Origin: an uncultured Nitrososphaeraceae archaeon
GTDB taxonomy: Archaea; Thermoproteota; Nitrososphaeria; Nitrososphaerales; Nitrososphaeraceae
Length of the DNA: 64,000 nucleotides
Assembly (NCBI GenBank): GCA_963837175.1
Contig: CAWIMJ010000034.1
Location: 64,001-128,000 of the forward strand
Direction: 5' to 3'
Both the position numbers and the translations under genes were made by a program. Below the pieces are notes generated by a model. The model did no database searches. It was not told the DNA's origin and saw only the letters and a program-made list of their open reading frames with translations. Positions 1-64,000 of the stretch are shown in pieces (the stretch's first letter is position 1; each line of letters starts with the position of its first letter).

Positions 1-104
1 TAGATTCCAATACAATTATTGATCCAACAATAGGCATATTTTCCAATAAAAAAATTTACCATTATTTGTCTTGTTATCAGTTATTTTAATTCCATCCATG
101 TAGA

Positions 105-1604
105 GTGGCTATAATAATAATCTTTAACTCTACTTCTTGCTTAACGCCACTGTTGATTGGTAATATAGATCGTTTGGTTGATTCCCAAATGTATAACCTT
201 GTCTTGGACCTTCAGAAATTAATTCGCCAGCCTAGCGTTTCTGCAAAAAATCATGGTTTGTTAGAGTGTGCGTATCTTGTCTTAACCGTAATGCAAAAAG
301 CAGGAATAAAGGCTCAAGTATTGCACCTCGAAAGTTCCAAAAATGCAGCTCCAATTGTTTATGGAGAGGTTAGATCAAGATCAAATCCAAGATCAAAGAC
401 AGTTTTATTTTACAATCATTATGATGTCCAGCCTGTAGAGCCCTATGAACTATGGAAAGGAGATCCATTCGGTGGAAATATCAAAGATAATAAAATTTTT
501 GGCAGGGATCTTCAGATGATAAAGGCGAGCTCATCACTAGAATAAAGGCAGTAGAGTACTTACTTAAAGAAACTGGAGATGTGCCTTGCAATATAAAATT
601 TGTTGTAGAAGGAGAAGAGGAAATCGGGAGTATTCATCTTGAAAAGTATCTTTCACAATTTGCCAAGAAATTTTCATGTGACGCGATTATCTGGGAATCT
701 GGATATATTGATGCAAAAGATCGACCTATTATAGGCCTTGGAACAAAAGGGATCTTATATGTAGAACTGATATCAAGAGGACCCTCTATCGATGTTCATT
801 CAAGTCTAGCAGTTTTAATAGAAAATCCTGCATGGCGTATCATAAAAGCAGTTAATACATTGTGGGATGATTCAAAAGCTCAGATCCTGATAAAAGACTG
901 GTATAAAGAAGTACGAGGATTTACTCCTGAGGAGCTCTCTTATTTTCAGACAGCCACTACCCTTTGATGAAGACGGATTCAAAAATAAATATGGCATAAA
1001 TAGACTCGTCGCAGATGCAAGAGGGACTAAAATCAATTTAGCGTTGATGGGAATGCCAACATGCAATATTTCTGGTATAACTTCTGGCTATACTGGTAAA
1101 GGTCTAAAAACAGTTATCCCTTCTATGGCCAAGGCAAAGATTGATTTTCGGCTTGTTCCAAATATGAGTCATGAAAAACAGTTTGAACTACTAAGAAATC
1201 ATCTTTATGAAAAAGGTTTCCAAGATATTACGGCAGTCTTTATTCATGGAGCATCATCGTCTAGAAGCCCACTGAATCATCCTTTTGTAATACAGATAAA
1301 GGAGTCTGCTATGAATAACTTTGGTGCTATGCCAGTTATTCATATGTCATCGTCTGGTGCAGGTCCCATGCACATATTTGTTAGGACATTTGGAGTTCCC
1401 TGTGTTTCTATTGGTTGCACTTACATATTTTCTAACATTCATTCTCATAATGAATATGCAAGAATGGACTTGTTGAATAGGACTACAAAATGGATCGCAA
1501 ATATAATTAAGAGATTTGCAAATTCTTATAACAAGTCGAAAATTGAATCGAGTGTCTTATCTGATTTGGTATCTGAAGAGTTAGGCATCTGGAAGAACTT
1601 TTAA
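105..1604 (+). pseudogene. M20 family peptidase/deacylase (ArgE/DapE-like), split into three ORFs by frameshifts
   Basis: Motifs YNHYDVQP, GR(G)..DDKGE (across the frameshift near 505), EGEEEIGS, DVHSS, DFRLVP and NIHSHNE lie in ORFs 105-545, 581-967 and 1044-1604. The shifts may be sequencing errors. Confidence 0.85.
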
Positions 1605-2273
1605 ATCATAGATAAGAAACAGCAGCAAGTAATGCATACTTAATCTCTATTACAATAATTCGACATACCAGCTTTTGGCTTACGTGTTACGATTACAATT
1701 ATGTATAATCATCTCCAAGTAGTTTATGTATCATATAAAGAATGATTGGTTTGCCTGGCTGATAGTTCCAGATTTCATTGTCATTAATAGAGTGACGATG
1801 AACTAGGAACCAAATTGGATAACAGGGAAGAAAACGTCTCGATCATAGAGCTGCTACGATAATGTTATGTGTATTACTTTTGTAGGTATATCGCTTTGTT
1901 TTTCACTCACAACAGAAGCTGAAGATAGTACTCTTACATTATAAGAGCTTGAACATGAAAATTTTGAAGAGAAAGTTCCAAATAATAAAGGAGTTTAATG
2001 ATATGGCCTGAAGGATTTGTATATGTAAGAAATCATACGTTTGAAGTAATTAGAACTATTTTAGCAATCAAGATAGATATTTATATATAATGATATACTG
2101 AAGAAAAGAACCGAAAGTAACAAACCATTCCGTATTTGGAAAAGCTATTTTTATCCAAGCACACGTTACAATCCAGGATAACATTAAATCTGCAATGTTT
2201 ATAACCATATTATAAAATCTGCTTTTTAATTGTGTAAATACACATAATTCAAAATCAAAATCAAAATCGTAAT

Positions 2274-3026
2274 CTAAGTTCTCAAGCTTGGTACATAATT
2301 TTCGTTAAGCCTTGACACAGGGATCCTTTTTCCGCCTACAATTTTTATGTCTATCAAGATCTTTCCTTCTTTGATATTTATGATATTGTAGGCATTCTCA
2401 AAGAATCCTCTATATCTGTTTGAGGATGCTGTTCCAGCATATGCTATTTCTAAAGGTCCGAAATTCCAGATCCATGGTCGGTGTTTATGACCACAAAGAA
2501 CTAGATTAATTCTAGATCTAATACAGGTTCTTAGTATATCTCCAGCATCAAGTATAGGTTTTTGATCACTGCCTGTATCTGGAATACTTACCAAATGGTG
2601 ATGCATTGCAATAATCTTTAGCTTATTATTGAAATACTTGTTTACATTCTTCTCCATCCACAAGTTCTGCAAATATCCTACTTCTCCTTCATCTCTATCT
2701 GGCCTAGCAGTAGTAATGGTGAACAATATTACATTGTCAAATTCATAGATTTGTTTTGGAGAAGGAAAGAATTTATTGAAAAGCAAATATCCAGTGTGAC
2801 GGAAGTCATGGTTACCCGGCAAGACTATTACATTAGAACAGTGAAACTTATTGACTTCAGCGCGTGCCCGTCGAAACTGGAATAACAAACCATCATCGGT
2901 AAGGTCACCTGTAATTATTATGACATCTGGCTTTATTATGCTGTTAACCTCATAAACTATATTATCAAAGATGTCCTGTTTGAAAAAGCCTCCTATATGA
3001 ATATCTGATAGATGAACCAGTTGCAT
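2274..3026 (-). CDS. Calcineurin-like metallophosphoesterase (Icc/CpdA-like)
   Basis: Motifs SDIH, TGDLTD, PGNHD, HHH and GHKH. Confidence 0.9.
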   Translation of the reverse strand: MQLVHLSDIHIGGFFKQDIFDNIVYEVNSIIKPDVIIITGDLTDDGLLFQFRRARAEVNKFHCSNVIVLPGNHDFRHTGYLLFNKFFPSPKQIYEFDNVILFTITTARPDRDEGEVGYLQNLWMEKNVNKYFNNKLKIIAMHHHLVSIPDTGSDQKPILDAGDILRTCIRSRINLVLCGHKHRPWIWNFGPLEIAYAGTASSNRYRGFFENAYNIINIKEGKILIDIKIVGGKRIPVSRLNENYVPSLRT

Positions 3027-3416
3027 AGCCGTTTTTAATAATTCACTTCAAATGTAATATTTAATGAATGTGCTACCTTTTTGATATCTCGCCTTCTTTT
3101 TTACGACTCATTAAATTTCTCTTATCTGATTTTAGTTTTTCAACATCGATATAATGAAAAGATGAAAAGTATCACTTATCGGATAGCTTAAGAGATGCTT
3201 TAACAAATAGTCATAAAGCCTTCCTGTAATTATTTTGTTAGTTTACCCAAAGAATACTTTTCGTATTTATTCTAATTTACAAGATCTACAAAGCGAGTTT
3301 TCAACGTTAAAGTTTGCAAAATCATGGTTTTAATACATTAAGATCACTTGGTGTGCTAACGAATTTTCTCGGCGCCGAGAAGATTCGTAAAAAAGAAGAC
3401 AAAAACTGTGCAACTC

Positions 3417-4286
3417 TTATAGCTTCCTCTTTTCTTTTAGCAATATATCAATTTGACCATGCAATATGTTTTTGTGTTGCATTAAGGTTTCATAAGCTAT
3501 CCAATTATCTTCAATTTCAGAAATGATTCCCCCAATTCTGTTTAAGGCAACCTTTAATGCAATAATAGATTTATCAAATGACCTTTGAGCTTTATGGTCG
3601 ATATCTACCATTTTGATGGCAGATAAGTAAGGTTCTTTGTTGTAATTGTAAGCTGAATTTTCCTTGAGATCTTTAACTAATTCACGTACTTTTCTTGAGG
3701 AAAAACGATTCTTTGATATTAATTGTGTTAGCTGAGATTGTTTATCCTTGTCGTCTAGAGATAACAATTCTTCTGCTACAGCTGTACTGATTGAAGAATT
3801 AGAAATTGAGTTCAGAACATCTAAAGGCAAATCTAGCAGTTTTATGCGCCTATGTACATAGCTCACACTCTTGCCTATTTTTGCAGATAGGTGAGAGATG
3901 CCACCCCAACCATGATCCATAATATAAGTTTTAAATGCCTGTGCTTCTTCTTTTGGATCTAATGTTTTTCTTTGTATATTTTCTATTAGTGAGATTTCAA
4001 ATGCTTCTTTATCATCAAGATCTAGTACATGGCAAATAATTTTTCTCCAACCTAGGCTTTTACATGCATGATATCTTCTATTGCCTGAAACAATTTCAAA
4101 ATATGACTCTTTCGTTCTTACAAGTATTGGTTGTAAAAGCCCTTTCTCCTTTATGGAGTCAGCAAGTTCGATAGAGGTATCATCACTCATATTACGAGAT
4201 AAATAAGAAGATCGTTTTATCCTAGAAAGGTCAATATCTTCTATTATGCCTAGTATCAAGGGAGAAGAAGAAAATAGTTTTGACAT
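3417..4286 (-). CDS. ParB/RepB/Spo0J family protein
   Basis: LADSIKEKGLLQPILVR, EIVSGNRRYHA and ENIQRKTLDP, followed by an HTH. Confidence 0.9.
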   Translation of the reverse strand: MSKLFSSSPLILGIIEDIDLSRIKRSSYLSRNMSDDTSIELADSIKEKGLLQPILVRTKESYFEIVSGNRRYHACKSLGWRKIICHVLDLDDKEAFEISLIENIQRKTLDPKEEAQAFKTYIMDHGWGGISHLSAKIGKSVSYVHRRIKLLDLPLDVLNSISNSSISTAVAEELLSLDDKDKQSQLTQLISKNRFSSRKVRELVKDLKENSAYNYNKEPYLSAIKMVDIDHKAQRSFDKSIIALKVALNRIGGIISEIEDNWIAYETLMQHKNILHGQIDILLKEKRKL

Positions 4287-4518
4287 CTTGGTAAAAAATA
4301 TGAATTATCTATTATATAAGAATATTCCAGTATTATTTATATTTTTTATAATATTTGTTGTCATTTCCTTTTTTCGTCATATCGCGAGCTCAATTCGATA
4401 TCTCAATACGCTCCCTTTTTAGAAATGGAGGCAAATGTTCTGATACTCTCTGGTGAAAGACCTGAGCAATATACATACGGTTCATTCAGCAGGAAGTATG
4501 TTGAAGAGGCTCTGTTAA

Positions 4519-4706
4519 CAGTTTTGTAAAGTAATGAATAGTGGTTTTCTGTAAAGTTGTAGTGGTCAATTAGAACTAGAAAAACTGAAAGCCCATAAAT
4601 ATGTTCTATTTTCTATACGATCAGCATATTATCAAGGTAGAATCTTCGTTTCATGACAACCACGGATGCTTTACATTAAATGACCACTGAGTTCTTTACA
4701 ATGCTG
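4519..4706. mobile_element. 188-bp MITE, copy 1, TTAA duplication
   Basis: Ends CAGTTTTGTAAAG and CTTTACAATGCTG, flanked by TTAA at 4515-4518 and 4707-4710. Confidence 0.85.
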
Positions 4707-4753
4707 TTAACTTAACAATAAAATCTATAGCTTCAGACACTCTATTTCTTGTA

Positions 4754-5362
4754 TTGATACTTACCAAAAGAAATAGGACGTCTGCAAAAGATATTGGTTA
4801 TGGTTTATATCTATATTATCTTGATCTTTCATATAGAAATACAGCAAAAGCATTATCCAGGTTTGTAAAACGAAGCCACGTTGCTGTCTGGAAATGGATT
4901 CAAAAATATAAACCTGAAAGAATATCATACAGACGAAGAAAAGTTTCTGAATTGGTAATTGATGAAACACAAATCAAAGTAGGCAATGAATACTTCTGGT
5001 TATGGGTTGCAATCGAACTTATCAACAAATCAATTCTTGATATTTATCTTTCAGCAGAAAGAAACATGTTTGTTGCACAGAATTTTATTCGAAATCTGGT
5101 AAACAAATATGGAAAGCATCCAGTTTCTACAGATGGTGGTACTTGGTATCCGTATGCTTGTAAATTCTTAAAATTAAGACATCATCTTCATTCTTCTTTC
5201 GAGAAAAGCATCATAGAGAGAACAATTCAATACATAAAAGACAGAATAGAAAATTTCGATGATTACTTTCCGTGTAGAAAGAAAAGGTGTAAACTAAATC
5301 ATGTTACCAGCTGGTTCAATGTATTTGTTGACTCATATAACACTAATGGTTCCTTAAGTTAA
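4754..5362 (+). CDS. IS6-family DDE transposase (DDE_Tnp_IS240-like)
   Basis: VIDETQIKVG, WLWVAIE, STDGGTWYP and IERTIQYIKDR. Confidence 0.92.
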   Translation: MILTKRNRTSAKDIGYGLYLYYLDLSYRNTAKALSRFVKRSHVAVWKWIQKYKPERISYRRRKVSELVIDETQIKVGNEYFWLWVAIELINKSILDIYLSAERNMFVAQNFIRNLVNKYGKHPVSTDGGTWYPYACKFLKLRHHLHSSFEKSIIERTIQYIKDRIENFDDYFPCRKKRCKLNHVTSWFNVFVDSYNTNGSLS

Positions 5363-5550
5363 CAGCATTGTAAAGAACTCAGTGGTCATTTAATGTAAAG
5401 CATCCGTGGTTGTCATGAAACGAAGATTCTACCTTGATAATATGCTGATTGTATAGAAAATAGAACATATTTATGGGCTTTCAGTTTTTCTAGTTCTAAT
5501 TGACCACTACAACTTTACAGAAAACCACTATTCATTACTTTACAAAACTG
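5363..5550. mobile_element. 188-bp MITE, copy 2, inverted relative to copy 1
   Basis: Reverse complement of 4519-4706 with one mismatch seen. TTAA at 5359-5362 and 5551-5554. Confidence 0.85.
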
Positions 5551-5841
5551 TTAACAGAGCCGTTGAAGATGTTCTAACCATTTTAGCCAATAAGATGAAA
5601 ATAGAATTATTTTATGCTATACTTTTACTTCAAGTGAAAAGATCCTCAAATATTCAGACTTATATTCTGATTGAAATTATATTGTTGATACAACTTATCA
5701 AGTTAAAACTATGTTAAGGAAAAAATGACATAGAACCTTGTAGCTCTAAACTACAGGATAATAGTCAGAAAGTGCATCAGCTTAAAAGAATAAGAAGAAC
5801 TATAGAACACTTAAAATTGAGATTAAAAAATTGAAAAGATT

Positions 5842-6264
5842 TTGGGTATCATTAATAGGAGGACAGAAAAATCTCTGATAGATCCTCAATTAAGAAGACA
5901 CAGAATCCTTCTTGTTGACGATGAATCCAATATGCTCTTAGCGATTAAACTTAGCCTAGTCAATAATGGATTTGATGTCGATACTTATGACAATCCAAGA
6001 TTAGCATTGATTAATTTTAAACCAAATTTTTATGAACTATTACTTACTAATATTAGAATGTCGGAGTTAAATGGATTAGAATTATATAAAAAGATTAAAA
6101 AAAAAGATTCTAGAATTAGGGTATGTTTTATTACTGCCTTTGTGGATTATTATAAATACATAGTAGAGAAGTTCAATTTGAACCTGCACTGTTTTATTCA
6201 AAAACCAATTACTATTGAAAAGTTAGTAAAGCATCTGGAGACAGAATTAGAGTCCTTGAGTTAA
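5842..6264 (+). CDS. Response regulator receiver-domain protein
   Basis: ILLVDDE, FITA and FIQKP. The phospho-acceptor region reads LLLTNIRM, with N where D is expected. Confidence 0.85.
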   Translation: MGIINRRTEKSLIDPQLRRHRILLVDDESNMLLAIKLSLVNNGFDVDTYDNPRLALINFKPNFYELLLTNIRMSELNGLELYKKIKKKDSRIRVCFITAFVDYYKYIVEKFNLNLHCFIQKPITIEKLVKHLETELESLS

Positions 6265-6512
6265 TTGGAATAGAAAGCTTTTATAAAAATTACATAATTA
6301 CATACTAGCTCGAATTAATTTATAAGAGCAGACGCAGACATATACACAATTGAAATTTTTTTGGATCTAGCAGATTCAATTTCTCATTGTGTTAGTTTTC
6401 TCTCTGCACGATAAGCGTGCAAAGCTTTTTTCTTCTGTCAACGTCTTTTGCTGATCTCTACCAAATCTATATGTTCTTTAATTTCATTAACCTCTTCCTT
6501 TTGCATTTCATT

Positions 6513-7373
6513 ATGCTATCTTTAGTAAAGAAGTACCACACAACAAAATTACGGCCTGAGGTCTTTGTATATATTGGTATTATTCTTATTTCTATTCCTA
6601 TTTTCACTATTCTATTAAGCAGTCCTATCACACCATCATCATTATTATTATTAGAATGGCTTACATCAGCATTTCACATTGTAAGTGCCTCAACTACTGC
6701 AGGTTTCCAATTCATAAGTATACCTTCAATATCATTCCAAGCAAAGATTCTATTGATAATACTTATGTTAGTTGGTGGAACGGCATTTTCTACTGCAGGC
6801 GGCATTAAAGTTGGAAGACTTTTACAAATTTTTCACAAACTCACAAAAAGAAAGACTTCAATAGATACTGCAAATAGATCAATATCTTCTGTATCTTCAC
6901 GATATAACAAATTATATATTAGCTACGAAGAGAGAGCAGAAAAACTAAGAGCAGATAAAACTTTTAGAGAATCTCTCCTTGTAATATTGTTATTTCTATT
7001 ACTATCTTTTATCACAGCTGCAATATTAAGCTATTTTGCTGAAAGAAACTTTATAGATTCTCTTTTTGAATCTGTTTCTGCTCTAACAACTACAGGAATA
7101 ACTACAGGAATAACTGCTCTTAATTTGGATTTGGTATCGAAGACTTTTCTTATAATAAATATGATTGTTGGAAGGTTCGAAATCATACCAATATTCTATA
7201 TATTCTTTGGAATATTAGAAAAATATAGCAAAGGAAAAGGTATAGCCTTTGACATCACCACATTCATTAGCAAGATTACAAAGCTTAAATTAAAGATGCA
7301 GAAAAAGAAAATATCAAATTTAAAGGATAGTATTAATGATCCAGATCGTTCTTGGAAAGATAAAAGAAGATAA
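6513..7373 (+). pseudogene. TrkH/KtrB potassium uptake membrane subunit, 5'-truncated
   Basis: SASTTAGF, GGTAFSTAGGIKVGR, FESVSALTTTG and MIVGRFE. Only the C-terminal half is present. Confidence 0.8.
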
Positions 7374-7742
7374 TTCTTGATAACCAACCAACAGAATATA
7401 AAGACTTATCCAGAATATTCCATTTGATAAGTATACATTACCTTGTATACAATATAAGGTTGTTCACTTGAGGCGTCTATCTCTCTTGAAGAGTTCTGCG
7501 GCGAATTTGGTATCGGTTTTTTGTCATCTGTAATTAGATACAGATTTTGCAATAGACCAAAGCGGTGGTGTTGATGGCAGCGAAGATGGAGCAGATGTAT
7601 ATTTACATGTAATACGAAAAAAATATAAAAAATATTATATTGTACTATATTTAGTCAATTTTTAATGTAATAAACCTTTTATACATCATTTTCTTGAAAT
7701 ACTTATATATAAAGTAAATAAAGCGATTACAAGCAGGATCAG

Positions 7743-8867
7743 ATGTATAGTCCGAAAAACGATAATGGACGTAAGCCGGAAACCTCTATTCCGCTTCAAG
7801 TTAGTTGCGGCTTTGATGGCGTTGGTCAAAATGTCTTGGTGAGCGAGACCGACTTGCGTGATGTAATTTCGACCAATGCCCTAGCTGACAAAACAAACTG
7901 GGTGGATGAAGCGTGCAAACTCATCTTTGAGTCAGCTGGTCCACGATCCGGATTCGGATTTCTACTCCGTTACTGGCTATCTCGTTATAGCGACATCCCA
8001 CCCGCGACTCTCCTAGCATTAATGGCCGCCGCGATTGATCCCCCTGTTACAGCTACCTTCTACAACTTCTTGAATCCAGCGCTTACCGACGACCACGATA
8101 TCGACACAGAAGCAGATAGTATACGAAAGACGCTTATGGCGTCGGTACAAGACCCTGGTCTAGCCAATCTTGATACCTTAATCAAAAATGCCCTAAAAAG
8201 TGCTCGGAAATCTCATTTACCTCATTTATACGAAACCAAATGGAGCGCTGTTTACGTAGTCTCAATCATTAGAGGCGCTGCGATTCAACTCCAACTAGAG
8301 GCCATGGTCGGAAATTCTCATGAGGGAAAGGACAAATTGCTCTTAGCTGACTCATATCATAGTAGATACGTGTATAAAGCATATTCTCGCCGATTCGGCC
8401 CCGACCCAAGGAACGGAACTTACCACGCATTTGAGACTCAAGAATACCAGCCGGAAAAAGGTGATATAATTATTCAGGATATGGAGGCAGACAACATCGA
8501 CGACGTGCTGAAATTTGCAGAGATCCCAACCCGCCTTCATCCTGAAAAAGGTGATGATCCACCTCATCATACGCATGGAGACCTCGTGGTAGGAGTACAT
8601 CCAAATCACGATTGCGTAATAACACTTGGCGGCAATTTAGGGAAAGCATTTGAGGGAAGCGTGAGACGTCGCGCATACCCGTTAGATGCTGACGGACGTC
8701 TAATCGTGGACAGTAAGAGATTCTTCAGTAATGAGCTAAATGATGGAACTCTGCCTCCGCTTTCTGACGCTGCTGGCCCCTTCCGCAATAGCACCGGTAA
8801 GATATTCGCGTTATTGAGACCTGTCGTGGAATGCCATGAGATTCCGGCTCAGAAGGTTGACGAATGA
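7743..8867 (+). CDS. DUF2272-like (CHAP/NlpC-P60-related) protein
   Basis: WSAVYV, P..GDIII, HTHGDLVV and ITLGGN..SV match the DUF2272 motif order. Visibly GC-richer than its flanks. Confidence 0.65.
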   Translation: MYSPKNDNGRKPETSIPLQVSCGFDGVGQNVLVSETDLRDVISTNALADKTNWVDEACKLIFESAGPRSGFGFLLRYWLSRYSDIPPATLLALMAAAIDPPVTATFYNFLNPALTDDHDIDTEADSIRKTLMASVQDPGLANLDTLIKNALKSARKSHLPHLYETKWSAVYVVSIIRGAAIQLQLEAMVGNSHEGKDKLLLADSYHSRYVYKAYSRRFGPDPRNGTYHAFETQEYQPEKGDIIIQDMEADNIDDVLKFAEIPTRLHPEKGDDPPHHTHGDLVVGVHPNHDCVITLGGNLGKAFEGSVRRRAYPLDADGRLIVDSKRFFSNELNDGTLPPLSDAAGPFRNSTGKIFALLRPVVECHEIPAQKVDE

Positions 8868-9066
8868 TTTGTAGCATAGTATGACTAGTTGAGTCACGAT
8901 TTGCTAAACCATCACGGCTTTTACTAGATTCTGGTCTCAGCATTTTTTGTACGAAATCCTTGAAGTATTTTAATAATAATGATACATATGCTATTCTAAA
9001 TTTACAACCTTATATCTAATGTATTTTAGATAAAAAATATAATAAAGATGGTAGAGTGTTATAAGT

Positions 9067-9350
9067 ATGTCCCATACCAATAAAATAGAAAGCTTTTCGG
9101 ATTTCTTGAGCTCAATTCGCACCGCAAAACCAGAGCTTTATTCGAAGAAAAAAAATTATAAGGTTATGAATGAAGATGCATTTACAGAAATGAGGGAGTA
9201 CCTATCAAGAACTACACTGCCTAACATAATTTCGTATATCTTTTAAAACCAAGTAAAAGGATTTTTTAAGCATAGTAAACCTTACATATTAAGAAAAATC
9301 TGTAAACGAACTTTTGTTAGTGAGTATAGTATCAGAGGGAGTTAGTTAGT
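9067..9350 (+). pseudogene. N-terminal gene stub (possibly neprosin-type propeptide) interrupted by a MITE
   Basis: MSHTNKIESFSDFLSSIRTAKPELY...AFTEMREYLSR reads in frame up to the MITE at 9215. Confidence 0.3.
9215..9326. mobile_element. 112-bp MITE, TA duplication (IS630/Tc1-like), copy 1
   Basis: Closely similar to 61074-61185 and to the reverse complement of 46009-46120. Imperfect TIRs, TA on both sides. Confidence 0.85.
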
Positions 9351-9509
9351 TGGTTAGCTAAGAAGAAGAAGGCACGTTAGCATCTCGAGATGCTAACGTC
9401 AATGGTGCTAATGGTGCTGATGCTGATGTTGTTGCTGTTGTTGTACTTCTTGTTGGTTTCTGCATATCGCTGATACTTTCCTCTTTAGGTCATTCCATAC
9501 ATTACTAGG

Positions 9510-9560
9510 TGTCGTACTTACAGACATAGGTAACAAATTCACCTACAGACATAGGTTACA
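9510..9560 (+). mobile_element. Isolated IS481-like transposon end
   Basis: Begins TGT and carries two copies of TACAGACATAGGT(A/T)ACA (9519-9535, 9544-9560). Confidence 0.45.
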
Positions 9561-9682
9561 CTTCTGCTAGGAATTGTATATCATATAGAAATAGAAACAA
9601 AGTTCAACCTAATTCATGAACATGGATGGTCTGGTATAACACCGTCATTAGTATTTGTAAAGAATGACCATTCATATCGAAA

Positions 9683-11223
9683 TGGTGCATGTGTCATACA
9701 TATGATTAGACATTATATTGGCAATGATGCTTTCAAAAAATCATTAAATATTTACCTTGACAAATATAAAAATAAGACAGCTGAAACCGACGGTCTTAGA
9801 CAAATCCTTGAGGTAGTATCAGGAAAGAATTTGCAGCCTTTTTTTAATCAATGGATTTACAAAGCAGGCCATCCTGAGCTTGAAATAGAATATGCTTTAG
9901 AAGAGGAAAAGGATTCTAAGAAATTAAAAATTAAAATAACACAAAAACAAGAGCAACAAGAACAAGAAGAAAGTAATGAATTTGTCTTTGAATTTCCATT
10001 AGAAGTACGAATAGTCTTTTCTAATGACAGTAATGATAAAAAACCAGAAATCATCCAGATATCTAAAAAATTAACTGATTACTTGTACAATATTCCAAAA
10101 TATGAAAACATAAAATGGATTTCAATAGATCGAGTTTAAGATATTAAAGCAAATAAAGTCTTTGAAGATAACAGAGGAAAAAGATAATTTTAAATTAAAA
10201 GAAATGCTTATAAATCAATTAAAAAGTGCTAAAACAGTAATTGGGAGAATACAAGCGGCTACTATTCTTCAAGATAAGAGATATTCTGATGAATATGTAA
10301 TAGATGTATTAAAAGATATAATTTTCAGTAACACATTTCATGGTGTATGTGTAATTGCTTACAAACACTCTTGGATCCTATGCTTCTTCTAAGGATGAGA
10401 ATATTAAATCTAAAGTATATCAGACTTTAAGTGCATTTTTTAGAAGAGATAATGAAGGAAAAAACTAACTCTATTCAACATTACGTCCACAGATTAGACA
10501 AACATTAGTCACTGCATTAGGACGGTTTGAAAAAGAAGAGTCACTTGATATACTGAAACCATTGTTATCAGAGCAGAGCTATTTTGTAGAACAACAGGCA
10601 GCAATTGCAATTGGCAGGAGTAGCAAAAATCTCTCATCAGATAATCAAAAGAAAAAGGGTGCGATTCAATTGTTAAAAGATCTTACAAATACTACTACAA
10701 CATTTCAAAATCTGCTAGCTAGAGGAGCTATTGATGGTCTTAGGGAATTTTCAAAAGATATAGATAAGCAAATTGTCGAAGTTGCAGATATCATAGTTAA
10801 TAAGAGTAATTATGGAAATGAGTATTGGATGAGACGTACTGCCACTTCTGCTTTGGGTAAATTTTTACGTAATAAGGATAAGAAAGTAAATAACAAAGTA
10901 TTTGATCAGTTAAAGAATTTACTAAAAGATAATAGATTTTTTTGCAAATAGATGTGTGTATATCATTTGTAGATCCTGATGCTGAGGTATTGAAACCTGA
11001 TGGAAAGTTACTAGAAGCGATTGAGGAGATAACATGGGTTGCTGAACATGACTTGGATGGCTGGGTAAGAAGAGAAGCAGAGGTAAGTCTAAATAAAATG
11101 AGAAAATGAATTAAAGATTGGTTGGAGAAACCTATGGATCTAATTCTTAAGATAAGAGAAGAAGAAAAGGACCTAGAAGAAAAAACAATACAAGCAAGAC
11201 GAAATCTTACGGAACTATATTGA
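9683..11223 (+). pseudogene. M1 aminopeptidase C-terminal half with HEAT repeats, fragmented
   Basis: GACVIHMIRHYIG.DAF..SL..YL, FFNQWIYKAGHPEL and HEAT-like repeats, with multiple frameshifts and stops. Confidence 0.8.
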
Positions 11224-12250
11224 GGCTTTAGCATATTTTTAATTATCTATTTACTTTAAATTCTCAATTTTCGCTATTCATGATTGATAAGTTAATGTTA
11301 TTAAGAATCATTTGATTTTTAGTGTCTATTATTTGCTTATTCTATATTACTAAGTAAATTACTGGGGCCGCAAATTTATGTCCATAACGGTTCATAAACA
11401 CCAATTAACTTATGGTTAAAGTTTATCAGATCTGATCTGTTCTGACTTGCAAATCATTGATATGGATTTCATTCTTTTGTTCTATTTTAGGTCGTCAACA
11501 GTTGCCAATGAATTTTCTCTAAGTTAATACACTTTTGCTATGATTATATTCCCTATATTATCTAAAATATTATGTAGATCAAACTGCCAATACTTTCTAC
11601 ACTCATCAAATTATCTATGCTTGATTAAATTAAAATACTACATTATCATCTACATCCAAACGCAGTTCTCTCCGTGATAATTTTGCTCCTTCACGGTGCG
11701 CTTCTAATACTGTTTCTTTAAAATTGAGTTCTTTTTATCTATTATACTGTCAATATGTTCTTTAATTTCATTGACTTGCGGTTCAAATCTCCTATTATAA
11801 AATTGGAATATCAGTGATATTGCTTTCATCCTTTGCATATCATGTGTCTTGAAGTCATCAACAGTTACGCAACGCTTCTTGATAGAAGATTTGATGAAGA
11901 AAATGACTATCTTAAGAATGAAATTAATCTTAATATGAAGAACCTTGATCAAATAGAAACCTTGCTTTTAGGTTCAGTACCTTCCTATAGATAGTAATGA
12001 GATCATAAAAACCACAGTGTAGATATAGATGCATAGATAAGGTATTGATTAATTTGTGGACATATCACTACAATGCTGTTTTGATTACAAGATATTAAAA
12101 ATAAATACTAAACCCCTCTACCAATAAGGTTCAAACCCGACTGAACGCGGTTAGGTAGAGCAAGTTAGACCAATCCTAGCTAATATCATTATAATAAACA
12201 CATGAGTTTTAACAATACATTAGAGTGCGACCTATGAAGATATGTAAAGT

Positions 12251-12424
12251 ATCGCCGGTATCCCCGAATCCCCGGAATAACCAAAATTGAGTTTAATTTT
12301 CTCATAATAATACCGGGGATATTATATTTCAACAAACATAATATCACCGGAATATTCCCGGACAAAATTAAGAAAATTCACGCTCAAAATTATCAATCCG
12401 GCGATACCGGTGATTCCGGGGATA
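12251..12424. repeat. Inverted arrays of 9-bp-period ATC(G/C/A)CCGG repeats (iteron-like)
   Basis: atcgccggt/atccccgaa/tccccggaa at 12251-12277 face ccggcgata/ccggtgatt/ccggggata at 12398-12424, with extra internal copies. Confidence 0.6.
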
Positions 12425-12660
12425 TTATACATACATCTTTTAGTTCTACAGCTGTTAAGTTATAGTGTAATTCGTCAGTACAACATAATTTGTATTATGT
12501 TAAGAGCTAATTTCAAAAGAAACTCACTACAATATTTAGTATATACATGACAGGACTATTATAGAGCCTATGAATTCAAATACTGTGTATTGGTAACAGT
12601 TGGAAACAGATGATAACAGAGATAATGAAGCTATAGCAATGATAACAAAATTGGTATCAC

Positions 12661-13680
12661 ATGATGACAATAACAATAGCTTTATGCTTCCATCATACTA
12701 TAACTCTTGAAGATACAAAATATATGACGATATTAACAAGACAGGAGAAGGAAAGACTTGTAATAGAGCATTACAATCAAGGTAAAACTTATCGCGAAAT
12801 ATCTAAGGAGGCAAGAATATCTCCACGTGATATAGGAGTTATTTTGAATAAGATAGTTGAAGAGAAGACTGAAGGATTGAAAGAAGAACAAGATAATATT
12901 GAGTCTGAGAAAAACCAAGAACAACGGTTATCTCTTTTCACACAAGCATACAAACTCTTTTCAGAAAGTAAGACTCCATTAGAAGTATCAATTGAATTAA
13001 ACCTAAGAGAGTCAGAAGCAACTAAATTCTGTAGAGAATATTGGAAGCTAAAACAACTACACAATCTAAATGTGGTTTATGAAGAGATTAAAGATGGTAT
13101 TGAACCATTTCTAAGGTTATATAAATTAGCCAAGGCAAAAGGTTTCGGAGTCAAGCAAGTTGTTGACATTCTTGCAATCACAAACAACGATTTACCAGCT
13201 ATTGAAGAGCGATTTAAAAGACTAAGAACTGACGAAAGTATACTGCAAGCTCAAAAACATACATGTAAGAGAAATTTATACCAATTGAATAATCAAATAG
13301 CATCAACAACCAGACTCTTGAGCTCTTTTCGTATATCTTGTGAAAGAGAAAGAAGAGAGATAGAAAATCTCAGTAACGAAAAGGCAAGACTTCAGGATAC
13401 TATAACAGAATTTAAGAACAGTAACGAAGAATATCTTGATAAAATCAAACAGGCAGCTGAAGAAAGTGTGAAAACTGTTTTAACTAACGGTAAATTACTC
13501 TTACAATTTGCTATTGCTTCAATAATAGAATCACTAAGAATAAACCCTGAAATATATGATTTTGTATTAAGTGATGAAATGTATGCTACTTTCATATTAG
13601 AAGAGGCTGAAAAGCTTTACAATAAATTAACAACAAAACTGACAAATGATATTATAGCCGCTGTAGCTCTTAGGGAATAA
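12661..13680 (+). CDS. HTH plus coiled-coil hypothetical protein (paralog 1)
   Basis: N-terminal YNQGKTYREISKEARIS HTH. Closely similar to 25447-26439. Confidence 0.75.
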   Translation: MMTITIALCFHHTITLEDTKYMTILTRQEKERLVIEHYNQGKTYREISKEARISPRDIGVILNKIVEEKTEGLKEEQDNIESEKNQEQRLSLFTQAYKLFSESKTPLEVSIELNLRESEATKFCREYWKLKQLHNLNVVYEEIKDGIEPFLRLYKLAKAKGFGVKQVVDILAITNNDLPAIEERFKRLRTDESILQAQKHTCKRNLYQLNNQIASTTRLLSSFRISCERERREIENLSNEKARLQDTITEFKNSNEEYLDKIKQAAEESVKTVLTNGKLLLQFAIASIIESLRINPEIYDFVLSDEMYATFILEEAEKLYNKLTTKLTNDIIAAVALRE

Positions 13681-13822
13681 TCATCATCATCTCATCTGTA
13701 GAAGTCTCTTTGTATACTTCTATTCCTATTTTATTTTGTAATTGCTGTATCTGTCTATCTTCTTCATTTATTTGCTATTTTGTTTTATAAAATTTCCTTA
13801 GAAACTCAACTTCCAACACGAA

Positions 13823-14353
13823 TTGAGGAACTTCAGCTATCCAGAAGATTATAATAGTTATCAGACATACTACGAGAGCTACCTTAAAATCTACTCTCCA
13901 TCGTCATATATCATGAATAAAATATTTTACCTGTTGGTGGCTTCAGGTGTAGTCATATTTGTGGGGACTATGATAATGTATGCAGTGGAATCAGGAGCAG
14001 AGAATACAAAAATGAAAACCCCTCTAGACGCTTTGTGGTGGTGTATTGCTACTGTTACCACTGTGGGATATGGCGATGTTGTTCCAGTTACCGGTTTAGG
14101 AAGAATTGTGGCAATAGTCTATATGTTTTTTGGAATAACCTTAATTGCCATCTTGCTTGCTGTTATTTCCAACACATTCTACAAGAAAAGAATCGAGAAT
14201 GAAGAAATAGAAAAGAAGAAACAGGAGATGCATTACCTTAGGGATTTGGTCATAAGCAGACTTTCAGACATAGAAGGAAAACAGTCAGAATGCATTGAAC
14301 TAGTCAATCGGCTCAGTTCATCTATTGAAAACAATAGCAAATATGAAAATTAA
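13823..14353 (+). CDS. Two-TM potassium channel (KcsA-like pore); probable start at 13913
   Basis: ALWWCIATVTTVGYGD selectivity filter. Confidence 0.9.
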   Translation: MRNFSYPEDYNSYQTYYESYLKIYSPSSYIMNKIFYLLVASGVVIFVGTMIMYAVESGAENTKMKTPLDALWWCIATVTTVGYGDVVPVTGLGRIVAIVYMFFGITLIAILLAVISNTFYKKRIENEEIEKKKQEMHYLRDLVISRLSDIEGKQSECIELVNRLSSSIENNSKYEN

Positions 14354-14553
14354 GTACCGATTTGAGGAGAACTTTAAGGAACTATTGTTTGATATCACTG
14401 TAGAGGTAATGCAAAGAAACTAGAACAACTAACAAACAGCTTGATCATTGGTTGAGGTTTTGTCTTCTTTCATTTATTTTCTACTATCTATAAGATACTA
14501 GACAAGTTTATTGTTGGCAGTAAAGAAATGTATTACTTCTATCCTTTCGCTCG

Positions 14554-14889
14554 TTAGCCTTTGATAAATCCAAGAGTAAATCCAGCTGACATACTGCCAG
14601 TTAATGGAATACCAAAGCTAGTCATTGCCAATGAAGAGACTGTTGCAGGAGCATGTACTTTGCTGCTATTATTACCGCTAATACCTGAAATCTGTGTTAT
14701 TGCATTTGAAAGGGTTGTAATAGCACCTTCGGATAGTGTTTGAAGTTTATTCCAGTTTATGTTAGCTATCTGATGATATTGCAGGTACGCTAATCTAGCT
14801 AGAAATAATCCTACTATTACAGCTACAATTTTAATTACTTTCTTCAAGGCATATCCAACTAAGATACCTACAAAGAAGCTGCCGCCCAT
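14554..14889 (-). CDS. FUN14 domain protein (5' end possibly eroded)
   Basis: GG.F..G.LVGYALKKVIK at the start and G...GFTLGF at the end. Confidence 0.75.
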   Translation of the reverse strand: MGGSFFVGILVGYALKKVIKIVAVIVGLFLARLAYLQYHQIANINWNKLQTLSEGAITTLSNAITQISGISGNNSSKVHAPATVSSLAMTSFGIPLTGSMSAGFTLGFIKG

Positions 14890-15414
14890 AGTAGCTGCAG
14901 TTAGTCCCAGGCTTTCAATGCAAAGAATCTCTTAAAGAAAATTCACAGAATTTCCAATAGGACATTTGTTATTATCGATGAAATTCTAACTAGACATCTA
15001 GACATTAACGATGAAGACACATGATTCGAACAGGAGGAAATGGAAAATGCCATCATAATGAGAATTCACCGGATGAGGAGTGAATGATTGATAAGCAATC
15101 TTAGTAATGGTTCTAGTCTAGACGAAATAATACAAGTAAAGCAAGAAGAATATCATCCAAATCTGCACGAAATGCATGATACCATAACCACAGCCTGTTA
15201 TTATCTTTACTAAACAGGATTGTCTTTGGAGGTTCGTTGTAGCTCCATTTTAAGCGCACACGGTTATGACGTACAAAACTTGCATTCATTAAAACCATAA
15301 TGCGAAGCAAATTATACATTCTTTGTTGAATATAGGTCTAATGATTAATCAGATAACTATCTGAATGGTTTGACCTAAAGTGGGTAATTCAATACTTTTT
15401 TATACAATAAGGAT

Positions 15415-17757
15415 TTGCATACACCGTTGGCGCTATTAGATGAAATAAAGAGCATCTGTTCCCGGTTAAGCTCTCATGGATGGAGAGATCTTCTTTTGCA
15501 ACATGATCTAGATATTACTGCAGAGGATCTAAAAAAAGAACTTTTAAATGAACTTCCATCAATCAACCGACAGATAGAGGGATTTGAAGATTTTGCTATA
15601 GAAGGTAAACGAGGCATTGAACCAGGTAATCCTGCTCGTAGCTTACTTTTTCATGCCCTAGCATCTCCAAATGTTATAAAAAAGGCTAACGGACAAGAGC
15701 TTGATGCCTTTCCTACATTGACAGAAATCAAGAAGGTTGAGAATTTTGTATATGCAATACAACCACCATCATTGCAACAATTAAGGAATAAAGCTAAAGA
15801 AATTGTCCACCTAGTTAACGGACAGGGAAGTGGGAATAATTTGGAAGAAGCAACAATGGCAGTTGTTGTATTTTCTTCAGAATACCGGCCTGCCGCAGAA
15901 ACAGTACATCAAAAACATGCTGATATGTGCTATTCAAGATCTGGAGTTGCAAGAGTCGGCACAGATGAACCATTATACGATAATCGCAGGAGAGGCTTTC
16001 TTCCAATTGTAAATAATAAACACAATGCATTTAGAGTTCTACCCGCTCAATATGATGCCTATATTGCAATTCAACTTACTGGTAATAAAGATATATTTGG
16101 ACCATTGCACTATAGATTAAATCGTATTTCAGATGCAGAAAGTAAATTTTGGGTTCCTCTTCATAAGCTTTTCAGTGGAAATGAATGCTTAAAGGATATC
16201 AATTTGAGCGTAGATCTCAGAGCATTCCATAAAAATGAAAAAATAAAACGAATACATTTGGCGTTACAAAAGATCATAAATTATCCAAAAATCAATGACA
16301 CGACACTAAATAATCCACCATATACTTTTTCAGAAGGTATTGCAGAATTTTCTGCTAATGTGGAACATGGAGATGGACTTTTAGTTCCTGTGTCTCATAG
16401 TCCAATGGTTGAACCAGCTAGAGACAATGGAAAGCGACTTACGTTTCTTGTCCCTCCAGAGCGTGATAAGGATTCCATATTTGAATATCTTGACTCAAGT
16501 CTTAAACTGAATAAAGGACTAGGTATTCCTGGTGCTCCGGAATATGTACATGTTAGACACATGGTTGATGACAATGAAAATATTATGAATTTAAATCTCG
16601 AAGATAATATGATGGCTCTAATTATGGCAGGAGGTTATCAAGCTCAACATTACCATGATTTTACTGGTGATGGCTGGATTGAAGCATCAATTCCTGAATT
16701 GATTTCTCAAGATGAAACATCAATACCACCAAACAAATTTAATATGATTTCAGCTTATTCTCTGATAACTGCCCCTGATTTTTTTACTAATGTGGATCAA
16801 GGGGAATTGAGGAGGTGGTATGATAAACTCGATTCAAATTTGCAAGATCCCAAATGGGTAGAGCAACTTGAAACATTATCAGACCAAAGCGACGTTCCTC
16901 CCAATTTAGATTTAAAAAAGTCTAAAGATGGAAATCTTAAGAGGATATTTAACCCTGATGACAAAACTGCTACAGCCATAGTCTCATTACCGTTAAAAAG
17001 AATTGAAAGACAAATACCTGACTCATTATTAAAAACGATGAGACACTCCTATCTACCCGATGCAGCATCTGGCTATTTTGCTCCTGGATGGGATATAGGT
17101 ATTGATGAATCACATCCTAGTAATCCATATCTTGCTTCTTATACTCTTGGAAGTCCTTTTCCTGAAGATTCTAAACTTTGTGCAGCATTATCTGCGTTTT
17201 GGCCTGCTGTTGCACCAGATGCAGGCCGTAGTTTCTGGTGGGAAGTTAGAAAAGGAGTTTTTCCAACTAGGAGCCCTCTAACAGATGAAGAAATTGGATC
17301 GGTTGGAGATCGTGGTTGGGATGGATTTAGTGGTCCCCAATTGATCTCCGATACTGAAACAAGTGAAATTATAGAATATCATGCAAGCGAGTATGTAGAC
17401 TATGTTGAAAGTGCTCTCGAAAATAAATTCTCACTAAATCTCACTATTAATGTGGATAATGATGAATACCAGAAAAGAATAAAGGCAATGGCAAGAGCAT
17501 ACCTAGCTTGTAGAGCCCCAGACGAATCTTCTCAAACTCGTTCTCCCGTTCTATCGTTTCGTAAAGTATCATCAAATGATTTGCAATTAAGAGAAGCTCA
17601 AGAAAGATTTGGAAACCCAATAAATGGAGATATATTTAGAATTGAAATTGTAAGAGGACAACGAGAAATTAAAATTCAAAAGGTAAGGTTGAAGATATCG
17701 AAAAAATTTGTTTGTTTTGTAGGAAATGATAACATAGGTACTGGTAAAAGAAAATAA
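15415..17757 (+). CDS. Divergent LodA/GoxA-like CTQ-dependent oxidase (putative)
   Basis: GVARVG, HDFTGDGWIEA, AYSLITAPDF and PFPEDSKLC...FWPAVAPD parallel the LodA-family motifs in order. Next to a LodB-like flavoprotein. Confidence 0.65.
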   Translation: MHTPLALLDEIKSICSRLSSHGWRDLLLQHDLDITAEDLKKELLNELPSINRQIEGFEDFAIEGKRGIEPGNPARSLLFHALASPNVIKKANGQELDAFPTLTEIKKVENFVYAIQPPSLQQLRNKAKEIVHLVNGQGSGNNLEEATMAVVVFSSEYRPAAETVHQKHADMCYSRSGVARVGTDEPLYDNRRRGFLPIVNNKHNAFRVLPAQYDAYIAIQLTGNKDIFGPLHYRLNRISDAESKFWVPLHKLFSGNECLKDINLSVDLRAFHKNEKIKRIHLALQKIINYPKINDTTLNNPPYTFSEGIAEFSANVEHGDGLLVPVSHSPMVEPARDNGKRLTFLVPPERDKDSIFEYLDSSLKLNKGLGIPGAPEYVHVRHMVDDNENIMNLNLEDNMMALIMAGGYQAQHYHDFTGDGWIEASIPELISQDETSIPPNKFNMISAYSLITAPDFFTNVDQGELRRWYDKLDSNLQDPKWVEQLETLSDQSDVPPNLDLKKSKDGNLKRIFNPDDKTATAIVSLPLKRIERQIPDSLLKTMRHSYLPDAASGYFAPGWDIGIDESHPSNPYLASYTLGSPFPEDSKLCAALSAFWPAVAPDAGRSFWWEVRKGVFPTRSPLTDEEIGSVGDRGWDGFSGPQLISDTETSEIIEYHASEYVDYVESALENKFSLNLTINVDNDEYQKRIKAMARAYLACRAPDESSQTRSPVLSFRKVSSNDLQLREAQERFGNPINGDIFRIEIVRGQREIKIQKVRLKISKKFVCFVGNDNIGTGKRK

Positions 17758-17763
17758 TAAAGA

Positions 17764-18816
17764 ATGGGACAAGATAGTGATAGAGTAAACCCTAGACCGA
17801 AAGTCATCATCATAGGCAGTGGCCCATCTGGTTCTGCTGCTGCCATTTGGGCTGCAAAACTAGGATTTAGAGTTATTCTACTGGAATCATCAATATTTCC
17901 GCGACATAGACCTGGTGAAACATTGCATCCGGGTCTAGAAAGTATATTTAAAATGCTAGAAGTAAATGACGAAATTGATAAAGAAAAATTCTATCGTCAT
18001 AGTGGTATCGCGGTACAATGGAACTCTGAATGTAAACTAGTACCATTTGGTAAAGATAATAATGGATGTTGGCTTGGATATCAGGCATTACGTTCTAAAT
18101 TAGATTATATTCTTCTTAATCATGCTAAAAAATTGGGTGTATCCGTATTACAACCATGCCATGCAGTCAATATAATTTGCAACTCAAATAAAATCATAGG
18201 AGTAATAACATCAGAAGGTAATTTTCAAAGTAATTTTGTTATTGATGCTGGAGGAAGTGCACACTGGCTTGCCAGAAAAATTGATCTTAAAATATCAAAA
18301 TACTCTTCCAATCTTATTGCCTTCTATGGCTATGCAAAAGGCACTTGTGATTTTAACCATAATAATCCACATTTAAAGGCTGTAGATAATGGTTGGATAT
18401 GGACAGCAAAAGTAAATCAAAATCTTTATCAATGGACGAGACTTTTATTTAATGATAATACAATATCTAAAAATTGGTTGCCAAAAGAACTAAATAAGCT
18501 AGAACCTCTGGGTCCTATTCTAGGATCAGATGTAACATGGCGTCTTGTTGATAGACCGTCGGGATTAGGATATTTTATTACTGGTGACGCCGCAAGTGTT
18601 TTGGATCCTGCATCATCCCATGGTGTTCTGAAAGGAATGATGTCAGGAATAATGGCAGTACATACCATAAATAGAATTATCGATGATGGCATTCCAATAA
18701 ATCTTGCTATAAGAAAGTATAATGAATGGTTATCTGAATGGTTTTTTTATGACTATACCAAACTAAAAGAGTTTTACTTAACTCATCCAACACCTCCAAA
18801 ATGGCTAATAAATTGA
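17764..18816 (+). CDS. FAD-dependent oxidoreductase, LodB/GoxB-like (halogenase/monooxygenase fold)
   Basis: IIGSGPSG, PGETLHPG, VIDAGG, GWIW and GDAASVLDPASSHG. Starts 6 bp after the upstream stop. Confidence 0.85.
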   Translation: MGQDSDRVNPRPKVIIIGSGPSGSAAAIWAAKLGFRVILLESSIFPRHRPGETLHPGLESIFKMLEVNDEIDKEKFYRHSGIAVQWNSECKLVPFGKDNNGCWLGYQALRSKLDYILLNHAKKLGVSVLQPCHAVNIICNSNKIIGVITSEGNFQSNFVIDAGGSAHWLARKIDLKISKYSSNLIAFYGYAKGTCDFNHNNPHLKAVDNGWIWTAKVNQNLYQWTRLLFNDNTISKNWLPKELNKLEPLGPILGSDVTWRLVDRPSGLGYFITGDAASVLDPASSHGVLKGMMSGIMAVHTINRIIDDGIPINLAIRKYNEWLSEWFFYDYTKLKEFYLTHPTPPKWLIN

Positions 18817-18967
18817 ATTAATAAATATATCTACTATCCCACATCCCCACCGAATTCGTAGACTTTACAAACATGAATGAGGTATTTTATAATTTTATAA
18901 TGTATTATTAAAGGAGTAATATTATGGCCAAGAAGCATTTTGTAATAGATCTATTCATATAAATTTA

Positions 18968-19547
18968 TTATTTTGTTCTTTGATAAGGTAACAATGGAAG
19001 TCGATTACTATGCACCTTGTCTAGTTGTTGGAATGAAAAAAGGGAGCAATTACATTTTAAAATTCTGGTATTCGTTTCTCCATTAAATGTACTCTCTGAG
19101 ACAAATTTACTTGCTTCATCTTCATTTTCTGCATCTATGATCTCTCTCTTCTTTTTGATCAATTCAATACTGTCTCTGGCTGTTTTTCTTACTTGACCAT
19201 CTGGATCATTTTCAGCAACCATCTTAAGTTCATCAATTACAATAGTATTATTAGTATATGCAAATGCCCTGCCAAAAGCTGCAGTTGCATTATTTCTGAC
19301 CTGAACTGATTGATCATCGTACAGTAGTGTCTTTAAATGATTAAATCCTGGATTTTTTATATTTCCATTTTGATCTGCAACGAAAAAGCCTAATTCAGAG
19401 GTGGCGGTTCTTCTTTTTCTTTCATGATTCCATAGCTGCTATTATTTATTAATAGTATCGTGACTCGCGTTATAACTTCCTCGTTGTTAGACGTAGTGCC
19501 AAGAATTCTTAAACCGGTAATAGCTCCTCGGGCAACAAGATCTCGGA
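18968..19547 (-). pseudogene. HEAT-repeat C-terminal fragment, paralogous to the aminopeptidase remnant at 9.7-11.2 kb
   Basis: LVARGAITGL and VAENDPDGQVRKTA match LLARGAIDGL and VAEHDLDGWVRREA in the other copy. Confidence 0.65.
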
Positions 19548-20058
19548 ATGTATACCTTAAGGAAAATTTATTCACGTTATATTAAATCCCAATTAGAACA
19601 AAATAATGAGATTGTTTTAATCATTCCATATTATGAAACTACCAATAGCGTCAGACATATTTTATCTAAAAACAAAGAGGCTAATGATAGTGATAATGAT
19701 CTTCCTTACATTCATGTGCAAAAATATGAGAATGAAGGATCTCTTATAATTATAGATTCAGCAAAAGCATATTTTGGATGAGATAGGACTTGAGTTATTT
19801 ATTCAGAAACTAGTAAAGCAAGCAGAGAGTATAGGTAAGAATGGTGTTTCTGTACTCACTGATTCTGGGTCTTTTTCTCTCTTTGGAGGAAGAGAGAAGC
19901 TAGTAGATTATGAACTATCATTACCATCGAAATATCCTCATGGAACTAAGTTGAAAAGGTTTTGTATTAATAATAAAAAAGAATTCGAAGAGCTTATCCA
20001 AGAGCAAAAAGAAAAATTAATTGAACATCACCGTAAGAATATAGTCATAGATAATTAG
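19548..20058 (+). pseudogene. MEDS (DcmR sensory)-like domain protein fragments
   Basis: NNEIVLIIPYYET, GSLIIIDS and LVDYELSLP..KRFC in two frames. Confidence 0.55.
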
Positions 20059-20373
20059 AAGGAAATCTTGATTGAATATATTTATACATATTTACCAATA
20101 ACAATTAGTCTATTGATTTAGATCTATGGCAGTACTATGCGTACACCCTATATTAAGCAGGTTTATAACTTTGTAATAATTGAACGAAACAAAGCTAAGA
20201 ATCCTTATATATAAATTTTCAAAAGAGAATTGGAGAATTACAGCAATTCGAGGGTATTGTACAATTGAACTCTTCTTTGATGTAACTCAATAATGAATAA
20301 TTCTAGAAGTATTAAGATTTTAAGTATATACTCATTAAACAATTTAAATATATACTCTCTATAAATAAAAACG

Positions 20374-21495
20374 TTGACAGAAAATAAGAATATCGGAAAC
20401 CTTATACCGTTAAGAGGGAACATATCTAAGATTTTAAAAGAAGAAAGAAAGGTATTGAGAGATGCATTTATCAAATTAAATACGAACCAGTTCGTATATC
20501 CTGGAGGTAGAAATGATAAACCATTTATTGGAGGGATAACTTATTGGTTTAAACAAGACGAAATTCATCAGGCCACACATGTGCATCATGGTCCTGCATT
20601 CCTCCCATGGCATAGAGAGTTAATAAATAGATTTGAAATGCATCTAAGAATGGTTAATAGAAATACTTCTCTTCATTATTGGGATTGGAATGAAGATCCA
20701 GAAAACACTATTGACTCACAAGGTAAGCCAATAAATCTTTTTAAAGATGAATTTATGGGTAATTCTATTGGCGAGGTAGGGCAGCCATGGCTAAAAGCAA
20801 AATTCTATGATCCGGATGCAGAACAGTATAGAGCCGACGATCCATTTGATAAAGAACATAGCAATCCGTTTGATCCGCCAAAACATTTAAGGAGACAAAA
20901 ACAAAAAGGAACACTAAAAGAATTTATGGAATCAGATGGTGCTCATTTTTACACAGATGAAGAAATAATTAGTTCTGATACATTTACAGAAATGCGGATA
21001 AAATTAGAAGGTGTTCATGATTATGCTCATGGCTATATTGGTGGACATATAGGTGAACTTCATACCGCATTTCGAGATCCTTTTGTATTCTTAATACATT
21101 CAAATGTAGATAGATTATTTGCAGCTTGGCAACTTGCAAGTGGACATGAATCTAGGTTGGATCCGCAATATGTCTATGGAGACGAGAAGAATTCTATGTC
21201 ACTAGGATCTACTTCACCTCATGTAATTGTTGGACTACAAAGTTTATTATCGCCCTGGGCAGGCGTGGGTTATCCATTTGAAAGAAGACAAATTGAAAAT
21301 GAATTATCACTTAAAGAAGAGCCTGGCGTGAATGATGTAAGGCCATGGGCTTATCCTGACAATTGGCATAGAAATCCAAAATCTCCAGCTGAAAAGCCAA
21401 AGAATTCCTTGGACCAATCGGTGGTTGTACCTGCTACTCGATATAATAGCTATCCATCTGGTTTCAATTATAATTTCAATATTTTTAAGGAATAG
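20374..21495 (+). CDS. Tyrosinase-family type-3 copper protein
   Basis: CuA EIHQATHVHHGPAFLPWHR and YWDW; CuB HDYAHGYIGG...DPFVFLIHSNVDRL. Confidence 0.92.
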   Translation: MTENKNIGNLIPLRGNISKILKEERKVLRDAFIKLNTNQFVYPGGRNDKPFIGGITYWFKQDEIHQATHVHHGPAFLPWHRELINRFEMHLRMVNRNTSLHYWDWNEDPENTIDSQGKPINLFKDEFMGNSIGEVGQPWLKAKFYDPDAEQYRADDPFDKEHSNPFDPPKHLRRQKQKGTLKEFMESDGAHFYTDEEIISSDTFTEMRIKLEGVHDYAHGYIGGHIGELHTAFRDPFVFLIHSNVDRLFAAWQLASGHESRLDPQYVYGDEKNSMSLGSTSPHVIVGLQSLLSPWAGVGYPFERRQIENELSLKEEPGVNDVRPWAYPDNWHRNPKSPAEKPKNSLDQSVVVPATRYNSYPSGFNYNFNIFKE

Positions 21496-21503
21496 AAAAA
21501 AAT

Positions 21504-23714
21504 ATGGCTATCTTACATTTTAGTGGAAAATTCAAATTCCATGTTCCTCTCTACAACAATATTCCTTATCATGAGGAATTAGAGTTCAACTCACAAATAG
21601 AACCAAAAGAAGTACATAAAAATTTTGGAGTTGATCCATTACAGTATTATGAATTTGAATTTTTGGATGTTTACGTATCAAAAATAACTTATGATGATGG
21701 AACCTCTACTGTAAACCCTAAAAATGATCCAATCATTGGTAAGAAAGTGTTATTAAAGGGTCTCTTAGTGGACGTGGCACCTCATTTAGAGATTGGAAGA
21801 TTGTTTGCTGCCGAATTTAGAGTTATAGATTTTCTTATGGGAAAACTAGATGTTGCAGTACAATCAGAACTTGCTAAGAATATTAAAACTGATATATTAG
21901 ACAATATTCAAAACGAATCTGTTTGTTATTCTGCATATTTCGATACTCGCTTATATGAAATATATAGATTAACACATGAGGAATTAACAAAAGATAGTTC
22001 TAAATTCCTCAAAGAAATTGATAATAACATTTCGAATCTAAAAGTACATTTTACTGTTACCAGATTCATAAATAAATCCTCTGTTTTAGATAATGAGGAA
22101 TCTGTAATTAATGAAGGAAATGTTTATGGATATATTAAAGAAGAAACCCTTTCACAGAATAACAGCGGTGTACGGCTCAAGGAACGTCGTCTTATTTTCA
22201 ATTCTAGTTTAAACTGTAATTCCAATGAAAATGATAATAATTTCCCGTTAGATATTTTTAAGGATTTTGATCTTAAAGGAACTTATGAAATACAAGAAGA
22301 AAAAAAGTTAGTTATAGTATCTTATATAAATTTTATTCCCTATATCGATTTAAATTATAATACCTTTCCACAAGTTAGATATTTCATTAAAATATTTTAT
22401 GAAGATCGGGAGCTTCACTGTGGGGAAGAAGATGTAGAGATTAAAACTAATAGGGAAAGTCTTTTTGAATCTGGCGGAACCAAAGTTTTTAAAATTCCAG
22501 GAGATGTGTGCGATTTATCAAAATTATATCTTATCGTGGTATTAAAAAAAGAAAACAATAATGAGTTCATACTAATGATTGAGCCTGATTATGATATTGT
22601 TTTAGACGAAAATTGTCGATACATATATCTAGAATCTAACAAACAAAAGGAGATAGTATCTTTTATATTCCATAAAAATAAGCTAGATAATGGATTAATA
22701 CCAATAGTTTTAGAAAATCCTACATTGGATCAAAAATCATCGAGAGATGAAAAAAGTAAATACCGATCACCCATTGTTGCAAAATGGATGCAGAAAGAGA
22801 AAGAACCAACAGGGAACAAAAAATCGAATGAGATGACAATTAATGCAATAAATGGCGTCGTACGTGCCGTAATAGAGGCCATAAATTTAGAAGATTCTGA
22901 AAAAGTATATGATCCTGTTAATGATATATATTTAGAAGGAGAACTGCCTTGGAATAGGTATTATGGAAATGAAGTTTCGTTAAAAATAGATATTAATGAT
23001 AATTATAAAATGCAGAGAAATATTCCTGTTCGTGTACTTCATAGTGTTAACTTGGAGTCAAATAATAAAGAAGTAAAATCTTTAGAGATTATAAAAAAGC
23101 TTTTCTCATATTATATCCGATACTATCCTTGGCTGCATACTAGCTATACACAAGATCCGAATATGGAAAAATCAAGATATGTATATAAAAGATTTTTAGA
23201 ACTTGATAAATGGGACTACAACCATCATAACTGGGCTAATACTAAGCAAGTCATAGATAATATAGATAAGATTGTAGAACGTCTTTCAAGAAAAGATGAA
23301 GATTGGAGAAAAATGCCTCGATCAAGAGACTTTCCAATTAATGGTGTGGAATTTATAAAGATATGGCGTACTCAAATTCTTGATGAGTTATTACATGGAG
23401 TAAATGATTATATTAAAATCGATGTCCAAGACAATCTAAAAAAACTTGATAAATTAATAGAGAAAAGTGATGATGAGAAAGATAAAGATGTATTATTAGT
23501 GTTAAAAAGATATATCGAAAGCGAGAATTTGGGTGATGAATTTACAGACGTCCAAGACAATCTAAAAAAACTTGATAAATTAATAGAGAAAAGTGATGAT
23601 GAGAAAGATAAAGAATTTATCAAATCTTTAAGATTAAGAATATTAATTAAAGTATCAGAAAGTATACATAATTTAAGGCAAGAAATCCAGACAAGCCACA
23701 TACATTCTGAATAG
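21504..23714 (+). CDS. VioB-like (N-terminal/central heme region) protein, no obvious ferritin-like C-terminal domain
   Basis: N-terminal LHFSGKF...P.YNN and C-terminal YYIRYYPWL...KMPRSRDFP resemble VioB-family motifs. Starts 8 bp after the tyrosinase stop. Confidence 0.5.
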   Translation: MAILHFSGKFKFHVPLYNNIPYHEELEFNSQIEPKEVHKNFGVDPLQYYEFEFLDVYVSKITYDDGTSTVNPKNDPIIGKKVLLKGLLVDVAPHLEIGRLFAAEFRVIDFLMGKLDVAVQSELAKNIKTDILDNIQNESVCYSAYFDTRLYEIYRLTHEELTKDSSKFLKEIDNNISNLKVHFTVTRFINKSSVLDNEESVINEGNVYGYIKEETLSQNNSGVRLKERRLIFNSSLNCNSNENDNNFPLDIFKDFDLKGTYEIQEEKKLVIVSYINFIPYIDLNYNTFPQVRYFIKIFYEDRELHCGEEDVEIKTNRESLFESGGTKVFKIPGDVCDLSKLYLIVVLKKENNNEFILMIEPDYDIVLDENCRYIYLESNKQKEIVSFIFHKNKLDNGLIPIVLENPTLDQKSSRDEKSKYRSPIVAKWMQKEKEPTGNKKSNEMTINAINGVVRAVIEAINLEDSEKVYDPVNDIYLEGELPWNRYYGNEVSLKIDINDNYKMQRNIPVRVLHSVNLESNNKEVKSLEIIKKLFSYYIRYYPWLHTSYTQDPNMEKSRYVYKRFLELDKWDYNHHNWANTKQVIDNIDKIVERLSRKDEDWRKMPRSRDFPINGVEFIKIWRTQILDELLHGVNDYIKIDVQDNLKKLDKLIEKSDDEKDKDVLLVLKRYIESENLGDEFTDVQDNLKKLDKLIEKSDDEKDKEFIKSLRLRILIKVSESIHNLRQEIQTSHIHSE
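23421..23614 (+). repeat. 68-bp direct repeat, two copies, in frame (DVQDNLKKLDKLIEKSDDEKDK)
   Basis: Copies at 23421-23488 and 23547-23614. Confidence 0.9.
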
Positions 23715-23835
23715 TAATTTAATTGAAATCTTGTCATTTTTCCCCTTTTTTCTAATTAAAAATTAATTGATATAGTAGCAAGGAATAATTATTTACTATA
23801 CGGGTTCATATTGCAATCAATAATATACAATCACC

Positions 23836-23931
23836 ATTGGATACAAAAGTATAAACCCAAAAAGATATTTGAAAGGAAAACGAAAATCGAGGAATTCATC
23901 ATCTATGAAACATTAATAAAAATTGGTTCAG
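23836..23931 (+). mobile_element. Internal IS6 transposase fragment
   Basis: Near-identical to about 28484-28579 (WIQKYKPKKIFERK...ETLIKIGS). Confidence 0.8.
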
Positions 23932-24036
23932 TATACTGATTATCAATTTTATTATTATAAATCATAAAACTACAGAAATACTTATCGCATTTTTCAGTTA
24001 TGATTATATGAAGAGTCTTATTTTTATGGTTGTAAT

Positions 24037-24816
24037 ATGATTAAAGAAAAAGATCTTTTTGTGGTAATGTCTATGGTAGCAACAGTAGCATTAATACTAA
24101 CAACAAGCATTGGAATACCTTTTGACATAGCAAATGGTCAAATGGCCTCATGTGACAATGGAGAATTAAATCCATCGCCTTCCAGTCATGTGCTTCCAGT
24201 AATTCTTGTACATGGATATAGAGAAGATTCATCGATATGGTATGAATGGGAACAAAACCTTGAAAGTGATGGCATTCAATTTTGTTTAGTATCTTTCCAT
24301 CCTGATGATATATGTGGAACCGCTTTAGATGATGCTAGCGAATTAAGCCAAATAGTTCAAAGAGTCAAAAGTATGACGCTACAAAATCAAGTAAATATAG
24401 TTGCTCATAGCAAAGGTGGATTAGATGCAAGAGTATATTTGGCCATGACTGGTACTCATGATGTTGCAAACTTGATAATGATTGGAACTCCAAATGCAGG
24501 GTCACCCTTAGCAGATTTCACAGAATACTATAACTCTGACCCGTTTTGTCCAGCTGTACGTGATTTTACAACTTATGCCTGGGATATCAATAGCGGCAGG
24601 AATACAAATACAAAGTATCACACTATTGCAGGTGACTGGTATCCAGATTATGAGGGAAACCCCTACATTCCAGGTCATGATGATGGATGGGTGGCTGTAA
24701 AAAGTGTAGAATCGCAACCATATTTCCACAGTCTTGGACATACTTTACACAAACATTTGGATTTATTAAGCAACATTGAATATGGATTGGCACAGCATAT
24801 ATTACTTGGAAGATGA
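24037..24816 (+). CDS. Secreted alpha/beta hydrolase (lipase/esterase)
   Basis: N-terminal hydrophobic segment, ILVHG, AHSKGG nucleophile elbow, GTPNAGS, DDGWV and C-terminal His. Confidence 0.88.
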   Translation: MIKEKDLFVVMSMVATVALILTTSIGIPFDIANGQMASCDNGELNPSPSSHVLPVILVHGYREDSSIWYEWEQNLESDGIQFCLVSFHPDDICGTALDDASELSQIVQRVKSMTLQNQVNIVAHSKGGLDARVYLAMTGTHDVANLIMIGTPNAGSPLADFTEYYNSDPFCPAVRDFTTYAWDINSGRNTNTKYHTIAGDWYPDYEGNPYIPGHDDGWVAVKSVESQPYFHSLGHTLHKHLDLLSNIEYGLAQHILLGR

Positions 24817-25446
24817 GAAGATGAGCAAGTAGGGATGGAAGCAATTTGTTGGAATAGTTGCAAGAATCGCACATTTAATACATCTATCTAATAATCAGTC
24901 TTTTCTAACATTTTTCTGTATCAAATACCAAATCATGGAAAAATTGTGGATCTTGTATGCTTTATTAATTTTTCAATAGCTTCACATGGTCTCCTATTCT
25001 TAATCTTCAAATTCGATATTCGGTAATATATGACCCAAATCTGTAAGTCCCTTAATACCATTTAGAAAATTTTTGGTCTAACTTCGTTTCAGTCAATAAA
25101 TTGGATAAGATGGAATCCTCCATTCTATTGAACCCCTTTACCACAAGGGATATTAATTTCAAAAGAAACTCCTTAGAATATTAGCACATATAGGATAGAA
25201 TTATTACAGATACTCTCAATTCAAATACTGTGTAGTGGTAACAGTTGGAAACAGATGATAGCAAAGGTAACGAAGTGGTAGCAATGATAACAAAATTGGT
25301 AACAGGGGTAGCAAGAGCTTTAAGCTTCTGTTAAGTATAATCAGATATAAAGTTGTCAATAATGACAAGACAAGAAAAATAAAAGATTTGTTTTAGATCT
25401 TTATAACCAAGGTAAAACAATTCGTGAAATAGCAAAAGAGGCTAGA

Positions 25447-26439
25447 ATGTCATTTAGAGATATAGGAGCTATTTTGAACAAAGTAGTTGAAGAGAAAACA
25501 GAGACATTAAAAGAATATAATAATGGCGCAGAGAAGAGTCAACAAGAAGAAGAAGAACAGCTATCTCTATCAACCCAAGCATACAAACTCTTTTCAGAAG
25601 GTAAGACTCCTTTGGAAGTATCTGTTGCATTAAACCTAAGAGAGTCAGAAGCAACTAAATTCTGTAGAGAGTATCGGAAGCTAAAACAACTACACAATCT
25701 GAATATGGTTTATGAAGAGATTAAAGATGACATTACATCATTTCTAAAGTTATACAAATTAGCTAAGAGAAAAGGTATAGGTGTCAGGCATGTTGTTGAC
25801 ATTCTTGCAATTGCTAACAATGATTTACCAGCTATTGAAGAGAGAGTCAAAACGCTAAGAAATGAGATAAGTACGCTGAAATTTCAAAAATATACATGCA
25901 AGAGAAATTTATATCAATTGAATAATCAAATAGCATCAACAACTAAACTCCTGAATTCTTTTCGTATATCTTGTGAAAGAGAAAGAAGAGAGATACAAAG
26001 TCTCCGCAATGAAAAGACAAGACTTGAAGCACTTATAATAGAATTTAAGAATAATAATGAAGATTATCTCAAAATTAAACAGGCAGCTGAAGAAAATGCG
26101 AGAACAGTTTTAATTAACAGTAAAATACTCTTAAGATTTGCGACTGCATCAGTAATTGAATCATTAAGAAGAAACCCTGAATTATGTAATTTTGTATTGA
26201 ATGATATTTCAAATAATAATATTTGTGGATCTAATTGTGATTCGTTAACGTTGCCAGGAGAACAGCAGCAACAATCATTTAGCTGTCTTAATGATGATAT
26301 CTATACTGCTTTGATATTAGAAGAAGCTGAAAAGATTTACAATACTTTAACAACAAGATTGAGAAATGAAGTTATGGCAGCAGCTGCAGCGATGAAGATA
26401 TCATTACCGTTACCACCATCATCATCTAATAACAGCTAG
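25447..26439 (+). CDS. HTH plus coiled-coil hypothetical protein (paralog 2); the original start at 25362 is cut by a stop
   Basis: Paralog of 12661-13680 with a shared upstream region. ATG ACA AGA CAA GAA AAA TAA at 25362. Confidence 0.7.
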   Translation: MSFRDIGAILNKVVEEKTETLKEYNNGAEKSQQEEEEQLSLSTQAYKLFSEGKTPLEVSVALNLRESEATKFCREYRKLKQLHNLNMVYEEIKDDITSFLKLYKLAKRKGIGVRHVVDILAIANNDLPAIEERVKTLRNEISTLKFQKYTCKRNLYQLNNQIASTTKLLNSFRISCERERREIQSLRNEKTRLEALIIEFKNNNEDYLKIKQAAEENARTVLINSKILLRFATASVIESLRRNPELCNFVLNDISNNNICGSNCDSLTLPGEQQQQSFSCLNDDIYTALILEEAEKIYNTLTTRLRNEVMAAAAAMKISLPLPPSSSNNS

Positions 26440-27054
26440 AAACTAGACTATAAGAATGATGAAATAGAAGAAACTACATGTAATAATAATCAACCACAAA
26501 TTTATAACGGTAATCAAGAGCAAGCAAATGAATAGTAACAGCTATTGTCAACAAAATTGCAGCTTATTTTATAAATATTCAAAATCTATCAGATGCTGAT
26601 TCTTTTAGTAAAATAAAGCAGTGGATTTTAAATAGTAAAACCAAAGGCCTGGGAATGGCTGTTTTTTCTAACTAAAACGTTTGTAATAAGATGTTAAAAA
26701 ATAATAACTAATAAGAGTTATGAAGCAAGGAAAGATACACAAATCAATATAATATATACTCAGGATATGAGCAACAAAAAAGAGAAGTAGGATATTTTCA
26801 TTAAATTTGTTTCATTTAACCTTCTTAACGGAAGAGTATTACGGCTGCAGGAATACCCTGAACTCTATTAATATCTGTTATTCTTGAATGTAGTAGATAT
26901 GCGAATTTATGTTAGTTAGTATATAATATAGAGAGTAGTAGAACTTATTTTATTAGTTTTAGTAGTTCTCCAATTTAGGCGCGCCGCCTAATTTCATGTG
27001 GTTATCAACAAAAGTAAGTGAGTCTATAATTGCTTTTATTGTTCAGCAAAAATA

Positions 27055-27260
27055 TTTTTCGACGAGGCGGTGCGAAGTAAGAAAACTAATAAACGCTTAC
27101 CATTGAATTTAGAGGACTCTACAAAACATGAATGCGCAATAATAGAGCCGCGCGCCGACAGGAGAAAAGTTTGTTTTATGGTAAGTAGTTTTATTATTAG
27201 TTCTCTATATTTTATTTATTGACAAATTTGGTTGTGGCTGCAACGAAGAAGAGAGAAGAG
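27055..27260. repeat. Diverged ~200-bp noncoding direct repeat, copy 1
   Basis: Shares the core AGAAAACTAA..AAACG..TACCATTGAATTTAGAGGACTC with 28075-28275. Confidence 0.75.
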
Positions 27261-27326
27261 AATAAAAAGAACAACCCAACGCAAATGAACCAGTAGTAGT
27301 TCGTTTCACAAATTCAATTAGTTAAT

Positions 27327-27908
27327 ATGGCTGGTATCTGCATAATCCAAGGAATAAGCAATTTGGATTCGAAGACTAGAAATGAAATTGTTATCTTAGG
27401 CACGGTATTTGGTTCTCTTCTATTGTCTTATAGTGCTACGGTATTTTTTATTCCGAACGCATATGCTATTAATAACACTGAGGCAATAGGAGGTCTAGCC
27501 GAAACTGTTGATTTAGGCAGTCCCTTTTATATTCAGCATTATCAGTCTGTTGTTGAAAAGCCACAATCCGAAGACGAGCCTGGAAACTTTACAGGCGAAG
27601 GGATACTCAATGGAAGCTTGAGCGTGAGTGCAATAGGGAATAGCACCGAAACCCTCAGAAATAATGACACAGTCTATATCCAAGGGAATGCAAAGTACTT
27701 TACTGATGATAACATGGACATGGCAAACTACAACTTCCAAGCGATAGGTAATTATCGTCCAGACGGTACTTTCGAAAGCAGGGGAGTGGCGATCTTTGAT
27801 GATGTTGCTACTGGAAAACTCTCGGGTCTAAGCAATTCAGTTGCCATCTATAAGGACAGGATTGATACCAACGGAAACGGGACATTTCTTATGTGGCACT
27901 GGAAATAA
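27327..27908 (+). CDS. Secreted beta-rich hypothetical protein
   Basis: Signal-like segment ending NAYA, C-terminal FLMWHWK. Confidence 0.65.
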   Translation: MAGICIIQGISNLDSKTRNEIVILGTVFGSLLLSYSATVFFIPNAYAINNTEAIGGLAETVDLGSPFYIQHYQSVVEKPQSEDEPGNFTGEGILNGSLSVSAIGNSTETLRNNDTVYIQGNAKYFTDDNMDMANYNFQAIGNYRPDGTFESRGVAIFDDVATGKLSGLSNSVAIYKDRIDTNGNGTFLMWHWK

Positions 27909-28074
27909 GATATTGTGAAAACAAGAGAAATATTATTTATAGATGGACTGACTGTTAATATGGATCCTAGGTTGACTACCTGCTACATATGCAGCTAAAG
28001 TTTTCAAAAAGACATGGGATTTAATTTTCATAGCATCAAATTTTTGAAATGAAAGAGTCATAGCTCTTAACGAT

Positions 28075-28275
28075 ATTTTTTGATGAAGTTGTTCGGAGAA
28101 AACTAACAAACGGCTACCATTGAATTTAGAGGACTCAACGCGCCATGAATGTGCGGGTTTTTATGCTGTCAATAACAGAGCTGCGCTCGGCCAGAGTAAA
28201 CAACTATTCTTTGGTAAGTGGTCTTTATATTACAAATGCTGACAAATTGAGTGTGGCTTCTAAGAAGAAAACACA
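28075..28275. repeat. Diverged ~200-bp noncoding direct repeat, copy 2
   Basis: Same core and downstream motifs as copy 1. Confidence 0.75.
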
Positions 28276-28289
28276 ACAACACTCCTCTG

Positions 28290-29055
28290 GGCTCTGTTCA
28301 CTTAACGATAAATCTATAGCTTGAAGATGTCCTATCTCTTTTTATGAATACAAGAAACAGAACATCTTCAGAATATATTGGCTATGGTCTATATTTTTAT
28401 TTTTCAGGTCTTTCATTAAGAAAGACAGCCGAAAGATTATCGTCTTGTTTTATAAAAGAGAAATCATGTATAATCAATCTGGAATTGGATACAAAAGTAT
28501 AAACCTAAAAAGATATTTGAAAGGAAAAAGAAAATCGAGGAATTCATCATCGATGAAACATTAATAAAAATTGGTTCAGAATTGATATGGCTTTGGGTTG
28601 CTATTGAACTTGAGAGTAAGGAAATCCTTGGAATTAGTATAACCAAAGAGAGAAATATGCTCTTAGCTGATCGATTTATTTCAAGCTTAGTTGGGATTCA
28701 TGGTCAACATCCAGTTTCCACAGATGGAGGTACTTGGTATCCACAGGCTTGTAGGTTCTTGAGATTGCCTCATCATATCCATTCCTCTTATACCAGTTAG
28801 CAAAAGTATTCTAACTACACTTTAGGAGTTTCAGAGATAAAAATCGATTGTTGAGTTAGAGAAATTATGCAAATTGGTATATGAGAAAAGCATTATAGAA
28901 AGAACAATGCAGTACATAAAAGATAGAACCGAATGCTTTGATGACTATTTCCCTTGCAGAAAGAAGAATTGTAAATTATTACATGTGTGGAATTGGTTAA
29001 ATCTATTCATCGGTTATCATAACAAGCAATTACAAATCGTTAAGTGAACAGAGCC
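28290..29055 (+). mobile_element. IS6-family element with an inactive transposase (frameshift plus MITE insertion)
   Basis: TIRs GGCTCTGTTCACTTAAC and GTTAAGTGAACAGAGCC; motifs IDETLIKIG and STDGGTWYP. No TSD seen. Confidence 0.9.
28791..28879. mobile_element. 89-bp MITE, TA duplication (IS630-like), inside the IS6 transposase
   Basis: Imperfect TIRs TACCAGTTAGCA and TGCAAATTGGTA. Removing it restores HSSYEKSIIER. Confidence 0.8.
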
Positions 29056-29189
29056 GTCAAATCAATCTAAAAAATTATATGTCAATACTTTATTATATAT
29101 ATCCGCGAATCAGACACGAATGAAAATGAAGTATCTGTTGTCATCAATTATTATTAGACAAAAACTACACTGGCTCTGTTATACCTATT

Positions 29190-30716
29190 CTATAGAGAAG
29201 AATATATTTTATAGATTGATCCACCATAAGTAAGAACATATAAACTACCATCATACGGGCTAACTTGTATATCAGTAATTACACCAAATCCTTTTCCAAA
29301 TATTGTTTCATGCATTTCATCTGGAGTATTTGCAATTTTATCTGTAAGCGGACTACCATCACCAAACAATAATCCTGTTCTTTCAGGATTTAATTTAAAA
29401 TTATACAACCAGCCAAGATTAGTATCACCTATAAACATAGTATTTTGGTATTGTTTTCCTAATTTATCGGAGTTGAGAAATTTAAGTGCAGTTACACCAA
29501 GTGTTGCAGTCCAAACAAACTCTGGATCGCTATATTGGCTATTTGCACCAAAATTAACTAAATCAGTAGCAGGATTTATTGTTGTGCTGTTTGTTGCTGT
29601 TGCTGTTGCTGTTGCTGTTGTCTGTGATGAAGAATCATCCTCTGAATCATCCTCTGAAACTTCTGTAATTACATCTTTTACAAAACCTTCAATCTTTGAA
29701 TATCCACTATTAAATCCTGGTTCAACTAGGTTAATTTCATCTGCAAATTCATGACCATTCTCTGTATCCCATAATTTTCCAGTAATAGGATCAAAGTCCA
29801 TTCCAAAAGTATTACGTATACCATATGCATAATAGTAAGGACTCATTGGTTGTATGGATCCTAATGGAGGATTTAGTTGTACTTGACCATCCTGTGTCAC
29901 TCTAAGTATACCACTAGTTCCATCAAGTGGTGCTCCATCAAGAACATTCTGAGCTTGACCTCTATGACCTATAACATCACCAATACCAACGTATACATAA
30001 TTATCAGTAGGGCCGATCATTACCTTACCAGCATTATGCGCTCTTTCAGCATTTTCTCTATCTGGTGGTGGATGCGCTGGAAGATCCAAAAGTAATTTTG
30101 GATTTACTAACTGATTGTCTACTAATTCATATCTGTAAAGACGATTGCCTAATACATTTTCTTCTGAATCAACATCATCACCATCTGTTGCGCTGCTAGA
30201 TTCCGTATAATATAAGAAAACATAAGTAGTGCCATTTTCATGTTGTGATACAGCAATTCCTAGCATTCCTCTCTCAGCTAGATTAGCAACACTTACATCA
30301 AGAAGTGCTTCCGGATTTAATTGACCATTTATGATTCTCTTTACCATACCTGTATTTTTTTCAGTTACTAAAATGTCATTTGGACCTACAAATGCCATAC
30401 TGGTAGGATGGTCAAGTCCAGTAAAGATTTGTTCTAATTTTAGACTAGGATCATTAAGTGTAGGTCCTCCCGGGAGAGGTTTAGACTTTGTATTATGAAT
30501 TGTAGTAGGGATATCATCTGTAGAACTAGAACTAGTGCTAGAAGAAGAATCAGAAGAGCTAGTGCTAGAAGAAGAATCAGAAGAGCTAGTGCTAGAAGAA
30601 GAATCAGAAGAGCTAGAAGCTTGTGCTAGATTTATTATTGGTAGGAAGCTTAGTATTAAAATTAAAACTAAAAGTAATAGAAAAGATATAATGATGTGAC
30701 CTTTTGTATACCTCAA
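29190..30716 (-). CDS. PQQ-dependent soluble sugar dehydrogenase (GSDH family), secreted, with Ser-rich linker
   Basis: ERGMLGIAV, HNAG, YGIRNTFGMDFDP, DEINLV..G.N.G and ITDIQVSP.DG.LYV. Confidence 0.9.
   Translation of the reverse strand: MRYTKGHIIISFLLLLVLILILSFLPIINLAQASSSSDSSSSTSSSDSSSSTSSSDSSSSTSSSSTDDIPTTIHNTKSKPLPGGPTLNDPSLKLEQIFTGLDHPTSMAFVGPNDILVTEKNTGMVKRIINGQLNPEALLDVSVANLAERGMLGIAVSQHENGTTYVFLYYTESSSATDGDDVDSEENVLGNRLYRYELVDNQLVNPKLLLDLPAHPPPDRENAERAHNAGKVMIGPTDNYVYVGIGDVIGHRGQAQNVLDGAPLDGTSGILRVTQDGQVQLNPPLGSIQPMSPYYYAYGIRNTFGMDFDPITGKLWDTENGHEFADEINLVEPGFNSGYSKIEGFVKDVITEVSEDDSEDDSSSQTTATATATATNSTTINPATDLVNFGANSQYSDPEFVWTATLGVTALKFLNSDKLGKQYQNTMFIGDTNLGWLYNFKLNPERTGLLFGDGSPLTDKIANTPDEMHETIFGKGFGVITDIQVSPYDGSLYVLTYGGSIYKIYSSL
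30532..30616. repeat. 27-bp tandem repeat, about 3 copies (encodes SSSDSSSST)
   Basis: Unit CTAGAAGAAGAATCAGAAGAGCTAGTG. Confidence 0.9.
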
Positions 30717-30800
30717 CGAAAAAGATAATGTCTTCTATGATTTAAAGTTATAAGACAAAGAAATATTGTTCTTTATTATATATTTGTGTTACATGGCAGC

Positions 30801-30838
30801 GCCTTCGTAGCTTAGGCTGGTAGAGCGTTGACTTTAAT
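30801..30838 (+). tRNA. 5' half of a tRNA-Thr-like gene (fragment)
   Basis: GCCTTCG TA GCTT AGGCTGGTA GAGC G TTG gives acceptor 5' strand and D-arm. TATA-like sequence about 25 bp upstream. Confidence 0.6.
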
Positions 30839-30865
30839 AGAAAGACATAAGGTCAAAACCTATCT

Positions 30866-32015
30866 ATGGCCAAATGCTCCTCCTGTGGTCAAGGTATCAA
30901 GTCAACATGCGTTAGAGAAGGCTCAAAAGGCTTAATGCTAAAAGTTGGAATTTACTGCTCTTATTGCTTTGTTGCACAACTCATTTAGATAATCATTCAT
31001 CTATCTTCCAATACTAATTGATAATTATGTAATGGCTATACTCTGAAACCAGTTATACAATGATACTTTCAGCATTATCTCCTTTACCATGTTTTCAAAT
31101 CTAATAGCAGTAACATATTCTCCAAACATTCTCTTGATACAGGAAAAGATAGTTTCTACAATCCATCTCTTGCCATAGATGACGCTATCCTTCCATTGTT
31201 GTAAATCGGTTTTCTGTGATTGTACAGCCTTGTTTCTGAGATAGTGATTTGTTTTTCTGTATATGGAATTCTTTCGTACCTTTATTGCTGGTCTGATTCC
31301 TTTAAATGATAATAGTTGGAAATTCCTGTTACTGTCATATGAACCATCAGCAATAACAGATTCTACTGTCTTATTTTGATTTATTGTTATATATCATCTA
31401 TCAATTCTGACAGTACTTTACCATCATGTACTTGTTCGCTGGTTACATCTAATGATATTATTTTCTTCTTTTTGATATCAACTGCTACATGTATCTTTAG
31501 GTATCCTCTCTTTACATTCCACTTATGTCTAATCCATTCACCTCTATTTGTTACCTTGATACCAGTCGAATCAACTGCAATTACAAAATAATCATCATTG
31601 TTGTTATTGTTTTTTGTTGTTTATGTTGATATCTAATCTGTTTATTCTTCTGCTAATGTTACTATAATAATCAGGAATGGATGGTAATGTACCTTGAAGC
31701 GCGTTCTCGTCCTACACCTTCGGTTTGTCTATAAGGTAGATGAAAGTACACCCTCATGTAGCCAAGTAATTCGATAAATGAATCTGGATAAACAAATTTT
31801 CTACCTTTCTTATCTTTGTTCATCTCATCTAATTCGATATGCCAATTATCAATAACATCAAAATCAAGTAATACCTCACCACGTTTAACAAGAGATTCGT
31901 TGTAATTTCTCCAGTTCATATAAGATGACTATTATCGGTTAGCTAAATGTGTTTATAGCAATGAGTTGTGCAACAAAGCAGCTCTTATTGCAATATCTAT
32001 TATACCTCAAATTAA
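30866..32015 (+). pseudogene. Zn-ribbon ORF (CxxC...CxxC) interrupted by an IS
   Basis: Removing the IS and one TSD copy gives MAKCSSCGQGIKSTCVREGSKGLMLKVGIYCSYCNIYYTSN*. Confidence 0.65.
30966..31980 (-). mobile_element. IS5-family (IS903-group-like) element with frameshifted transposase
   Basis: TIRs GCTTTGTTGCACAACTCATT; direct repeat GCTCTTATT at 30957-30965 and 31981-31989; MNWRNYNESLVKRGE and AVDSTGIK. Confidence 0.9.
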
Positions 32016-32387
32016 CAAACATATGCCGAAAAGATAAACATGAGCTTCTAAGAAAATGAATATGTTAATGGCACAGCAAACTCACCGCTCTATTAAACCA
32101 TCACTATTAAAAAGACTGAAATGGACTGGTTTTCAGGAAAAACTCAACTGTCCACATCTTATGAATATAAGATAAGAGTATAATAAAGAACAACCTGAAA
32201 GCATTAAGTGAGTTTGAATTACCTTTAATTTTAAAGAGTGACTTGTTTCCAGAAGTAGGAAACCTTGCTATGATTAGAAACTATAACATGGACATTAATA
32301 ACACTTCTTCTGATTATTCAAATTTAAGCGTAAAAGATGGAGAGACTTGGGCGGGATATGAAGACGGGAACTTGATTAATGATTCAA

Positions 32388-32419
32388 GCCTTGGTAGGGC
32401 AAAGGTCCCGGGTTCAAAT
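32388..32419 (+). tRNA. Anticodon loop to T-loop fragment of tRNA-Thr(GGT)
   Basis: GCC TTGGTAG GGCAA AGGTC CCGGG TTCAAAT. The 3' T-stem and acceptor strand are missing. Confidence 0.6.
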
Positions 32420-32653
32420 GTTACAACATCCCATGTCAATGCACCAACATCTTACATCCAATAACGAAAATAATTCTTATGCTGGAACGTTATTAGGTTT
32501 CAAACAGTCTTAAATAGGCAGCAGGTGAACCCTTTTACATGCAGGGACCGAATCCCACCGAACCCCTGCAAATTTTATCCCTTCACAAATAAATAGTGAC
32601 ATGAGCAAGCTATAAAACAAATACTTATTATATTTCATAAATACAGAGGTATT

Positions 32654-33381
32654 GGCTGTGTTAAGTTAAGACTGATCACCTCAATAATCTAATCATTGTA
32701 GTGAATTTGGTATATCTAATTGCAGCATTTTGCATAAACATAAACAAGCATGTCCATTTGTATACATGATATATCTTACAACCATGTATCTGCAAGGATA
32801 ATAGTCATCATCAAAACATTCTATTCTGTCCTTGAAGTACTGAATAGATTTTTCAATGATGCTTTTTTTAAACGATGAATGCAATCTGTGCTCAAGACCA
32901 AGAGAAGAAATGCCTCTGGGTTCCATGATCCTCCATCTGAGTATACACTATATGCTTACCATAGATTTTGACTAATGACTTCAGGAATGATTCTGCTACT
33001 ATCATATTTCTGTATCGTGAAAGGTAAACTCCTAGAATCAAACTATGAATAGTTTCAATTGCAATCCATAACCATGCGTTATTATTTCCTATTTGGATCA
33101 TGGTTTCATCTATAAGAGAAAAGCAGTAACTCTTGTTTTTCTAGAATAGGCTATTTTTGAATTGGATTGTTGTTATACCCAATTCCATACTGAAACATGA
33201 CTCCTTTTTATAATTCTTGATGATAATGCTCTAGATGCATTTCTAAATGAAAGACGTTCTAGAAAGTACAAGTATAAACCATAAGCGATATCTTCAAAAG
33301 ATGTCCTATTTCTTATACAAGATATCAAGTCAAAGAATACAATGTATTTCGCTATAGATTTTTCCTTAAGTTAACAGAGTC
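32654..33381 (-). mobile_element. Degenerate IS6-family element
   Basis: Ends GGCTGTGTTAAGTTAA and TTAAGTTAACAGAGTC. Frameshifted DETMIQIG, WLWIAIE and KDRIECFDD. Confidence 0.85.
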
Positions 33382-33433
33382 CCCGTTAAAATATTATAGA
33401 TGAAATGCAATTTATATTGATAGAGTAGTTTCT

Positions 33434-35362
33434 TTGTCTTTACAAGTAACAAAAATCAAAGGAATACCAATTCGCTTACATTTTACTTTAATTATAGGCT
33501 TTTTTCTAATAGCTTGGACACTTGCCGCAAGATTAATGCCTGAAATCTATCCTAGCCTAACTAGAGAAGAATATTGGATTATAGGTATTTTGGGTGCTGG
33601 TATCTTGTTTATTTCTGTACTTTTACATGAATTAGCTCATTCAATAGTGGCATTAAAGTATGGACTTAAAGTACACCAGATAATACTTTTTATTTTTGGA
33701 GGAGTATCTGATATTGAAGAACAAGGAGAATCTTCAAAGGATTTTCGCAAAGAATTTAAAACTGCTGTTGTAGGTCCTATAACAAGCTTTGTTATTGCAG
33801 GAATATTGGCATTAGCATGGTGGATATTATTAATATTATCATCATCAGCTCAAACTGGATTCACTACTACTGATGCAATAAAAAGTATTGCTGAAGCTGT
33901 ACTTAGATATGGTGCATTAACAAATACACTTCTTGGAGGGTTTAACCTTATACCAGCATTTCCATTAGATGGTGGTAGAATATTACGTTCTGCTCTAGTG
34001 AGGTGGAAAAGAGACTATGATCAATCTACAAAAATAGCAGTAAGAATTGGAATAGCCATATCTTATGGGTTTATAGCATTTGGTTTCATTACAATGTTTT
34101 CAGTCTCATTTGTTAGTGGAATGTGGATAATGTTTATAGGTTGGTTCTTAAATAGTGGTGCACAATCCTATTTATCGCAACATGAACTATCCACTACATT
34201 ATCTGGGGTACGTTTAAGAGATATCATGAATACAAGATTTATTTCGGTAAAGCCAGATATAACAGTAAATGATCTATTAAATAATTATTTTAATGCATAT
34301 AGAAAAAGTGAATTTCCAGTAGTAGATGAGAAACATGGGAGTAATTTGCTTGGTGCAGTCACAGCTAAACAAGCCATAAATGTAGTACCAGAACACGATA
34401 GAGATAGGATAAGAGTAGAGGAAATAATGATTCCTAAAAGCAAGCTTATTGTTATGAAATCCAACAGAACAGCTGACGAAGCTTTAAGAAGAGTTTTTAG
34501 AGAAAATAAGAGTAGAGTATTTGTTTATGATGATGAGGAGGAGGAAGACCATATAGAGAAAAGAGGAGGAGGACTAATAGGAGAAAAAGAAGAAGAAAAA
34601 CTAGAGGTAAAAGAACAAGAAAGACAAAGACAAAAGCTAGTCGGATTAATCAGCAAAACAGACTTACTTAATATTGTAAGAGAAAGAGAAGAATACGAGA
34701 AAGAAGTTAAGAGAGTTAGCAGTAGTAATATTGAAGAAAGGAGAACTTCTTTTTCTTCCTCTTTCTTATTATCTACCCATAAGTTTAACATAGTATCAAG
34801 ACAGCGATTGCTATTTTTAGTATTTGGTATGATTCTGTTTATAATTGCTTATTCTGTTGGTGCCATACTAGTAAAGATAAATAGCACTGAAGCAGAAATC
34901 ATGAAAAAACATTTTCAAGAGCAAATTAAAGGAATTAATAAGTACAAGATTTTTGTAAATAATTTTAGAGTCACATTAGGAATGTTTATTCCCGGATTTG
35001 GTATTGCATTAGGTATATTTTCTGCTTTTTCAACTGGATTGGTATTTAATGCTATATCACATACTTCCCCCATTATACCCCATATTTCTCCACTAATAGT
35101 TTTTCTAACACCATTTGGAATTTTAGAAATTATTGCATATGGTATTGCAATATCAAGAAGTGGCATAATATCTTATCAATTAATTAAAGATACCAATAAA
35201 AGAAAATCATGGCAAAAATATGTTATTCCCACCATTATTGAGATTGTAGTAGTATTGGTTATATTATTAATTGGAGCCATAATAGAATGGCAAATGGCAC
35301 AGCAATTTGGAATACTTGGAAAGTATAGTAGTAGAAGTAATATAGATATTAGAGGGCTTTAA
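33434..35362 (+). CDS. Site-2 protease (M50) plus CBS pair, fused to a SpoIIM-like membrane domain
   Basis: HELAH and FNLIPAFPLDGGR, then CBS repeats, then IFVNNF...PFGILE...IGAIIE. Confidence 0.85.
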   Translation: MSLQVTKIKGIPIRLHFTLIIGFFLIAWTLAARLMPEIYPSLTREEYWIIGILGAGILFISVLLHELAHSIVALKYGLKVHQIILFIFGGVSDIEEQGESSKDFRKEFKTAVVGPITSFVIAGILALAWWILLILSSSAQTGFTTTDAIKSIAEAVLRYGALTNTLLGGFNLIPAFPLDGGRILRSALVRWKRDYDQSTKIAVRIGIAISYGFIAFGFITMFSVSFVSGMWIMFIGWFLNSGAQSYLSQHELSTTLSGVRLRDIMNTRFISVKPDITVNDLLNNYFNAYRKSEFPVVDEKHGSNLLGAVTAKQAINVVPEHDRDRIRVEEIMIPKSKLIVMKSNRTADEALRRVFRENKSRVFVYDDEEEEDHIEKRGGGLIGEKEEEKLEVKEQERQRQKLVGLISKTDLLNIVREREEYEKEVKRVSSSNIEERRTSFSSSFLLSTHKFNIVSRQRLLFLVFGMILFIIAYSVGAILVKINSTEAEIMKKHFQEQIKGINKYKIFVNNFRVTLGMFIPGFGIALGIFSAFSTGLVFNAISHTSPIIPHISPLIVFLTPFGILEIIAYGIAISRSGIISYQLIKDTNKRKSWQKYVIPTIIEIVVVLVILLIGAIIEWQMAQQFGILGKYSSRSNIDIRGL

Positions 35363-35770
35363 ATATAATGATTCTAATTATAACAGATCAAATTAATTCC
35401 ATTTTCTAAGAACGTATCTATCGGATTTATTTTAAGATAAATGAATTAAAGGTTGTTATTATTATACAATGCTATAATTGGCTAATAAATTACTGCATTT
35501 AATCGTGTTTACATATAAGCAAGTATTTGCAATTGACTTATCTCCCAGTTATAATGCATCAAATCCTGTTCTTGTCTGGCAATCTTTAACTGGGCCTAAT
35601 ATGATGTCAAATTTAGTTCACATACCTCTGGTATGAACTTTCATTTTATTTGGAATCCTATCAGTTATAACTTTACATGGCTGATAGAATGTGGAAAGAA
35701 GTAAAGGTTATCTTTAACTTCTTATATTAATAATGAATATGTCGAATCCTAAAAAAGGGATTCGAACTGA

Positions 35771-35795
35771 GGGTGCAAATCCCGCCCAGTCCACT
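35771..35795 (+). other. tRNA-Ala-like 3' end (att-like site)
   Basis: GGGTGCAAATCCCGC CCAGTCC A fits a T-arm plus acceptor with U70 and A73. Confidence 0.55.
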
Positions 35796-36059
35796 CATCG
35801 ATCGCGATGGCGATAATCGGAGATTTGACGCATAAATTTGAACGAATTGTTACCAAAAACAATATTCATGTAATGTACAAAGATCATAATTTGTTAACAA
35901 AAATGCTAACAAAAAGTTGCAAAAAGACCTTTTTATGTTAACAATTGCGATCTTGTGTTAACACAAGTAGATTTCTTGTTAACAATAGTTGGCTCGATGA
36001 TCTGATTAATATTAGCGTAAAAATAATAATGTTCAGTGAAACTTTTCCTGTTTTATTCT

Positions 36060-36251
36060 TTATTTAACTTTCCAAAATAATCTGTATCTTCCTACCTTTT
36101 TCCACTTTATATTTTTCTTTGTATTTGCTAGCTCTAGCAGCGCTCCCTGAACAGTCTTCTGATTCAGATTAATTTTATCAGCAATTTCATTAGGTGTCTG
36201 TGGCTCATCCTTTAGAACATTATACACTTTCTTTAAAGTTTCTTCAGACAT
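36060..36251 (-). CDS. Small winged-HTH protein
   Basis: QTPNEIADKINLNQKTVQGALLEL followed by a wing (KKVGRYRLFW). Confidence 0.7.
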   Translation of the reverse strand: MSEETLKKVYNVLKDEPQTPNEIADKINLNQKTVQGALLELANTKKNIKWKKVGRYRLFWKVK

Positions 36252-36304
36252 TATTCTAATAAGACATCCAAGGCCTTGTTATATAATACTTATCATCCAT
36301 ACTG

Positions 36305-36871
36305 ATGATCAGTAATGCTTATATTATCTACTTATGCATAGTACTGATGATGAGTATTATTAAAATAAATGAGCAAAATAATAATTTAAGCATCAAACAA
36401 ACAGAAGTAAAAAATCAGGTTATCTATTGGAAAACAGTAGGTGTTAGGATAAGGTCACAGGACCTACCTATACTTAATCAAAGACTCAGACTATATGGTT
36501 TTGAGACATTAGGTCAGTTGGTCAGCGATTTCCTAACTACTAAATTTCCACCAATTACAGAGGATAGACAAATTCAAGCAATGGATAGCAATACACAAAG
36601 TAACGGTCTAAAAACATTAGTCACTTCTGGTTCATTCGAACCAACCTTTTACAAAAATGTAACCTTGGATGATATGCTCAAATATCTTTTAACTATTCGA
36701 AAGCTTGACCACAAACATGTAAAGGACCTAGTGAGTTACTTTAGACGTTTCCGAGATCTATTCTTTGGACCTCAGCCTGAGGAGATCCTCAAATTCAACC
36801 CACCTAAAAGAGGATGGATTATACAAGCTAGCTTTAACTATAAAACATTGGAACATAACGCTAAGAAATAG
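36305..36871 (+). pseudogene. Probable integrase N-terminal fragment of an integrated element
   Basis: RHH-like WKTVGVRIR..DL region, then a SAM-like region that ends abruptly. Divergent from the HTH gene and near the att-like site. Confidence 0.45.
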
Positions 36872-37277
36872 AATTATGTTTAAAATTAAATCCATCTCTC
36901 TTGATGCTCTTATAGATAATAGTCTTTAGTATGATATTATTTTCATAACTAGAGAGTATTAAAGGCAATACTGTATAAACATCTGAGTTTTGCAGAATTG
37001 ATAACGACTTGATTACAATTTGTAGAAGTGGGAAAAATAAGCATTAGTCTATGGTGATTGCTAGCATTTGCCAGAACCGGCCAATTTTGTAAAAAATGTC
37101 ACATCTACCTGATGTAACAGGTTATTAGTCTTTTTCTTGCAGAAGATTCTTATTATGTTTAGTACTACTACAATATATTATAATGATACTTCATAATAGA
37201 ACAAGTGGAGTTACTAGAGTCACTCCGGCGCGACTCTGCAGCAACCATTACCAACAGTCTTTGAGAGGCGTGCAGCG

Positions 37278-38282
37278 ATGACAAAAAAATGGAACTGCCC
37301 TATCTGTGAAATATCCTCAAACAGACATTGGAACATGCAGCGTCATATTTCCAGGCTACATGGAGGAATGGGTGAACCTGTTAGACATGAGACGACGCAA
37401 TATTATACAGATATGAATCCACACAATTTTTGTTTTCCTTTTGATTATTCGCATCATGTACCCTCATCCTCTCTTCGGAAAGAGAGAACAGACAAAAAGT
37501 TCTCAGATGTGCTCGAAGACCAAATTCTACAGCCACTTCGTAAAATACTAGAATACAAGAATCTAATCAGTCAACTTTCCACTATACAGCCAAAACGACA
37601 AAGGATCGCGCCAGTTGGCGGTGTCTATACTAATATTCCATCTACGACTTTTGACAGTGATGAATCTAACAATAACTTATCGGAACATTTTAGATTTGAG
37701 GATGATGATGGTTTAGAGAAAGTTGGATATAGAGGTCATGTATGTAAAAAGTGTTCAATTATTAGCATTGATACTATATTTCACCAGAACGATGGAGAAA
37801 GTGGACAACTTGAAACGAAACATACCTGTAATTCGAAAATATTATCCGATATTCAACGACATCCTGGTAAAGACAACATAATCACTAAACAGCACGAGAA
37901 ATTACACGAGTTAATGAAGAAAAAAGTGAACTCATGGACTAATAATTCCGCTTATTTGGTAGCTGTTGAAATGCCACCAAACGCCGTTGTGAACAATAGT
38001 TTTGAGATAACTCCGACCGATGATAGCCATTGGGCCACACGAGCAATCAAGGATAAACAAACTATTCTCAATGATGAAGAGTTATCAGATTTCTTGGATA
38101 AAGCACGAGATTCTACATATGCTTCTTTTAAAGTCATTTCACCGTCTTCGCAGCAACAACAAGAATCCACAACCTGCCACTATTTAATGATAATTACTGA
38201 TAATAAAATCGATCTTTCATTTGAACTAGTATTTCAATACATAGCAGATCACAATAATGTACTATCCAATCATAAAGAGTAA
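37278..38282 (+). CDS. C2H2 zinc-finger hypothetical protein
   Basis: WNCPIC...NMQRHISRLH, plus a second C..C...HTC. Confidence 0.7.
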   Translation: MTKKWNCPICEISSNRHWNMQRHISRLHGGMGEPVRHETTQYYTDMNPHNFCFPFDYSHHVPSSSLRKERTDKKFSDVLEDQILQPLRKILEYKNLISQLSTIQPKRQRIAPVGGVYTNIPSTTFDSDESNNNLSEHFRFEDDDGLEKVGYRGHVCKKCSIISIDTIFHQNDGESGQLETKHTCNSKILSDIQRHPGKDNIITKQHEKLHELMKKKVNSWTNNSAYLVAVEMPPNAVVNNSFEITPTDDSHWATRAIKDKQTILNDEELSDFLDKARDSTYASFKVISPSSQQQQESTTCHYLMIITDNKIDLSFELVFQYIADHNNVLSNHKE

Positions 38283-38616
38283 CAACGTAATATTTGAAAT
38301 CACATTAAATTTATTCAATAAATGCAGAATCGTTTATCTTCAGATAATTTTTCAAAGCAAATAGAGAAATTACCAGATAAGGAACATTCCTAATTTATTT
38401 GCAAAATAGATATTAAAACTTGTGATAATTATGCTGATTATTATTGATAGTAGTCGATAATTTTTACTCATACTTATTCATACATATGCTAATTTAGAGA
38501 TATTTATTGTGCTCAAATATTTTCTTATTGAAATGAAAGCAGCCCAGTCCACTAACTAGACGGGTTCACATAACACAATGAATAATATACAAATGCCATT
38601 TGAGGAATTGAAATAA

Positions 38617-38935
38617 ATGCCAGTTAGATTGTCTACTACAACAGTTACTAGAATTGCTTTGTTACCTAATTCTACTAATGCAGCATTGATGACTGAATTT
38701 TATTAGATATGAAAAATAATGATACATCAGAAAGTCATACCAATAACAGTTTGAAAACAAATACGGCATTTGTTCAATTTCTTGGCCCGGATGTTACCTT
38801 TTATGATGTTAAAAGAAAAGAGCAGATTACGGCATTTTTGGATACAAAGATAAAAAGCCTAGATGAAGATCCTGATAGAAAATCGATTACGACGTGGAAT
38901 GATTATCTCAATGATATCAAGTATTTTTTCAGGTG
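38617..38935 (+). pseudogene. Tyrosine-recombinase/integrase 5' stub
   Basis: MPVRLSTT...EFY*DMKNNDTSE...FLDTKIK..EDPDRK.ITTWNDYL..IKYFFR with an internal stop. Preceded by GCCCAGTCCA. Confidence 0.6.
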
Positions 38936-39549
38936 CAACATGATCGTTCTTGATAACAAGATTGCTTTGGTAGTCTTGCCTAGCGATTTCAAGCTGCTTT
39001 TGTTTTTCATTCCATTTGTTAGTAGCATATGGAATGACAACACCTGAAATTGCAGCACCTATAATGGGGAGAATAAGTGGATGGGAAAGTAATTCCAGTC
39101 AAATACAAAGCATTAGGTAGTTTAGATTCATTTTATACATATTGAAGAACAACTATTAATTAGGCCTTCTAGGCAACGGATACCCCGGAGATAGATTATC
39201 ATACCCTTCTATGGTTCTTCTGGGTTGCAAAATTAGATCATATTTGATGTGCATTCCAGCTCATAGTAATCTGGTCTATCTTAGAAACTGGTTAACCCAT
39301 ACCAGATAAAAGAAAAGCTAAATAAGAACAAAACAACAGGACCCTTATACATGCGGGGACCTAATCCCACCGAACCCGTGAATTAATTTGTATTGCCATT
39401 ACTATCCATTACTATCCTACTTCTAATCCTACATCCATCATTACCAATCATCGAAATTCCAAAAACGTACGATCAAATTGCTGCCTACAGAAAAGAAGAA
39501 CCAGAAATTAGGTAATCATTATTGTTTTATCCTTATTAATTAATTAATT

Positions 39550-40728
39550 GAGGCTTGGGCATAATTCCAGGTTCATCATTTTAACAATATCTATTGATCA
39601 TTGTCTATTTAGCTAGCCTTTGGATGTCTGATGTTCTAGTGAGAAACAACGAAACAAGTCCAAAGACTAGACTATGGTAGATCAGAATCTATCCTTATTA
39701 GCATTTTGTACCTGATAGATCGCATATCATGGCCTACTTTCAAAAGAAGGAACAGCCGTGGGAGGCCATATGTTTATTCACAGACTGTAATCATGAAGTG
39801 CTTTATAGTTAGAATATGGTTTAGACTGGATTCTAACAATGCATTACATGAATTCTTGGAAATGGATTATCCGTACAATAAGAAGATAATGAAAGCATGT
39901 GGCCTAACACAGATACCAGACAGGTGTACGTTTGACAGACGTCTAAGAACGATATCTACAGATATAAAAGAAAGAATAGTTGTCATGACAAATCATTTCA
40001 TATATGAAGGAATGATAGACCCATACATTGTTGCAATAGATAGTACTTTACTCAAGGCCAAAGGACATATCTGGCACAAATCATCTATGAAAAAAGATAT
40101 AGTACCACGTTCTGGAATTGATACTGATGCAAGATGGGGATTCAGCCATACCAAGGGTTGGATATTTGGTTACAAACTCCATTTGATATCAAGTACTGGA
40201 CCTATTATAGTACCATTAGCAGCAGATTTTACAACTGCTAATGTACAGGATAATCAATTGTATAATCCAATGACTGCCCTATCATCTTCTCTAATCACAG
40301 AAGAAACATGTTTCATGATAGGTGATTCTGGGTATGACAATCAAAAACTATATGATCTTAGCATCAATAGAGGATTTGAACTAGTGTGTCCAGTACAAAG
40401 ATATGAACATACTTCGACTAAAAGACTACACCTTATAGAATTCTATGAATCTGAATTAGGACAGGCCATTTATTCTTGGAGAAGCAAATCGATAGAACCA
40501 TTAATAGAACATCTAAAACAGGTATTTAGAATATATCCATTACTTATAAGAGGATATCACAAGGCTGCTGGACTAGTACCTCTTATCAGTACTTCTATAC
40601 CAGGTACTTGTCTATTACAATCTTAAAATGACAAGAAAACAACCAAAAGCAATCAAACATCTATTGTGTAGTTAATCTGACAATAAATGAATGATGAAAA
40701 TTATAACATCGAATTATGCCCAAGTCTC
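39550..40728 (+). mobile_element. IS with DDE_Tnp_1-type transposase (IS5/IS982-like)
   Basis: TIRs GAG(G/A)CTTGGGCATAATTC, flanked on both sides by AATTAATT. Confidence 0.88.
39706..40626 (+). CDS. DDE transposase (possible C-terminal frameshift)
   Basis: AIDST, DTDARWG, FGYKLH, GDSGYD and RSKSIE. Confidence 0.85.
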   Translation: MYLIDRISWPTFKRRNSRGRPYVYSQTVIMKCFIVRIWFRLDSNNALHEFLEMDYPYNKKIMKACGLTQIPDRCTFDRRLRTISTDIKERIVVMTNHFIYEGMIDPYIVAIDSTLLKAKGHIWHKSSMKKDIVPRSGIDTDARWGFSHTKGWIFGYKLHLISSTGPIIVPLAADFTTANVQDNQLYNPMTALSSSLITEETCFMIGDSGYDNQKLYDLSINRGFELVCPVQRYEHTSTKRLHLIEFYESELGQAIYSWRSKSIEPLIEHLKQVFRIYPLLIRGYHKAAGLVPLISTSIPGTCLLQS

Positions 40729-40889
40729 AATTAATTAAAACATCTATCACAGCTCAATAGACTTGATATAATATAAATTTGATAAATATCGCTAAATTTT
40801 GAATATATTTATCTTTTCTCCAAAGAAAGGGAAAGTCTTGAGATTTTTCATATATGAATCTATAAGTATTAGATTAATATAATTTGTAA

Positions 40890-42533
40890 ATGTTGTTCTT
40901 CTACAAAGCTGCAGATAAGACCAAGATATTGCATCGTGCTCAAGTAATAAACGCGATAGTAGATGTTTTCTATAATGCAAAACATAGAGTAGATGTTTGT
41001 GGAAATTCTAAATTTCCGTCATTGATATTTTCATTTGAACCAATAAGGAAGGCAATTATTGCTTCTAAAAATAAAGGCATAAGACAAAGATACATAATTG
41101 AAATTACAAAAGAAAATATCAAATATTGTAAAGAGCTAATGCAATTAGTTGATGATCTTCGTCACTCAGATCAAATTGAAGCTAACTTTGGATTAAATGA
41201 GATAGAATATTTAGGGGCTGTAAGTTTGCAAGAAGAACGATTACAAGCTACTTATTGTAACATAAAGGAAGTCATAGAACAGCAACACTACATTTTTGAT
41301 AATCTTTGGAATAAATCAATAGTTGCAAACGAAAAAATAAGAGAAATTGAAGAGGGGATAGAATCAGAATTTTATGAAATTATCACTGATAATGAAAAAG
41401 CAAAGAACATATTTATTGATCTTGCAAAGTCAATAGAGAAGGAAGCTCTGTTACTCTTTGCAAATAGCCAAGCTCTAATTAGGTCAGATAAATTAGGGAT
41501 TATTAATTATCTGATAGAATCATCGGCCAAAACAGGGGCAATGAAAGGTGCAACAATCAGAATTATCTGTCCATTAACTGTAGAGAATACACATGTAATA
41601 AACCAAATAAAGGAGAATGCACCTGATATTAGAATTCTTAACAGCGAAGGTTCTCATTCGGGACTATTTATAGTAGATAGTTCAAGGTTTATGAGATTTG
41701 AGCTTAAAGAACCAAGAGCTGAAGAGTTTTCAGAAGCTATTGGATTTGTTCTATACTCAAACAGTAAAGTTGGTATAGATTCCTCCAAGGCATTTTTTGA
41801 ACTACTTTGGAATGAGCGTATTCAATATGAAAAACTAAGGGAATATGAGAGACTAAAAGAGATACAAAAGATGAAAGATGAATTTATTAATGTGGCAGCC
41901 CATGAATTACGAACTCCTATTCAGCCTATACTTGGTTTGTCTGAAGTTCTTTACGCTAAAATAAAAGATACCGAGCAACGTCAATTACTAGATACCATCA
42001 CAAGAAATGCAAAAAGACTGCAAAGGCTTACAGATGACATACTAGATGTTACAAAAATAGAAAGCCAATCACTAAAACTAAGCAAAGAAAGGTTTAATCT
42101 AAATGATTTGATATCAAATATTATAGATGGCTATAGAAATTATATTGAAAAAGACAAGGTACAGGTAAAATTATTGTATGAGCCTAATAACAAAGATAAT
42201 ATATATGTAGAAGCAGATAGAGGAAGGCTCATTCAAGTTATTTCAAACTTACTAGGTAATGCTATCAAATTTACCAAAGAAGGAACTATATGTATTATTA
42301 CAGAAGACAAAGATAATCAAGTAGTTGTTAGTGTAAAGGATACAGGTACCGGAATACATCCAGAAATACTTCCAAGACTATTCTCAAAGTTTGTTACAAA
42401 ATCTTTTCAAGGTACAGGACTAGGATTGTTTATTTGCAAAAGCATAGTAGAAGCTCATGGTGGCAAGATATGGGCTGAGAATAACTCAGATAGAAAAGGT
42501 GCGATGTTTGCATTTAGTCTACCGATCAATTAA
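40890..42533 (+). CDS. Cytoplasmic sensor histidine kinase (HisKA plus HATPase)
   Basis: AAHELRTP, NLLGNAIKF, DTGTG and GTGLGL. Confidence 0.95.
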   Translation: MLFFYKAADKTKILHRAQVINAIVDVFYNAKHRVDVCGNSKFPSLIFSFEPIRKAIIASKNKGIRQRYIIEITKENIKYCKELMQLVDDLRHSDQIEANFGLNEIEYLGAVSLQEERLQATYCNIKEVIEQQHYIFDNLWNKSIVANEKIREIEEGIESEFYEIITDNEKAKNIFIDLAKSIEKEALLLFANSQALIRSDKLGIINYLIESSAKTGAMKGATIRIICPLTVENTHVINQIKENAPDIRILNSEGSHSGLFIVDSSRFMRFELKEPRAEEFSEAIGFVLYSNSKVGIDSSKAFFELLWNERIQYEKLREYERLKEIQKMKDEFINVAAHELRTPIQPILGLSEVLYAKIKDTEQRQLLDTITRNAKRLQRLTDDILDVTKIESQSLKLSKERFNLNDLISNIIDGYRNYIEKDKVQVKLLYEPNNKDNIYVEADRGRLIQVISNLLGNAIKFTKEGTICIITEDKDNQVVVSVKDTGTGIHPEILPRLFSKFVTKSFQGTGLGLFICKSIVEAHGGKIWAENNSDRKGAMFAFSLPIN

Positions 42534-43029
42534 TGAATAACAGAAATTCTCCATCATTTGTAAAATGATATAATATATATTCTGGGTATTTATTTCTCCG
42601 TCCTCCGTCTCTGTATTCTGGAAATGCATTTCTATAACTAAATGTATCCTGAGTGATAAAATAAAGTCAATTCTGTACTGCATCCCACCGAACCCGTAAA
42701 TTAGGTTCTATAGTGATTATACTATAGTGATTTCATCTAAAAGTGAAGATGATTATAAATCAAAACCTCCAAAGAATAGAGGAGAAGTATACGCACAAAA
42801 ACAACAAAGAATTGCAGAAGAAATAAACAAGTAAGATTCCGCATTAGCATCAATCATTAGAATCATTCTAAGCCTTATGCTACTCTTAGACTAAACCCTT
42901 TTACATTGCGCATTTAGATTACATACACTAGTGTATTGCATCTCACCGAATCCGCTAACTATACTGGTTCTTATATGCTGAGTATAGAATAATTATTGCT
43001 GGTATACTGAAGAAAGTAGTAATTAAAAG

Positions 43030-43100
43030 ATGGCAATGAATCTGTCCACAACATTAAGTTATATTACAACTGTACCTAATTCTACAATCTCTGATTTCAG
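43030..43100 (+). pseudogene. Integrase 5' stub
   Basis: MAMNLSTTLSYITTVPN; it and its upstream ~90 bp match 45876-46140. Confidence 0.55.
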
Positions 43101-44400
43101 CTTATAGTGATAGGAAGTAGAAAAGATTATGATGCAAAAATATTGCTTGGATTTAGATAACAGCAATATTAATTTTTAGTCATCAATATGTTACATATGC
43201 TTTTCTATTTTGTGAATAATAGGAAAAAGATATGATGCATTGCAAATAATATATTAGTTTTCTATTTTCCTAAATTGTTATTTTGGTTTTCTATATGTTA
43301 TTGAAAAAATAATCCTGCTAGAATGGAGGGCTTTAATTGTCGCTAATAGTTAGTAGATGTTTGTTTGTAATCTTCTAATAGTGTCTGCTTAATCGTTTCA
43401 ACTAAATTGCTGTTCTCTTCTTTATCAGATAATTCACTATTATTATTTTCTGTATCAATTCCAAGAGTATCCAATTCGTTTAGCCACCAGCCCTCCTTTT
43501 CAGCATGTTCTTCGTAGAAGTTATTCTCTTGCATTCAAATACTTCTTTTGCAAAGTATAAAAAAGGTTCTTTCAGGCAAGAGTATAGGTATGACCATGGA
43601 TTATCTAACCAAATCGAATATAAATAAATGCTTTTGGTAGGTTTTATACTAAAATCATAATAATAGAAAAGTTATTCTTCATTTCTTTGCAAAGTTACCT
43701 TCATTTCTGGAATTATCGAATTCTATTACATAAATGATGAAAAAATGGCAAGGAAGTCGTGGGAGTTTTACTTTTAAAAATACTAAAGAAAATATTACTA
43801 TAGAATATATAAAGCCCAACACATTAAAATATGGACTAGAGTGACTTTATAGTCCGAATTATTTCTAATCCTGAAATTGATCAATGTAATAAGCAAGCAA
43901 ACATCAAACAGAGAATATCCATTGAATTAGAAGCCTTAATAGACCATTCTCTGCTAAAATATACAAAAATAATGACATTAGTTCAGACCTTTCTAAATTT
44001 TACGCTATTGTTTAATAGTGAGCAGATTTCAGTTATTTTATTAATTTCTTCTGAATCATCTCCATCTGTAAGGGGCTTTTTAATAGTAGAATCTTCTTTG
44101 CTGCCACCGAAGCCAAAAGGCATATTGAATATAGCTTTAGGAAGGTTTATCTGATATACACCAACTCATATTGTCATAGCAAAAGGAAAAACTAAAAGTT
44201 AAGTCATCTGACCCTTCTATATACAAGGAACATAAACCAACGGATACATACCCATCTTTTCCCTGTTTTACTATCTATCATTGCCTTACTATCGACATTC
44301 TTAGGTAAAGACAATCAAAGCGATTTAGTAATAGCCTGTGATGATGAATGGACCGTTAAGGATCAATAAACCAATAAACCAATCAATCTTCCTTTCCAAC

Positions 44401-44631
44401 CTATTCAAAGAGCTTTGGCAGTAGCTTATAATGATGAAATATAATAGACATAAAAATAGTGTGTATTCTAATATATTTGGCAGAATAAGAGCATGCAGAG
44501 TTATACAAATGGGAAATAGCAAACATATCAACAAATATCTTCCTCTCTGATTTGTCAGAGTTTCTAAATGACTTCCATTCATTTTGTTCTATCCTACTAG
44601 CTATTCTAAATGATGGAATTGTTCTGCCCAT
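44401..44631 (-). CDS. Small conserved archaeal protein (MGRTIPSFR family, often PolB2-operon associated)
   Basis: MGRTIPSFR...WK.FR...F..MF...SACS pattern, recognised from memory. Confidence 0.5.
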   Translation of the reverse strand: MGRTIPSFRIASRIEQNEWKSFRNSDKSERKIFVDMFAISHLYNSACSYSAKYIRIHTIFMSIIFHHYKLLPKLFE

Positions 44632-44829
44632 AGAAATATTATTACATTATTAGAGATTAGAGGCTAATAAAATACATGAAACAAAAATAGAGATATTTTC
44701 CCAACATTCTATATAGACCACAATAAGACCAATTAATTTTAATCAAAATCAATCCAGCTAGAAGCAGAAGAACAGTTTGAGCAACTATTGTTTAGTCGTT
44801 TGTTTCCTTATTTCTTATTTTATCTATCT

Positions 44830-45789
44830 TTATCTTTTTAGATATAGATAATTGCTATTTGTATCATATCCAATGTCTGCCATTGTCGATACCTTAAAGC
44901 CATTATCATGTAAATATTTAATTTCTTTTTCAAATAGATCTATAGTGGTAGAATAAGCATCTGCATCACCTTCTCCGCTATTCTCTATTTTATGCCATAT
45001 AACTATAGGAATTGCGTCTATTGTACCACCTGTGTTATACATAGATGCGCTATTGACTACTTCAACGAATCTATTGAACATTTCAGAATCATCATATGAA
45101 TTCTCTTTTCTATCATTGTCGTGACTCCAACCTATAATAGAGTACCTGTTTACAAAATTGAGTTTACCATCATCGGAATACGTTCTACAATCAGTTTGAC
45201 TCGATTCATCTTTAAAGCCATCACAATGTAAGTACATTAGTGGCTCAGTCCCAGTTCTAGCTATATCATAATATTTAGCAACTACATCGATTACTGACGC
45301 CTCATCAGATCCTCCATTAAAAGGATATGCAAAGCTTGTAGTATTAATGCCGTGATCAAGAAGACATTGTTTTGACTGACCAACTTCAAAGTTTACCATC
45401 TTTTCTGACAGTTGAGAAAGATCTTTATGATCCATGCTATGAGATCCTATATCATATCCTTCTTTGTATAGTGCCATTATATCTTCCCAAGTAAGATATC
45501 CATTATCTCCTACATCATTGCAGATTATATCGAAAGTAGCTTTATATCCGTACTTGTCTAGAATTGGCTTAGCATTAGTATATTGGCTCTTGGGCCCATC
45601 ATCAAAGGTTAAAATTACTGCTTTATTATTGGCATTATTAATATTACTACTGCGAACGGAAGGAAAAGACTGGCTATAGATTTTATTTGGCATTGAAATA
45701 GCAGCACTGGTTAGAAGTGTTATTAAAGCGATAGAAATAATAAATTTACATCTAAAGTTGCTTGTATTTTTTAGCACTACTATCAACAA
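44830..45789 (-). CDS. Secreted polysaccharide deacetylase (NodB homology)
   Basis: LTFDDG, GSHSMDH, FAYPF and signal-like N-terminus. Confidence 0.9.
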   Translation of the reverse strand: MLIVVLKNTSNFRCKFIISIALITLLTSAAISMPNKIYSQSFPSVRSSNINNANNKAVILTFDDGPKSQYTNAKPILDKYGYKATFDIICNDVGDNGYLTWEDIMALYKEGYDIGSHSMDHKDLSQLSEKMVNFEVGQSKQCLLDHGINTTSFAYPFNGGSDEASVIDVVAKYYDIARTGTEPLMYLHCDGFKDESSQTDCRTYSDDGKLNFVNRYSIIGWSHDNDRKENSYDDSEMFNRFVEVVNSASMYNTGGTIDAIPIVIWHKIENSGEGDADAYSTTIDLFEKEIKYLHDNGFKVSTMADIGYDTNSNYLYLKR

Positions 45790-45971
45790 AAATTTGTAGA
45801 AGTATGTATATATAATTTTATTGAATAATTGCTGTATGATAACATGAGTGGTAAAATAGAGTCAAATCTGTCCTGCATCCCTCAGAACCTGCTAACTATA
45901 CTGGTCCTTATACAGTAGAGAATAGAGTAATTATTGCTAGTATATTGAAGAAAGGAGTGAATAATTAAAAC

Positions 45972-46260
45972 ATGGCAATGAAATTTTCTACAACATTAAG
46001 TCATATTATACTAACTAACAAAAGTTCGTTTACAGATTTTTCTTAATATGTAAGGTTTACTATGCTTAAAAAAGCCATTTTCTTGCTTTTAAAAGATATA
46101 CGAAATTATGTTAGGCAGTATACAACTGTACCTAATCCTATCAATTCTAACATAATTACTGAATTTTATCATTATATGAAGAGTATTGGAACTTCCGAAA
46201 CTATCAGAATCAAAATCTCAAAGCAATCATTGTTTATGCAAAGTTTCTAAGGGCTGAAAT
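45972..46260 (+). pseudogene. Integrase 5' stub interrupted by the 112-bp MITE
   Basis: MAMKFSTTLSHI|TTVPNPINSNIITEFYHYMKSIGTSE, homologous to the 38617 stub. Confidence 0.6.
46009..46120. mobile_element. 112-bp MITE, copy 2
   Basis: TA at 46007-46008 and 46121-46122. The empty site is visible in the paralog at about 43060. Confidence 0.9.
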
Positions 46261-46336
46261 ACTGAGATGAGGGAATACCCGTATATACATATATAATAAT
46301 GTATATATCTAAGCCAAGAAATTATAAGAAGCAAAA

Positions 46337-46525
46337 ATGGCAACACCAGCAGGAACGGTACAAATGGAAAGGAAGTCTATCAACTCTCCTGATGAAATAA
46401 GGACATTTGATAAAGGCAAAGTTGAATTAACAACTTTTACTAATGGTACAACGATTGGCAGAATAACGCTTGAACCAGGATGGAGTTGGGAAAAATGTGT
46501 CAAACCAAAATTGTATAATGACTAG
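46337..46525 (+). pseudogene. Truncated cupin-domain protein
   Basis: SPDEIRTFDKGKVEL...LEPGWSWEKCVKP, then premature end. Confidence 0.7.
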
Positions 46526-46577
46526 AATATAATTAAGTCATCAAACTCATAAATAATTTGATATATAAAATTCTCTA

Positions 46578-47150
46578 ATGAGTTCAACTAATGATGCAAA
46601 CGTCAGAAATTCATCGCCATCGTCACATGTAAACATAAGAGAAGATTATTCAACAGAACCAAGTAATAATTATTCTATCTCTAAATCAAATATTCCTTCT
46701 TATACTAAGATTTTAGTACCGCATGATGGAAAAGAAATGTCAGATAAAGCACTTAGTCATGCAATCTATATATCAAATCTTTCTGGAGCAGAAATTGTCA
46801 TTTTGCGTATAATAGAAGATATTGACAAGTTAGGAGATACTTCTGTTAATATATCGCAAAATAAAGCAATAGACAATCAAAAGGGTTTTGAACACAATAT
46901 TCAAGGGGAATTAGTAAACACTATGGAACAAAAAATAAAAAAATGCGTAGAAGCCGGTAACAAGAATAAGATATCCTACGAAATCAAGGCAGGACGTGTG
47001 GTGGATGAGATAGTAAAGGCATGCGAAGAAAATAACTATGATTTAATAGTTATGACAACTTCACATCTTGATTCCTGGGTAAGATCTTTATTTAGTGAAA
47101 CTAGAAAAATATTAAGCAACCTAAATACACCTGTGCTTATAATACAATAA
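46578..47150 (+). CDS. Universal stress protein (UspA family)
   Basis: KILVPHDG..SDKAL, DLIVM and PVLII. Confidence 0.9.
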   Translation: MSSTNDANVRNSSPSSHVNIREDYSTEPSNNYSISKSNIPSYTKILVPHDGKEMSDKALSHAIYISNLSGAEIVILRIIEDIDKLGDTSVNISQNKAIDNQKGFEHNIQGELVNTMEQKIKKCVEAGNKNKISYEIKAGRVVDEIVKACEENNYDLIVMTTSHLDSWVRSLFSETRKILSNLNTPVLIIQ

Positions 47151-47391
47151 TTAAAAATTGTATATAATCATAAAAAGATAATAATATTTAGTAGACATCA
47201 TTAGAAGAAGAAATAAAGGCAATAGTATAAAAAAAAGGAGTCATATTAGCATTTGAAGATGAAACTACAATAACACAAAAGCCATTATCATAAAATCCAT
47301 GAGCTTTGAAGGAGAACAACATAAGATAAAACACAATGGTAGCAGGAAGAAGTTCTCTGCATACATATCTATGCTATGGCCAGATCAGAAG

Positions 47392-47679
47392 TTAATGTAT
47401 GACTTCTACGACGTTATGAACTCTAATAACACCATAGATCATCTGGAGAATCAACATGCTAATTCGTGCTATATCATCTAGACGCAGATCTTTTATGTCA
47501 TTATCTAAATCTATTAACATTTTATCTGCAACTAAAGGATTGTGTTCTCTGACTAAACGTCCATTATTTTCATTCACTAACTTTGCTCTTTTTTCAACAT
47601 CCATTAGTGATGAAGGCAATTGTTGTTGAAATAATCCTGCTGCCAATGAATAAGCAGTAAGCATATTAGAATCTGACAT
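47392..47679 (-). CDS. Hypothetical protein
   Basis: ATG-started 95-aa ORF, no motif recognised. Confidence 0.4.
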   Translation of the reverse strand: MSDSNMLTAYSLAAGLFQQQLPSSLMDVEKRAKLVNENNGRLVREHNPLVADKMLIDLDNDIKDLRLDDIARISMLILQMIYGVIRVHNVVEVIH

Positions 47680-47771
47680 ATCGTACTCTTAACCGCAGGA
47701 GATTATGACACTTTTCTTTTGCATTTCTCTAATACGCAGATGGCTTAAAGGTTGAGAACTATGAGTAAATA

Positions 47772-48446
47772 TCATCTATTCTTCCTAATTAGATCTTGTT
47801 TCATTTGTTTGAATTCTTCTTCTGTTAGTATTCCTTCTTCTTTTAGCTTTGCAAGTTTTCTTATTTCGTCGGCAATTGATACTGATTGATTGGGAGGTAC
47901 AGTATACTCTTTGGATTCAAGTAATTCAGAGGAGGGTTTTTGTTTTTTTGAGGGTGCTGATTTAGCGCCGCTATCTTCATGCATTCCTGAACGAATTATT
48001 TCTAACAAATCTTCTGCCTTATCCTTTGGAATAGCTTCAATTACTCCACCTTGATCATCTTCACCATCAACTATACTGTCCATCATTCCCAGTCTGGTTG
48101 AGCTCATTAATGCTGGAGCTTTGAATCTAATTGTAGAGGATAATAATCCTTTTTCTAGTTTTATACTTGTAATTATATCATATGGAATATCTATTACATT
48201 TTCTTTTATTCCAAGCATATATGGATCTCTAATAATGATTCTTCTATCTGTTGCATAGATGATATTTGGTGTGAAATGAGAACCACCTGGTTTGATCCTT
48301 GACTGTCTAGCTACAAGTAATACTCTTTCATCTGGATTTAACATTTCAGTTATTTTACTAATTTCATCCAAGTCGTCGGCATCAATTAGATGTGTATTAA
48401 AAAGCGGTTCTTTCTCTCTTTTATTGCTGCCAAAGCCAAAAGGCAT
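47772..48446 (-). CDS. Bacterial-type PH domain plus SHOCT protein
   Basis: ATDRRIII...IPYDIITSI and C-terminal DEIRKLAKLKEEGILTEEEFKQMK. Confidence 0.85.
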   Translation of the reverse strand: MPFGFGSNKREKEPLFNTHLIDADDLDEISKITEMLNPDERVLLVARQSRIKPGGSHFTPNIIYATDRRIIIRDPYMLGIKENVIDIPYDIITSIKLEKGLLSSTIRFKAPALMSSTRLGMMDSIVDGEDDQGGVIEAIPKDKAEDLLEIIRSGMHEDSGAKSAPSKKQKPSSELLESKEYTVPPNQSVSIADEIRKLAKLKEEGILTEEEFKQMKQDLIRKNR

Positions 48447-48505
48447 TTAGAATTAGTTTCACAAAGCATATTTAAGAAGTATGCTGTATTGGGATAAGAT
48501 AATTA

Positions 48506-50123
48506 ATGTTAAACAGAATTTGTTTACTATTTGTATTAACATTCATTGTCTTGGTTTCACTTGGATATTTTGATACTATTTTTGCTGTGCAAGAAGATTC
48601 AGCCTTATTAAACGTAAATGCTGCGGATGTTGTTGGCATGGAGGTAAGAAATAACAATAACTGGATTTCGATCAATCATGATTTATACGGTACCAGAAGT
48701 AGTAATCAAACAATAATTGGAAAGGATAATGTGGGCACCTTGCAGCTTAAATGGAGACTGCCTAATGATTTTGAAATACAAGATCCACCAATAATCATAG
48801 ACAACAAAGGTTATGTACAAGATTATGTAGGCAATGTTTTTGCTTTTGAGACTAAAACTGGACATATGATATGGAAGATGAGTACAGGTGGTGGACCAAC
48901 AATGGGTTTGGCGTATGATTCTGGAATGATATTTGCAAGCACAGCAACTAATGCTACTATTGTATCGCTTAATGCTACAGACGGTAGGATAATATGGCGA
49001 TCAGAAGTCTTAGGTGATCCTAAAGTAGGCTATAGCATTGATGCTGCCTCCCATTGTATGGAAAGGTTATGTAATAGCAGGTTCAGGAGGCAGCGGTCTT
49101 CCTCCAGGTCCAGGATTAGTAAAAGGGAATATTACAGCACTCAATAGTACTAATGGTAAAATAATATGGAATTTGCAAACTACAACAGGAGAGTGGGTTG
49201 AACCAGGAAAGACTCCTCCAAATGGTGGAGCAACAGCTTGGTCTGGTGGTTCACTGGATTCAGACACTGGAATTATATACATACCACTTGGAAGTGCATC
49301 ACCAAACTTTAATGCAACTACAAGACAAACACCAAATTTATACTCAAATCATATGATAGCAGTAAACATCACTAATGGAAAAATTGTATGGGCTACTCCA
49401 TTTATAGCACATGGTACTGTTTTAGATGTTCAAGTTCCAGATACTCATGATTGGGATACTTCGTGGGGAAGTAGCATTACTAAAGTTACATTAGATAATG
49501 GTACACAAAAGAAAATAGTCATAGGTCATGACAAGATGGGAAATCTAATCGCAATGGATGCATTGACAGGAGAAGAGATTTGGTGGAAAACTCTGGGAAA
49601 GCAATATCGGACAGATGTAATTCCTTTGCCCAACGGTAGTGGTATGGTATGGTCCTATGGTGTGTATAATTATCACGCAGTAGATAATGATACTCTTTAC
49701 GTTTCAGCTACAAATAGAGGATTAAACTTTTTCACAGATGGAATAAGTGGTCATAGAGAGGCAGTTTCTAATAGTATTGAGCAAGGATTAGTGAATGGAA
49801 CTATAATGGCATTAGATTTAAGGACAGGGGAAATTAAGTGGCAATACCAGACAGAATTTCCACCAAGGGTCTCACCATTAGTCACTTATGATATAGTCTT
49901 TGCTGGTTATATTCCATTTGCAAAAAAATTAAAATCAGGAGTCATTTTGGCATTGGATAAAGAAACAGGAACAAAACTATGGGAATTTGATGTAAATGCA
50001 GAAATAGCACCAGTTGGGCCGTCGATAGGAGATGGAATGCTTTTTGTACCAACTGGTAAAATTCAGGGTTTGCCCAAGAAAGAAGCTATACAAGGGTCTA
50101 TAGTTGCATTTGGACTCTCTTGA
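48506..50123 (+). pseudogene. PQQ-binding beta-propeller protein, frameshifted near 49045
   Basis: Repeated ALD..TG...W motifs and PDTHDWD across two overlapping ORFs. Confidence 0.85.
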
Positions 50124-50714
50124 GAAATTTTGTCCGCATATATTCAAACAGCTTTAGTATAATTTCTCAATAGCAGATATGGAAACTGGTGCTGATGATG
50201 GCTTACTCTATGTATTAACCTCTGATCCGGAAACATATGGACAAACATACTTCTTTAAGGTCTTTTATCTCCTTCATATAGATCAAATGTTTCTGACTTG
50301 TATACTACTGTTACTTTTACCTCCTCTCCTCAATATCCTTTAACACCTGCAACTGTAACAAGTACTTGAATTGTCCTTCTGCCGCAGTGTCGCTATAGTC
50401 AATTGTAGCTGATGCTATACTACCTATTAATGCTAATGCCATTGATGATACTGCTAAGAGGAACGCTATAACAATGGTTATTTTTCTGTTAATATTAAAG
50501 TTATTCTAAGGATAAGATGCCACTGACATTTATGATTGTCATATTAAAGCATTCATTTCATTCTTTTCAATGCAAATCTAGGTGTGATCAAATGAGAGTG
50601 TTTTACGAAGGTTTCTGTTTAGAAGGTATCAGATGAGATCAGATAGTGAACATGGTATCAACAAAATGTAAGTCTTATAAACATGAACCATTTAAGATGT
50701 AGGAAAAAATAACA

Positions 50715-50830
50715 TTGACCATCAGTGAAGAAAGAAAAAAGCGTGTTATCGACCTTTACTATAATCAGGGAAAGACTACACGTGAAATAGCAAAGATAGA
50801 AAGGATGTCAATTTGCGACATCCTGCTATC
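50715..50830 (+). pseudogene. 5' stub of the HTH coiled-coil family (paralog 3)
   Basis: RKKRVIDLYYNQGKTTREIAKIERMS. Confidence 0.6.
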
Positions 50831-51046
50831 CTAAATGAAGAAGGTGATCCACAAGAAGATATATCAGAGGGAGTGAAGATGACTGATAAAATCTGTATAA
50901 CTAGAATTGACATAAAGGGGGATTAAGATTACTCCTAACTTCTATCTTTATCACTAATTAAAAATGATGCTTATCAAAATCGTTCTATTTATAAATCAAT
51001 TTTTTAAATATCTTAAACTGCTATTAAGAACTAGTATTAATAGGAT

Positions 51047-51391
51047 ATGAAGCAAATACAAATTATTATACCTGATAGAGGATTTATCTATGTAAATAAT
51101 ATACTCAAAGAAGCAAAGGTTGGTGGTCTAAGTCATTATAAAATAGAAGGAAGAGGTGGAGGAACACATGCAAAAGAAGTTGCTGTTGGAAGAGGTACAA
51201 TGAGATATACTCCAGAATTTATTCCAAGAACAAAGGTAGAAGTGGTAGTTAAAGATGAACAGGTTGAAGCAATTATAACTAAAATAGGAGATGAATTATC
51301 TGCTGCTAACATAGACGGAAAGATTTTTGTTATTGACGTGCCAATTGCTGTTGATATTGCGACCAAGAACAGAGGAGAGATAGTTATCTAG
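51047..51391 (+). CDS. PII-family nitrogen regulatory protein (GlnB/GlnK-like)
   Basis: GRG, T-loop RYTPEFIPRTKVEVVV and DGKIFVIDV..AVDI.T..RG. Confidence 0.9.
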   Translation: MKQIQIIIPDRGFIYVNNILKEAKVGGLSHYKIEGRGGGTHAKEVAVGRGTMRYTPEFIPRTKVEVVVKDEQVEAIITKIGDELSAANIDGKIFVIDVPIAVDIATKNRGEIVI

Positions 51392-51621
51392 TAGTGGTAA
51401 TAATCATTCCATTCATCTTTAACTTTTTCTTCTATTTTCTTGTACATTCCAATAGGACCAGTATGAATAAGCATTGGCTGTTCATCGTCAATTAAGAACT
51501 GATTGAATGTAATTCCAAATGTGCTATTATATCCAGAAATTCTGTATATTCCATCATTTATCTCTTCAATTTTAACATCAATATCCTTTGGGCTATAATT
51601 AGTCCGGCTTATATGTGGCAT
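51388..51621 (-). pseudogene. Truncated metallo-beta-lactamase-fold (FprA-like) protein
   Basis: EINDGIYRI...GITFNQFLIDDEQPMLIHTG, then premature end. Confidence 0.7.
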
Positions 51622-51659
51622 GTATCGGATTAATGTTTGAAATGGTATTAGATAAAGAT

Positions 51660-51769
51660 AAGTTTATTCTTGTTAATAATGTTTATACAGAGCACTGCAA
51701 TTAGACATATCAAATTCACTACAATGATTATATCAAGAAGGGCATGATCAGTGTTAAGTTAAGACAGCC
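51660..51769 (+). mobile_element. IS6 3'-end remnant
   Basis: Matches the reverse complement of about 32654-32750 and ends TTAAGTTAAGACAGCC. Confidence 0.75.
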
Positions 51770-51854
51770 GAAAGAATTAACATTAGCTTTACTGTTTACC
51801 ATCACTTCCTACTTAAAAATAAAATATTACAAAAGAAAGAAAAAAAAATATTAT

Positions 51855-52367
51855 TTATTGTATTTTTGTTGCATGTAAATATAATAAGGTAGATTGTCCA
51901 AAATACAAAGTGCCATTGGTAACCTGGTATTTATAAATAGGACTAAACAAGGCGTTTCCTCCTATGCCTATCGTGCCAGCATTAATCTGTTCAGTTCTAT
52001 TTCCTTCCTCATGCATCTCATTAACTTTTAAATCCATTCTAACATCATAAGTAGTAGATTCAGAAGTTCCATTTACATTTAACTTACCATCAACTGTATA
52101 TTCTCCGCTAATAAGATCAGGAGAAAGTTGTCCATCATCAAAAGTATAAGTACATGTATTTGAAGGACATATGCGATTATCATTTGTAGTAAAATTAAAT
52201 GTAACCATGTCATAAACTACATCATCATACAGAAATTCATTTTTTTGGCGCATAAAGTCTGCTTTCATGTCTAATTCTTGTCCAAAAGCCATATGAATAG
52301 AATAATTGAAGATAACAGGCATAGTAGAAATTAATGATACAGCTAACAACATCGCATAACTTGACAT
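51855..52367 (-). CDS. Secreted hypothetical protein
   Basis: Signal-like N-terminus, CPSNTC and a beta-rich body. Confidence 0.65.
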   Translation of the reverse strand: MSSYAMLLAVSLISTMPVIFNYSIHMAFGQELDMKADFMRQKNEFLYDDVVYDMVTFNFTTNDNRICPSNTCTYTFDDGQLSPDLISGEYTVDGKLNVNGTSESTTYDVRMDLKVNEMHEEGNRTEQINAGTIGIGGNALFSPIYKYQVTNGTLYFGQSTLLYLHATKIQ

Positions 52368-52788
52368 GTTATAATTAAAAGATAATTAATATAAATACCT
52401 ACTATCTACTGTCATCGTTCTCTATTTAATCTATGAATATAAGCTGAGCGATCAAATTGAATCAATTCTGTCCGGCATTGCACCCTTAAATGATAAATAT
52501 CTGCAATTAGTATATCTCAATTTAAAGCGGGAATATATAACTTACTCTATATAGTAAATGTTAAAGATATCGAAAATGTTACACCAGCTCATATCGATGC
52601 CGGTAAAGTGAGAAATAACCTGTAGAGATTGTATACAACAGCTCGCTTCAAACAGGATAATCTGTATTTAATAGACTATTATTATTGGTCATATCTATAG
52701 TGCTAATTCGTTTAGTCCACGAGGTATACGTGTTCATATAATTGCAATCAATAATACACAATCATCATTTTGGAGGAATATCAAACAA

Positions 52789-52880
52789 ATGCCAGTTAGA
52801 TTATGAACTACTACAACAGTTAGTAAAATTTCTTCATTGCCTAACTCTACTAATGCAACTTTAATGACCGAATTTTACCG
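52789..52880 (+). pseudogene. Integrase 5' stub
   Basis: ATGCCAGTTAGATT...ACCGAATTTTA matches the 38617 stub, including the upstream region. Confidence 0.6.
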
Positions 52881-53001
52881 TGTAATAAAAGATTCAGTAG
52901 CTTAATAGTATAGAATTAAATTGAATACTTGCATTACTTCATTTTTTTATCATTTTTATCATTTTTATTGACAGTGAATTTATTTATTAGGAAAGAGTCA
53001 T

Positions 53002-53463
53002 ATGGACATGACAAAAACCACAAAAAGGCTATCGTCTATGTCTAAAAGAAGAAGAACACTAGTAACTCGTGATGATATCAATATGTTATTAAAATTGGCT
53101 GAACTTTACAATACCAATTATGATTTTGAAGCTACAGAATGGTTTTGGAAAGAGTTTAAAGAAACAACAACCTTTGAAGAATTTAGAAACAAGTATTCGC
53201 AAGGAAGTAAAGGAGCTCAATTATTTGAAAGGTTTACTTCAAAATTTGAATTAGCAGGAATATTGATAGAATATGGTTTTCTTGATGAAAATCTATATTT
53301 TGATAGATATGGTGCGGTACAAACAGAATGGGAAAACACAAAGTTGGTCATTTATGACATAAGAAAAGAGTGGAATGATCCCAGGTTTAGAGAGTACTTT
53401 GAATTACTTGCAATTAGAGGAAGCAAATGGTTAGAAAGTCATCCTCCTAAAATTAAAGTATAA
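53002..53463 (+). CDS. Hypothetical protein (DUF4760-like)
   Basis: FELAGILIEYGFLDE...W......I...R.......FREYFELL. Confidence 0.55.
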   Translation: MDMTKTTKRLSSMSKRRRTLVTRDDINMLLKLAELYNTNYDFEATEWFWKEFKETTTFEEFRNKYSQGSKGAQLFERFTSKFELAGILIEYGFLDENLYFDRYGAVQTEWENTKLVIYDIRKEWNDPRFREYFELLAIRGSKWLESHPPKIKV

Positions 53464-53975
53464 TGATGAGATGGAGATGTATAGGGTGTTTCATAAAAAA
53501 GCCTATTGCAATAGATTATTTGATAAAGAGAATAATGGCAGAGTTAGAGAGAGTAGTAGTAGTAGTAGTAGTAGTAGCAATAGCAATAATAATGGTTTGG
53601 AGAGGAATGGAATGCGCACCTTTTCTCATAAGGAAGTGATCTGGTTAAAGAGAACATATCCTGTATTAGATATTAGAAAGGCTAAAGCTTGGCTACAACA
53701 TTCACATATAGGAAAGGTCAATATTATTGTCGTTGATATGTCCTCGCTCTATGATTTCTGTGTGTCTTCCTTATTCTTCTTTGAGTAGTAAAGTTCATTC
53801 AATACATCACGTAAGATTTCTTTTATATTTCTAATGCTGTCACTTCTTCTTCCATCCTATATCATCATTGCCGCAGTCATCGTAATCTACATTTCCAACA
53901 CGATCGAATAAAATTGGTGCCTACAAAGTATAAGAGCCAGAACTGAATAAGATCCAATGTCTTAGAGTAATTCAC

Positions 53976-54764
53976 TTAAGAGACTACCTTAATATTCCAC
54001 TTAGCAACATCATTTTCGACAGGTTGGTTAGCTTGAAGCGGTTTTCGTATTACATGCAGTTCTATCGTATGATCTCCAACCGGCAATGGTTTGAAGAACA
54101 GATAATAATTTTCAGCCATTGATGTATTATTTCCACCAACAATAGGCGCTTTCCACTCATAAGGATTATCTGGAGGTACAATAAAATTGAATGGTTTAGA
54201 AGTAGTTTGACGGACAATATTAGATGAAACATCCTGGCCGTCAACCTTGACTTGCATCAATTTAATCCCTTCGTTTGCATCTTGTGCGCAATTTAAAAGA
54301 CCAGCAGGGGACTTTGTATCCGGATACTCGCCTTCATGAGGTTTTGATCCTGTAGAACATTCACCTGGATATACAGTCAAGTAGAGTAGTTGACTAGATG
54401 ATATTTCACATTTTTGGTTTCTTGCATTCACGTTTTGTGCTACCGCAAAGGAGGGATTTCCCAAAAAGACTACGGATTGGTTATTACCTATGACTCCACC
54501 ATCTCCTTTAATACATTGAGGCCAATTTTCATCAACAGTAATAGGGATGGTAACCTCCCAATTCCACCACTTTGCTATTAGAGGTTCAAGCGATTTAACT
54601 CCAGCTGGCGGAGAATTAGGAGAATAAAAATCAATACCAGATGGAATAGCATACAAGTTTGAAGGACTACTACTAGTAATAATAAGGATGGTTGTCATTA
54701 ATAGAGTTAATAATATTATCTTCCGAATGTCTAATCTTATGCTATGAAGAGATAATGAATGCAT
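53976..54764 (-). CDS. Secreted hypothetical protein
   Basis: Signal-like segment, KWWNW and YYLFFKPLPVGDHTI. Confidence 0.7.
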   Translation of the reverse strand: MHSLSLHSIRLDIRKIILLTLLMTTILIITSSSPSNLYAIPSGIDFYSPNSPPAGVKSLEPLIAKWWNWEVTIPITVDENWPQCIKGDGGVIGNNQSVVFLGNPSFAVAQNVNARNQKCEISSSQLLYLTVYPGECSTGSKPHEGEYPDTKSPAGLLNCAQDANEGIKLMQVKVDGQDVSSNIVRQTTSKPFNFIVPPDNPYEWKAPIVGGNNTSMAENYYLFFKPLPVGDHTIELHVIRKPLQANQPVENDVAKWNIKVVS

Positions 54765-55037
54765 CAGTTTAACACTATTGATGTTTGGAAACTAATTGAT
54801 AAGCTTTTTGTAACTAACTCTAGGACTAAATAATATGAGATATATTTGTTAATTTATTGCGGTAATTTGCCAGCATTGAAGGTTGGAGATAATTTCATTC
54901 TTAGCAGATTGATTGTAGTCACAATCATATAAGACCTGATTGAACAGAATTTTCATATGTTCCAGCTATTGAAAATATTAACTCATAGGTTGGCGTTTTA
55001 TTCGTAATGTTACTTAGAATATTTACCAAATTCAGCA

Positions 55038-56399
55038 TTATCTCTCGCCTCGTTTAATGTGTGACCCCTTTTGTATCTCATTCAATACCTCCTCTATCAT
55101 TAGTTTTACATCTTCTTTGTCAGGATCTGTATCCATACGGCTTCTCATCTCATCCGACAATTTGATTTTGTCGGCAAGTGATAGCACCTTCTTTTCTATT
55201 TGTCGTTGGGTTTCTGCCATTCCTATCTTCTTCAAGACATCAGCATCAACTTCTAAGCCTCTATAGATCTCTCGTCGTAATTCAATATCTCTAGAAACAT
55301 ATGCTGCACATCCTAGCATTCCAACAAGAAGCATATATGATGATAGTCCTAGGAACAAAAGCGTGACAAGTCCAAATGGGGGATAAACCGCATAGAATGG
55401 CATTCCTGGTTGCATTGAACAAAATAATGAGACGATACCTATAGAAGAAATTATCAAATAGTTTTTCATGCTTTTTCGTTTCATTTTTCTTCCAATACTC
55501 AAGAAGGCAATAGCGAAAAATAACCCAGATACTTGATAGCTAATTCCGAAGATGACCTGGAATTGCTGGGAGTATATAATTTGAACTAGGGTAGGATCAG
55601 TTACTAAGTTTGTATCTCTTACGATAAATGAGAAAAGTTGGTAGAGTAATGGAATGCTAACTATTAGCCAGAATCTCTTCTTGCCAATTCTGTTTGCATA
55701 GGGTTTAAGTAACAAAACTGTGAGGATCCATGAAGGTATTATCATCATAGGTAAAACATAGTTTCCCAGTCCGTAAATGAATGCAATATCACGAGACGGA
55801 GTAATTACGGCCAAAATTAGAGATGTATAATCTCTAGGGTATATCAACTGGGACTGAATAGTAAACTGTTGTGTAAGCAATGGAATCGTGAGTAAAATTA
55901 GAAATAGAATCACACTGAAAACAACTCCATAAATTAGGATTGAAAATGATGTAGCAAATCTAAACCATTGTATGAATCTTAAAGATAGAATTCCAAGTAT
56001 AATAGCTGCCCAAAAATGACTGAGAAAAACTACTAATAATGAGAATATCTTGTTATATTCATGGAAAATAAGCATTTCTGAGATCGTGATAAACAATATG
56101 AGAGATATAGTGTACTGAACTATGGATGTACCAATATAAGCAACTCTAAACAACAATGGTCTACTAGTTGTCGAATAAATATCATTTCTTTTGGCGAATA
56201 GCAGCAATATGGTATTAATTATTGAAGCAATAATAACAAATGATGCAAACAATAACAAATGCAAATTGCCAGGAGTTCTTAAATCAGTTCCATATAAAAT
56301 GTTAATAAACTGGGAGTCCACTATAGTAACAACAACCATAAGTAAAATTAGTACAAGTGCCTGCTTGCTACCACTTAATGTACTAACTATAGAGAGCAT
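55038..56399 (-). CDS. Polytopic membrane protein
   Basis: About 10 hydrophobic segments and a charged C-terminal tail. Confidence 0.75.
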   Translation of the reverse strand: MLSIVSTLSGSKQALVLILLMVVVTIVDSQFINILYGTDLRTPGNLHLLLFASFVIIASIINTILLLFAKRNDIYSTTSRPLLFRVAYIGTSIVQYTISLILFITISEMLIFHEYNKIFSLLVVFLSHFWAAIILGILSLRFIQWFRFATSFSILIYGVVFSVILFLILLTIPLLTQQFTIQSQLIYPRDYTSLILAVITPSRDIAFIYGLGNYVLPMMIIPSWILTVLLLKPYANRIGKKRFWLIVSIPLLYQLFSFIVRDTNLVTDPTLVQIIYSQQFQVIFGISYQVSGLFFAIAFLSIGRKMKRKSMKNYLIISSIGIVSLFCSMQPGMPFYAVYPPFGLVTLLFLGLSSYMLLVGMLGCAAYVSRDIELRREIYRGLEVDADVLKKIGMAETQRQIEKKVLSLADKIKLSDEMRSRMDTDPDKEDVKLMIEEVLNEIQKGSHIKRGER

Positions 56400-56889
56400 A
56401 ATCTTGGGTCACACTCTATATACTATGAATGTAGCGGAAGATAACTTCCCTAACAGCTGCAAATAAAGTATCTATAGGAGGCAATGTATATAAATCGTTA
56501 GATCATAAAATTCAGTCAGAATTTCAGGAATTATTAATGTCTGGTAATGAATGGAAGTATGCTAACCATGAGACTGATAAGCCTTACAAAGTTTACACTC
56601 AAGTAAAACTTTTTTGATTTCATTATGCTTGATTGCTTGATTTAAATCTCAAATAAGTATATATATACATATATATATCTATATGTGAAACGAAATATAT
56701 AGAAACCCTCTTAATCAGGCTTACATGTTTTTCAAATTGTTAGTGATTTATGTCATATCTCCATTAGAACTTGGGAGAAGGACGCTAGTAGACGTATTAT
56801 TAGAAAGATATCTAATGGAGTTTATCATCAAATTTTAGAAACTTTTTCATAACTATAACCTTTTTTGTTGTTTTATTATGTTTTATAAT

Positions 56890-57402
56890 TTACTTATTTG
56901 TAGACAGGTGAGCTCTTAGCATCCACGCTATTTTTTCATGCTTTTCCATTATGCCAATTAGAAAATCATTTGTTCCCATATCATGATATTCATCTTCGCA
57001 TCTATCTGCGTCTCTCCGGAGACTTCTGATTATCACCTCATGGTCAGATAATAGATTCGAAATCATTTTGAGATCATTAGGATAATCACCAGGAAATTCC
57101 TTTAGTCTGCCATGTTCTACAAACTCAGAAAGGGTACCTAAAGACATACCATTAAGCTGACGCACACGCTCTGCTACCTCATCTATAATTTCAAGCGCTT
57201 CATATTGTTCTTGGAAGAATTTATTCTTCTCACTAAAATCCTATTCAACAATATTCCAATCATAGCTTCTAATTTCGGTAAAAAGGATGTATTCGTCACA
57301 TAGTGTATTGTTAAGAATTTGTACGACTCCATGACAAGCTTCCTTTGGAAGTCCAATATCAATATCAATAGCACTTTTGCTTTCTCTTATTAATTGAGTC
57401 AT
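56890..57402 (-). pseudogene. dps: Dps (DNA-binding ferritin-like) pseudogene
   Basis: IDEVAERVRQL, LLSDHE and HEKIAWMLRA. In-frame TAG near 57241, and the HWN motif is degraded to DWN. Confidence 0.85.
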
Positions 57403-57481
57403 GCAATAAAGTAATTGTAAATATGATGGTTATTTTGACCTAAACTATCTTTTTATATTTTATTGTGTAATTATTGTTCTC

Positions 57482-59022
57482 ATGATGAACCATAATAATG
57501 CAAGGTTCAACTTAGGATATGGTGTAATAACATTAGCGTTATTTGGACTAATACTATTATCAGTAATACCAATAATGTTTGGTAGTTCTTCTACTAAGAT
57601 TGTACAACCAGCACTGGGGCAAGGAGAAGATCCGTTCCCTGTATTTAGTAACGAGACATTAACTCCAGCTCAGCGCACCGCTCGCGAACAGCTTTTGAAA
57701 CAGGAAGGCTTCTCAGTCAATGTGATGGCGAGAAACCTCAGTGCGCCTTTCAATATTCTTTATGGTCCTGACGACACTCTCTGGATCACGGAGCGCACAG
57801 GAAAGAACATTACACGAATAGATCCGATCAATGGCACAAAGCTCAGCGAGCACACCTGTCCCCAAGGTTCACCAGTCCGCAGCTCAGGACGGCCTTTTAG
57901 GAATGACGTTTGACCCCAACTTCAATAACACGCGCCATATTTACGTTGCTTATACGTATGACGCGGCCCCCGGTGAGGAACTCGATCGCCGCACTAAAAT
58001 TACTCGATTCACGTACAGACCCGGCTACTAACACCATTAGCGAGCCCATGGACCTCATCAGCGGACTCTCGGGCAGCAGCGATCATAACTCTGGCCGCAT
58101 GACATTTGGCCCTGATGACAAGCTATACTATACTATAGGTGATCAGGGCAAAAACCAGCTCGCTTTGTTCTGTTTGAATGACCGGGCCGAGCATCTCCCA
58201 ACTGCGGAACAAGTTGCTGCCAAGAATTGGACCGAATATGAAGGTAAAGTACTCCGTATGAATCCGGATGGCTCCATCCCCGACGACAATCCAGAGATCA
58301 ACGGTGTCAAAAGCCACATCTATACATATGGTCACCGCAACGCGCAGGGAATAACTGTAGGTCTTAATGGAGATCTCTACGTAGCTGAGCATGGAGACAA
58401 TTCCGATGACGAAATTAATCGTCTCCAAGCGGGTGGAAACTATGGCTGGCCATACGTCGCAGGCTACAACGACAATAAAGCATATCAGTTCTATAACTGG
58501 TCTGCCGCAGAAAACTGTAAAGACCTGACGTATAATGATATTGCACCTGCACCTCCGGGTGTGCCTGTAAGAAATGAAAGTGAATTCAATGCATCAAACT
58601 TCGTACCTCCGCTCCACACGTTCTATACTGTCGAGAGTGAATATAACTTTACAAATCAAGCCAGGACATGTGGCGAGAGGGCCTCTGTCTGCTATCCAAC
58701 CGTCGCTCCTTCGAGTTTGCGTCTGTATACATCAAATGTTATTCCAGGCTGGGAGAACAACTTACTAATGACAACCCTGAAGGCAGGTAGGATCTTCCAA
58801 ATAGCGCTAAACGAGAATGGCACGGCACTTGCACACGAGCCCGTGGAACTTTTCCGCTCAGAGAACCGCTACCGTGACATCGCTTTTGGTCCGGACGGCC
58901 GTACTCTTTACGTGATTACTGACCCGATGGGTGTTGTGCAAGCCATGAAGGAAGACCCAATTACCCCGACCACTGCCCTGTGGAGTCCTGGCTCGCTGCT
59001 TGTGTTCAGGTATGAACGATAG
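57482..59022 (+). pseudogene. Quinoprotein glucose dehydrogenase (sGDH/GSDH), two frameshifts (~57848, ~58018)
   Basis: QDGLLGM, HNSGRM.FGPD, YGHRNAQG, DDEINRL..GGNYGWP and NRYRD. GC-richer than its flanks. Confidence 0.88.
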
Positions 59023-59134
59023 ATTGTCTAGGATAATTCTTCGTTCCAACTATCAAGTACAACAAAATCTATGAGAGCTTGAGTAGGTCTGAATATTGAT
59101 TCAATATCAATAATACAGCTTGAGCAAGAGGTTG

Positions 59135-59899
59135 TCAAGTAGTGTGGACAGGTGTTTCTCGAAATTCGCGAAAGTCTAATAAACCAAACTCATTTATGAA
59201 ATTATTTACAATTTGATTGTAACGCTGTACGTCTATATCTTTTTTCTTCCTTCTTAAGATGTTAATGTTATTAATCATTGTATTAAATCTGTCTAAATTC
59301 ATTGCTAATCCATAGTAATGGCGTACTCTTGCTAGGGTTGTCTCATAATGGCTCTTTATACCAGATGCAGTAGCGTCTGAAATTAAGATAATATCATACC
59401 CCAAATTAAAGGCATCTCTTATGGATGTTTCCACGCATATGGAAGTATCAATTCCACAGAATACTAAAACATTTATTCCAATGCTCTGTAACCACATTCT
59501 TAGTTCTGTATCCTGAAATGCTGAATCTCTTCGCTTTATGATTATATAATCGTCTTCTTTAGGTTTTATCTCATCAATTATTTGAGCGTCCCATGTTCCC
59601 CTTACAGTGATAGGTACCTTCAATCTTTCTTCTCTAGATTTAGGTAATAGAGTGTGAATTCTAGTCAAAAGATCTATCCCACTAGCTTCCCGAACTGCTT
59701 CAGTATAAAATACTGGGATATCTATCGATTTACAGAAATCAATAAGATCCTTCAACCTAGGAATAATCTCTCGATAAGGTGGCGTGTTCATTCCTAACCG
59801 ATCGTATGATCCCCGCTTAGCTACAAAACCGTTTTGCATATCAACAACAATAAGACCCATGCTAATTCTTCTAGCTTCATCGAGTTGTAATTCAAACAC
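59135..59899 (-). CDS. Isochorismatase-family cysteine hydrolase (RutB-like)
   Basis: VVDMQNGF, KRRDSAF and GIDTSICVETSIRDA. Confidence 0.9.
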   Translation of the reverse strand: MFELQLDEARRISMGLIVVDMQNGFVAKRGSYDRLGMNTPPYREIIPRLKDLIDFCKSIDIPVFYTEAVREASGIDLLTRIHTLLPKSREERLKVPITVRGTWDAQIIDEIKPKEDDYIIIKRRDSAFQDTELRMWLQSIGINVLVFCGIDTSICVETSIRDAFNLGYDIILISDATASGIKSHYETTLARVRHYYGLAMNLDRFNTMINNINILRRKKKDIDVQRYNQIVNNFINEFGLLDFREFRETPVHTT

Positions 59900-60172
59900 G
59901 CTGCTTGATATTCATAGTGAAATAAATAAACATGTCTAACCTGTTGCTCTTGCAATAAATAATATTCCCATACTGGTCTTAGAATTACAGTTCTACCCAA
60001 CTGGTCTTTGACTATGTTGAAATAGTCAATTTCAATGGTCTTTGTTCCAATGGGCATTGGAGCATTGGTCAACATGAATGGGCGTCAAATTTTTCATCTA
60101 TCATTATCTTGTTGCATAGATCACATCTAAAAACATATTATTACCGTTTAAGTTAAAAGAAAGATCATCACC

Positions 60173-60343
60173 TTATTGAAAGGGCTATAGAGTACGTAAA
60201 GATAGAACAGAAAATTTTGACGATTATTATCCTTGCAGAAATGAAAGAAGGTGTAAATTAATACACATTTTAAATTGGTTTAGAATGTTTATTGGTATGT
60301 ATAATAGAACTATTATCTGCTCTGTTGTTAGGTGAACACAGCC
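60173..60343 (+). mobile_element. IS6 3'-end remnant
   Basis: IERA.EY..DRTENFDDYYPCR and an end TTAGGTGAACACAGCC. Confidence 0.75.
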
Positions 60344-60441
60344 TAAATAACCATTCAAAATCAGATACATCCAGAGGGATTTGGGCTTTGCTCGTAGGCG
60401 GGTTCATTCTATTCGGTTATTTTTGCATATTTTAGCAGCTT

Positions 60442-60870
60442 CTATCTGACTAGCATTACCGAAGATTTTGCATGATGTAGGACTTTATTTGATACACTAC
60501 CAATTATCAATTCCTTAAATTTACCCATACCACGGCTACCCATTATTATAAGATCAAATTTTCCCATATCACTATATCCAATAATTTTGGAAGCAGGATC
60601 GCCTTCTACAAGAACAGTATGAATATTAATTCCACTCCTATTAGCCATTTCTTTACATCTTTCAAGTATTTTGGTATATTCTCTTTCATAATCTGCTCGG
60701 AGTTTTTCGATAATCTTTGGTGAATAAATATAAACAGTAGGTGGATGCTCTATTATATACAAGACTGTAATTTGTGCTTCTTGGATTTTTGTTGCTAAAA
60801 AAATAGCCTCTTCTAATGCTCTAAATGAGTTTGCTGAACCATCTATTGGAACCAATATCTTTGAAAGCAT
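60442..60870 (-). CDS. Universal stress protein (UspA family)
   Basis: KILVPIDGS, DLIIMGSRG and GSVSNKVLHHA. Confidence 0.93.
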   Translation of the reverse strand: MLSKILVPIDGSANSFRALEEAIFLATKIQEAQITVLYIIEHPPTVYIYSPKIIEKLRADYEREYTKILERCKEMANRSGINIHTVLVEGDPASKIIGYSDMGKFDLIIMGSRGMGKFKELIIGSVSNKVLHHAKSSVMLVR

Positions 60871-61029
60871 AGTTAATTATTTTATTTTGTAATATAATTA
60901 ATTCTTTGTTATAATCATGAGCATTTTATAACCAAAGAGAATTACGCTAAATGGTACATAGCCAATCGTCTAGTTACATTGCACGGATACTAAGGATTTC
61001 CTACAACATTTGCACATTAGACAGTATCT

Positions 61030-61340
61030 ATCTCCTTTGTGTACCATTATCAAAGGTAAGTTTAGTTATACTATACTGCCTAACATAATTTCGTATATCT
61101 TTTAAAAGCAAGAAAATGGCTTTTTTAAGCATAGTAAACCTCACATATTAAGAAAAATATGTAAACGAACTTTTGTTAGTTAGTATAGTACCCCATCCTA
61201 CATCCCAATCATGTGTATCAGGTAATCCAACATTAAATACTGTTCCATATTCAATAAAAGATGTCGACCAATGCAATTTTTCCACTGGTTATGTTCACTG
61301 CAATTACGCTGTTTGTACAATAATTTGGTGTCAATCTACT
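61030..61340 (-). pseudogene. PQQ beta-propeller paralog fragment interrupted by a MITE
   Basis: YGTVFNVGLPDTHDWDVGWGT|SITKLTFDNGTQ matches the 49038-50123 product. Confidence 0.75.
61074..61185. mobile_element. 112-bp MITE, copy 3
   Basis: TA at 61072-61073 and 61186-61187. Removing it restores the reading frame. Confidence 0.9.
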
Positions 61341-61599
61341 ATTTGTATTAAAATCAGGTGGATAGCAAAAGAAATAGTATCTCTTGCATAAAAAGGATGT
61401 TTGGAGAAAACATATTGGCTAGAAAATATAGTATATGGCCAAGGAAGTGCTATTGAAAGTGTCATTGTATAACATGTTGCTGGTATGAAATGACTGAAAA
61501 ACATTATTGGTATCATCTACAGGGATATCATCCATACAACAAAGCATACTACCATATGGTTGAGTAAGATATCTGGTCAGGATGTTTATACATGAAAAA

Positions 61600-61860
61600 C
61601 GCAGGCCAATCAAACCAAATCCTCCAATAACAGTTAATACTAGATACATTATTCCAAGTTTTCTATTAAGACTCTTTTTGATAATGCTTGGTATTATGGA
61701 GTAGATTAAACCCAAACCAAAAAGAACGCTTCCCATAAGTATCACCAAGTGTATATGTCCTACCACATTCAATGTATTGTGTAAATATACATTGGTACCC
61801 TACCTACCAGTTTGTATGCCAGCAAAACCTCCAAATGCCCATCCCGCAATCCCAGCCAGT
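61600..61860 (-). pseudogene. Heme-copper oxidase subunit I-like fragment
   Basis: GFAGIQ...NVYLHNTLNVVGHIHL resembles the H.T..V.GHxH heme-ligand motif. Internal stop. Confidence 0.65.
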
Positions 61861-61964
61861 CATAATAGTAAGACCTGTCTTTTGATTTCGATATTGATAT
61901 TTATTTCTGACCTGACATTCTAAAGGTGATTTTCATGCAAAAGGAGATTTTGATGTAATAGCAT

Positions 61965-63395
61965 ATGAATTACAAATGGACCGCATTAAGCAATACAATC
62001 ATTGGAACATTAATGGCAGCACTTGATAGAAATATAATTCTTATAGCATTACCTGCAATTGCATTAGATCTTCATACTTCATTTTTGACACTTATATGGA
62101 TAGTTCTTGTATATTGGCTTGTCACAGCAGCTGTACTTCTAAATTTTGGAAGACTTTCAGATATGTTTGGTAGAGTCAAATTATACAACATGGGGTTTGC
62201 ACTCTTTACAATAGGGTCGGGGTTGTGTAGCATATCTCAAACCGGAGAGCAGTTGATATTATTTAGAATAATTCAAGCTCTTGGAGCGGCATTCCTTTTT
62301 TCTAACAGTGCTGCAATAATCACCGATACATTCCCGGAAAATGAAAGAGCTAGAGCACTAGGATTAAATCAAACAGCTATTGTCATTGGCTCTGTAATAG
62401 GACTTGTGTTTGGAGGTTTTCTGACATCATATTTAGGATGGAGATCGATCTTCTGGGTTAATGTCCCCATAGGCACATTTGCTACAATTTGGTCTTACGC
62501 CAAATTAAGAGAACTAGGTGTTATAAGAAAAGAGAAGATCGATTGGCTGGGAAATATTACATTCGCAGGAGGATTGTCTATGATCTTAATCGGTGTAACT
62601 TTAGCCAATTTTAGAATTGTGACTCCAATTGAAATTTTTCTGTCAATAATAGGCGGCTTGTCGTTACTGCTGTTGTTTATCATCATAGAGAAAAGAACAC
62701 CTAAACCAATGTTTGATTTATCTTTATTTAAAATTCAGTCTTTCACAGGTGGAAATATTGCTATATTTCTTAACGCTCTTGCAAGAGGAGCCTTCATACT
62801 GATTATGTCATTTTATCTTCAGGGACCGTCAATGAGACTGAATTCGCTTGAGGCAGGTATTTATCTAATTCCAGTTTCTGCCGCTCTGGCAGTGTTTGCA
62901 CCAGTAAGCGGATGGTTATATGATAAATTTAAACTAAGAATTTTTGCATCAATAGGTTTATTGGTATCAGCAGTGGGGTTCTTTATTCTTACAAGAATAG
63001 AGGTAACAACATCTTTTTATGAAATTATAATTCCACTTGCTATGATAGGTGGCGGTATGGGTATATTTGCCTCACCAAATAGAGCGTCAATAATGACTTC
63101 TGTGCCTTCTTCTAGAAGAGGCGTGTCAGCAGGTATTAGTACTACATTTATTATGATGGGGAACTCCTTTAGTATTGGGCTAGTATTTCTAATAATGACC
63201 AACGTTATTCCACTGCACGCTGCTGAGCAGTTATTTTCAGGTTCATTTCAAGCATCAACATCTTCCATAGCCATTACCAGTTCCATAGTTAGTAAATTTT
63301 TAAGCTCGATTCATTTTGCCTTCTTTGTCTCAGCAGTTATTATGCTTATTTCAATTATTCCCTCACTAGTAATCAAATTGAATGGAAAGATGTAG
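61965..63395 (+). CDS. MFS drug/H+ antiporter (DHA2, EmrB/QacA-like)
   Basis: GRLSDMFGR, LGWRSIFWVNVPIG, IDWLG and many TM segments. Confidence 0.93.
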   Translation: MNYKWTALSNTIIGTLMAALDRNIILIALPAIALDLHTSFLTLIWIVLVYWLVTAAVLLNFGRLSDMFGRVKLYNMGFALFTIGSGLCSISQTGEQLILFRIIQALGAAFLFSNSAAIITDTFPENERARALGLNQTAIVIGSVIGLVFGGFLTSYLGWRSIFWVNVPIGTFATIWSYAKLRELGVIRKEKIDWLGNITFAGGLSMILIGVTLANFRIVTPIEIFLSIIGGLSLLLLFIIIEKRTPKPMFDLSLFKIQSFTGGNIAIFLNALARGAFILIMSFYLQGPSMRLNSLEAGIYLIPVSAALAVFAPVSGWLYDKFKLRIFASIGLLVSAVGFFILTRIEVTTSFYEIIIPLAMIGGGMGIFASPNRASIMTSVPSSRRGVSAGISTTFIMMGNSFSIGLVFLIMTNVIPLHAAEQLFSGSFQASTSSIAITSSIVSKFLSSIHFAFFVSAVIMLISIIPSLVIKLNGKM

Positions 63396-63556
63396 CAGTA
63401 GACCGAATAGTAAATAGAAACTGCATTTACTACACAAAACAGGCCTAAATAAATTCAAATGTTACTAAAGGGATAACTGAAAGGACTGATGCTAAAAACA
63501 AAAGAACAAAAATCTTTCTACTATTAGAGCTATTTAAAATTTTTTTGTTAACAATC

Positions 63557-64000
63557 CGCTCTGTTCACTTAACACTAAACCTATAGCTAAAGATGTTTCA
63601 CTTCTTTATTATATGGTCATATTCAAAAGAAGCAGAACACCTTCAAAATATGTTTATTACGCATTACACTTATACTTTTCAGGTCTATCACTTCGAAAAG
63701 CATCACAACATTTATCTCCATTTATTAAAAGAAATCATGTTTCCATATGGAATTGGATTCAGCGGTACAGACCAGAAAAAATATTTCAAAAGAAGCGAAT
63801 TAGAGTATCTGAATTCATTGTAGACGAAACTTTAGTTAAAGCAGGTAATGAATACATATGGCTATGGATTGCAATTGAACCAATAGATAAGATAATCCTT
63901 GGTATTCGTATTTCAATAGAAAGAAACATGCTTGTTGCAGAACAATTCCTTCAAAATTTAATTAGAAAATATGGAAAACATAGGATATCGACCGATGGTG
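63557..64000 (+). mobile_element. IS6-family element, frameshifted, cut by the window end
   Basis: End GCTCTGTTCACTTAAC; VDETLVKAG, WLWIAIE and STDG. Confidence 0.88.

Follow-up and report, generated by a model that had tools for sequence, protein, structure and literature searches.

Known cysteine tryptophylquinone systems

LodA is an L-lysine epsilon-oxidase and GoxA a glycine oxidase; both depend on cysteine tryptophylquinone (CTQ), and their maturases are the proteins LodB and GoxB. In a 2025 review, CTQ is known from three enzyme types only, QHNDH, LodA and GoxA (PMC11951088). The flavoprotein QhpG, which is halogenase-like in its fold, takes part in CTQ formation (PMC7876137).

The locus described below lies in a 64-kb window, the whole stretch of DNA that was analysed, and consists of two adjacent genes, for a putative quinoprotein (A) and for a flavoprotein (B). 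With a probability of roughly 0.6, A represents a family that is sister to LodA/GoxA and bears CTQ made with the help of B. If this is true, a large new branch is added to the small LodA/GoxA enzyme class.

Structure of the A-B locus

Both reading frames and all the motifs quoted in the initial annotation, including Asp585, Cys589 and Trp596, are located where it had placed them (Table 1). The LodA motifs that it had given for comparison are genuine, as a LodA-family protein from locus L085 contains GIARVGNS, DDVSDGPVTA, AWVIVGPTDF and PWQADFSAC-GEN-WWPSQRPN. ORF A begins in the ORF list with a TTG codon; judging from the sequence, the true start is probably the TTG at 15427, because its product begins with MALLDEIK, the consensus N-terminus of the proteins homologous to A (family A), and the A mRNA, preceded by a TATA-like element, would then be leaderless. 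The listed end of ORF A is not genuine but results from a single additional G, since the +1 frame beyond it encodes the conserved C-terminus of the family and since base 17737 is missing from the bridging contigs in all three of three soil runs. As listed, ORF B starts 6 bp past the end of ORF A; the +1-frame tail shares 25 nt with the beginning of ORF B, and A/B overlaps of 4–29 nt are also found in loci L001, L056 and L079.

Table 1. Features of the A-B locus and its downstream neighbours; positions are those of the window and residues those of the respective ORF.
Feature	Position	Strand	Residues	Remark
TATA-like TTTTTTATA	15396..15404	+		about 26 nt upstream of TTG 15427
ORF A	15415..17757	+	780 aa	precursor of putative quinoprotein, as assembled
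Extra helical domain of A			1-147
LodA/GoxA-like region of A			148-689
Extra beta-rich domain of A			~690-780
GVARVG	15943..15960	+	177-182	proposed counterpart of LodA GIARVGN
Y408 + HDFTGDGWIEA	16636..16686	+	408, 414-424	Y408 invariant
AYSLITAPDF	16753..16782	+	447-456	aligned with AWVxVxPPDF block of the LodA family
FAPGWD	17077..17094	+	555-560	paired by hhalign with F-x-PGIE block of the LodA family
LGSPFPEDSKLCAALSAFWPAVAPD	17146..17220	+	578-602	proposed cofactor site; contains PFPEDSKLC-x5-FWPAVAPD
D585	17167-17169	+	585	invariant in family A
C589	17179-17181	+	589	invariant in family A
W596	17200-17202	+	596	invariant in family A
Extra G	17737..17737	+		private to this assembly; frame shifts 7 codons before the listed stop
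+1-frame tail VLVKENNKEWDKIVIE (then stop)	17738..17788	+		conserved C-terminus of family A
ORF B	17764..18816	+	350 aa	FAD-dependent monooxygenase, LodB/GoxB/QhpG/halogenase-like clade
GSGPSG of B	17815-17832	+
PGETLHPG of B			50-57
R78-H79 of B	17995-18000	+	78-79	site of the catalytic Lys in halogenases
GDAASVLDPASSHG of B			274-287
GWIWTAK of B	18391-18411	+		replaces WxWxIP
Tyrosinase	20374..21495	+		PF00264, 5.3e-26; possible accessory only
ORF without known family	21504..23714	+	736 aa	follows the tyrosinase here and in L001 (34% identity)

Conservation and distribution of the gene pair

Among 80 loci, gene B is located directly downstream of gene A in 75; three of the five exceptions are contig ends, and the other two are genomes with a B orthologue elsewhere (501 and 507 bits). 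A and B co-occur in all 77 evaluable genomes, and the conservation of the pair in homologues, which the initial annotation had named as a check, is thereby established. No third conserved neighbour was found in the 80 loci. The tyrosinase gene was discarded as a general partner of A-B, its linkage being confined to the Nitrososphaeraceae (the window and L001). The window contains no tRNA and no Rfam family.

An exhaustive profile search, in which the best 150 matches listed were all clear members and 113 matches fell between E 1e-3 and 1e-10, gave 743 representatives of family A at 50% identity. They are distributed among Cyanobacteriota, Bacillota (including the Bacillus cereus group), Actinomycetota, Acidobacteriota, Myxococcota and Nitrososphaerota, are annotated only as 'hypothetical', and have no Pfam or NCBIfam model; a search of the ESM Atlas with A returned only unnamed clusters of the family itself, and the literature searches carried out for it found no published description. 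Subtilase or peptidoglycan-binding domains are fused to some of the members; one such fusion comes from a Nitrososphaera, which itself has no peptidoglycan. A FastTree phylogeny of 89 rows (each 600 aa or longer, fragments left out; SH-like support) does not decide between one and several origins of the four archaeal copies, and it points to no donor.

The host is an ammonia oxidiser, as had been proposed, because its genome contains an archaeal amoA (393 bits); a Mn catalase is also present. Of the 201 genomes sampled from its order, only two contain the A-B module; it is therefore no general trait of ammonia-oxidising archaea (AOA) but a rare accessory one, outside their core physiology. Canonical LodA_N proteins also occur in two of these 201 genomes, and the view that no archaeal LodA system is known is thus outdated at the genome level.

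Protein A and the LodA/GoxA fold

As sequence similarity, the resemblance of the A motifs to those of LodA is not statistically detectable, and no sequence statistic backs homology of A with LodA/GoxA. ORF A has no family match in Pfam or NCBIfam at E<=1, and none of 28 family members was matched by the LodA models (PF17990 LodA_N, PF18417 LodA_C, NF038172, NF038173) at E<=10; the Pfam scan of these 28 at E<=10 gave four chance-level matches, one being QH-AmDH_gamma (E 0.15, one member of 28). Searches of the PDB with A (phmmer) or with an HMM of the 28 sequences did not find LodA or GoxA at E<=10. The hhalign comparison of the A profile with the LodA-family profile reached a probability of 0.8 (P 0.07, score 24.5), a score equalled by 33 of 60 block-shuffled controls, the reversed template giving 17.2; neither trimming to residues 148–690 nor the global mode brought any gain. 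When HMMs of four LodA blocks were compared with the six-frame ORFs of the whole genome, 12,223 in all, ORF A was outside every top five. A weak two-way HMM signal between A and LodA is present, at least 0 bits being reached by 26 of 120 real versus one of 120 shuffled sequences, and the same region pair contains 89 of the 116 best domains.

In Foldseek searches the top six of 350,542 chains were LodA for both predicted models of A, with E-values of 2e-3 at best and TM scores of 0.14–0.16, and LodA/GoxA is the best structural match of A along about 540 residues. A LodA/GoxA-like fold is thus supported by the models. The designation of A as a LodA-like protein holds for the fold and, more tentatively, for the cofactor-site register described below. 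None of the family models places A in a LodA subfamily, and at best it represents a distant sister family of LodA/GoxA. The extra N-terminal region, given as about 170 aa, is present but comprises about 147 aa, and A has a further additional domain, of about 90 aa, at its C-terminus.

The LodA chain in the PDB reads PWQAD512FFNC516 and Y579-W580-W581-P582; in GoxA the counterparts of C516 and D512 are C682, with its Trp partner, and D678. Both hhalign and HMMER align D585-x3-C589-x6-W596-P597 of A with LodA D512/C516/W581 in the same register, each alignment being individually insignificant; for HMMER the register is that of the six top-scoring domains in which the LodA block is contained, at only +2.2 to -2.2 bits. 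Asp585, Cys589, Trp596 and Pro597 are invariant in 28 of 28 and 65 of 65 aligned homologues. The DDxxDG, PPDF and F-x-PGIE blocks of the LodA family likewise have collinear invariant counterparts in A: D415, D419 and G420 are aligned with LodA D219, D223 and G224, Y408 is one position off LodA Tyr211, and A556 replaces LodA Cys448, the residue preceding PGIE. GVARVG possibly resembles LodA GIARVGN, a pairing made by no aligner used. The cofactor segment has a pLDDT below 50 in both predicted models, the fold tools gave no residue-level superposition, and a deeper AF2 model of the domain alone did not raise its confidence. Trp635, in a WDG motif, was set aside as the CTQ tryptophan, as the LodA PDB chain puts W581 in the WWP motif.

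Contrary to the initial annotation, A is not set apart by its very short Cys-Trp spacing: LodA-like proteins of about 490 aa have C-x4-W (C403, W408), and LodA simply carries an insert of about 60 residues.

A fold match does not imply a cofactor, and A could share the LodA/GoxA fold by common descent without CTQ. Its invariant Cys, Trp and Asp would then serve other chemistry, such as a metal site, a nucleophilic Cys or another kind of Cys-Trp cross-link, while A itself or a shared substrate would be modified by B in another way. The extra N- and C-terminal domains, Ala556, the missing LodA 517–578 insert and the distance of B from the LodB, GoxB and QhpG cut-offs are compatible with such a divergence; nevertheless, the invariant D-x3-C...W-P consists of exactly the residues that make or flank CTQ in LodA and GoxA, and to have as obligate partner a LodB-clade flavoprotein without the halogenase residues is the hallmark of CTQ biogenesis, so that this explanation appears rather unlikely. 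It is quite improbable that the resemblance is fortuitous, a product of beta-sandwich architecture and chance motif identities, with A an unrelated enzyme or structural protein next to a flavoprotein gene.

The flavoprotein B

In flavin-dependent halogenases a lysine is catalytic, and this lysine and the WxWxIP motif have a functional role. B was correctly recognised as a LodB-like flavoprotein: its profile is aligned by hhalign with a genuine LodB, whose gene adjoins an authentic lodA-like gene, with a probability of 99.8% (E 8.7e-28, 304 columns, 27% identity), full-length. The QhpG and LodB models match 33 of 33 members of the B family with the best E-values among the curated models; the best values among the members are 7.8e-39 for QhpG and 6.1e-35 and 8.2e-29 for the LodB/GoxB models (NF038171, NF038174). 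ORF B itself remains under the LodB/GoxB cut-offs (85.3 and 64.9 bits versus 400 each) and under that of QhpG (93.6 bits versus 240); the true LodB partner of the short LodA-like protein reaches 292 and 267 bits with the LodB/GoxB models.

That B is a flavin-dependent halogenase and that A takes part in a halogenation pathway as its protein substrate, its carrier or a partner is highly improbable: the best solved relatives of B are indeed halogenases (8zop_A 192 bits, CndH 146 and CmlS 144, versus 59.6 for QhpG) and ORF B matches Pfam Trp_halogenase at 5.8e-15, but His79, conserved in at least 90% of the family, occupies the position of the Lys of 8zop, CndH and CmlS, WxWxIP reads W211-x-W213-x-A215-[KR], a genuine LodB lacks both features as well, and QhpG and a GoxB model are also structurally most similar to CmlS (PMC7876137).

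Proposed function and significance

On cofactor, order of biogenesis steps, reaction and physiological role we infer the following, by analogy with LodA/GoxA where a counterpart exists. A single transcript would serve for the translation of both A and B, whose frames overlap or abut, and A would be the precursor of a protein-derived-quinone enzyme with the LodA/GoxA fold and active-site layout, in a separate and so far unnamed family. Trp596 would be hydroxylated first, with the help of Asp585; B would then insert the second oxygen and close the Cys589-Trp596 thioether, giving CTQ. Mature A would oxidise a primary amine (an amino acid, a peptide or another amine) to the carbonyl with release of NH3, and of H2O2 as well if the acceptor is O2. 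The suggestion that A-B frees NH3 from amino acids or acts in H2O2 antagonism in AOA is speculation.

A bolder proposal, in which family A is a third, independent tryptophylquinone lineage, extracellular and acting on peptide or cell-wall amines, and in soil Nitrososphaeraceae works with the linked tyrosinase pair in oxidative antagonism or cross-linking or in the supply of NH3 from organic amines for ammonia oxidation, is decidedly doubtful.

If A carries CTQ, the range of tryptophylquinone enzymes, of their architectures and of their maturases is considerably wider than the one now described. The two-gene module is widespread in bacteria and also present in this soil ammonia-oxidising archaeon; an oxidase releasing NH3 and H2O2, if present in an AOA with Mn catalase, would bear on how organic nitrogen is used and on competition in soil.

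Comparison with known systems

The halogenases of the CmlS/CndH type are the highest-scoring solved relatives of B, along its full length; they differ from it by the Lys that is His in B and by the WxWxIP motif, which is altered in B, and B is shorter. With the QHNDH system the locus shares the QhpG model, which together with that of LodB is the best curated model for the B family; no QHNDH gene context surrounds A-B in the 80 loci, A is a large single chain and not a small cross-linked gamma subunit, and B, with 94 bits, is far from the QhpG cut-off of 240.

The short LodA/GoxA-family proteins of cyanobacteria, myxobacteria and rhizobia (e.g., L085:1189-2643) are similar to A in their C-x4-W, compared with C-x6-W in A, and in the Ala before PGIE, as before PGWD in A. 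They match PF17990 and PF18417 and score 204–236 bits with the GoxA/LodA models, and their LodB reaches 292 bits, whereas A and B are nowhere near these values. The two kinds of protein coexist in Scytonema HK-05 (L002 for family A and L085).

From LodA and GoxA themselves A is distinguished by matching none of their family models, by its additional helical N-terminal domain of 147 aa and C-terminal domain of about 90 aa, by the Ala at the position of LodA Cys448 and by the lack of an equivalent of the LodA 517–578 insert, and B is distinguished from LodB and GoxB by scores of only 65–85 bits against cut-offs of 400. Nonetheless, A has LodA/GoxA as its best structural match, a D-x3-C...[aromatic]-W-P site that can be aligned in the LodA register and the DDxxDG, PPDF and F-x-PG-x-[ED] blocks in collinear order, and it is followed directly downstream by a dedicated gene for a flavoprotein homologous to LodB.

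The A-B module and its boundaries

ORF A, encoding a putative quinoprotein precursor, and ORF B, encoding a LodB-like flavoprotein, constitute a real, conserved two-gene module. B lies 3' of A on the same strand at 75 of the 80 loci; of the exceptions, three lie at contig ends, and in the two remaining genomes (L013 and L074) a B orthologue is encoded elsewhere (501 and 507 bits), so that A and B occur together wherever this could be evaluated (77 of 77), which bears out the pairing postulated in the initial annotation. No other recurrent neighbour of the pair was found at the 80 loci. The motif strings quoted in that annotation were all recovered at their assigned residues, and its proposal of an ammonia-oxidising archaeal host is upheld by the archaeal AmoA (393 bits) encoded in the genome, which is assembled to 3.81 Mb in 58 contigs at 91% completeness. 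The window was found to contain neither rRNA or tRNA genes nor an Rfam family.

Features of the window, with their coordinates
Feature	Position	Strand	Remarks
TATA-like element TTTTTTATA	15396-15429 region		upstream of TTG 15427
ORF A	15415-17757	+	780 aa
ORF B	17764-18816	+	350 aa; begins 6 bp 3' of ORF A as listed
Tyrosinase	20374-21495		PF00264, 5.3e-26
736-aa ORF, family unassigned	after tyrosinase, together 20374-23714		624-aa counterpart in L001
GSDH (glucose/sorbosone dehydrogenase) ORF	29190-30716	-	PF07995
642-aa ORF	33434-35362		Peptidase_M50, CBS and SpoIIM domains together
GSDH ORF	57910-59022	+	PF07995; coincides with the GC peak of the window (0.42 at 58-60 kb)

Both ends of ORF A call for revision. 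It is likely to start at TTG 15427, four codons downstream of the listed start, on a leaderless transcript, since this codon opens the sequence MALLDEIK, which corresponds to the family consensus N-terminus M-x-L-I-D-E-V-K, and is preceded by the TATA-like element at a distance of about 26 nt. At the other end, an extra G at 17737 shifts the frame seven codons ahead of the stop, giving the listed C-terminus IGTGKRK; the +1 frame from 17738 (17738-17788) reads VLVKENNKEWDKIVIE followed by a stop, the C-terminal sequence conserved in P0002 and P0003, which are the closest relatives. Among the runs listed, 20 from 11 soil or rhizosphere studies contain this stretch. Base 17737 is missing from all three bridging Logan contigs, otherwise identical and derived from soil metagenomes of three studies, so that the frameshift is peculiar to the present assembly, either as an error or as a private mutation. 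In a fourth run the contig stops at 17737 with a loose end compatible with a single G. In its natural form gene A is unbroken and shares 25 nt with B; the corresponding overlap is 4-29 nt in L001, L056 and L079.

The tyrosinase gene and the large ORF following it accompany the A-B pair only here and in the Nitrososphaeraceae MAG locus L001 (2198-5193), being absent at the 78 other loci; in L001 both pairs share one strand, with their order swapped relative to the window. Tyrosinases occur in lod operons of group ID, according to an excerpt of a published survey (PMC4417212).

Family of ORF A and its distribution

ORF A matched no Pfam or NCBIfam model at E<=1. Among 8000 candidates scored, 1058 were its relatives, all labelled "hypothetical" and devoid of Pfam domains. 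Clustered at 50% identity, the family numbers 743 representatives, 447 of them at E<=1e-30, among 1.84 billion proteins. In species-representative genomes 276 stretches were matched, 264 of which encode relatives. The best 80 loci include four of Nitrososphaerota, the bacterial ones belonging to Cyanobacteriota, Bacillota, Actinomycetota, Acidobacteriota, Myxococcota, Planctomycetota, Armatimonadota and Pseudomonadota; ORF A is 41-57% identical to its relatives across these phyla. N-terminal Peptidase_S8 is present in P0288 and P0323, and N-terminal PG_binding_1 in P0248 and a 987-aa Nitrososphaera protein (L079:5497-8457; 25.5 bits), the host of the latter having no peptidoglycan. The genome of the window encodes a Mn catalase (227 bits; G000:C52:33394-34224, L096); no haem catalase was found in this 91% complete genome. 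An extracellular, H2O2-producing role of A would be compatible with these fusions and the Mn catalase.

The closest named relatives of ORF A come from Nitrososphaeraceae MAGs. In a FastTree phylogeny it falls into a clade of 12 rows (support 100) with L001 and unlabelled metagenome proteins. Next to this clade, in a position that the tree leaves open, are L056, L079 and, on a long branch, a Pseudomonas MAG. Of the 201 genomes sampled from the order, two carry the family, that of the window included, and two others carry canonical LodA_N, which is absent from the genome of the window (L091, G008:C6, 208 bits; L092, G165:C1, 201 bits; open frames of 606 and 706 aa). At the genome level, the earlier statement that no described archaeal LodA system is known is outdated; an excerpt of the 2015 survey gives no LodA in 602 archaeal genomes (PMC4417212).

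The partner flavoprotein

The best curated models for B are CmlS (107.6 bits), QhpG (93.6), LodB (85.3) and GoxB (64.9), all far under their cut-offs; QhpG and LodB match 33 of 33 B-family members, with best E-values of 7.8e-39 and 6.1e-35. The genuine LodB encoded beside the lodA-like gene of Scytonema HK-05 matches the same five models as B (LodB 292, GoxB 267, QhpG 188, CmlS 115 and GG-reductase 89 bits), and the B profile aligns with it over 304 columns (hhalign 99.8%, E 8.7e-28). In Scytonema a TnpB-family gene (L090:6253-7464, - strand) separates these lodA-like and lodB genes. Among solved structures, halogenases outscore QhpG for B (8zop_A 192 vs. 59.6 bits). However, B has His79 in place of the lysine, presumably catalytic, of the halogenases 8zop, CndH and CmlS, and W-x-W-x-A-[KR] in place of their WxWxIP. 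As reported in part of a study of these enzymes (PMC7876137), QhpG and a GoxB model are structurally most similar to CmlS, and the substrate of LodB/GoxB is 7-hydroxy-Trp, formed by an autocatalytic first hydroxylation in which a conserved Asp participates and which is Cu-dependent in LodA.

Relation of ORF A to LodA/GoxA

A and B lie outside the LodA/GoxA and LodB/GoxB families as currently defined. We put at about 0.6 the probability that A is a distant sister family of LodA/GoxA with a CTQ completed by B. LodA/GoxA had been named as the candidate family ahead of the fold searches. With the AF2 model of the whole ORF A (pTM 0.85, mean pLDDT 78.9), the top six of 350,542 Foldseek chains were LodA and the next mostly GoxA (17 of 20 among the matches listed), in line with the LodA-like fold initially proposed, though with poor scores (E 2e-3 at best, TM 0.14-0.16). 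The predicted structure is taken to share the LodA/GoxA fold, to which residues 1-147 and about 690-780 would be additions.

Membership of the LodA family itself, also proposed, was not borne out: LodA Pfam models match 0 of 28 family members at E<=10. Searches of the PDB at E<=10, with ORF A or with its HMM, did not recover LodA/GoxA, and HMMs of four LodA blocks did not single out ORF A among 12,223 six-frame ORFs of the genome. The Scytonema HK-05 genome carries both a genuine LodA-family protein, from which a LodA-like profile of 24 sequences was built, and the family of ORF A; hhalign of the two families gave a probability of 0.8 (P 0.07) and a score of 24.5; of 60 block-shuffled templates (median 24.7), 33 scored at least as high. 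The LodA-like HMM gives best-domain scores of up to 5.8 bits in 120 family members, at least 0 bits in 26 of them vs. 1 of 120 shuffled; the best domain pairs LodA DDxxDG...PPDF with DFTGDG...APDF in 89 of 116 cases, and the reverse search pairs these segments likewise (up to 6.4 bits vs. -0.9 for reversed sequences). These two-way results are a weak positive signal. Judged by sequence tests, A would be either unrelated to LodA/GoxA or beyond what they can decide.

Putative cofactor site

The most conserved block of the family is LGSPFPED-x-KLCAALS-x-FWP-x-V-x-PD, in which D585, C589, W596 and P597 are invariant in every sequence of two sets, of 28 and of 65. The LodA PDB chain reads PWQAD512FFNC516 and Y579-W580-W581-P582, which places the CTQ tryptophan immediately before the proline of WWP; PlGoxA reads PWQSD678AASC682. 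The LodA block is covered by 13 of 61 HMMER domains; the six best-scoring of these 13 and hhalign give the same register, Asp to Asp, Cys to Cys and W596 to the CTQ tryptophan. Since the segment has pLDDT<50 in both models, it is this register and the invariance that suggest D585, C589 and W596 as putative equivalents of LodA D512, C516 and W581. The spacing is D585-x3-C589-x6-W596-P597 in ORF A and C403-x3-W-W408-P in short LodA-like proteins. FAPGWD of ORF A aligns with F-x-PGIE of the LodA family, PGIE being preceded by Cys448 in LodA, and the invariant Y408 of ORF A is one position off LodA Tyr211.
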